DNA of 63,699 bases, filler included, from Octopus bimaculoides (Eukaryota), in assembly GCF_001194135.2 (NCBI RefSeq). It is 9 parts of 7 records of this genome, joined end to end, with 100 filler letters (N's around TTAATTAATTAA, not from the genome) between each part and the next. Parts side by side here need not be neighbours in the genome. Positions count along the whole stretch, not along the records: positions 1 to 16,622 come from NC_068983.1; 8 more parts are not named here. One strand, 5' to 3'. The number at the start of each line of letters is the position of its first letter. The first letter of the stretch is position 1. The translations under genes and the position numbers were made by a program. Shown in pieces: positions 1-63,699 of the stretch. Under the pieces are notes generated by a model, which saw only the letters and a program-made list of their open reading frames with translations, was not told the origin of the DNA and made no database searches.

Positions 1-330
1 GGTAGGAGGGAGGGTGGGGGAGAGAGACAGGAGGAGGGGGTTAGATGAAGAGTGGAGGGGAGTTGAGCCCATGTGGCGCAAAGGAGCGAAGATAGAAGAT
101 TAATCCCTGTTCACGGCGCAAACGGGAGTCCGGATGGCCCCTGTGCATGGACAATCCAAACACAGACAGGTGTTGCCGCAAGGAGTGGCCGGCAGAACGG
201 AAGTGGCGTGACACCGGGGTGTCATTGCCGACGTTGATATCTCGGAGGTGTTCCGCGAATCGGTCGGCCAGGCGGCGCCCCGTTTGTCATATAGCGAAGT
301 TATGAGAGAAGACACAAAGAGTGTCAGGTA
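1..330. promoter_or_regulatory. GC/CpG-rich segment, candidate promoter or first exon
   Basis: Visibly GC- and CpG-rich against an AT-rich background. It has G-tracts at 1-60, an ETS-like ACGGAAGTG near 197-205, and ATGAGAGAAGACACAAAGAGTGTCAG (302-327) followed by a donor-like gtaatg. No downstream partner exon was found. Confidence 0.25.
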
Positions 331-2651
331 ATGCTAAGTGCTATGGTCAGACCGTGGTTAAACTCTTGGTTCGATAGTGATACGAGTGAGGAATCTAATG
401 TGGGTCTTGTATTAACATGCATATTTATATTAGAGAGAATGAGATAACAAAGCCAAGGCTGTGGGGAGTTTTCAGGACAGTCATAAGGAAATAGTCTTAC
501 ACCTGTTTTGGGGATAATATGGATATCCATTCATCAGAGATAATGTGAGAAGACTAAATTGAGGAAATATTTGAGTTCGAATTATTATGGAAAAGGAGGA
601 GATAGGAAATATAGAGGGAAATAAGAGAATGAAAGTAGAAATAAGATATCTAAAGATATTGTAGTTGCAGTTCCATTACTCGAGGAAAATGTTGTGTAGA
701 AGTAGTAAAAAAGTTTCCTGCGCATGCTATGTAAGTTCCAATAGCAGTTCATGTTTTGTCGTTTCAAAGTATGGAACCGTGGAATCTGTGTTGCTCGTTC
801 GAAAAGGTCTTTGTGGTGTGAATTCACACATATGCAATATATATGTAATAATTAAATTATATGCTACACACTTTATTGTGTTCTGTCATGCACGTGATCC
901 CCCGGTCCGTGGAAAAATTGTCTTACACGAAACCTGTCCAAAGGACCGCTATTTTAGAGAATAGGAAACTATATCACCGATTTAACTCGTTAGAAGATTA
1001 TTTCAACATGGAATGTAAAACATGATCGTAACAAAAAAAAACAATAATTCAGTAATGGAACAAAATTTAAAGCTTTTGTGTTGATCGATAAAATTTAAAG
1101 TTGCTAAAAAGTAATTACTTTTTAAGACTACTTAAAAGTTATTACTCTTAAAAAACAACACAAGATCAAAAATTTCGATTCAGTTGACTTTAGTTCGTGA
1201 GTAACATTTTCTTTATTGACCTCCAAAAGATAGAAGCTTGATTGAGATGACAGTCTAACACAGAGCATTGATGAACAAAACTAAATATTGTAAGGCATTA
1301 ACATTACTTTTACTTCATGTCTCTCACTCTTTTCATTTTCGTCTTCTGGTTAATGATATATGAATATGATATATATCGACTTGTTTCGTTTCTGTTCTAA
1401 ACCATTTTATTTTTGTCTTTTTTATAGAAAAATATGACTGATTGACTCATCCCGATTATATTGTTTTCTGTTATTCATTTAATTGGTCAAGCGTGGAATG
1501 TAAAATTGTCTCAGCAAGATTTAAACCCATCATAAAGCTGGCTAAAGTTAAACATTATAAGAAAGTCACTTCAGCTCTCTACAGTTGATAAAATTCTGGC
1601 AAATTTAATAACCAGCTCCAGATTTAGAGGTTATGCCTTCATATAACTTATATCTATGAAACTGGGGATGGGGGTAGATAGAAATGTATGTATATTCAAG
1701 TCGACAACCTATTTTTGTCGAGCGACGTAAAATCGAAATCGAGTGTTTTATTGCATTTCCAAACTATTTCATTCATGCGCACGTGATAGACAAATGAAAT
1801 AAAATCGCAACTACAAAGAGAGTAGATTTACTTCCTATGACCTAAAGACAACTTGCTGACTGACTTGAATATCCCTTACCTTATTAACAGAAAGTCGATT
1901 AATATTATTCGGAAGAGGCTAATACTAAACAGTTGACTTGCTCCATCTTGAAGGTTAAGTGATGCAAAGAAAGCTACGAGGCAACAACGGTTGAATGTTT
2001 CAGCATGAAATTGTCTTCGTATTATGCGTAGTTTCAAGATTCACAACAAAAAGACATATTTTCTCCAAAAATAATATTCAATTCATAGTTTTTATCAACA
2101 AGTATATCAACTTGACACATGATACTTACTGGCAATACACTTGCCTGTAAATAGATATTATTTTGCCGTGTAATTTGACTGTAATTACGAGTCGTTGATT
2201 TTTTAGATTCAATTTCAAAATACTTCCTTATATGTGCGTAGCTTGGTGAATTTCGAGTTCCACTAGACTTTCTTGACATCTCTACAAAACATTGAAACAG
2301 TCAGCAATGATACTAAATCAGGTTTACAAGACATACCATACTCTGTATCTTAAACTAGCAATATGGCAGTAAAGTACCTGTCTATTACTAGAATATTTAA
2401 ACTACTAAAACATCAAAAGGAAGATCAACTCGCATTAAACTACCAAAACATCAAAAGGAAGATCAACTCGCATTTGCTTGATCGTGATCAGCACAAGTAA
2501 CGTTGGAGAGTAAGAAAATGTTTGTTGTTGTGGTTGTTGTTGTTGTTGTTGTTGTTGTTGCTGCTGCTGCTACTTCTGCTGCTAAATAACGAGCTAAGTA
2601 AAATAACTACAAGGTTCCAGCGAACCCGAGTCACCAATACTAATGGAAAGC

Positions 2652-2855
2652 AATGAGCTGGCAGAATCGTTAGCATGCCGGACAAAATGCTTAACAGCAT
2701 TTCGTCTGTCTTTACGTTATGAGTTTAAATTCAGCCGAAGTTGACTGTGCCTTTCGACGTTAATAAAATAAGTACTAGTTTATCACTAGGGTAGATGAAA
2801 TCTACTTATCCCTTCCCCTGAAATTGCTGGCCTTGTACCAAAATTTGAAACAAAT
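2652..2855 (+). mobile_element. tRNA-derived SINE, family A (GGCGAGCTGGCAGAA head, GTCGACTTTGCCTTTC body)
   Basis: Matches the many other copies in this window: gagctggcagaatcgttagcatgccgg...aaattcagccgaagttgactgtgcctttc...aagtactagtt. Confidence 0.8.
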
Positions 2856-2904
2856 ATTTATACTATGAGAGGTGATAAGTTCGTTGGAAAATTACTTATA
2901 TATA

Positions 2905-3813
2905 CAGGGGTTGGACAAAATAATGGAAACACATAGTATCATAACATAGTAATTTTGAAATATCTATAAAACCGTCAAACGCTTGTTTATTTTCCTGTTT
3001 TCTTTTTATTTATTATTAGTGTTGCTTAATATGTTTTGCTAAAATTGCTGTTTCTTTTCAGATATCATCAGAAAAAGGTAATTAAAATTCATTAAATTGA
3101 CAGATCTATCGGACTTTCAAAGAGGTCAAATTGTTGGTGTTCGTATAGCAGGCGCTAGCGTAACGAAAACAGCCGAGATGTTTGGTGTATCAAGAAGTAC
3201 TGTTTCGAAAGTAATGACAGCCTTTGAGAAAGAAGGAAAAACCTCCTCGTCAAAACAAAACCCAGGAAGAAAACCATACTTTGAGACAGAGACCGTCGGA
3301 CTCTTACGCGAATTTTTCAGGATGATAATGCACCAATTCACACAGCTAAAGTTGTTACTGAATGGCACGAAGAACATTCTAGNNNNNNNNNNNNNNNNNN
3401 NNNNNNNNNNNNNNNNNNNNNNNNNNNNNNNNNNNNNNNNNNNNNNNNNNNNNNNNNNNNNNNNNNNNNNNNNNNNNNNNNNNNNNNNNNNNNNNNNNNN
3501 NNNNNNNNNNNNNNNNAAGTTGAACATCTTATCTGGCCACCACAGTCCCCATATCTCAATAGTATTGAACATTTATGGTGCATTTTAGAGAAACAAGTAA
3601 GGAGTCGATATCCTCCCACATCATCACTACAAGAACTGGAGACTGTTTTAGCTGAAGAATGGACAAAAATTCCTTTGGAAGCAATTCAAACTTTGTACGA
3701 GTCCATACCTCATAGAATTCAAGCTGTAATTACTGCCAAAGGCGATCTTACCTCATATTAAAATAAATTTGTTTGAAATTTTAAGGTGTTTCCATTATTT
3801 TGTCCAACCCCTG
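2905..3813 (+). mobile_element. Tc1 (DD34E-type) DNA transposon, internally deleted, with a sequence gap
   Basis: Perfect 28-bp TIRs CAGGGGTTGGACAAAATAATGGAAACAC (2905-2932 and 3786-3813), flanked by TA. N-terminal HTH fragment TDLSDFQRGQIVGVRIAGASVTKTAEMFGVSRSTVSKV (3097 onward). C-terminal fragment WPPQSPYLNSIEHLW...IPHRIQAVITAKGDLTSY* ends at 3761. Confidence 0.95.
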
Positions 3814-5593
3814 TATATATATGATATATAAAGTCATGAGTGCCGCGAACAACATGAAGTATTAGATAACATCGTCAGCGTTTATTGAGAAAGCAACTAC
3901 AATTTAATATCTCAGGAGCAAAATAGTAAACACTTTAATAATAAAATGCTGCCTTAATGTGATAAAGCATTAATTAAATGAAATAAGCAAGGATGCCGAA
4001 TGAGAAATAGCACAAGCATAAGCTTATTATTTAAAATTAAATAGCAATGGCAGAAAACATGTATATTTTAGACTCAAAACATTACAAATTTCTTGGAGTT
4101 TCTTGAAGTTTTTTTTTTTTTTAATAACTAGTTTCAAACAAGAAATAGATATATAAACAAATGATAGCCATAGAAAGTGAGTGTAGTGGAAATTAATTGC
4201 GTTACAAAGACATCGACATTAATGTTGCTGTTACTGACAAAAGTAAAACTTCCGAAATCTTTCTTCGTTTTCAAAACACCGTCGAGATTTGGCTGTGAGC
4301 TATTGCACGGAACAACATCGAGAATTTATAGCTATCTGCCTATTCATCCAACTAGAAACATAGCTAATCAGTTCGTCACATATGCAGATAATTCAAATTC
4401 TTTGAAATAAGTGTGAAATACTGAATTTATGACAGAAAGAATATATGATTTTTTAACAGCTTGGCTTTTTGTAGTCATTAATGTTATAAGTGAAACAATG
4501 CTAACTGGAAATCGAAACTGGCTTGCAAACCTGGCTCCTCAGAAACTTAGGACAACACTACAGTGTCTGCCAATAAAAAAAACATACACACATGAAGTGA
4601 AAGCTTCCGCAGAAATGGTGATGTCAACAGGTTCAGCAGTAGAATGAAAATCGAAGGAAGGAGTTGAAGAATAATCTAGGCAGCCTCTGAGTGTGGTATA
4701 TAATCACTTTGACAAAGCATGCTGAACTGCAGCTTATAAAAAACTGCATTAATCAAGTGCTTAAATAAGACGAGAGCATCATCTTGGAGATGTCTCATAT
4801 GACTCCAAAACTCCAAAATGGATCTCTCTTTGCAAATACCTCAAAAAGAAACACTGCGAATATCAGCAAAAAGTTATATACATGTAAGTTTTCCGTGGAC
4901 CTGAGAGCGATGCAAACATCGATTCGAGATCATTATATGATGTGACATTTTGAAGTTTTCTTCTATAAGCCATATTAATCTAAAGACACATTCTCAGAAA
5001 GCTCCAAACATTCACGAAAAGGTGCCTCAGAAACAACTTTAACATAAGATATCCAGAAACGTTGAACAACAAAGACATCTGGATCAAAAACAAGCGAAAA
5101 CCCATCGACCAACATAGAGCGAGACTTATGTATGTAGAGATGGGTGAACTTTATGTTAACAAGACCAGAGAGATTTTTGACAAGGCAAACTTTGGATTGG
5201 AACTCAAGAGGCAAAAGGAAGGTAAAGCGCTCGAGAATAATCTGGCGGAGAACGATAGAACTGAAGATAACAGGAGTGACATAAGTCAACTGGAAAGGAA
5301 AACAAAGGACAGCGCATTGGAAAAATGCTGAGAAGAGATTATATGTTCCACCAGGAATCCGAATAGTTCATGATGGTGTTAATAAATATACACTATACAA
5401 GGGAAGAACTGTCTGAAATAAATGTAAACTAGAAATATTGGTGGAACATTTCCATCAAAGTTTCCTCAAATTATATACACAATAGGCCTGGCAGAAAATA
5501 TATCTACTATTGAGCATTCATTAAAAACCAGTGGGAAAGAGAACAGTTATGGTCCAATGCTTTCAACCAACATTTAAAAAAACCATATTCTCT

Positions 5594-5752
5594 TTTACTC
5601 TTTTACTTGTTTCAGTCATTTGACTGCGGCCATGCTGGAGTACCGCCTTTAGTCGAGCAAATCAACCCCAGGACTTATTCTTTGGAAGCCTAGTACTTAT
5701 TCTATCGGTCTCTTTTGCCGAACCGCTAAGTTACGGGGACGTAAACACACCA
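5594..5752. mobile_element. SINE family B (tactcttttacttgtttcagtcatttgactgcggccatgctgg...)
   Basis: Near-identical copies at 53675-53880 and 58487-58700, and an inverted copy at 37700-37860. Confidence 0.8.
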
Positions 5753-6361
5753 ATTCAGAATATTGAGTTAAAGGCTACATTTGGGTGCCACTGCATCTAG
5801 TACCCATTTCCTTTTCGACTTCAAAGCTCATGAGAAGGGCAAAATATATTCTTTCTCATTTTCTCTCATAATCATGTAGCAGGAAGCGAGTTCTCGATCA
5901 ATTGAATCTGCAGTTCTTCTCGGCAAGATGCAATTAAAGCAATCTCTCTCTCTGTCTCATTCACTCATTTTCTTTGCCTAGAACAAACCCAGAATGAAAT
6001 CGTCTGTTGTCTCTTCTCACTTAAGATAATCTTGTCACGTTTCTGTCGAAGAAGACATGGATTCCGCCGGGTTACAAAGCACGTTATGTTGATTTTCTCC
6101 TTTTACCTCAACCACATATTCCGTTCACTCAAGACATAGACCAAAAAATAGTTATTTCAAGAACATTTGCATAACACTACTTCTACAACACGTTTAGTCT
6201 AACCTTACTTTTATAGGTGTTGTAATCGAAAGTTGTTTCTTTCAAAATCTGTACTGTTACAGGCTTTAAGGAAGTAAACGCGTACTATATTGAATTATTG
6301 GGCTACTTATGCCATTAAGAGTTTATTCTTCTGGTAAGACGTTGAAAATAAAAGAGAAGTA

Positions 6362-6519
6362 CTGTTCTATATTCTAGAGATGAGGAATTCTGTACATTAT
6401 TTACATTGGGTGGATATATGTCCTCATCTTATTTGTCCTCATCTTGGAGAGTAAATCAGCCGAAATGTTATGTCACAACAAACAAGATGAGGACACATAT
6501 CCGTCCAATGTAAATAATC
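6362..6519. mobile_element. Truncated fold-back insertion of the hammerhead-bearing element (family E)
   Basis: The left arm is the reverse complement of the element 3' end. The right arm carries the 3' half of the hammerhead region (cagccgaaatgttatgtcacaacaaacaagatgagg). TSD is taaaagagaagta (6349-6361) and taaaagagaggta (6520-6532). Confidence 0.75.
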
Positions 6520-8272
6520 TAAAAGAGAGGTATTAGATATAATTTATCGTTGCTATCTCCTGCCTTCATATTTTCAACAAGTGTTGAATATATGGATGCG
6601 AGGACGTAAGTGTTCAAATAATACATTTACTTGTATCTAAATCTTCATATTAAAGAATGAGTGATTAAAAGTTCTTGTAAAAGAAATGCAATTATAACAC
6701 TCATATAACCACCGTATTTGAAACAACAGTATAGATCTGATTACACTTTTTGATGTACAAACAGTTTGTAGCTTGGGTTATGACAAAGACATGGTGTCAC
6801 TCTCTATACATAATTTTTTGCTACGTTATTACAAGGTTTCATGCAATGCAGACAGAGTCAATCTTATATGAACATTGCGTTTTGAGGTGCCGGACTTCTT
6901 CAACAGATAAATGATAATTGAGCGGATTTTTCACATTGCTGCGTTGATTCTTCATCCATCTTCGGGATGGGTATATAGTTGTGGAAACAGCCATTAGGAG
7001 AAACGCGCTGGTTTGAGTATGAAGCTGTAAAAACAGGTATGAAAGACAAAATTCGGCCGAGATCGATTCGACGACATTCGAATTCTCCCTGCTTTTACTC
7101 GCTAAAATCCTTTGTATTTAAGACCTTCGTTGAAGGAAAATTCTAGAACTTAACACGAAGACAAAAATTTTAATTGGCTGAAATGGGGTCTGCATGCATG
7201 ATAAACTCGCGATTTACATGTGATCGGAAATGGAGTTAAAACATCTGCCAAAAGTTCATGAACTTACATGAACTTATGTCAAAAAAATTAATTCAGAAAA
7301 CTAAAAATCTAGCAAGGCAGTATACAGAAACTATTTATAGTGTTAGAAGTGCTGTAGAATGAGCAAATCAGTTTCGATTTGCAGTTAGACACAATACCTT
7401 CTTCAGACTAACTTACCTCACTTCTACAAACTCACTAAAAATATCAAATTTTGCATATCTTAAATATTAAATTTTTTTTTGCCTCATTCCTAAAATAATC
7501 GGTGGCAGTTTCTATGAGGAATAATATGGGAGAGGAGTCGTAGAACTGCAGGTAAGATTTTCTTCTTTGAGAATGATAACAGGAGAATGATACCAGATAG
7601 AAATGTTCATTACAGAATGTTCTTGCAAGGAATAAAAAAGAAACATCAGTGAGTGTTTCAGTTAAAATATTCGTCCTTGGAATCATTTTTATTCTGATTA
7701 AGTTGTCCAACGTGATATTTTTCACGCGCAATCATTTTGATCACCTTATACATATTTATATACAGCAAAATTAACTGGATTGAATTCATTAATGACAGAC
7801 AGACAGATGAAATTACGAGGTGTAGCAGCCTACACGTTTGTGCGCGTACATTGTAATGTAGTAAATCGTCGTACTTCGCTAACATTTCAAGGTTCAAACG
7901 GTAAATTAATTCAGGTCTTGTGATTATATCAGTATTTAATATTGACTGTTTATAGTGTTTCTCTTTCTAAGAATTCAGGCTTTCCACCCGGCACCGCGCA
8001 TTATTAACCAGGCTATTATTGTAGTTATAATTTCATCCCCAAACCTAGTTTCTATCAACACCATAACCATTATCTACATACTCATCGGATCGCCCGACCA
8101 CTTGCCTAATCGGGACTACGACGCCTTCTATCTCCTGGACCTTATAGTACGTCAAGACAGCAAAGTGGTTGGAACGCCGCTAGTTTTTCGCTGGGTAAGC
8201 CGGGCAACAAATGTGTTTCATTTTTAACCCATCCGAGATAATTAAGCAGATGATGGAAACCATCTTCTAAGG

Positions 8273-9063
8273 CAGTGGTTCTTAACCATTTTAGTTGCCT
8301 TAACCCCTGAGACTCTCCAGAGTATTACCGTGACACCTATAATAAATTTTGTAATGGTGAATTTTGCGCAAAGGTAAGATAAAACAAAACTCTATGAAGA
8401 TCCTAATTCATTGAAAATATTACAAATAAATGACCTTGAAAATGCTAAAAAATGCATGGAGGTACTGAACATCATACAAAACCTATATATTCACTCAGTG
8501 AGAGGATTGATATTGTTTTGTAGTCAAAAATACATCAAAGCATGCCTTCGTTTTCAGTGCCATCATTGCTGAGAATGCAGCCTCGCAGCTATAGGTAGAG
8601 GGGGTGGCTGACTCAGCATGGTCGTGCACGCATTGAAAGAAAAGGAAAGTCGTCTTTCAGTTTCGCCCAAAATGTCGGAAACCCTTGTTCAGAAAAATCG
8701 ACCTTCAACTGAGTATCTTCACGCATTTGAAGCAATTCTACCTTCGCAGCAATATCAGTATCACTGATGGCACTGTCCTTCACTGAAAAAGGTCTGCAGA
8801 TCCACGCATCAGTACAGCGGTCATCTAATCCTAGGAAGTTAGCGTCATTGCCAGAAGACGAGCTGAGATCTCTTCACGGAAACTGCATTCAGCTTCTGGC
8901 ATAGAATCCAAGATAGTTGTCGTCTGAGGGAACGCTGCAACGCAATACCTCAAATACATGAAATAAATTACTTTCTGCCAAGCCCTCCGTGACTCCCTCC
9001 CTCCGAGAAACCTCAAATGGCCTTCTAACCCCACAAGGGTCATGACGCCCAGGTTAAGAACTG
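8273..9063 (-). mobile_element. hAT (Buster/Charlie-like) non-autonomous element with transposase C-terminal remnant
   Basis: 5' TIR CAGTGGTTCTTAACC and 3' TIR GGTTAAGAACTG (3-nt deletion). Perfect 8-bp TSD ttctaagg (8265-8272, 9064-9071) with central TA. Minus-strand remnants AWICRPFSV...ELLQMREDTQLKVDF...FWAKLKDDFPFLS and PSTYSCEAAFSAMMALKTK resemble the hAT dimerization domain. Confidence 0.9.
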
Positions 9064-9999
9064 TTCTAAGGTATGTCTATTCAAATCTCCCACATAAACA
9101 AAGTTCATCATCTCAGCAGTACAAGCTAATAACGATACCTACAACGCCTGATGAGTAGAAAATCCACCTCTACCAATTAAGTGTATTTTATCCACAACTG
9201 CAACTCATTCAAGACTACCAAAAGCCGTCTTCGTGCATTGCACAGCATGCAAAACTTCCCCACCTCTCAAATTGCAGCTGATTTTTCTGGTCTCTTGTCA
9301 ACAACCAACTTAACGGGATACATCTATCCACTATTCCTAATGAGAAAGCATCCGCGTTTTCTACTAATTTGCAACTAACTAGACATTGTACACACGCAGC
9401 AAAAAAGTTTATTTACATTAAAACTTTTCATAATTATGAGTAGTACCCACTACGAACAGCGAGTGAAAACTAAGGCAAAATGTAAGACTTATTTTGAAAT
9501 GAGTTTTGCCAAATGAACTTGTGGTGGCAGCTTGGGAACAACACAGCGTTTGTTCTGACTTAGTGCTCAATGTCGTTGTCTCCTCTGTTTATAAGACCGC
9601 AGTGCGCGTTGCACACTGGATACATGTGAGAATTCTTTAGCAATCCACGGCGGACACGCAAGCAATACAAGTCGCTTAATCTGACAAAGATCGAGCCAGT
9701 GTATTAATTCTATGCCTTCCATTGAGTGTAATCAATGAAAGATAATTATCTGATTTGTAAGTACTTCGTTAAGATTCACAATAAAACGAGGAGCAGTAGC
9801 ACATCCACGAGACATACTTAAGTTAAAATGAAATTGAAAATAAAACAACTAATTTTACGAATGTAAAATAGGAAATTACCCACTTTCTGCCACTTCAAAC
9901 CATCGAAAACCAACGGATCTGACGTCTCCTCCAGTACTCTCACTGTGTGCAAGAGCTAGCCTATATATTCACCAAACTTTTCAAGGTTTCAGTCTCATG

Positions 10000-10600
10000 G
10001 ATTTATGCTAAACTTTGAAACCTGCTATAATGTGTCCTGTCACCAAGATCAAATCCTCTTCTTTCACAACTTTTAACCCATCGATCTCACTTTTATTATC
10101 TCAAAGGTAATTTAAAACAATTGCAAAAAACTAATGTTCTCCAGCATCATGAGCTCCTTTTCCTCCTCAACAACCATCGAATGTTTCCATTGGGCCAGCT
10201 CTCCGGGTTGTGCTGTGTCACTGTCACTCCATTCCCCCACCACCCCCGTGGTCTCTCGACCATAAGAAACTTTGTGAAAATAATGTCATTACTCTTAACA
10301 TTAGCAAACAGTTGGACTGCGTCTGGCACGAAAACCTCTTGAACTATCCTGCTAAGAGTTCTTTCGTCTTTTGGATCAAAGCTTTCCTGCTAGATCACAT
10401 CAGCACAGCATGCGAAAGTAGGATTCATTCCTAGCCAAATCCCAAGTCTGGTGTACCCCAGGGCTCACAGAGATGAGGTGTGTCGCTCACACTCGTCATT
10501 AACATTAACAATTCAGCTTACAGTCATCTAATAACACTCACTCTAATGCAGATTATACATTTCCATAGATGTGTCATCCGTACACAACCTAAACGTCGCA
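10000..10600 (+). mobile_element. Decayed CR1/L2-like LINE reverse transcriptase fragment
   Basis: Decayed RT motifs in order: LNISKQLDCVWHENLL (consensus DISKAFDRVWH), FWIKAFLLD, KSGVPQGS (10444-10467), and NADYT (YADDT). Many frameshifts. Confidence 0.8.
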
Positions 10601-12540
10601 TGAGAAACCTGCACAAACTGACTCTAGAGCCACTACTGTAGAAGCTGGAAGTTTTGAGTGAAAACCCGTAGCAACTAGGAGGAAGACCCGTATTTGCATA
10701 CGCGAACGTCATCGTAATAGTGCTAGACACCAGACACATTGAGGTGATCGGCACTATTCTCAGTTACTTCTAATCAGTGACAAGAGCGAAAATTAACCAG
10801 TTGTTGGGTCTGTAGCTAGGCACCTGCAGAGGTCCATATCATCCAACAGCGTCTTAAGGCGCTGGACGGACGGAGCTGTTCCTCTGATAGAGCTGCAGTC
10901 CTGGATCAAGGGTAGGCCGAAGCAAGGTGCATTGTGCTTTGAGTGCCATCAGGCGCTCACAGCCCTTAGCTAGTCGGAAAAGCGAAGGGTGGATCTTCCG
11001 CCATGATGTTGTATACAGGATTAGTGGTAGGTAAGAGTGAGATGCCCTCGGAGAAAAAGCGTCGATGAAAGTCAACTAACAGGTCTTTTCCTGAGAATTT
11101 TCCGGCTGGAACCCATGGATAATTTCCAGAAATCCCTCACCCAGCAGTGTTACCGAGAGGCATCGCAGGTCTGGGATAAACTTTGCAAATATGGTAGTGT
11201 CGTCAACTGTGCACTGAGGGGATGAAACCATCATGCACACGCCAGTACAGTGGTCGAGCATTACTGACTTGTAGATTATGTCAAACAGCTGTCATCACGT
11301 GTAAGATGGATCTAGCTATTGACCGAATCCATCGTAAAGATAGGTACACCACCCTCCTTTGGTTGGGAAGGACAGGCAGTTTTCTTCTGTTTAGTGGCTG
11401 TGATGAATGAGGCTGAAAAGACTGAAGATAGAGCTTCCCTTTTCAATTAAGCCCGCATCGATTTTTTCAGGTTCCACTTTGAAAGTGAACGTTGAGAGAG
11501 AGGTGTTGCCCTTAAATTTGTTGAAAGGTGGGTGAATGTTGCGAGAATAATCCAAATGAGTGGATCTTACTTTAAACGTGTGCCTGTAGGTCGAGATGTA
11601 TGACGAAAAGAGGGACACTTGCCAGGGTACTCCTGGTAAGTTCAGTTAGGATGTATGAGGTTCCTTGGATACTTCAGATTGTCTCCCACCTACCCATTGG
11701 GGAAATTGTTATAATTTTCTTAACTGTTGCTACTTTTATTGTTTTCACATATTTATGTAAATTGCCACTGCTCTTTGTCTTTATATTTCCTGAATGTTTT
11801 TTGAAGCCCTTGTAGCCAATAACTTTTTTTTTTTCTATTCAACCAGCATTAGCTCTGCCTTTCATTTCATTAGTGTTGATAAAATAAATGCATTCTTAAC
11901 TGGCACAAAGTCAAATTTGTACTGAAGAAGGTATATGTCAATCGAATCCAACTCCCATCAGTACATACCTAGTATTTTATTGGTACTAGAATGAGAAAAG
12001 ATAAATCCAGCCCTAACGGGATTGCAAGACAGACTAGAGAAAACTTAGTCTCATCATTGTACTGTTTATACTTTGTCACAAACATCTACCATGAAATAAT
12101 GAATGTAAAAATATTTTTTAATACCTAACCTACTTCATTAGATTGTTAATAAAATTACCTCAAAAGATTGAGGTAACAAATCAGTAACAATAATGATAGT
12201 GATAGATTTTTTTTTTATCCTTTATTGATTTCCACTAAATACAGAATAAGAACCCGTAATTAAATCAGTAATTAAATCAATAATATAATCAGAAGGCACA
12301 AAACTATAAGCCAACATGTGATCAAGGAATTTCTGATTTGATTCCACTTTGAATTTTCAAAACAAGTGTATTCTTAAAATAAAATTCTTTTATTGTATTA
12401 ATATTCAATGTTTCAAGAAATCCTGTCATTAAAATATTCAAGTATATCTTTTTCTTTCTATAACACATTAACCTATGACTGCCCTTGGTTCTATAGTTTT
12501 GGTTCTATAATTATTGAAAAAAAATAACAGTAGGAAAACA

Positions 12541-12899
12541 TTTTTTCTACTCTAGGCACAAGGCCTGAAATTTTGGGGGAGGGGGGGGCAGTCGATTAGA
12601 TCAACCCCAGTATGCAACTGGTACTTAATTTATCAACCCCGAAAGGATGAAAGGCAAAGTCGACCTTGGCGGAATTTGAACTCAGAATATAAAGACAGAC
12701 AAAATACCGCTAAGCATTCTTCCCGGCATGCTAATGTTTCTTATTTCTTTATTGCCCACAAGGGGCTAAACATAGAGGGGTCAAACAAGGACAGACAGAG
12801 GGATTAAGTCGATTACATCAACCCCAGTGCGTAACTAGTACTTAATTTATCGACCCCGAAAGGATGAAAGGCAAAGTCAACCTCGGCGTAACCGCCTTA
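12541..12899 (-). mobile_element. Two tandem family A SINE copies
   Basis: Two repeats of accccagt..aactggtacttaatttatcgaccccgaaaggatgaaaggcaaagtcgacc, with different 3' tails. The second runs into a gap. Confidence 0.85.
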
Positions 12900-13359
12900 N
12901 NNNNNNNNNNNNNNNNNNNNNNNNNNNNNNNNNNNNNNNNNNNNNNNNNNNNNNNNNNNNNNNNNNNNNNNNNNNNNNNNNNNNNNNNNNNNNNNNNNNN
13001 NNNNNNNNNNNNNNNNNNNNNNNNNNNNNNNNNNNNNNNNNNNNNNNNNNNNNNNNNNNNNNNNNNNNNNNNNNNNNNNNNNNNNNNNNNNNNNNNNNNN
13101 NNNNNNNNNNNNNNNNNNNNNNNNNNNNNNNNNNNNNNNNNNNNNNNNNNNNNNNNNNNNNNNNNNNNNNNNNNNNNCAACCAACAAAACTGAGAAGGCA
13201 AAACCAAAAGGGACAGTAATGTATTTTAGTCTAATATATAGCCTTAGCACTTTCCCAACACCCCACTAATATAGTGAATACAAATTTGCAAAAATTGTAC
13301 CAAAGTTTTCAATATATATATACATGAATATTTTGTTGACAGAATTTCTAAGATATGGC

Positions 13360-13440
13360 ACAATACTGGTTACAAGATCAGATCAGTTTCTTCCTCAAAT
13401 GAAGGATTTCAAAAACATAATCGTCATAGAAGCATATTAC
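13360..13440 (-). promoter_or_regulatory. SECIS element (form 2) in the thioredoxin reductase 3' UTR
   Basis: mRNA sense reads AUGAC GAUUAUGUUUUU GAAA UCCUUC AUUU GAGGA AGAAACUGAUC UGAU. This gives a UGAC/UGAU non-canonical quartet (AUGA at 13427-13424), a helix II of about 11 bp, an apical AAA and a mini-stem. Helix I is aauau/guauu. It lies about 167 nt downstream of the in-frame UGA. Confidence 0.9.
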
Positions 13441-13481
13441 AAATGCACATAACCAATTTAGCACCACACTGTTTTTGTCAA

Positions 13482-13585
13482 TGCTGCTGCCCACACCTTG
13501 GTAAAAAATTATTGAAGAAGTTTCATTCAGTAATGAATCAAACTGACTTTAAATATTTTACCAAGGTGCATAGAGGGCAGCAGCA
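13482..13585 (-). other. 104-nt stem-loop immediately after the TXNRD stop codon
   Basis: Perfect 11-bp helix (UGCUGCUGCCC/GGGCAGCAGCA), a 6x1 internal loop, a perfect 13-bp helix (CACCUUGGUAAAA/UUUUACCAAGGUG), then further pairing capped by AUUCA-UUAC-UGAAU. Confidence 0.8.
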
Positions 13586-13587
13586 AA

Positions 13588-13656
13588 TTAACCTCAGCAA
13601 CCACCAGCTTCTACTGACATCCCACTACTTTTACTGGTAGCCAGGGTAGTAAAAAC
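13588..13656 (-). CDS. TXNRD1: Thioredoxin reductase, terminal coding exon with selenocysteine: VFTTLATSKSSGMSVEAGGC-U-G*
   Basis: Acceptor ctgtttttttcag, phase 0. TGC TGA GGT TAA gives the Gly-Cys-Sec-Gly C-terminal motif, with the Sec TGA at 13594-13596 and the stop at 13588-13590. The tail VFTTL..KSSG resembles cytosolic TXNRD1/TXNRD3 more than TXNRD2. Exact orthology is not established. Confidence 0.96.
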
Positions 13657-13820
13657 CTGAAAAAAACAGAAAAAAAAGACATTACTAAACATCTGTTTGA
13701 TTTCACCAATACAAAATACATGACATAAAATTCAACAAATTATTGTATTTATCATCATTATTTAACATCCATTTTCCCTGCTAGCATGGATTAGAAGGTT
13801 TGACAAGCCAACCCATGCAA

Positions 13821-13873
<53 letters not shown>

Positions 13874-14046
13874 CACACATACGTTTGTATAAACATCCTA
13901 TATTCAAACACAGCTTAAGGCAGCTTCTTCAAAGCAAGGTATTTACCCATGGCCAGACTTTTTTCACAGAAGATGGATATAAACATTCGTAGTGATGCTT
14001 GTTTATAACCATCCCATATATATATATGTATACACACACACACACA

Positions 14047-14190
14047 CTGGATTTCTTTCAGTTTCCATCTACCAAATAAAATTCACCAAGCTTTGAAAAC
14101 ACTTGCCCAAGGTGTCACACAGTGAGATTGAACCAGAAACTACAAGGTGACCAAGCAAGCTTTTTATAGACAACCATATTCCTGCCTATA
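14047..14190. mobile_element. SINE-like repeat family C (gggtttctttcagtttcc.tctaccaaatccactcacaagg...cacttgcccaagg)
   Basis: Similar copies at 37910-38020 and 54255-54415. Confidence 0.65.
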
Positions 14191-14684
14191 CATATATATT
14201 TAACATGTTTGCATACACTCAGACATGGGAATGTATTTTGCTATGGAAATAGTCTGAACAAAAATTTTCCTACTAGACAATGTGTAAAAGCCAACTGGAG
14301 CTGTGAATGACATCATTGGATTGCAGAACTCGAATATTTCTGCATTGTACACATCATTAGCTATGAATACCAAATCTGCCATTCACAAACCAAAAGATCA
14401 ACTTGTTCTTAGATTAGAACAGCAAACACTACATTCACTGATGAGTATGAAGCATGGAGTGTACTTGAACATATTAAATATGACTTTATATGAATATATT
14501 TTATTCAACGCTGCTTTGCGTGACTTCAGTCAATTCTAGCTTGACCAAGCTTTACACTCACATCAGCAAATATACTGTTTGTTGTCCTAAGTATAGTAAT
14601 AAATTTCCCACACTGAGTACTATCCTCCAAAGACACAGCTATAATGGATAATGCAAACATTTCAGTTAGGTGTATCTGATGGAA

Positions 14685-14715
<31 letters not shown>

Positions 14716-14833
14716 TAACTCAACATTTAAGTGAACAATAGAATACATCTATCATCAGGTGATATGTAGAAGGTACAACTTACACATCATAGATTTGTAC
14801 CCAGATAAAAATCAGCAAATTAGACATACTTAC

Positions 14834-14968
14834 TTCAGAACAGGTTGGATGAATTCCAACTGTAGCATTAAAGTCCTTCTTTGTAGCTCCTAATCGCAGA
14901 GCTACAGCGTATCCTTGGGTCACTTCACCAGCATTTGGGCCGACATAATGAAACCCAATAACTTTATC
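14834..14968 (-). CDS. TXNRD1: Thioredoxin reductase, penultimate coding exon: [45 protein letters not shown]
   Basis: 135 nt, phase 0-0, acceptor gttttcag and donor GAA|gtaagt. It carries [10 protein letters not shown] and the GIHPTCSE His-Glu catalytic motif of the interface domain of large thioredoxin reductases. Confidence 0.96.
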
Positions 14969-16314
14969 CTGAAAACAAATTATTCATTAATTATTGATCC
15001 ATATAACAATCTTATCTTATTGTTCTCTCTGTTCATCTCCCATATATCTTAAAAAGAGCTAGAATAAGGGAACTACACTAAACAACCCTTTAAGAATTAA
15101 ATGCCTTCCATTTCAATCATATTCTGATTAGATCTGCAAATATAGACATGTACATGAACACCAAAACCTTGTACAGATAAATGTTATTTACAATATCATC
15201 CAATATGGAATAAGAATGTTTTCTAAAATTAATCTATTGACAAGAATAAAGTGTAACACCTGCAGCAGGATACAAATCAAATGAATGGAGAAGTACTAAC
15301 CATTCTTCCTTCACAACAGAGGAAACTAATTTTTAAAAATATACAAATTCTTTTTCCAAATCTTGTACCCAAAGTATGAGAAACAATAACACTTTGTAAC
15401 AAAAACAATTATTTTTTTCTTTTATTTTTGGCCAGCAAGCGTTATTTTCTATTTACTTCTATCTAGAAATCAAAGGAAGTGACTACTATTCCCTTCAAGC
15501 ATTGATTTTGTGACCATGAATGTTTTGAAACAGACTCATTTTTTCCATTATATTTTAGACAGATTCAGTAATGAGTTGCTGAAGCAGAAATATTGTTATA
15601 GCAAATATTCTGCTCAATACCACAAATTTGTCAGTTGCTTGACCTTAATCACTTGAGCATATCCCTTAGTGGCTGACAATTTGTGCACCTCTAATTATGA
15701 GCAAAAGTAGTAGGGGAGCATCATAGCCATATGATGAGAGGGATTATTTGGGGTTTGAATAAATGTAACAAAAACAAAGTTTGAAAGAAATATTAGCCAT
15801 TTTTCATACTTTCTAGGGTAAAAATCGTGTTACAGTGTAATTTATAATTCCATTTGCATGGCACCAACTTCTAAAATGTAATTTCAAGATTTTTAATGCA
15901 CAACAAAACCATATGTATAAGTAGAAAGACAAGATAAATACAAGTAGGTTAAATGAGTATATTTACAGGGAATACAAAAGACAAAAGCTGCCAAGATAAG
16001 ACATAACTCCTTTCATGCAATTTGTATTCTTTTCTTTCATCTGTATTTTTCATTGCTTATAAATATATGCATGAAGCCTACTTGTGTTCAGCTTGTTTCT
16101 ACTTCCATACCACAGTGAAGATTGCTCTTCCAACTGACTTTCTACACCAGAGGCACATACCTGGGATATAGGAGCTAGATTTTAAGGTTTCAACTATAAA
16201 TGTTACCGAAAGGATATCTATAGCATGCTTACTCTGCATTCTCCAACACACTATATATGCATCGAGATATACACATACGTATAAATTTCGATATATATAT
16301 ATATATTAAAAGAA

Positions 16315-16622
16315 ACAGGCTTGGAAGGACTGGAAGAACGGTGGTAGCAGGGAATTGTACCAATGTGCCAGAAGGGAGGCTAGGCGACAGGTTTATTTAG
16401 CCAGAGGGGAAGCAGATAAGGAAAGATTTGCCAATGTTCTGCGCCATGAGGACCAAAGACTCGAGGTATTTCGTGTTGCAAGACAGTGTAGGAGAGAGAA
16501 TAGTGATGTTGTAGGAGAGAAATGTGTTCGCATGGATGATGGTACGCTTGCATTAAATGAGGTTGCAAAGAAAGAGGTCTGGAGATGCCACTACGATAGA
16601 TTGCTTAATAAAGAAAATGAAT
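16315..16622 (+). mobile_element. RTE-clade LINE fragment (endonuclease-RT linker region)
   Basis: Open frame AWKDWKNGGSRELYQCARREARRQVYLAR...WRCHYDRLLNKENE, resembling the linker (W..HF..LLN) that precedes RT. Cut by a join spacer. Confidence 0.7.
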
Positions 16623-16722
16623 NNNNNNNNNNNNNNNNNNNNNNNNNNNNNNNNNNNNNNNNNNNNTTAATTAATTAANNNNNNNNNNNNNNNNNNNNNN
16701 NNNNNNNNNNNNNNNNNNNNNN
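16623..16722. other. Artificial assembly join spacer N44-TTAATTAATTAA-N44 (first of eight)
   Basis: Identical 100-bp spacers at 16623-16722, 37521-37620, 39680-39779, 45339-45438, 53111-53210, 58838-58937, 60395-60494 and 61915-62014. The 12-mer has stop codons in all six frames. Confidence 0.95.
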
Positions 16723-17345
16723 ATATCCTTGCATCTGCAGGCATCCCCTCAATTAAAGCCATGATTTTGAGGAACCAATTGAGATAGTGTGGCCATATTG
16801 TTCGAATGGCAGATGAACGCATGCCGAAACAGCTGTTTTATGGTGAGCTTGCAGAGGGGAAACGTTATCGGCATAAACCTAAAAAAAGGTTTAAGGATGG
16901 CATAAGGACTGCTATAAAGTCAATTGGAATGGCTCCAAAAGACATAGAAGCCCTCGCTTCAGATCGAGTTGGATGGCGAACAAGGGTGTGGAGTGGAGTG
17001 AAAGCTTTTGAGGAGGCCAGGATGATGCAAGCAGGGCTCAAAAGATATTTAAGGAAAAATGTAAAGACTGAGAAGGTGAATGACAAGGACCTTTTTGTGT
17101 GCAAAGTCTGTGACAGACCATGTCTGTCCTTGGCTGGTCTCAAATCTGACCTGCGAACCCATGGAAAACAAACCTCATCCAGCTATTCTGATTATATGTC
17201 TGTGCACACGTTTGAATGTGATGTGTGCCAGAGGGTTTGCAAATCCAATGGGGTCTTAAAAAACATGTTAGGATCCACAATGAGCAGAACTTACTTGCTG
17301 GTATTGGTAGTGCAAATCAGAGGTGCAATCTGTATGGGTGTTTTT
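16723..17345 (+). mobile_element. RTE/BovB-like LINE ORF C-terminus with two C2H2 zinc fingers, decayed
   Basis: IKAMILRNQLR*CGHIVRMADERMPKQLFYGELAEGKR...PKKRFKD is a typical RTE post-RT signature. It is followed by CKVCDRPCLSLAGLKSDLRTH and by CDVCQRVCKSNGVLK(K)HVRIH after a 1-nt frameshift. Confidence 0.9.
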
Positions 17346-19369
17346 TTTNNNNNNNNNNATATATAAATGTAAGTATGTATGCATGTATGCATGAATGTAT
17401 GTAATATTTGTGTGTCTGTGCTTGTTGCCTCCAGCATCGCTTAACAGCCGATATTAGTGTGTTTATGTCCCTGTGGTATACCAGTTCGGCAAACGAGATC
17501 GAAAAGTTAAGTGCTAGGTTTGCAAACAATAAGTCCTTGTGTCTATTTTTTCCACTAAAGGTGGTGCTCCATCATTGCCTCAGGCAACTGAAAGCGGTGA
17601 AAGAATAAAAGAATATATTTCAGTAATTACTTTTCGTACAGAGAGCATAAATTTGCCAGAGGAAAGAATGAAGTTGCGTCCTCTTAAGAAGCTGGTATAT
17701 CTCTCAATACCAAAGCTTGGTACCAAACACTCTACGACACTTCGTACGGGAAAGCACACTTTCATCAGTCGGATGCTTCTAAGCCCTATTATTAGAGTAT
17801 TTCCTGTAGTCATTACATGGTGATCGCTTATAAGATTTAAGCCTAGAGTATACTATTATTTTTATTTACAGAATTGTAAAAATTGACGCAGCTTAACAAA
17901 AAAAAAAAAAAATCGAAGAAAAAAGTTCTAAAAATGAAAGATTGTTTACATCAACAACAAAATGAACTAATAATAGTTCTTAAATCAGACGAAAAATCCA
18001 TGGTTGTACGTTTGTGGAAATGGTTAGTACATTTGTGACGAGAACAAGATGATGTACGTATCTCCGGTGTACGAGTAAGCAAACTTCTCTTTCCCATCGA
18101 GGGCTTATAGGCCCCATTATAAGACTATTTTCTTTAGTCGCTGCATACGGTGATTGCTTATACGTTTAAAGCTTATAAGATAATATATATATATNNNNNN
18201 NNNNNNNNNNNNNNNNNNNNNNNNNNNNNNNNNNNNNNNNNNNNNNNNNNNNNNNNNNNNNNNNNNNNNNNNNNNNNNNNNNNNNNNNNNNNNNNNNNNN
18301 NNNNNNNNNNNNNNNNNNNNNNNNNNNNNNNNNNNNNNNNNNNNNNNNNNNNNNNNNNNNNNNNNNNNNNNNNNNNNNNNNNNNNNNNNNNNNNNNNNNN
18401 NNNNNNNNNNNNNNNNNNNNNNNNNNNNNNNNNNNNNNNNNNNNNNNNNNNNNNNNNNNNNNNNNNNNNNNNNNNNNNNNNNNNNNNNNNNNNNNNNNNN
18501 NNNNNNNNNNNNNNNNNNNNNNNNNNNNNNNNNNNNNNNNNNNNNNNNNNNNNNNNNNNNNNNNNNNNNNNNNNNNNNNNNNNNNNNNNNNNNNNNNNNN
18601 NNNNNNNNNNNNNNNNNNNNNNNNNNNNNNNNNNNNNNNNNNNNNNNNNNNNNNNNNNNNNNNNNNNNNNNNNNNNNNNNNNNNNNNNNNNNNNNNNNNN
18701 NNNNNNNNNNNNNNNNNNNNNNNNNNNNNNNNNNNNNNNNNNNNNNNNNNNNNNNNNNNNNNNNNNNNNNNNNNNNNNNNNNNNNNNNNNNNNNNNNNNN
18801 NNNNNNNNNNNNNNNNNNNNNNNNNNNNNNNNNNNNNNNNNNNNNNNNNNNNNNNNNNNNNNNNNNNNNNNNNNNNTATATATATATATATATATATATA
18901 TTCGGACCAGTGAAGTCGATTCTAATGTATATGGATTAATGGAACAAAGATAGAATTATACATGGAGTAATGGGCATAGAATATCAGGTGAGTAACTTCT
19001 CCGCTCTATCTCACATTGTCTTTCGCTCTTTCTACACATAGCTATACACATAGCTAAACACGCACACTCTCGCACACTTATGCGCGCGCACACACACACA
19101 TACACACACACATTGCATGTATGTGTATTTTTGTAGAATATGTGTTTATGGGTTTGCCACCGGCAGTTGTGTATTTGTATATTAGTATAATGATAGATTG
19201 GTTGATGGGCCGTGGAAAGCCAGCATCTTGCCTCGATGTATTGTCATGTACCGACGCACACATATTTGCACACACGCATATATTTCCATACGCATCACGT
19301 GGTGTGCGCCTGGGCGTGTTTAAGTGAATATATCATAATATGCCTATGTGTGATTGAGAGAGTCAGTAA

Positions 19370-19404
<35 letters not shown>

Positions 19405-20185
19405 TATNNNNNNNNNNNNNNNNNNNNNNNNNNNNNNNNNNNNNNNNNNNNNNNNNNNNNNNNNNNNNNNNNNNNNNNNNNNNNNNNNNNNNNNNNNNNN
19501 NNNNNNNNNNNNNNNNNNNNNNNNNNNNNNNNNNNNNNNNNNNNNNNNNNNNNNNNNNNNNNNNNNNNNNNNNNNNNNNNNNNNNNNNNNNNNNNNNNNN
19601 NNNNNNNNNNNNNNNNNNNNNNNNNNNNNNNNNNNNNNNNNNNNNNNNNNNNNNNNNNNNNNNNNNNNNNNNNNNNNNNNNNNNNNNNNNNNNNNNNNNN
19701 NNNNNNNNNNNNNNNNNNNNNNNNNNNNNNNNNNNNNNNNNNNNNNNNNNNNNNNNNNNNNNNNNNNNNNNNNNNNNNNNNNNNNNNNNNNNNNNNNNNN
19801 NNNNNNNNNNNNNNNNNNNNNNNNNNNNNNNNNNNNNNNNNNNNNNNNNNNNNNNNNNNNNNNNNNNNNNNNNNNNNNNNNNNNNNNNNNNNNNNNNNNN
19901 NNNNNNNNNNNNNNNNNNNNNNNTATATATTTCTTACAGCAGAAACCTACGATTATGTTATCTTCTGGTATTGCAAACACGGAGAAGGATTACGACAGCC
20001 AATCTAAATAAGAGAGTTTCCGACGCATGCTTTCTCACAGGCTGTGTATATAGTGCAACGCATATATTGACATCTGTATTCTTCTTGGCTAAACTAAATA
20101 AACTGCATAAATTCACCGAATTGTATGAGATCACCTTTAGGATACAAGATATCCCTGTTTTATTTCGTATTTTCTCTTCAACCGC

Positions 20186-20460
20186 ATCATCATTATTCTT
20201 CTCCTTCTCCTCCTCCTCCTCCTTCTTCTTCTTCTTCTTCTTCTTCTTCTTTTTCTTCTTCTTCTTCTCCTTCTACTTCTTCTTCATTTTCTTCTACTTC
20301 CTCTTCTTCTTCTTCTTCTTCTTCTTCTTCTTCTTCTTCTTCTTCTTCTACTAATTCTTCTTCTTCTTCTTCTTCTTCTTCTTCTTCTTCTTCTTCTTCT
20401 TCTTCTTCTTCTTCTTCTTCATCATCATCATTATCAGCATCGTCAACATTATCATCATTA
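20186..20460. repeat. (TTC)n/(TCC)n/(CAT)n compound microsatellite
   Basis: Directly visible. It produces the poly-Ser and poly-Phe pseudo-ORFs. Confidence 0.95.
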
Positions 20461-22588
20461 ATGTTGTAGATATGAAATGTTAATGCTGGTTGTGATCATA
20501 ATATAAATGACAACAAGACAACAACAATAATAACAATAAAAACAATAACGGCGATGATGGTTGAAATGATGATTATGATGATGATGATGGTGGTGTTGGT
20601 GTCTTTATCGCCGGCAACTACACCAACTTTCAGACAGAAGGTGATGATTGAGAGGGGTTAGGTTTGTGGTATGGTTTTTGCTATGTGGTCACACTGCAGG
20701 ACGATATACAGGACCTTAGAGAGGATAAACCCTGCAGAATCAATGACCATCCACATAGTATTTCTTTATTAACAGTGTTCTCTATGAAGACAGTTGAGGC
20801 TTAGTATAGCACCAGTTATATGAATGAATAACCCGAAAATAAAAAGCCAAGAAGCAAATTGATGGAAAAAAATTCGACCAAATAGGGCAGGTCATCGGTT
20901 TAGTCTTATTGTCAACGTCCTAGAGATGTATCGATAAACATGACAAGTGTTTGTGACACCTTATCCCCACAATCCTTTTTATGTGTGTAAAGCCAAATAA
21001 TAATTATCAGAACTGTGTTCACGAATCCGTGCCCCTAATGAAGGTCTCTCGCATGGCAAATATTACACTATTTAGCAAACTAACACTGGTCGCTATCCAA
21101 CTATTACTTCAAAAGTAGGAGAACATGGACTGAAATAAAAAAAAGAACTGTAATAATATGTTATTACAGAAGTGAGCCAACCAAAATAGGGTACAGGAAA
21201 AGAATGTATAATATACAGAGAGGTAAAGAGAGATTCCCTATTACAGAATAATGCCTTTTCGACCGGAATATCTAATCGTAGAAAAGCAGTAGTTAGCGAT
21301 AGATTAGTGTGAACATGGCTACGCTGAGCACGAAGAAAAAGAAGAAAAGTAGTAGAATAAGGACAGATGAAAGAACGGCCAAGATGACGGTACATTTTAC
21401 TCCGTGGAAGGAACGAAGCTTAGTACAACGCCTGAACGGTACACGAAATAGTAAAGGGAAAAGACTACTATCATTCGAATAAATTGAACGAACATTTCAA
21501 ATCTATATATGACATATCTGAGACCATAACATATTTTTATAATATGTTGAAGATTTAATGAAGTTTCTTTCTCGCTAAAATCATTGTTCAGATCCCACAA
21601 CATCGATCAGCAACATAACATTAACATAAACGGCTAAGGTGTTAAGGCAAAACTGAAGAGCTCTTCATAAAATTATTCTCTTTAACGTATTTCTGCATTC
21701 CTTAATCTCTTCTGAGGGTTTCAATTGTTGGAATGTAGCCCAGTTGAAGAGCAGCTTTCTAGAGTTAGCATATATTGTGATTCTTCATTTGCCCCAAACG
21801 TTTGATGCAACAAGCAGATTTCCAATTTTGAACGTGCAGTATCTTAGTAGCTATAGTCAGACAAGTACAACGTAACGGAATATGTTAGGATTTGAGTCTG
21901 CTGCAAGTGAGATGTAAACAGTGGTAAACTTTTTTGCGTTGTTGTTTTTTTTTTCCCCCATTAGTCTGTTCATTACTTGTTCTATCTCCATTTTTGTCAG
22001 TTGTTTAATGGCAAAGTATAGAGAATTCATTTACGAAATTTGTATAGAAACTTAATTTATGAAGTGGATAGATCTTCAACATAACGAAAGTGGCTATGAA
22101 CTAGAGGATATAGAACATCGTCTGGGCAATGTCGTATTTACGATATACAATAAACCAATAATCTACGCCAGTAAAATAGGACACACTAGAGCGAGGAAAA
22201 TGGCTGCTGTTACGCAATTGACATGTAGAATGGAAACGACTACCGAGTTTGACAATAAAAGACGAAATGCAGACAAACGATTCAGAAATATAAGACAAAT
22301 AACATCTATAAAACAGGACCACAAAAAAGATAAATAGATCTTTACAAACGAAGTTGACTAAAGAGAGATGTAAACAGTAAAAGAATTAGCAAATAAAACG
22401 AAAGCAGACGTAATAAACTATATTAGAAAGCAGACAAAGGAAACGATACCAATTTTAAAAGAAATAAAGTCGTTCCAATCCACTGCGAATAACAACACAA
22501 GACAGATCTCACCGGAATAACATAGCGTCAAAAAAAAAAAACGGTCAATGTAGAAAACAAGACATGCAAAACATAAATATATGTTCGA

Positions 22589-22622
<34 letters not shown>

Positions 22623-23654
22623 CTGAGTATATGTATGTATGTACACACACACACACACCTACAACTATGCATGAGTGTGTGGGTCTGCATGGGGTGGGAG
22701 TGTGGTTTGTGTGTGTGAATTAAACGGAATCAGCTAAGAAGTCATTTTAGAATGGAGAATAATATGTATTTCAATAGCACAGACGGAAAAGTTTATCTTT
22801 ATATACACTCTAAAATTTCCATTCATTAAGGTTATCTCCCTCTTAATTAATTTTTGTTTCTTTATGCAAATTAACTAGACCACAGGTGTGCTCTATGTTA
22901 TCAATCATACGTGTACCCCCGCTGAAGATCATGTAGCATCATCGCGGCTCAGCACGCACCAAGTGTAGCGCTTGCTGCTGATTTTCACGTGACTAACAGT
23001 GACGTCATTTTCTTTTGTTGGAATGTCCTCATCTATCACCTGAAGGCAATCTACAAAAGATTTATCTTCATGTCATATCGACCAGACTAACTGGATCAAG
23101 AACTTTGAACACTTCTTGGAAATATTCAGGCTATTTGGTTCAGAGTTCCTCATTCGTCGCCAAAATCTTACCAGACTTAAACCGTAAACGGTACACGTTA
23201 ATCGCTTCTGTTTGAGTTAGCCATCGTCAGTTGATACGCATATAGCTCACCATTTCTCAACGTAGATTCTTTCACTTTCTTTTCCTCCTCCAGTGTTGTC
23301 CTCTTTCATTTGAAGGTTTTAGATATTTTCTTCTGTCGAGCGGTTCCCACACAGAAGCAGAGATTTAACTCCGGAGAATCAAGGGCACAGTGGAATATAA
23401 TGCAATATGATATAATACAATAAATTGATTTCAAAATTCGATACTTGTCGAGTAAGTTAAAGAGAGGGTTAAGTCAATTAAATCGACCACACCCCTCAGC
23501 TGTTAGTGCATTTATCTAGCTCAAAACAATAATCTGAATGGAATGTGAACTTAAAACACAAAGAGGAATGAAAAGCCGCTGGGCAGTTTCTTTGGCGTGC
23601 TGACAATGCTGCCGGCGCCCAACCTTATGTAATATACTATATTGCAATGTGAAA

Positions 23655-23970
23655 GCGTATGGCTCAGTGGTTAAAGCGCCGGGCTCACAATAATGAGGTA
23701 GTAAGTTCGATTCCCGAGTCCGGCAGTGTGTTCTGTTCTTGACTAAGACATTTATTTCCCGTTGCTGTAGAAATGAGTTGCGAGATCACTAGCACCAAGT
23801 CGTATCGGTCTTTACCTTTCCTTTGGATAACACGGGTGGCGTGGAGAAGGGAGGTTCGTATACATGTGTGACTACTGATCTTCCGTAAGCAAATATGACC
23901 TGACTTGTGCCTCGGTGGTGGGGGAACTTTCTAGGTGCAAACCAATGGTCACTCGTGACTGAAGACAGTT
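23655..23970 (+). mobile_element. tRNA-derived SINE family F
   Basis: Box A tggctcagtgg and box B agttcgattcc, followed by gtgttct..cttga..aagaca. Related heads at 53925-54043 (minus) and 62821-62990 (plus). Confidence 0.8.
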
Positions 23971-24225
23971 TGACTTTTACCCAATATTGCAATATAATAT
24001 AACCTCATAATGCGGCATACTGACACGCCTGGCAAATTAATTAGCGGCATTTTGTCGATCATTACGTTCAAACGCCGCCGGACTCGAGTCTGCCCCCCAG
24101 TCTTACGGGGTCAACAATATAAGCAACAATTGAACACTGGGGTCGATATAATCGACTTACCCGCAGCTCCGAAATAGCTGGCCTCCTTGCATGACTTGAA
24201 ACCAATATGATATGCTATGATATGG

Positions 24226-24630
<405 letters not shown>

Positions 24631-25206
24631 TATACTTGTGTGTTTGTAGCCGGATTTTCGTATAATCACCTATTTTGCAGCAAGTAATCAGGAATTTGAA
24701 AATCTAATTAGTAAATGAGTTTAATTAAACACTATACCGATTATGACCGTATAGCAATAAGACAATATTCATTTATCAATGCGGTCATCACCGTAATTAT
24801 TTTCGTTTTTATTGTTATTAATTTCTGTTGATTTTATTATTATAGATAAAGATTAAATTGTTGCTGCTATATGTTTAAGAAGCATAAAGATTTCTTTCGC
24901 GTAATGTTGGTAATAATTAGAAAAATATAATAGTATATAGAATAAGAATATAATAGAAATCTTAATATTGTTATTTTATTAGAATTACTATTATCGGCGG
25001 AAGTATTCCTATTAATGCTAATGGCGTAGATAATTTTTCAGTTTTCTATTAAACTAATGAATGTAATGACTGGTGATGATAACAGTAGGAACAATGACTT
25101 TTTTAACGACGTAATTGTTTCGTAGGTAAATTATAATCACAATAACAAATATCGTGATATTGCTGCTACGACTAGTACAATTATCAATGATAACAATCCT
25201 TTCTAG

Positions 25207-25427
25207 TATGGGCTTCAGAAGGCCTGAGATGTGGGGGAAAATCGATAGTCGATAGTCGATTACTTCGATCTCTGTGCTTGACCGGTACTTATTTTATCGA
25301 ACTGCGCAAAGGATGTGAAAGTCGAAGTCGATCTTAGGGGGAATTTGAACTTAAAACTCTCAAAGACTGAAGAAATTCCACTGAGCATTTTGCCCGGCGT
25401 GCTAACAGCTCTGCTACCTCAACTCTA

Positions 25428-25518
<91 letters not shown>

Positions 25519-26207
25519 AACGATAATGATAATAGTAATAATAATTTTGAGAAGGGTTAAGGGAATTACATCAACCTCAGTGATGAACTGGTACTTATTT
25601 TATCAACACCCGAGGGGATGATAGGTAAAATCGCCCTTGGCGGAAATTGAATTCAGAACGGGATGACAGACGAAATGCTGCTAAGCATTTTGCCCGGCGC
25701 GCTAACCGTTTCGCCAGCTCAACAACATTAATAATAATGATAATAATAATCATGATCCGTTCTACGATAGGCACAAGGCCTATTCAGGGAGGGAAAAAAG
25801 TCGATTACACCCCACCCACCAGTGCGTAACAGGTATTTGTTTAATCGACACCGAAATGATGAAAAGCAAAGCCGAACTAGGCAGAATTTGAACTCAGAAT
25901 GTTGCGACAGACGAACTACCTCTAAGCATATCACCCGGCGTGCTAACGATTCTCATTTCTTTATTGCCCACAAGGGGCTAAACATAGAGGGGAAAAACAA
26001 GGACAGACAAAGGAATTAAGTCGATTACATCGACCCCNNNNNNNNNNGGGGAAAAACAAGGACAGACAAAGGAATTAAGTCGATTACATCGACCCCAGTG
26101 CGTAACTGGTACTTAATTTATCGACCCCGAAAGGATGAAAGGCAACGATAAATGGATGAAAGTCGTCTTCGGCGGAATTTGAACTCAGAATGTAACGGCA
26201 GACGAAA
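25207..26207 (-). mobile_element. Cluster of about five family A SINE copies in the same orientation, separated by (CTA)n/(TAA)n
   Basis: Repeated ggcggaatttgaactcagaa...gacgaaat.ccgctaagcattttgcccggcgtgctaac motifs at about 25207, 25549, 25755, 25953 and 26048. Confidence 0.85.
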
Positions 26208-39151: not shown

Positions 39152-42100
39152 ATTGGTTCATACATAATTAAAAGATATATACATGTACTATATTTATTAT
39201 AATCTATACACATTTATGCTACATACATAGACATATATATGTGCATATATCTATTTGTACATTATATATATACACACACACATATATATACACACACACG
39301 CACATGTATGTATATATGGCAGCCTGCATTCAATGCAGTCGTTCAATAAAGTCAATTAAATGTATGAAAGCGACTAAATTATAGGTCACTTTGTCAAACA
39401 AGCTGTCATTGACCAGGGGTTGTTGGGAGGTGACGATGGTGGCGTTCCTGAAGGTGGTGGGTGGCAGTGGTAGTAGAACTGGCAATAGAAGTAACAGTGT
39501 TAGTAGTTGTTGTTGTTATGGTGGTGGTGGTGGTGGTGGTTGTGGTGGTGGCTGTTATTTGGTTGGTTGCTCAGTCGGACATTTGGGCTGTCTGTCTGTT
39601 AGTCTGTCCTGTCTGTCTGTCCAGTGAATGGACATGTGTATTTGTATTTGGAACTATGTGGTGGTGGTGGTGGTGGTGGNNNNNNNNNNNNNNNNNNNNN
39701 NNNNNNNNNNNNNNNNNNNNNNNTTAATTAATTAANNNNNNNNNNNNNNNNNNNNNNNNNNNNNNNNNNNNNNNNNNNNATATATATATATATATATATA
39801 TATAGTTCAAATTTCAGAAAACAAAAGATGAAGTCAGGTGTAGGAAGAACAAGCAGGTGTATTAGTTTATATATATATATATAAGCATTAACTAGCTAGT
39901 CATGTATGTATATTTAAGCATATGTTTGTGTTTACGTTTGTTTGTATTCCATTGGCATAGCAACTTAGTCAACTAGAGTATATGTGTCTATGTAATTCAT
40001 ATTCATATGTAAGTATACATGTGATGTTTTATTATAAACATCCTCAGAACACACTGTTTTAACCCACAAACAAGAATCTTTCATTGGAATTTAGTCATCA
40101 ATTATTTAGTCATGTGTGTATGGTGTATATGTGCGCATGTTTCAGCATGTATATGTGTTTAATGACTTAAATATGTCCGTGTGATGCATATATGAATATA
40201 TGTAAGAATATCTGCATTGTCTATCTTTTGTATTTATTTATATTCTTCCAATACGGAACAAACTGCTTTTTAACAAATAATAAAAGCTCTGTCGCTGGAA
40301 TTTGAATAACAAATGCCAGATCGTATTTTTATTTTTTCCCTTCTAGGCTGTATTTGTAACAAGTGTGTTAGCTTTTTGAAACGTTTAGTAGCTTAGCATG
40401 TGAATCTAAAAGCTGATACATAAGCTGGGAGTTGTCCGTAAATATTCATTTTTTCACTGATTTTGAAGAATATTTACAGATGTGGGTCATTTCACCGTAC
40501 ATGATTTTTCTGTTCCTCCCAAACAACTTTATTAGGCATTATTCGTAAGACGGAAGTTTGATGAAAGGCTCCTCTACATTCTTTGTATTGACATGCATGT
40601 TTGCATTCAGTTTCATTCATGTTTGCACTCAGCTTGCATTCAGTTTCAAACTTTATTTATGACAGAGTAACCTTTCAAAAAGATGGCATTGTATATTTTT
40701 TAGTAACACCATGGACACAATCGGAAGTAGTGCCTTCAAAAAACAGTTTGAGAATGCTAATTGTAACATGTGTAATATATTCCATAGAAAAATGACATCA
40801 GAGACATTTTCAGTTGCACCTTGGAGCTTTAATGGATTGGTCTCTTTTGTTCGTTAGATGCTTAAAATGACCTGGATTTGCAAAAGTATAAAAATATGAT
40901 CTTCGATATGTGACGCGATATAAAAATCGATATGAATAATAACGTCATCCATAAGATTACAGAAAACGCCTGAAGGATAGTTTTTTGTGATACAGTATTT
41001 GTTTTGTGTGTCCTGGGATCTTCAGTTCAAGCAGAAATAGCCGTTAATTTCAAGAAAAAAGTTTACATAACACATGCATAGTTTCAGGAGTAACGACAAG
41101 GAAAACTCCACCTCTCAAAACCCCTTCATCCGTGACAAACGAGGCTATCTCCCCAGAATCTGATGGAGCGTCCTTGAAAGAGCTTCTTACTGGTCTAGCG
41201 TGTTTCTCTGCAACCTTTTCTTTTATGCAGAAATGCATATACGAGTGCATCATAGTGCAACAACCTGCAGTATCCATCACCAGAAAAACGGATCTATCCT
41301 ATTGATGTCGACAAAGATACACGCTAAAGACCTTCAAAATAATTGACCACTGATTATTCATAAAACCAGCTTTAACATGATCGGTTCTCGCACGTTTGCT
41401 GGCTATACAGTCACTGCCCGCAATGAAATTATTTCTTCTTCCGCGGAATCTTAATATCACGTTGCAGCTATGCTTGACCCACAAAGTAATATCTAACCAA
41501 GCTACACCAAACAGCTCGCCACGTAGTAAATGTCTTCGCTGAAATGGCGAATATACTGACCCCCAACTATCTGATTCCAGTATTCGATTTGCTAAACCAC
41601 GTGGAGTATATGATGAAAAGCTTAATGTCGTTATCAAGTGAAAGAATACGCACGTCTTGAACTGACCAATGGAAGCTTAAATGCCCTTATCTAGAGGCCA
41701 AATTAAACGTTCTTTTAAATATTTTAAAATATTCTTCTTTCTGACTCTGTAAGTGTAAAAATGTTGACGCGTTCTGCATCCACGAATCTTTAAAGTAATG
41801 TAAATGCACATACACGCATACACACATAAGTGCATATATACAAGCATTCTTTATCCATCATATGTATGTATGTATATATATATATATGTTAGTAGAGTTA
41901 GATGTTGGAATAACCGTCTAAGGGATGATAAATATCTGTTTTACTACCGGTATAATTACCTATGTTAACCCTGGGCATGCATATACAAGCATATTGTGCT
42001 CATAGGTTACAGGCAATGGCAAAGATAATCATGAGTTTATCAGGAATTAAACTAAAAGTAAACGGAAAATGGAGAAATATTGATCAACAACAATTGACTA

Positions 42101-42213
42101 ACGTCGATTATTACTTTTTAATACAAATAGACTTTATCCCATCTAACAGCTGTTTCTGCTTCCAATGTTCTACAGTATTGCCGTTGAAAATTCGGAGAAT
42201 AATATGCATCATA

Positions 42214-42455
42214 CATTATTTACATTATTTAAATTTGACGGATATTTGTCCTCATCTTGTTTGTTGTTAACACAACGTTTCGGCTGATATACCCTCCAGT
42301 CTTCATCAGGTGTCTTGGGAAAATGTCGAACCTGGGTTCTCATTCCTAAGGTATTTTCGATGTTATTATTATTATTATTATGGTTAAAAGCGCTAGTTAC
42401 TAACCCCAAGATTCCGCGTTCGATTCCAGACAGTGACCTGAAAGTAATAATAATG

Positions 42456-42534
<79 letters not shown>

Positions 42535-42711
42535 CGACATCGGAAAATACCTTAGGAATGAGAACCCAGGTTCGAAATTTCTTCAGGACACTTGATGAAA
42601 GTTGGAGGGTATATCAGACGAAACGTTGTGTTAACAACAAACAAGATGAGAACAAATATCCATGAAATGTAAATAATGTACATAATTCCTCATCTCTTAA
42701 ATATTGAACTG
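42214..42711 (+). mobile_element. Family E element: tRNA-like head + (TAA)n + hammerhead tail, with an inverted 3'-truncated copy upstream
   Basis: 14-bp TSD taatatgcatcata (42200-42213, 42712-42725). Box B gttcgattcc near 42418-42427. Hammerheads at 42587-42632 (plus, C3U and a weak stem II) and 42269-42314 (minus, one stem II mismatch). Confidence 0.9.
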
Positions 42712-43084
42712 TAATATGCATCATATTTGGTAACACATCCGATCTGGAACATGGGGCTTCAATCAGAGTGAAGAAAAGTACATAAAAGGAATGAAAAGAA
42801 GAAGAGACTCGAGAAGAAGAGGAAAGGCTNNNNNNNNNNNNNNNNNNNNNNNNNNNNNNNNNNNNNNNNNNNNNNNNNNNNNNNNNNNNNNNNNNNNNNN
42901 NNNNNNNNNNNNNNNNNNNNNNNNNNNNNNNNNNNNNNNNNNNNNNNNNNNNNNNNNNNNNNNNNNNNNNNNNNNNNNNNNNNNNNNNNNNNNNNNNNNN
43001 NNNNNNNNNNNNNNNNNNNNNNNNNNNNNNNNNNNNNNNNNNNTAGAAAAAATGAATATGTAAAGAGAGCGTATAGCATGGAGT

Positions 43085-43784
43085 TTTATTTAAAATTCGA
43101 TATAGGCACCCGCTTCTCAAGCCGCCCGGAAACCGCATGAACTCATTTCATCAGGAACTCTTGTGGGATGGAGGACATAACTTTTCGTATTCTCCCTTCA
43201 AGTTCTTCGAAAGTCGTTGGTTTGGTAGAGTAGACTTGTTCTTTTAACCAACTCCGAAGAAAAAAGTCGCAAGGTATTAAACCAGGGCTTCTGGCCGGCC
43301 AATCCTGCGGATCTTGACGACCCATCCATCTCCCAGGGAAGTGGGCATTCAGCCATTCACGAACAACAATAGCATAATATAGAAGAATGCCATCAATATA
43401 TCTCGCAATCATGGTATTACAAAGGGTGAAAGTACTCACATTCCTGTTCGAAGTCATTCCACACCATACCGTTACTTTGGGCCGATTCTGTATTTTTTTC
43501 AGGGGTAATACTAGGATCTCCCCCTGACCAGTAGTGGCAGTTGTGATGGTTCACAAACCCACCGATATGAAATGCCGCTTCATCACTCCAGAGGATATTT
43601 TTAAAGAAATCAGATCATGTTTGTAGGGTTTCTAAATTTCAAACAGAATAATCGATCTGAAAAAGCAAAACAAAATAGAATCTATTACCATACATTAAAG
43701 AACATACACAACAAATTTGAGAAAAATATATAGTTAATAAATTATAAGTATTTTAAAATAGAGAGTTACTTTTTAAACATCCTG
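43085..43784 (-). mobile_element. Tc1/mariner superfamily DD41D (rosa-like) transposase remnant
   Basis: DGILLYYAIVVREWLNAHFPGRWMGRQDPQDWPARSPGLIPCDFFL has 41 residues between the two Asp residues. It continues WLKEQVYSTKPTTFEELEGRIR. A probable 5' TIR caggatgtttaaaaagtaactc ends at 43784. Confidence 0.85.
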
Positions 43785-45205
43785 TGTGTGTATATATAGA
43801 GGTTTCTTTTTCTTTTTTTAGTTAACTTTAACAACGTTTCTTTATCAAATTCGAAACAAAACTATCTTCTTACTCTCTTCCCAATAAACCTGCTTTATAT
43901 TCATTATCTATCAGCAGCGTTGGATTTTTGCAAACACTCATGTTCTTTTCTTTTAATATATACATTTTTAATGGCAATGTCTATCGCGAGAATATTGCAC
44001 TATGACCCTGAGATGGTTTATAACTTCTTTTTTTGTTGTTGTTTATCTACTATATTTCTAGACATGCTGAGTCATTAAACAAACATAAATACATTCATTA
44101 TTTTACTCATTATTTATCTTCTAAATTTAATGAGAATTTTATTTTATGTTTCAGTTTTCAGGTCAACGTTATTTCAAGATATTTTTCCTATTCTTTTCTT
44201 GGACGCCTATATAGTTTCTATGAAAACTTTTTAGATATCATAGTTACACAAAAACAGACTTGAAATGAGTAAGAATATATAACTAGAAGTTAAAAATAAA
44301 AAAGAGATTTCACTTTATATGATCATAGTTTGAACTTAAGGAACATCGTGAATCTATTTTTGTTTTAATTTATTTTGATTGAAACTGCAGAAATTTGTTT
44401 AAGGTTTTGCTTCTGGAGTACCGTGATTAGTACTGAAACATCTGGTAACTTCAACAACTGTGCTTATGATGAGAAAAACAAATGCAAAAGTGTAATTAGC
44501 GTTAAACAAAATATGTATCAGGTGCTTTTCGAAAATTCCTTGTTTGGTAATTTTTGATGAGATGAGCGTTTGTCAGACAACTAATTTCTACTACTATGTT
44601 TTTTTCTCCTTGCTTTCTTCCTGAGTGTTGCATTATGAGGCCAATTGTGTTTGCATTGCTTGAACATTTTAGTTACATTCCACAAGTTTCTCTAATGTCC
44701 AAAAGTATCATATAATCATTGTATCCTGTACCCACTGTATTGCTATTTTCTTTGTGTACTCGCTAATATTGATGTCAGATTTTGGCACAGAGCCAGCAAC
44801 TTCGGCGGAGGGAGTAAGTCACTTATACCGACCTCAGTGCTCAACTGGTACTTTATCTATCGACTCCGAAATGATGAAAGGCAAAGTCGACCTCAGCGGA
44901 ATTGGACCTCAGAACTTAAGGATGGACAAAATGCCGCAAAGCATTATCCCCGGCGTGCTGGTGTCGATTCATTCGACCAATAAAAGAAACTGGTCAGGCA
45001 TTCAGCGATCCAAGAATCGGGCATCATATCATATGCCTTTTTATTGCAAAAACACTACCATCTTCTCTAATTGGACATACAAACGAACATCTCTAGAAAA
45101 CTTAAAAGCTTTAATATCTACAATTTTGTGTGAAAATTTTATCTTTCTTTTCTCCCTGACTACCCGAATATGTAAATATGCGTTTTATTGCAACACAATT
45201 CAATG

Positions 45206-45240
<35 letters not shown>

Positions 45241-45242
<2 letters not shown>

Positions 45243-45338
45243 GTTCAGTAGTTTTATTTTTATAACGTGCTTTCACTTCACTACCGAGCGCAGCTCTGTG
45301 CGCCTTGGGTATGTGCTGTGGTTTGCTGTGGTGCTCTT
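45241..45338 (-). mobile_element. 3' UTR of an R4/Dong-like LINE abutting (TAA)n
   Basis: Nearly identical to 52871-52968 and sits directly on an (ATT)n tract. Confidence 0.75.
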
Positions 45339-45548
45339 NNNNNNNNNNNNNNNNNNNNNNNNNNNNNNNNNNNNNNNNNNNNTTAATTAATTAANNNNNN
45401 NNNNNNNNNNNNNNNNNNNNNNNNNNNNNNNNNNNNNNGTCTCTGCATTTCTAATGAATAATACATAGTCTATTGACTGTTTTTACTCTCGCTAGGCCAC
45501 TGGTGGTAAATAAAATTTCTAAAATTTTCTTTGCCACCCTATAATTTA

Positions 45549-45579
<31 letters not shown>

Positions 45580-46124
45580 CATACATGTAAATGCATATTC
45601 ATATATATATACATACATAAAAATATGCCTATGACTTATTTTCAAGTGTTTTTAACACTTGTCGCTTTATTACCTTACGCCTATAACGCAGCCGATCCAA
45701 GAACTTATAACATACAGACCATGTGTTTGTGTTTTCGGTTATGTTTATATACCTGAACCGCTTCTAATTAATATTTGAATTTTTTCCGTGGCACGAAATG
45801 TCGGAATATGCCAGTAGATGGTCTTCAAAGAATTTAGCATATAATCATAGTCGGCAATCTTGCTTGCAGCACGCCTTCTTCGATACGCGGCATTGAAAAA
45901 TTCACAGCAATGGCGAAACATCGATGTCTGTCACTCTGGAAAATTACTTAGTGAACGTTGTTTCGCATGACTATGACTTACTTTCATGTGTTTTTAACAC
46001 CAGGTGCTTTGAGAATATATTCTCTTACGGGTGAAACGCAGCCGTCCTACGAACTAACAACACGCACCTTGTGTACATGTATTCGATTTTGTTTATATAT
46101 ATCTCGAGCTGACTATAATTCATA

Positions 46125-46170
<46 letters not shown>

Positions 46171-46479
46171 GGGAGAGAGAGGGGAGGTGAGAGAGTGAGA
46201 GAGAGAGATGGGTTATTTTTCATCATTTACAAGTTTCAATCTGCAGACAGTAGTGCTGGGACACAGCCATGAAGAATTTTAGTCGAACGAATCGACCCTA
46301 TACTTCTTATTTCTAAGTTTGGTACATATTCTCTAATTTTTTTTTTTCTTTTAGCTGAACGGCATGGTTAATTTACATGGACTGTAAACAAACCAACGTC
46401 GCTTGTCAATAGTTGATGGAAGACACAAAAACACACACATGCATACACACATATACGTACATACACACACACATATACG

Positions 46480-46520
<41 letters not shown>

Positions 46521-46613
46521 GTATATATATATGGATCAACACAGTTTGACTCAAATTCGTGAGTTCTCCTCAGTTTCAAGCGTGATGCTAGTCGTCAGCC
46601 ATTTTGAATTTGA

Positions 46614-46667
<54 letters not shown>

Positions 46668-47629
46668 TTATACTTAGCTGTAAGTAAGCAAAAAGCACAC
46701 ACACACACACTGCATCTATATCAAAGAATGTAATAATAATTAGAAAATATGCATACACATACAATCGTATTTACATAAACACACTCTCTTCAACACATAC
46801 ATGCAAGAAAACATATCAACTCTCAACATAACTGGCATAAGAGAAATATTGATGTCAATACCATAGCATTACCATAACAAAGAGGACAAAAAGTTTGTTG
46901 CTTAAAGCATTCTAAACAAATTTATTGGCGTAAGTACAAATGAAATACGAACTATTTGTCAAAATCGGGCTGCTAGTCTTCATTCTCCAAAAACGTATCG
47001 CTATATAGCGACGCTCATCATGGAAAGAATTATAATGATGCAGTTAGTTACAATGAAACAATAGCAAATTATGAAGAAACATAATTTGAAAAACCCGAGG
47101 ATAATTTCCTTGATTGGTTTCATTCTGGAAACATCTAGAATAAATAGGTTCCATTTAACAATAGAATATTGGTGTACATTTTGTTTTTCACGAGATCAGT
47201 TTGGATAGCGATTTACACAATGGCACATTTTAAGATGCAAATGGAAAGGAGACAACAAAAATAAAATATTCACTCGACATAAAAGTTGTCTACTTCCCCA
47301 AAGTTGATGAATGTTTGATATTTTTGGTTATATTTAATTATTTATAGGTTTTTGTTATTTCGAAATCACTTAGTAAATGTATCACTTGTTACTTTTATAT
47401 ATTTTTATATTGTTGAGAGTTGATGTGTTCTTGCATGTTTGTGTTGAAGAAAATGTTTGTGTTTATGTACATACGTGTGTATGTGTATGCATATTTTCTA
47501 ATTATTATTACATTCTTTGATATGGATGCAATGGGGGGGGGCCTTTTTGCTTACTTAACTGTTCTTAAAAATGTTTGCGATTGAAATTCTTCTTTTCGTG
47601 TCCTTTTAACTATCAGCGTATTCATTGTC

Positions 47630-47862
47630 CCTCTCTTCCTCGTCCCCCTCCACCTCGTCATCATCATCACTAATATCATCATCATCATCATCATCATCGT
47701 CATCGTCCTCTCCTCTTCATCTTCCTCGTCATCATCACCATCATCATGATCGTCTACATCATCATCATCCTCATCATCATCTTCATCGCCATCACCACTA
47801 CCGCCAACACCAACACACCATCACCACCACCGCTATCAGCACCTACTCCACCAGCACCGCCA

Positions 47863-47893
<31 letters not shown>

Positions 47894-48112
47894 CTACAGC
47901 AACAGCAATACTACCAGTAGCATCTATATGTCATCATTTTTACCATTATTATTATTATTGTTCATGATAATAATGTAGAGTTTGCTTTGTTATTAAGCAT
48001 TGGCGTAAAATCTAATACTATTTTGTTGCTTTCCTCTTCCAATTATTATTATGTATTATTATAGTGACAGGGTGTTTTGCTCATTTTTCTTGATAATGTG
48101 CCATACCCTTCA

Positions 48113-48165
<53 letters not shown>

Positions 48166-48205
48166 TTACTACTACTACTACTATGACCACTGCTACCACC
48201 ACCGT

Positions 48206-48243
<38 letters not shown>

Positions 48244-48303
48244 ATATATCCGCTGCTATTATTATTAATGATATTGTGCCAATAAAAGAAAACACTATAT
48301 AAC

Positions 48304-48355
<52 letters not shown>

Positions 48356-48360
48356 TTATG
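47630..48360. repeat. (CAT)n/(CAC)n/(CTA)n/(TAA)n microsatellite blocks
   Basis: Directly visible. Confidence 0.9.
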
Positions 48361-48660
48361 ATCATATCTGTTGTTCTTTTCCTCCATCATCATTTCACTC
48401 ATTCCACCCCACCACCAGCACCACTACCATTTTTTCACAGTCTTCGTTTACTTCTAACTCCTCCATTCACCATCGATGACAACGTTGCAGCTTCAATTAG
48501 AATAGCTATTTTCATGAGACTCCACGACTTGCGGGAGAAATCTTCGCATTGCTATGATTATAAGTAACTCTAATAACATATCATTATAAAATAGTACAAC
48601 TTTCGCTCTAATTATTCTTCACGTGAAGTTAACGTCGCCTGTATACCTGCCTACCTACCT

Positions 48661-48737
<77 letters not shown>

Positions 48738-49532
48738 GTATATATATACTCACACATGTATAAGTATATGCAATATATATACACATGTATATATAAAAAG
48801 AGAGTAAAAGAGTATGTGTGTATGTATTCTTTGTGTGTCTGTGCGTGTGTATGTGTGCATGTGTGTGTGAATACATGCGAATATCTGTGTCAGTGTATGT
48901 TTATGCGTTTGTTTATGATTTCAGAAATGTGAATCTGTTTCTGTTTATATATATATGCGTATATGTGTATAAGCAAGTAACGGTACGTAAAAACGTACCT
49001 TTATTTGCTTATTATATCTACTTTCCTTTTGCTTGTTGTACATTCACTATCAAACCTGAATTCAATTGTGTGAAAGCGTATATCTTATGAAATTTCCTGT
49101 CAGAACCATATTGGCTAATTATGGAAAGTCATAGTGTGTTATGTGTGTGTGTGAATGAGAGAGATATTGGGAGAGAGTGCCTGCGCTTATGCTTTATATA
49201 CGTGTTTGCTATAATGACTGACGTAATAACAGCATAATAAATTCAGGAATTCTATATAACAATAATGGATAAGGAAGCAAAGTAGTATCTCTATTAAGAG
49301 ATAGTTATAGCTCTACATCATTATATGCTTAAGTTGATATCAAACTACAGATTGTTTATATTCATACACAGAGGCGTATATGTGTATGAATATATTTTGA
49401 GGACATGGTGTAATGTAATAAAACTAGAAACTAACCTGATGTATATTTCTCCAGAAAACAAAGGAGGATCTGCAGAATAAACATTTTGATAAACTTTAAA
49501 AACAAATTAAACTATGTAAATTTATAAATTCG

Positions 49533-49594
<62 letters not shown>

Positions 49595-49879
49595 TCACCC
49601 ACTCACTCACTCACTCACTCATTAACTCACTCACTCACTCACTCGCACACACACAGACAGAGGCACACACACACCATCACAACACAGAATACCAGCACAC
49701 ACACGCACACAGGTATGTGCACATTTAGCAGTTCGTCAAGAATCGGTTGATATAAGAACTGCCATCTGAACTACCGGGGCGATTTGATCGAGCAAACTCC
49801 TAAAAGGTGTACTCCAGTTTGGTCCACATACTTTCTCACGTTGGTATTTTTCTTCTGCCATGGATTCGCATTGATTTAG

Positions 49880-50560
49880 AATGGTATCGGCTATCTCCAA
49901 TCCCATGTCATCCAATATATTGACGGTGACGAGTCAGCATGGAACGACACGGAACCCCTGGATCTCTATTCAAAATTGATGCCCCCTCCCGACAAGTGTT
50001 GCAACACCTGCATAATTGACTCAAGAGCCAGCACTTACAGAATCGTTGCAAATAGGAGCAGCCCTCTCGATCTAAGTATCGATGCAAAACTTTCGACTAA
50101 CATAAATTTATCAAAGCCCTATTGAAGCTAGAATTATTTTTCCAGCACTTCCTATGGTGTATCGTGTAATGTGGAAATAAGCGTAAATGAATCTGCTCAG
50201 AATTACACGTTTGCATCTCTTCGAGCTAACCTCAGTAGACGAACGCCGATTTTTTCTTTAGTGCTTTGGCCAAAATCTTAACTTTGTTTTAGTAGTTGAT
50301 GACCGATAATTGTTTACATTGACCGCTTTTTGGACGGTCTTTCTAAGCAATGTTACCAAAACTCGGTTTACACCAACATTATTCTCCTGATTTGTTGCCA
50401 GTTGCCGTATAAATCAGCCATGAACTCTGAATTAATAAGATAGACCATCCAAACCCAGCAACTTAAGCCTACACATCACCTCTCGCATTTCAGCAGTTGT
50501 TATCGGCTTTTCCCAAGATCTCACATGTTTTGTTGAGAAACACAGCAGGCTGTCGTGGTA
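49880..50560 (-). mobile_element. Decayed Tx1/L1-like LINE reverse transcriptase fragment
   Basis: Decayed motifs in order across frameshifts: EKPITTAEMREVM..LK..GLDGLSY, VTLLRK, NNYR, LKILAKAL, ALINL. This fits the L1/Tx1 RT N-terminal region. Confidence 0.7.
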
Positions 50561-52154
50561 GGAACAGTCAATCAAAATGCTACTAGAAAGCCTCATTCAT
50601 CCGCTAGGAACCAATTTATGCACGGCCATCCACATCTGTCGAAGATGTGATCGCCGCTTTGTGGACGCATTACGCTTCCGCTACTGGGCTCTATCGGATA
50701 GCTTTTCTTCACTTATGTTTTAATGCATGGTTACTCAGCTCAAACAACTATTCAGCTTTTCAATTCATTATGTAGGAAACGTTTGCTTCTAAGCTGACCC
50801 CATTTATAAACACGAATCTGAAATCAAGTCGGAGAAAAAAACATGGGAGGAATTTTGGTGCGGCTTCTTCATTGGTTAAGCGAGAAGTTTTGCCAAGAAT
50901 TTATATTATAAGTTTTTCGTACAATATACATTTCCTTTTAACTGTATATCAGTCTGTATTTATAATTCGGTTAAGCTTCGGGGCGAACTTTCAGTTTTTC
51001 TCCCATTAATGGTAATGCTTTTGTAATTTATTATCTGCTCCATCTATTTATATGTTGCTCTCTCGATTCTTTGTTGTTGCTTTTCATCGTATGACTACTT
51101 CTCTGTTTATATCTTTTCCGGTGATTGTGGTAGGAGTTGTATTTGAAATTTTCGCTTACATTGTTGTTGTTTTTCTTCTCTTTTATCTAGTCGTTGGCAT
51201 TGAGATTTCGGTGGATTTGTAGGTTTCTTGTACCATTTCCGAGCATCTACCGTCCGTTTGGATAAATTTGCTCGCATATTTTGAAGGCCAGCTTCTTCCA
51301 ACTTCGTATTCCCTCAGCCACAAATGTCTTTAGCTTTATTTCATGCCTCATGATCGTCGTTTGATAAAATCTCACGAGGAGAGGAGAGGTAAGGTGAGTC
51401 TTTGACTCTGCGTTTGTGTTTATCTAATGTGAAATGTTAATGGGAGATTTCGTTTTGTGGTAGGTTTGATATCACAAACTGCCATTGTTTTCGATGTGTC
51501 TGTTGTAGATTTTCTTTTTATTCTTGTTCTTGGTGAAGTTGTCTTAGTATAATTATATTTAGTTATTGACGCTGAAATTTTTCTTGTTTTATTTCTGTTG
51601 CAGATATGTTGATGTTCATTCCTTCAGATTTTATTGTAGTTATTGGTGTTGTTTTGGATATCCCGTTGATAAGATCGCAGAGGTTCTTTCCTCCTTATTC
51701 GCTTTGTTGTAATGGACAGAGAGCCTCCAGTTGCTTAGCACAGCCTCAAAAATGTCATCCCAGTCTGTTCTCTTTTACTTCAATATTCAGTTTTCTCCAG
51801 TTGGGAATTCTATGTGTAATACGTAATTTTGATTAAATTTATGTTTTCATTTGGATGATAATTTCCAACCCAATTCTCGTCACTTTTTTCCTGTCAGCAC
51901 TTCTTAATTTCTTAAGTGAATTGGTTTCCACCAGAATATTACATGCTATCATCTATCATATATCCAATTCAGACAGAAATTCTCACTCCTGGATGGATAT
52001 GTACGTCAGAGAGAAATCTAACTGTCACAAAGCCATATTCTGACTTGCGTAAAGAAGTTGATCTCACTCGAAATTCCTCCCAAGAAATGTTCTACTTAGT
52101 CGTGGACGGAAGTTTCCACTCGTCAGTTATTAACCGATTGTTGTTGTTCCCTTT

Positions 52155-52260
52155 GTTGGCACTCCGTCGCTTACGACGTCGAGGGTTCCAGTTGATCCGA
52201 TCAACGGAACAGCCTGCTCGTGAAACTAACGTGCAAGGGGCTGACACGTGTACCCTTAAC
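52155..52260. mobile_element. Short interspersed repeat fragment (ggcactccgtcg.ttacgacg.cgagggttccagttgatccgatcaacggaacagcc)
   Basis: GC-rich stretch that I recall as an abundant octopus repeat. Only one copy is present here, so this is recognition rather than in-window evidence. Confidence 0.45.
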
Positions 52261-52560
52261 CACTGGGCTATTGCGCCTCCACATTAACCGATATGCACCG
52301 GTATACAACACTTCTGTTTTTGTTTTTTCTTTTTTTTCCCAAAAGATCTCGTTGTGACAGCAGGAAGCCTTTACGTTCTCAAATCGATGAACTATGATCT
52401 TCTCACTTTGTTACGGAAATATGTATTTAATACTTTGAATGGCACCTACTTGTTTTCCTTCTAAAGATGCTGCCGGTGGATCTGCGTACCACGTGGACGG
52501 AGAAGAGGAATCAATTCTATCAGTACTGTTTTGATTTGTATTAGTTATGATCAGCAAAAT

Positions 52561-52811
52561 GTGGCGAGCTACCAGAAGCGTTAACACGCTGAACGAAGTC
52601 CTTATCAGCATTTCGTCCGACTTAACGCACTGAGTTCTAATTCCGTTGTGATCGACTTTGCCTTTCAACCTTTCGGGATGATAAAAATTAGTATGAAAGA
52701 AGGATGGAAAGCAAAGTCGAGCTCTGCGGAATTTGAAGTCAGAACGTAAAGACGGACGAAATGCCGCTAAGAATTTTGTCCGGAGTGTTAAAAATTCTTC
52801 CAGCTCGCCAC
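52561..52811. mobile_element. Tail-to-tail inverted pair of family A SINEs
   Basis: The plus copy starts gtggcgagct at 52561 and the minus copy ends cagctcgccac at 52811. Confidence 0.8.
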
Positions 52812-52870
52812 CCTAATAATAATTATTATTATTATAATTATAATAATAATAATTATTATTATTATTATTA

Positions 52871-53110
52871 TTGTTCAGTACTTTTATTTTTATAACGTGC
52901 TTTCACTTCACTACCGAGCGCAGCTCTGTGCGCCTTGGGTATGTGCTGTGGTTTGCTGTGATGCTCTTATGTTTACTGTATTGAAAGTGTTTTGCGTAGA
53001 ATGTGTGCAGTACCCAGTAGTGCAATTTTCTGTATGTTATATATATTTGTAAGTCCTGGTGTTTTTGTTATGTATTTGTCTGAATATTTTTTTATTATAC
53101 CTAAGGCACC
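52871..53110 (-). mobile_element. 3' end of an R4/Dong-like non-LTR retrotransposon inserted at (TAA)n
   Basis: Open frame 53110-52973 GALGIIKKYSDKYITKTPGLTNIYNIQKIALLGTAHILRKTLSIQ* resembles the C-terminus of REL-endonuclease R4/Dong elements. An approximately 100-nt 3' UTR ends on a (TAA)n tract. Confidence 0.85.
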
Positions 53111-53674
53111 NNNNNNNNNNNNNNNNNNNNNNNNNNNNNNNNNNNNNNNNNNNNTTAATTAATTAANNNNNNNNNNNNNNNNNNNNNNNNNNNNNNNNNN
53201 NNNNNNNNNNATATATAACGTTGACCACTAACGTGGACATTCAATGTGCTAGAAATAGATCACATCTTGTGTCTATTAAGACCTAAATTGTTCTCAACAT
53301 GAAATATAGCGGAATACCAAAACGTAAGTGGGCAAGACATCTAAAATCACCGAAAAAAATCATTATTAAACAAGGGCCGGTTTCAAAATTTAACAATCTT
53401 ACCAACTGTCTATTTCTCTTCAGCCTGATTTGTAATGTAACCATAATCCTCAGAACCCTATACAAAGTTGCCCACCGCCATAGGTGCGCGTGTATATGGT
53501 TCTGCTAATTACAGCTTAATGGTAAAATTCAAAAGTCTTCGTTTTGGCGCACTAATTCCAGGAATATGTCTGCAGAAAATATTTACTGCGTCGCATATAT
53601 CCAGTATGAGAACTCGGTAATGGTTAATATATCAAAAAATAGGGTAAAAAATCATATATATACATATATATCTT

Positions 53675-54043
53675 TCTCTTTTTACTTGTTCGGTCATTTG
53701 ACTGTGGCTATGCAGGAGCACCGCCTTTAGTCGAGCAAATCGACCCCAGGACTTATTCTTTGGAAGCCTAGTACTTATGCTATCGGCCTCTTTTGCCGAA
53801 CCGCTAAGTTACGGGGACGTAAACACACAACCATCAGTTGTCAAGAGATGTTGGGCGGACAAACACAGACACACAAACATATACACACACACACACACAT
53901 ACATATATACAATGGGCTTCTTTCAGCAACGTGGAATAAAGTGTCTTGCTCAAGAACACAACATGCAGCCCGGTCCGGGATTCGAACTAACAACTTCACG
54001 ATTGTAAGCTTGACGCTCTAACCACTGAGCCATGCGCCTTCAC
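53675..54043. mobile_element. Family B SINE + (CA)n + inverted family F tRNA-like head
   Basis: Family B body at 53675-53880. The reverse complement of ggcgcatggctcagtggttagagcg...gttcgaatcccgg lies at 53925-54043. Confidence 0.8.
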
Positions 54044-54219
54044 GTATATATATATATATATTGTGCTCTTTTTACAGCAATAAAAGTTTTTTTAACTTTT
54101 TATTATTCGTTTCTTTAAGTAATGCAATAAATTTGTGTTCAATAAAAATTTACTTAATAAACATTTATATACTATAAAAGTTATTAAATGCAAAAATGGC
54201 GTTACTTCTGCTGTACCGT

Positions 54220-54253
<34 letters not shown>

Positions 54254-54429
54254 TTTCAGGTGGGCATCTTTCAGTTTCTATCTACCGAATCCTTTCACAA
54301 GCCTTTGGTCAGTCTAGGGATATAATAGAAAACACTTGCCCAAGGGGTACTGCTCAGTGGGACTGAATCCAAGGCCACATAGTTGGACTCTAGCTTCTCA
54401 ATCACAGCCATACGTGTGCATGTGTACAC

Positions 54430-55800
54430 ATACATACACACACACACATACATTCATACAGATGTATACACACACACACATTCATGCTGATATGTATACA
54501 CACACACGTTTGTACGTATATGTATACACACACATTTGTATGTATATGTATACACACCTCCATACATACATACATGTATGTATACACAAACATTCATACA
54601 TATATGTATAATCAAACATTTATATGTATATGTATACACACACATTCATGCATATATGTATACACACACATTTGTACGTATATTTATACACACACACATT
54701 TGAATGTATATGTATACACACCTCCATACATACATACATGTATGTATACACAAACATTCATACATATATGTATAATCAAACATTTATGTGTATATGTATN
54801 NNNNNNNNNNNNNNNNNNNNNNNNNNNNNNNNNNNNNNNNNNNNNNNNNNNNNNNNNNNNNNNNNNNNNNNNNNNNNNNNNNNNNNNNNNNNNNNNNNNN
54901 NNNNNNNNNNNNNNNNNNNNNNNNNNNNNNNNNNNNNNNNNNNNNNNNNNNNNNNNNNNNNNNNNNNNNNNNNNNNNNNNNNNNNNNNNNNNNNNNNNNN
55001 NNNNNNNNNNNNNNNNNNNNNNNNNNNNNNNNNNNNNNNNNNNNNNNNNNNNNNNNNNNNNNNNNNNNNNNNNNNNNNNNNNNNNNNNNNNNNNNNNNNN
55101 NNNNNNNNNNNNNNNNNNNNNNNNNNNNNNNNNNNNNNNNNNNNNNNNNNNNNNNNNNNNNNNNNNNNNNNNNNNNNNNNNNNNNNNNNNNNNNNNNNNN
55201 NNNNNNNNNNNNNNNNNNNNNNNNNNNNNNNNNNNNNNNNNNNNNNNNNNNNNNNNNNNNNNNNNNNNNNNNNNNNNNNNNNNNNNNNNNNNNNNNNNNN
55301 NNNNNNNNNNNNNNNNNNNNNNNNNNNNNNNNNNNNNNNNNNNNNNNNNNNNNNNNNNNNNNNNNNNNNNNNNNNNNNNNNNNTATGTATATGTATACAC
55401 ACCTCCATACATACATACATGTATGTATACACAAACATTCATACATATATGTATAATCAAACATTTATATGTATATGTATACACACACATTCATGCATAT
55501 ATGTATACACACACATTTGTACGTATATTTATACACACACACATTTGTATGTATATGTATACACATCTTCATACATACATGTATGTATACTCAAACATTC
55601 ATACATACATGTATGTATACTCAAACATTCATGCATATATGTATAATCAAACATTTATATGTATATGTATACACACACATTTGTACATATATTTATACAC
55701 ACATTTGTATGTATATGTATACACACCTTCATACATACATGTATGCATACACAAACTTCCATACATATATGTATAATCAAACATATGTATATACACACAC
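54430..55800. repeat. Higher-order tandem repeat (about 164-bp unit) built from CA/TA microsatellite variants
   Basis: The marker cacctccatac recurs at 54555, 54719 and 55400, with a gap in the middle. Confidence 0.85.
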
Positions 55801-55983
55801 ATAATATGTGACTTTGGTGTGTGGTTTGAGGTAGATTTGGCTGTTGTTTCTATGGAATTGACTACAGAAAGGTCCCCTTCCACTAATTGGCTTGTCGTTG
55901 TCATTATTGGTATCATCGTTGCTTTTGTGTTACAATCTTTGGTTGGTCAACAGTAAAAAGATTTAATTTTCAGTAGTTTTATT

Positions 55984-56471
55984 CAGTTCTAGATTTAAGA
56001 GATGAGGAATTATTTACATTATTTACATTTGACGGATATTTGTCCTCATCTTGTTTGTTGCTAACACAATGTTTCGGCTGATATACCCTCCAGCCTTCGT
56101 CAGGTGTCTTGGGGAAATTTCGAACCTGGGTTCTCATTCCTTACGATGTTACTATTATTATTATATTATTATTATTATTATTATTACTATTATTAATCAG
56201 GTCGCTGCCGTGAATCAAACTCGGAATCTTGGGGTTAGTAGACCGCGCTCTTAACCACTATGCCATATGCCCACAGCAGCGACCTGATTAATAATAGTAA
56301 TAATAATAATAATAATAATATAATAATAGTAACATCGTTAGGAATGAGAACCCAGGTTTGAAATTTCCCCAAGACACCTGACGAAGGCTGGAGAGTATAT
56401 CAGCCGAAACGTTGTGTTAACAACAAACAAGATGAGGACAAATATCCGTCAAATGTAAATAATGTAAATAA
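55984..56471 (-). mobile_element. Family E element: complete tRNA-headed copy on the minus strand plus an inverted 3'-truncated copy
   Basis: 12-bp TSD agtagttttatt (55972-55983, 56472-56483). Head at 56273-56197 with box A tggcatagtgg and box B gtttgattc. Hammerheads at 56373-56418 (plus) and 56063-56108 (minus). Confidence 0.92.
56373..56418 (+). ncRNA. Minimal type I hammerhead ribozyme, intact core
   Basis: GACAC CUGACGA A GGCUG-gagaguauau-CAGCC GAA AC GU U GUGUU. Stem I is 5 bp, the core is CUGANGA plus an extra A, stem II is 5 bp, stem III is the palindrome ACGU, and the cleavage triplet is GUU. Confidence 0.82.
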
Positions 56472-56609
56472 AGTAGTTTTATTGTTTAGTATTTATGTTC
56501 TGTGTGAAAAAAATTTCTGTCTTTTGCTGATCGATCGCTCTGCTGTACCTTTGGTGGTAAATGAAAGCATTTTCCTGAGCAAAATACAATCACTTTTTAG
56601 TAGTGTGTC

Positions 56610-57160
56610 TATCTGTAAGCGTGACAGTGAATCTGTAGATGTGACAATGTATTTTTAGATGTTTGACAATGTATTTGTAATTGTGCAACAGTGTTCCAGT
56701 ATTTGACGTTTGTGGTATTTGAAAATGTGACAGTGTCTGTATTTGACATTCTTGGTAGGTATGTGACAATATTTGTAGATGTGTGGAATAGTTTGGTAAA
56801 TGTGTGACAGTGTCTCTATGTGACATTGTTGGTAGATATGTAACAGTATTTGTAGATGTGTGATAGTATCTGTATGTTACATTGTTGGTAGATATGTGAC
56901 ATAATTGGTAGACAGGTGACAGTGTCTGTGTAGATGTGTGACAGTTTATTTGTATATGTGCAACAGTTTGTGATGTTGTTGGTAACTGTGTAACTGTATT
57001 TGTGGATGTGATAGTGTGTCTGTATGTGACATTGCTGCTAGATACGTGACAGTGTATTTGTAAATGCGTGACAGTCTGACATTGGTCGTAGGTATGTAAC
57101 TGTATTTGTAGATGTGTGTCTGTAAATGTGACGTTGTTACAGTGTATTTGTAGATAATAT
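56610..57160. repeat. Degenerate minisatellite (gtgacagt.t.tgtagat.t / gtgacattgttggtagat)
   Basis: Recurring 20-35 bp motifs. The repeat resumes at about 57470-57660 after a family D insertion. Confidence 0.8.
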
Positions 57161-57164
57161 GTGA

Positions 57165-57472
57165 AAAAACATTTGAGCGTGGCCATTGCCAGTGCTGCTG
57201 GACTGGCTCCTGTGCTGGTGGCATGTAAAAAACAACATTTGAGCGTGGCCATTGCCAGTACCACCTGACTGGCCTTCGTGCCGGTGGTACGTAAAAGCAG
57301 CCACTACACTCTCGGACTGATTGCCGTTAGGAAGGGCATTCAGCTGAAGAAACTCTGCCAGATCAAATTGGAACCTGGTACAGCCATCTGGTTTCACCAG
57401 TCCTCAGTCAAATCGTCCAACCCACGCTAGCATGGAAAACGGACGTTAAACAATGATGATGATGATGATGAT
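57165..57472 (+). mobile_element. Retroposon 3' end, family D, with (GAT)n tail
   Basis: ttgagcgtggccattgccagt...ggaagggcattcagctg...gctagcatggaaaacggacgttaaacaatgatgatgat. A second partial copy lies at 58722-58837. Confidence 0.75.
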
Positions 57473-57793
57473 GTGTCTGTGACATTGTTGCTAGATAAGG
57501 CAGTGATTTATAGTTGTGATGGTGTGTTTGTGTACAGATATCTGATTGTGTATCTGTAAATATGTGATAGTGTATCTGAATTTGTCAGTGTGTCTAGCTG
57601 TGCAGATGTTACAGTGTCTGTGTGTGTGTGTGACAGTATGTCTGTACATGTGATGACGTACCTGCATCTTGATGTATGTATATGGGTGTATATTTCTGTT
57701 TTTGTGTACATCAGTGTGTGTGTGTGAGTGTGTAAATATATGTATATATACTAAAAGTGACCGTGCTAATGTTCTCTTTCAATATATTCACAG

Positions 57794-58438
57794 GTCAAGG
57801 AGTCGTTCCAACAGTCGTTCATACTCCAGGTCGCCGAGGTCGTTGTCAAGGTCACCATATCGGTCGAGGTCGTCATCACGGTCACGTTCCCGCAGCCGAT
57901 ACAGATCCTCGTCGCCATCAAGGGGCGGGTCGTCATCGTCGCGGTCGCGGTCCAGCTCCCGCGGCCCTCCGCCAGCTTCGTCGCGGGGCCGACGCTACAG
58001 GTCGCGCACCAGGTCGCGGTCCCGTTCGCGCTCCTACACGCCAGCACGCAAGTACTCGAGGTCACGGTCGAGGTCGCGCTCGATGTCCCGCAGCCGGTCA
58101 CGGTCGCGCTCTCCACTGTCTACCTTCTACCACCACCACCATCACCATCGCCACTCCCGCTCTCCTGGACGCAGCAGAAGAAGCCGAACGCCCCCTTACC
58201 GTAGCAGGGGCCGTACCCGATCCCCTCTGGCCCCTATTTCTACCAGGGACCCATTTTATCGCAAAGATTGGTCTCCATCTTACAGCCGTAGTCTACGATC
58301 CACAGCTGCCCCAGCAGGGGCCAGTACTGCCAATAGCAGCAGTCATGGGCCTGGTAAACGCTTCTCCCCACCTGAAAGACCATTCCCACCCCGCTTTCCC
58401 CACTACACACCCCCTCAACGGCCAGAAGACTACTACAG
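57794..58438 (+). CDS. Internal exon encoding an Arg/Ser-rich (RS) domain with a His6 tract and a Pro-rich end; nuclear RS-domain protein, gene unassigned
   Basis: 645 nt, GC-rich and stop-free, with varied synonymous codons, so it is not a microsatellite. Acceptor ttctctttcaatatattcacag|G and donor AG|gtgagg, phase 2-2. Translation SRSRSNSRSYSRSPRSLSRSPY...FYHHHHHHRHSRSP...PPQRPEDYYR. Confidence 0.85.
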
Positions 58439-58937
58439 GTGAGGATTGTATTAGTTTATAAATATGTTATTTATATATATATCCCTTTTACTCTTTTACT
58501 TGTTTCAGTCATTTGACTGCGGCCATGCTGGGGCACCGCCTTTAGTCAAGCAAATCGACCCCAGGACTTATTCTTTTGTAAGCCTAGTACTTATTCTATC
58601 GGTCTCTTTTGCCGAACCGCTAAGTTACGGTGACATAAACACACCAGCATTGGTTGTCAAGCGATGTTGGGGGGGACAAACACAGACACACAAACATATA
58701 CACGCACATTGATATATATAGCGAGATCGTTGCCAGTGCCCCTGGACTGGCTCTTGTGCGGGTGGCACATAAAAGACACCATTTTGAGCATGGCCGTTGC
58801 CAGTACCGCCTGACTGGCCTTCGTGCGGGTGACACGTNNNNNNNNNNNNNNNNNNNNNNNNNNNNNNNNNNNNNNNNNNNNTTAATTAATTAANNNNNNN
58901 NNNNNNNNNNNNNNNNNNNNNNNNNNNNNNNNNNNNN

Positions 58938-58981
<44 letters not shown>

Positions 58982-60494
58982 GAGAGGGAGATAGATAGAT
59001 ACATGTATACCTATGTATATTCGTATAGACAAATGCGTGTACGTATATGTACCATTTTTGATGTTGGAAATGAGTTGTTTTTCATTATATCCCATATATG
59101 TTAATCTAAGTATCTAAGACTGACACCTAAGTTAAATAAAGAAGCTATAATTTCTTTTCGTACATATTACCGTATATTTGAGGTTAATTAGAGCACTGAT
59201 ACTTATTCTAATGTACACGCTATTTTTGGAACAGTTTTATAAATATCATCTTAGCATTATATCATTATGCAGGTCGAAACTGTCAGTCTTTTGCTACATA
59301 CGTTATTTTAATTCAATGCCAAGTAAACATATATTCAAATTTTATTTTAATTTAAGATTAAATTATGATAACCACTTTCTTCTTTACCATGCAATTCGTT
59401 ATTTTTTCATTTTATAAAAACAGTTATTTCTATATATTTTCAGCAAAAGAGAGACTGGTAATTTCACAAAATGGAGTTCATATGTTTCTGTATGAAATCA
59501 CTTAATCAAAGATTCGGAAACTCACTCTTTAATTTAAAAAAATGAATGATTTGAGACTAGACAAGGAAACTACGATGTAATAGCCATCACTTTTAACAAT
59601 TTTGGACAGATTGGGAAAATTGTGGTAATTTTAAACACGAATGTGCCAGTATGTTGCAATATAGCAATGGAATCGATGAAAACAATGCAGCAATTATATA
59701 TTGCACTTTCTCTTCGTTGACTTTTTACATATAAATTGTGGATTCGAAGTTACATTATAGCTTTAATTCTCACTACTTCAATGAAAGACTGAAAAATAGA
59801 CTTTTCTTACATCTAATTCCGCTCATTTCAACCGACAGCATATCTATATATTTATCAGTATGTACGTATGTATGTATATATGTATGTATGTATGTACGTA
59901 TGTATATATGTATGTATGTATGTATGTATGTGTGTGTGTGTATGTATGTATGTATGTATGTATGTATCCAACTATCAACGAATCTACTATATATCAATGC
60001 ATCAATCTATCTATCTTACTGTCTATCTCGACACACACACACATACACACGCACATATATATGTATAGGTAATTGAAAGAAGAAAACGGTGACAAAAGAC
60101 AAGAAAAACCAATGTGTGTATGTAAGGTACGCAAACCATTCATAAGTGACACAAAGAAGGAAATAGTGTCTGTTTTACGTTTGGAGCATAGCTCTTCTTC
60201 GGTAACAAGAGGCATAGGTAAGTTCAAAAGTTTATGAAGGATGAAAAAAGGGTCAACAATGTCACGAGTAGGCAAAGATACTTCTATACACATATATATT
60301 GTAAGTATATATTTTATAAATTTGCCTCCACGGCTGATAAATCGCATTTCACGCGTACACGGTATTTTAATAATACCATCCCGTCTTATATATANNNNNN
60401 NNNNNNNNNNNNNNNNNNNNNNNNNNNNNNNNNNNNNNTTAATTAATTAANNNNNNNNNNNNNNNNNNNNNNNNNNNNNNNNNNNNNNNNNNNN

Positions 60495-60542
<48 letters not shown>

Positions 60543-62014
60543 ATGTATATATGTGTGATTTTTTATTGTCCACAAGGGGCCAACATATGTGTGTAGTTAT
60601 ATATGTGTGTGTGTGTGTATATATATATATCAGAAGTAAGGACCTAAATCCTTCAAAGGGATGTTAAACATCCAAGTCTGCTGCCAGTTCAATCTAAGCA
60701 ATGAATATATAAAAAACTATATATTCAATATTGGTATAATCATAAACTTAAGTATTCTAAAAGGAAAAAATATATAAGCATAGACGATGCTTTAATACAA
60801 AACTGGTACAAATCCAATAAAGATTCTTCAAGTTGTTTCCAAGCCTAATCAATTCAAACAAAACAAAAAATAATCCTTTTGAAATCACACATTTATCTTT
60901 TCTTCAGGAATTCATTATTGGAATGAATGGGTTTAACCAACAAAAATATAAAGGCCTTTACAATAACCCAGAAAGGAGCAGACAATTGAATTATGATAGA
61001 AGGAAATTACCCGAACGCCAGACCAATCAAAAAATATATAAATCCACTTCAGCGGTTATTCAAATTACAATTCACTATATATAAATACTTGTTAATGACA
61101 TTTGCAATTACTGTCTAAACTAAACATAAAGAAAACAGACAATCAATCTACAGATAAGTTAATGAAATAAATAATCTATTAACTTTTAAGAATTATAGAG
61201 TTTGTTAATTAAAATATTAAAAACCAACATATATTGTCCACTAAAAGGTAATTAATACAATAATTAATACAAAGTTAATAATATGATGGTTTTAAATGAA
61301 AAGAAAAGAAATAGGTTTCTAGTTTGTTTTTAATTTTAAATTTTAAATTTTTAGAAGTTTAATAATTTAAGTTTATCTGATATTGTGAGACAGAAGGAAT
61401 TTATCATGCAATTACTTCTCACTTGTTTTGATTTATTTCTTTATATGGGAGGGAAACTACTCTGCTTTACTTCAAGGAAGTCATTTGTAAATAAAAGAAT
61501 TTCTTTTCACATAAGTTATTCTGGAAGGAGCTTCATGAGACCACTGCAGAGACACTTCTGACAGATTTCAGTGACCGTTGGAAAAACAAATATAACAGTG
61601 ACTCCATTAATTCCTAGAAATATCTGAAGAAGGAATTTTTATATTCCGAAATATCATATTAGACTATAATTAATTAAATTATTTATAACAGCTATTATAG
61701 TCCACACTGCATTGTGCCATTCCAGACACATTACATTTCGCAAACAATACACAATGCTCCCAGCTAACTATGGTCAATATAAAGACCTTAACTTGGGAAC
61801 AAAAAAGAAAAAAAAACAGCGTTAACAAATGTGTGGAAAATGAATATGAAACAAAAATGTGTGCTGGAGACCCGGGTGGGGGTGGGGTTTTTGGAAAATT
61901 CACAAGATCCGATTNNNNNNNNNNNNNNNNNNNNNNNNNNNNNNNNNNNNNNNNNNNNTTAATTAATTAANNNNNNNNNNNNNNNNNNNNNNNNNNNNNN
62001 NNNNNNNNNNNNNN

Positions 62015-62515
62015 TCAGCTGTAAAGGAGCTCATTTGTAAAGGAGCTCAGTTATAAAGGAGCTCAGCTGTAAAGGAGCTCAGTTGTAAAGGATCTCAGCT
62101 CTAAAGGAGCTCAGCTGTAAAGGAGCTCAGATGTAAAGGAGCTCAGCTCTAAAGGAAATCAGCTGTAAAGGAGCTCATTTGTAAAGGAGCTCAGCTGTAA
62201 AGGAGCTCATTTGTAAAGGAGCTCAGTTATAAAGGAGCTCAGCTGTAAAGAAGCTCAGTTGTAAAGAAGCTCAGTTGTAAAGGAGCTCAGCTATAAAGGA
62301 GCTCAGCTGTAACAGATCTCAGTTGTAAAGGAGCTGAGCATTAAATGAGCTCAGCAGTAAAGGAGCTCAGCAGTAAAATAACTTAGCATTAAAAGGAGCT
62401 CAGCTGTAAAGGAGCTCAGTTGTAAAGGAGCTCAGCTGTAAAGGAGCTCAGCTGTAAAGGAGCTCAGCTGTAAAGGAGCTCAGCAGTAAAGGAGCTCAAA
62501 CGTTAAAGAGTTCCA
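62015..62515. repeat. 16-bp minisatellite (AAAGGAGCTCAGCTGT)n, about 30 units
   Basis: Directly visible. Unit variants include ctcatttgt, ctcagttat and ctcagcagt. Confidence 0.95.
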
Positions 62516-63699
62516 GCAATAGCTGTGAAGTTAATCATTCGATGGAGCAGTGTCCTGTCCAGTGGGGGAGCTGTGTGATTTATGTTATATGAAAATCAGG
62601 TTAAGCTCCAGCGTTGTGGCTTATAGGGCTCAACACCGATCTAAACATAAATAAGGTTGTTTTTTTTTTGTAAAATGAAAGACAAATTAACCGTCCCAAA
62701 TTTTACATTTGAATAAGATTCGAACTATGATTTGGTAGTGAGACACCCTGAAAAGTCGGGAAGTGAATCAAAAGACTTTGCATAAGTATGTTACAGGTAT
62801 AGAGAATAATCCAGTAAATATGCGCATGGCCTAGTGGTTTAGGTGTTACAATCAACCAGGTCGTGCGTTGTGTTCTTGAGCAGAAAAATCATCTCCCGTT
62901 GATCTGCAATTATTTCAGTACCTGACACTTGGTACACCGTGCACCTGTCCAAGTAACGTCGATTTGATGGTGACAGTGAGCTAATGTCCTGTACATAGAT
63001 ATGATCACTATAAACGAATCATTTGTGTTGGTCGTTGGGCAAAAGCTGAACACAAATACGTCGTCTTCGACAGGAGATTCCAACATGTATTTTGAAATGC
63101 ATACTCGTGTGTCTACATGTGTGTATGTCTGCATATATGTGTAGGAATTCGAGTACGTCAGTGCAGTCTCTGAAGAGACGATAAAAGTTGCAACATCTGG
63201 CCATGTAAGAAAATAAACATCAAGTATCCTAATTCTGTAGCACTGAATTATTTCTTATAGAGGATCACTATGGTCGTCTGATGAAAATCCTTCCAATCCA
63301 CCTACTTACCTACCTACCTACCTACCTACCTACCTACCTGCCTACATGCATACATAAATACATACTTAGATACTTAGATACCAACCCACACACATACCTA
63401 CTTATTTACCTATCTACCTACCCGTCCTTTCATCTATTTATCTACGTACCAACCTTTCCCCCTCTATGAATATATATCCATCTATCTCTCAATCACATTC
63501 AAACTCACAAATATTTGTGCCTTTTTATAAGTATATATATAGCTTTATCTATATATAATTATATAATCAAACACACACACATATCTATACACACACATAT
63601 CTATACACACACATATACACGCACGCACACACACACACACACACGCACACGCACACACACACACACACGCACATATATATATATATATATATATATATA

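What the first reader, a model, noticed from the sequence alone, without database searches (positions are those of the whole stretch)
13482..13596. Large stable hairpin starting 8 nt after the Sec UGA of thioredoxin reductase, separate from the SECIS
Seen: the mRNA reads UGC UGA GGU UAA UU followed by a 104-nt stem-loop with perfect 11-bp and 13-bp helices, in otherwise AT-rich unique sequence. It ends about 40 nt before the SECIS. Established: Sec redefinition elements, such as the one in SELENON/SEPN1, are stem-loops a few nt 3' of the UGA that promote readthrough. Inference: this may be an SRE-like element lying wholly in the 3' UTR. It could stall the ribosome at the penultimate UGA or at the UAA and so tune Sec insertion versus truncation. 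Alternatively it is a pre-miRNA-like hairpin or an ADAR editing substrate.
Basis: partly seen in the sequence, partly recalled or inferred. Interest (0 to 1): 0.72.

Follow-up and report, generated by a model that had tools for sequence, protein, structure and literature searches.

The report
Conserved stem after thioredoxin reductase UGA
The hairpin is real, and it is this animal's copy of an RNA stem found right after the stop codon of selenocysteine-type thioredoxin reductase mRNAs in a whale, a spider and many unnamed eukaryotes, where it holds the selenocysteine insertion signal about 60 bases from the UGA however much sequence lies between its arms.

Summary
On the minus strand the last TXNRD exon ends UGC-UGA-GGU-UAA. 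A 104-nt hairpin (13585-13482) starts 8 nt after the UGA. It folds at -52.5 kcal/mol (z = -9.5) and is the most stable 104-nt fold in the 16.6-kb piece.

It is not a MITE, a pre-miRNA or a one-off. A helix at the same position occurs in gray whale TXNRD1, in a spider TXNRD and in most of about 40 other non-redundant Sec-TXNRD 3'UTRs from unnamed eukaryotes.
- The 5' arm starts 4-9 nt after the UGA.
- The arms differ in sequence but stay complementary.
- The loop ranges from 0 to about 1,400 nt.
- The UGA-to-SECIS distance is 98-1,490 nt along the RNA, but has a median of 62 nt with the helix closed (window: 62).

The closest known elements are the proximal stem-loops of C-terminal-Sec selenoprotein mRNAs. 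SELENOS SL1 is functional. A TR1 proximal stem-loop has been predicted in humans, with "function unknown". The SEPN1 and SELT redefinition elements are also close.

My best reading is a cis-acting clamp. It abuts the ribosome when the UGA is decoded and tethers the SECIS at a fixed short distance. The function is inferred, not shown.

The parts
14834..14968 (-). Penultimate TXNRD coding exon ([45 protein letters not shown])
   Evidence: Open frame with a cag acceptor and a gtaagt donor. Pfam Pyr_redox_dim 2.8e-15.
13588..13656 (-). Last TXNRD coding exon, VFTTLATSKSSGMSVEAGGC-Sec-Gly-stop. Sec UGA 13596-13594, GGU 13593-13591, UAA 13590-13588.
   Evidence: Read from the sequence. The C-terminal GCUG motif is shared with all homologues found.
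13586..13587 (-). UU between the stop codon and the stem. Together with GGU-UAA it makes the 8-nt spacer between the UGA and the first base pair.
   Evidence: MFE structure. Spacer table.
13575..13585 (-). 5' arm of helix 1 (UGCUGCUGCCC), the conserved closing helix
   Evidence: Perfect 11-bp inverted repeat. It aligns by sequence to CCCUGCUGUUGC of L005, L007 and L008, with a compensatory change.
13493..13574 (-). Interior of the hairpin: a 5-nt bulge (13574-13570), the 14-bp helix 2 (13569-13556 with 13506-13493) and an AU-rich upper stem and loop. This is the lineage-variable part.
   Evidence: The matching region in other loci ranges from 0 to about 1,400 nt.
13482..13492 (-). 3' arm of helix 1 (GGGCAGCAGCA)
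13469..13481 (-). Short single-stranded linker between the hairpin and the lower stem of the SECIS. UUGAC at 13481-13477 can also pair with GUUAA at 13592-13588.
   Evidence: Context folds.
13355..13468 (-). SECIS element with a long lower stem. It has a small side hairpin at 13449-13432, the AUGA core at 13427-13424, AAA in the apical region and the 3' GA at 13379-13378.
   Evidence: Hand reading. Fold z = -2.1. Rfam SECIS_1 at 13436-13369, 17.8 bits, below the gathering score. Same layout in the orthologues.

Best explanation
The hairpin is this genome's copy of an ancient, conserved closing helix at the very start of the 3'UTR of selenocysteine-type thioredoxin reductase mRNAs. It corresponds to the 'proximal stem-loop' predicted in the human TR1 mRNA.

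I infer two linked jobs in decoding the penultimate UGA.
1. The base of the helix lies 4-9 nt after the UGA (8 nt here). That puts it at the ribosome's mRNA entrance when the UGA is in the A site, as with the SEPN1 and SELT redefinition elements, SELENOS SL1 and frameshift stimulators. There it can slow the ribosome or disfavour release-factor action while the Sec-tRNA is delivered.
2. By pairing the first bases of the 3'UTR with a segment about 54 nt upstream of the SECIS core, it loops out whatever lies between (82 nt here, up to about 1,400 nt elsewhere). This holds the SECIS at a nearly fixed through-helix distance of about 60 nt from the UGA.

Shown: the structure, its position, its conservation with covariation, and the constant geometry. 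Inferred: any effect on Sec insertion.
For: Structure: z = -9.5. It is the most stable 104-nt fold of the piece. In a 271-nt context fold both the hairpin and the SECIS domain persist, z = -7.0.

Helix at the same position elsewhere:
- L001-L004 carry UAA-N-CCCUGCUGCUGA...CUCUCUA, paired with UAGAGAG-NN-UCAGCAGCAGGG lying 464, 1,271 and 1,428 nt downstream, followed by a SECIS.
- L005-L008 have roughly 70-80-nt hairpins with one-sided G.U changes between them.
- Gray whale TXNRD1 (L089): UTR nt 1-29 pair with nt 159-189, -42.7 kcal/mol.
- The spider Stegodyphus dumicola (L091): ACUUACUGCUACC pairs with GGUAGCAGUAGGU.

Statistics:
- In 25 of 42 non-redundant UTRs, at most 1 of 100 dinucleotide shuffles of the first 30 nt pairs as well with the downstream sequence.
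- In 22 of 42 loci the first 30 nt beat all of that locus's 3-54 control 30-mers (21-54 in all but the window). Mann-Whitney p = 1e-9; paired Wilcoxon p = 6e-7.
- The helix is stronger than after other long-ORF stops in the same genomic contigs, p = 9e-4.

Covariation:
- 79.5% of cells are paired against 45.9% when shuffled. There are 215 double-change cells against 80, and 0 of 500 shuffles reach this. Slid registers give 36-54%.
- A sequence-only MAFFT alignment of the window with L005, L007 and L008 gives 27 consensus pairs, 7 with compensatory changes.

Geometry:
- The spacer from the UGA to the first pair is 4-9 nt in all 33 loci with a good helix.
- The UGA-to-SECIS-core distance is 98-1,490 nt linearly (CV 1.1) but has a median of 62 nt through the helix (CV 0.21). 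Nine loci, including the window and the whale, fall at 59-63 nt.

Literature:
- SELENOS SL1 starts 3 nt into the 3'UTR and promotes Sec insertion only when near the UGA (PMC3628699).
- TR1 supports Sec insertion only at or near the natural UGA position, and this is set by its SECIS/3'UTR (PMC3737529).
Against: - No functional test was possible.
- Cockman et al. state that deleting the TR1 proximal stem-loop 'did not increase Sec insertion' and call its function unknown (PMC6844570). Turanov et al. attribute the position restriction to the SECIS element itself (PMC3737529).
- About a quarter of the UTRs show no strong helix in my test. Some are truncated contigs, and some have only small local hairpins.
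- The path length is not constant everywhere: 45 nt in the spider, 92-112 nt in L009 and L051, and longer in some GC-rich algal-type contigs.
- In the covariation table the 3' arms were located by complementarity, which inflates pairing.
- SECIS positions outside the animal-like group were picked by a crude finder and by eye.
- Most comparison loci have no taxon name.
Confidence: 0.6

Rival explanations
1. The helix is conserved and real, but its job is not Sec recoding. It could be mRNA stability, localisation, protein binding, masking of a splice or poly(A) site, or shielding the SECIS complex from ribosomes that run past the stop codon.
For: Conservation and covariation show selection for pairing, not what the pairing is for. 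For SELENOS, a role in hiding a splice site was proposed for its proximal stem-loop. Deleting the TR1 stem-loop did not raise Sec insertion (PMC6844570). TR1 3'UTRs are known to carry AU-rich stability elements (cited in PMC3628699).
Against: Every helix-bearing UTR examined comes from a Sec-type gene, but only one Cys-type locus (L088) was retrieved and its post-stop region was not tested, so restriction to Sec-type genes is not shown. Both distances that matter for recoding are constrained: UGA to helix at 4-9 nt, and 3' arm to SECIS core at about 54 nt in nine lineages. A generic stability or localisation element need not keep either. The helix is stronger than after other long-ORF stops in the same contigs.
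Confidence: 0.25
2. The hairpin is a young palindromic insertion, a MITE-like repeat or a fold-back duplication, that happens to lie in the 3'UTR.
For: The arms are near-perfect and the surrounding sequence is AT-rich. The piece holds another, unrelated inverted repeat at 6393-6521. The copy number in the source genome could not be checked.
Against: There is no target-site duplication: the flanks read UAAUU|...|UUGAC. The piece has no second copy within 3 mismatches. Helix 1 aligns by sequence, at the same distance from the stop codon, with helices in L005, L007 and L008. It shares the UGCUGCUG/CAGCAGCA core with L001-L004, L016 and the whale.
Confidence: 0.03
3. The hairpin is a pre-miRNA-like precursor or mainly an ADAR editing substrate.
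For: It is a long imperfect duplex of about 40 bp. Weak Rfam matches to plant miRNA families cover it (19.3 and 18.0 bits).
Against: The Rfam scores are far below the gathering thresholds of 70 and 85. In orthologues the base of the stem is conserved while the 'precursor' length varies from 0 to about 1,400 nt, which does not fit Drosha or Dicer processing. Cutting here would separate the coding region from its SECIS. Incidental editing cannot be excluded.
Confidence: 0.05

Closest known systems
TR1 (TXNRD1) proximal stem-loop, predicted for the human mRNA by Cockman et al. 2019 (PMC6844570)
   Same: Same gene family and same place, immediately after the stop codon that follows Sec-Gly. In real whale TXNRD1 sequence the helix starts at UTR nt 1, carries UGCUGCUGCC as the window does, and ends 53 nt before the SECIS core, against 54 nt in the window.
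   Different: The paper gives only a structure prediction for one species and calls the function unknown. I could not see its Figure S10, so I cannot confirm that its stem-loop is the same 1-29/159-189 pairing. In the held literature I found no description of deep conservation, the variable loop, or the fixed distance to the SECIS.
SELENOS SL1 / proximal stem-loop (Bubenik 2013, PMC3628699; Cockman 2019, PMC6844570)
   Same: Sec is the penultimate residue. The stem-loop lies wholly in the 3'UTR and begins 3 nt after the stop codon. It is conserved, and it promotes Sec insertion only when close to the UGA.
   Different: It is a different gene. The SELENOS element works together with a downstream SPUR sequence and hides a splice site. 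No SPUR-like element was found for TR1 by those authors, and I did not look for one here.
SEPN1 (SELENON) Sec redefinition element and the SELT hairpin (Howard 2005, not held; Pedersen 2006, PMC1440920; review PMC8704476)
   Same: A phylogenetically conserved stem-loop 6-8 nt 3' of the Sec UGA, with the stem and the spacer length both important.
   Different: Those elements lie inside the coding region and are compact hairpins. The TXNRD helix lies in the 3'UTR, can close loops of more than 1 kb, and keeps a set distance to the SECIS.
Structures 3' of recoding sites in general, such as -1 frameshift and stop-codon readthrough stimulators (PMC3159437)
   Same: A stable helix starting 4-9 nt after the recoded codon.
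   Different: Here the recoding also needs a SECIS, and the ribosome terminates two codons later, so it only has to open the first few pairs.

Membership tests
Proximal stem-loop of C-terminal-Sec selenoprotein mRNAs (SELENOS SL1; TR1, SELENOK and SELENOO PSLs) | Sec codon within the last few codons of the reading frame | tested here: met
   UGC-UGA-GGU-UAA at 13599-13588(-).
Proximal stem-loop of C-terminal-Sec selenoprotein mRNAs (SELENOS SL1; TR1, SELENOK and SELENOO PSLs) | Stable stem-loop beginning within a few nt of the stop codon, upstream of the SECIS | tested here: met
   The stem starts at UTR nt 3. z = -9.5. The SECIS core lies 54 nt after the 3' arm.
Proximal stem-loop of C-terminal-Sec selenoprotein mRNAs (SELENOS SL1; TR1, SELENOK and SELENOO PSLs) | Correspondence to the mammalian TR1 element | tested here: met
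   Whale TXNRD1 (L089) has the helix at the same position, shares the UGCUGCUGCC motif and has the same arm-to-SECIS spacing. Identity with the published human drawing could not be checked because the supplement is not held.
Proximal stem-loop of C-terminal-Sec selenoprotein mRNAs (SELENOS SL1; TR1, SELENOK and SELENOO PSLs) | Effect on UGA recoding that depends on closeness to the UGA | not testable with these tools
   Needs reporter or 75Se assays.
Sec redefinition element (SEPN1 type) | Stem-loop starting about 6 nt 3' of the Sec UGA | tested here: met
   The spacer is 8 nt in the window and 4-9 nt across 33 loci.
Sec redefinition element (SEPN1 type) | Phylogenetic conservation with compensatory changes | tested here: met
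   Caveat: the 3' arms were located by complementarity.
Sec redefinition element (SEPN1 type) | Located within the coding sequence | tested here: not met
   The element lies wholly in the 3'UTR. At most the stop codon can join a weak extension.
Sec redefinition element (SEPN1 type) | Stimulates UGA readthrough or Sec insertion | not testable with these tools
   No assay is available here.
MITE / palindromic transposon | Target-site duplication flanking the terminal inverted repeats | tested here: not met
   The flanks are AAUU and UUGA, and only UU is shared.
MITE / palindromic transposon | Many dispersed copies in the genome | not testable with these tools
   Only 16.6 kb of the genome is available, and it holds no second copy. 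Exact-ORF look-ups found no other assembly.
pre-miRNA | Match to a known family, or a hairpin of about 60-80 nt with conserved arms | tested here: not met
   The best Rfam match is 19.3 bits against a gathering score of 70. The matching region in other loci varies from 0 to about 1,400 nt.
SECIS element | AUGA...GA non-Watson-Crick quartet in the stem with unpaired AA in the apical loop | tested here: not met
   The stems of the hairpin are plain Watson-Crick helices. The only SECIS_1 match lies at 13436-13369.

The most novel reading that the evidence does not exclude
Sec-type thioredoxin reductase mRNAs across eukaryotes (animals and algal-type picoeukaryotes) share an undescribed RNA clamp. 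A helix starts 4-9 nt after the UGA, and its 3' arm sits a set distance before the SECIS. Together they fix a through-helix path of about 60 nt from UGA to SECIS whatever the 3'UTR length. This geometry, rather than the SECIS alone, would make Sec insertion efficient and specific to the penultimate codon. That would explain why TR1 and Euplotes TR 3'UTRs allow Sec only near the C-terminus, and why insertions of more than 1 kb are tolerated inside the loop. A further possibility is that the UGCUG shared by the 5' arm and the Cys-Sec codons lets the 3' arm switch partners.
Probability: 0.35. Interest if true: 0.78.

Novelty: new member of a known kind. Interest (0 to 1): 0.6.

Why it matters
TXNRD that terminates at the UGA lacks its Sec-Gly end. 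It is inactive, and in mammals it is reported to be pro-apoptotic (SecTRAPs, cited in PMC3628699). What sets the efficiency of this one decoding event therefore matters for redox biology and selenium status.

The field mostly treats the SECIS as the only cis element. Only SEPN1 and SELENOS have tested accessory stems, and the TR1 stem-loop is listed as 'function unknown'. Two results here turn a single odd hairpin into a testable hypothesis about how the SECIS is presented to a ribosome at a C-terminal UGA. First, the TXNRD stem is conserved with covariation from a whale to a spider and on to unnamed protist-like contigs. Second, it keeps the SECIS about 60 nt from the UGA while the linear distance varies 15-fold.

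There is also a practical lesson for annotation. Long 3'UTR insertions inside the loop do not move the SECIS functionally away from the UGA.

Tried and rejected
- Exact-sequence look-ups of three ORFs of the window found no other assembly of this genome. I could not measure copy number or polymorphism.
- The source organism was not identified. A search with a transposon-like ORF returned three unnamed proteins, and the cluster look-up gave no names or accessions. Most comparison loci (ENA ERZ250..., JGI, Logan) are also unnamed; only the whale and the spider are named.
- Rfam gave no family for the hairpin. SECIS_1 is insensitive here: 17.8 bits in the window, 27 bits in L005 and nothing in the whale.
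- Adding 30 nt of coding sequence to the duplex search was uninformative, because the program simply spans the whole 60-mer with large loops. I replaced it with direct extension of the core helix.
- My SECIS finder is crude and missed half the loci. Cores for the distance table were then picked by eye.
- Howard et al. 2005 and the supplement of Cockman et al. 2019 are not held. I therefore cannot say whether TXNRD was among the 'subset' of predicted SREs, nor what exactly the published TR1 stem-loop looks like.
- The control of 'other long-ORF stops' includes spurious ORFs of GC-rich contigs, so it is only a rough control.
- I recalled the human TXNRD1 3'UTR from memory as a lead. I did not use it as evidence and replaced it with the whale locus.

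Full report
WHAT IS THERE

The gene lies on the minus strand. The piece holds the last two coding exons of a large thioredoxin reductase.
- Exon 14968-14834 has a cag acceptor and a gtaagt donor.
- Exon 13656-13588 encodes VFTTLATSKSSGMSVEAGGC-Sec-Gly-stop.
- The joined 65-residue peptide hits Pfam Pyr_redox_dim at 2.8e-15. It also matches many TXNRD C-termini ending in GC before a UGA.
- UGA is at 13596-13594 and UAA at 13590-13588.

After two U residues comes a 104-nt hairpin at 13585-13482. It has a perfect 11-bp helix, a 5-nt bulge, a 14-bp helix (13 Watson-Crick pairs and one G.U) and a weaker AU-rich top. The shuffle mean is -22.7 (sd 3.1), giving z = -9.5, with 0 of 200 shuffles as good. 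Among 3,974 sliding 104-nt windows on both strands of the whole piece it is the most stable (mean -16.6, sd 6.4), although the region is only about 37% G+C. The piece holds no second copy of the arm.

A SECIS follows, with AUGA at 13427-13424 and the 3' GA at 13379-13378. Rfam SECIS_1 matches 13436-13369 at 17.8 bits, below its gathering score. When folded, the SECIS has a long lower stem that begins only about 13 nt after the hairpin.

WHAT IT IS: EVIDENCE FROM ELSEWHERE

No other assembly of the source genome could be found, so I collected TXNRD C-terminal loci from other organisms.

Genomic contigs from unnamed invertebrate-like genomes, L001-L004, share the exon structure. After UGC-UGA-GGU-UAA they read N-CCCUGCUGCUGA...CUCUCUA. 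The exact complement, UAGAGAG-NN-UCAGCAGCAGGG, lies 464, 1,271 or 1,428 nt downstream, and a SECIS follows it about 55 nt later. Two further groups, L005/L006 and L007/L008, have roughly 70-80-nt hairpins like the window's. Their arms are CCCUGCUGUUGC(U/G) and GC(A/G)ACAGC(G/A)GGG, with one-sided G.U changes between them, and a SECIS follows (SECIS_1 27 bits in L005).

A sequence-only MAFFT alignment of the window with L005, L007 and L008 aligns UGCUGCUGC with UGCUGUUGC at the same distance from the stop codon. It yields a consensus hairpin of 27 pairs, 7 of them with compensatory changes.

Two loci have named sources.
- In gray whale TXNRD1 (L089, GCA_029890035.1), UTR nt 1-29 (GCCCCAGUGUGGGUGCUGCUGCC...) pair with nt 159-189 at -42.7 kcal/mol. 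The SECIS core follows 53 nt later.
- In the spider Stegodyphus dumicola (L091), ACUUACUGCUACC pairs with GGUAGCAGUAGGU 160 nt downstream.

A scan of metagenome contigs added 80 loci. These are many GC-rich, intron-less picoeukaryote-type contigs and metatranscriptome contigs. Their 3'UTRs begin with quite different sequences, for example GCCCGCCGAAG, GCUAGCCACCGA, GCGCGUCGCC and ACCCUACUACUC. Each of these has its complement a short way downstream.

IS THIS MORE THAN CHANCE?

After removing near-duplicates, 43 UTRs remain from the first 88 loci, and the three later loci L089-L091 were added for some tests. I ran four checks.
1. Shuffles. I folded the first 30 nt of each UTR against the rest. 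In 25 of 42 UTRs, at most 1 of 100 dinucleotide shuffles of the 30-mer did as well. The helix starts at UTR nt 1-3 in nearly all.
2. Position control. I folded the first 30 nt against the next 300 nt and compared that with 3-54 control 30-mers from the same locus (21-54 in all but the window). In 22 of 42 loci the post-stop segment beat every control. Medians were -31.9 against -20.6 kcal/mol, with Mann-Whitney p = 1e-9 and paired Wilcoxon p = 6e-7. The four long-loop cases are missed by this 300-nt test.
3. Other stop codons. Compared with the segments after other long ORFs in the same genomic contigs, the medians were -35.1 against -26.5, p = 9e-4. This is a rough control.
4. Covariation. 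I took the first 12 UTR nt and the 12 nt that end at the outermost partner, for 44 sequences. Of the cells, 79.5% pair, against 45.9% when shuffled. There are 215 double-change cells against 80, and 0 of 500 shuffles reach this. Slid registers give 36-54%. Because the 3' arms were found by complementarity, this table overstates pairing. Checks 1 to 3 and the alignment do not share that bias.

GEOMETRY

Direct extension of the core helix puts the first base pair 4-9 nt after the UGA in all 33 loci with a good helix. The mode is 7 and the window is 8.

For 22 loci where I could place the SECIS core, I compared two distances.
- The linear UGA-to-core distance runs from 98 to 1,490 nt (CV 1.1).
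- The distance with the helix closed has a median of 62 nt (CV 0.21).

The window, L001, L003, L004, L005, L007, L016, the whale and L090 all fall at 59-63 nt. Outliers are the spider (45 nt), L009 and L051 (92 and 112 nt), and some GC-rich contigs with longer gaps.

In the animal-like UTRs the stretch between the 3' arm and the core is mostly the 5' strand of a long SECIS lower stem. That stem starts 12-18 nt after the arm and carries a small side hairpin just before the AUGA. L003 and L004 differ by 157 nt inside the loop while their arms are identical. Insertions in the loop are therefore tolerated.

HOW IT MOST LIKELY WORKS

The following are shown: a helix under selection for pairing, anchored a few nt after the penultimate UGA, closing a loop of arbitrary length, and ending a set distance before the SECIS.

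The following are inferred.
(a) With the UGA in the A site, the base of the helix sits at the mRNA entrance. This is the spacing of the SEPN1 SRE (6 nt), the SELT hairpin (8 nt; PMC1440920), SELENOS SL1 (3 nt into the UTR; PMC3628699) and viral readthrough and frameshift stimulators. It could slow the ribosome or hinder termination.
(b) The helix shortens the UGA-to-SECIS path to about 60 nt. From memory, this is near the lower end of the 51-111-nt minimal spacing reported for eukaryotic SECIS function (Martin, Harney and Berry 1996; not checked here). The SECIS complex is then held next to the ribosome exactly when the UGA is read. That would fit the finding that TR1 and Euplotes TR 3'UTRs allow Sec insertion only at or near the natural C-terminal position (PMC3737529).

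I give this combined recoding role a probability of 0.6. The main rival, at 0.25, is that the helix is conserved for another reason such as stability, protein binding or insulation. Evidence against a strong role is one sentence in Cockman et al.: deleting the TR1 proximal stem-loop did not increase Sec insertion (PMC6844570). A decrease, limiting selenium and compensatory mutants were not reported there.

REJECTED READINGS
- MITE. There is no target-site duplication and no second copy in the piece. The helix is found at the same position in distant taxa.
- pre-miRNA. Rfam scores are 19 bits against thresholds of 70-85. The length of the would-be precursor is not conserved.
- ADAR substrate. 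This cannot be excluded as a side effect, but it does not explain the conservation pattern.
- SECIS. The stems carry no quartet motif.

COMPARISON WITH WHAT IS KNOWN, AND NOVELTY

The element belongs with the proximal stem-loops of selenoprotein mRNAs whose Sec lies at the C-terminus. Cockman et al. note that 6 of 8 such human mRNAs, TR1 included, are predicted to form a stem-loop right after the stop codon, and that the function of the TR1 and SelK stem-loops is unknown (PMC6844570). The window's hairpin is therefore a new member of a known kind.

In the held literature I did not find three things: the deep conservation with covariation, the long-range form of the helix, or the constant through-helix distance to the SECIS. 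Howard et al. 2005 and the Cockman supplement could not be read, so earlier mention cannot be ruled out.

LIMITS
- The source organism is unknown, as are most comparison taxa.
- SECIS placement outside the animal-like group was done by eye.
- No Cys-type TXNRD control set could be assembled.
- No experiment was possible.

Noticed in passing
window 6393-6521: A second large inverted repeat: 44-nt arms, 89% complementary, 41-nt loop. It is the next most stable fold in AT-rich sequence (-44.3 kcal/mol). It has a weak Rfam MIR5743 match, 29 bits against a gathering score of 111. It is intergenic and could be a MITE-like element.
   Followed up: no
window 13803-13899 (last TXNRD intron): A (TA)n/(CA)n microsatellite gives spurious sub-threshold Rfam matches to mir-297, mir-1277, mir-3149 and others on both strands.
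   Followed up: partly
window 3097-3380 (+), cut by the N gap 3383-3516: An ORF fragment with a Tc1/mariner-type helix-turn-helix (Pfam HTH_23 2.8e-7; weak Sleeping Beauty HTH). Other transposon-like ORFs lie at 16355-16622 and 8613-9043 and have no Pfam hit.
   Followed up: partly
window 13449-13432 (-); L001, L003, L016, L089, L090 at the matching place: The TXNRD SECIS carries a small extra hairpin in the 5' strand just before the AUGA core. It recurs in the whale and in several invertebrate-like loci, so this SECIS looks like a three-way junction.
   Followed up: partly
L003 about 10514, L004 about 10661, L090 about 777 (UTR nt 1328, 1485, 240): At the position of the usual AUGA, the SECIS core reads UUGA in these three loci. 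The rest of the element aligns with the AUGA-type SECIS of L001.
   Followed up: no
window 13585-13575 and 13599-13594; also L001-L008, L016, L078, L083, L089, L090: The 5' arm of the helix contains UGCUG, the same pentamer as the Cys-Sec codons UGC-UGA just upstream. The 3' arm (CAGCA) could therefore pair with either. In L078 the 5' arm (GAGCUGCUGAGUG) closely resembles the coding end (GGCUGCUGAGGC). The significance is unknown.
   Followed up: no
L003 about 9407-9460 and L004 about 9397-9450 (inside the loop of the closing helix): A roughly 50-nt near-perfect palindrome (GUGAAGACCC.GAUGAAAUGCCGCA...) and, in L004, tandem repeats lie inside the 1.2-1.4-kb loop. They look like insertions that the helix tolerates.
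   Followed up: no
L089 21800-22250: Rfam SECIS_1 finds nothing at E <= 1 in the whale TXNRD1 3'UTR, although a canonical SECIS can be read by eye. The weak score in the window is therefore not a sign of a defective SECIS.
   Followed up: yes
window 13592-13588 with 13481-13477: In a 271-nt context fold, GUUAA (the last two bases of the Gly codon plus the stop codon) pairs with UUGAC just after the hairpin. This extends the helix to within 1 nt of the UGA. Similar 1-2-bp extensions into the stop codon occur in 14 of 45 loci.
   Followed up: partly
L088 543-740: One retrieved locus is a Cys-type large TXNRD ending ...GCGGGK..., the apicomplexan-like C-terminus, with no UGA. It is a possible negative control for the helix, but its 3' end was not resolved.
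   Followed up: no
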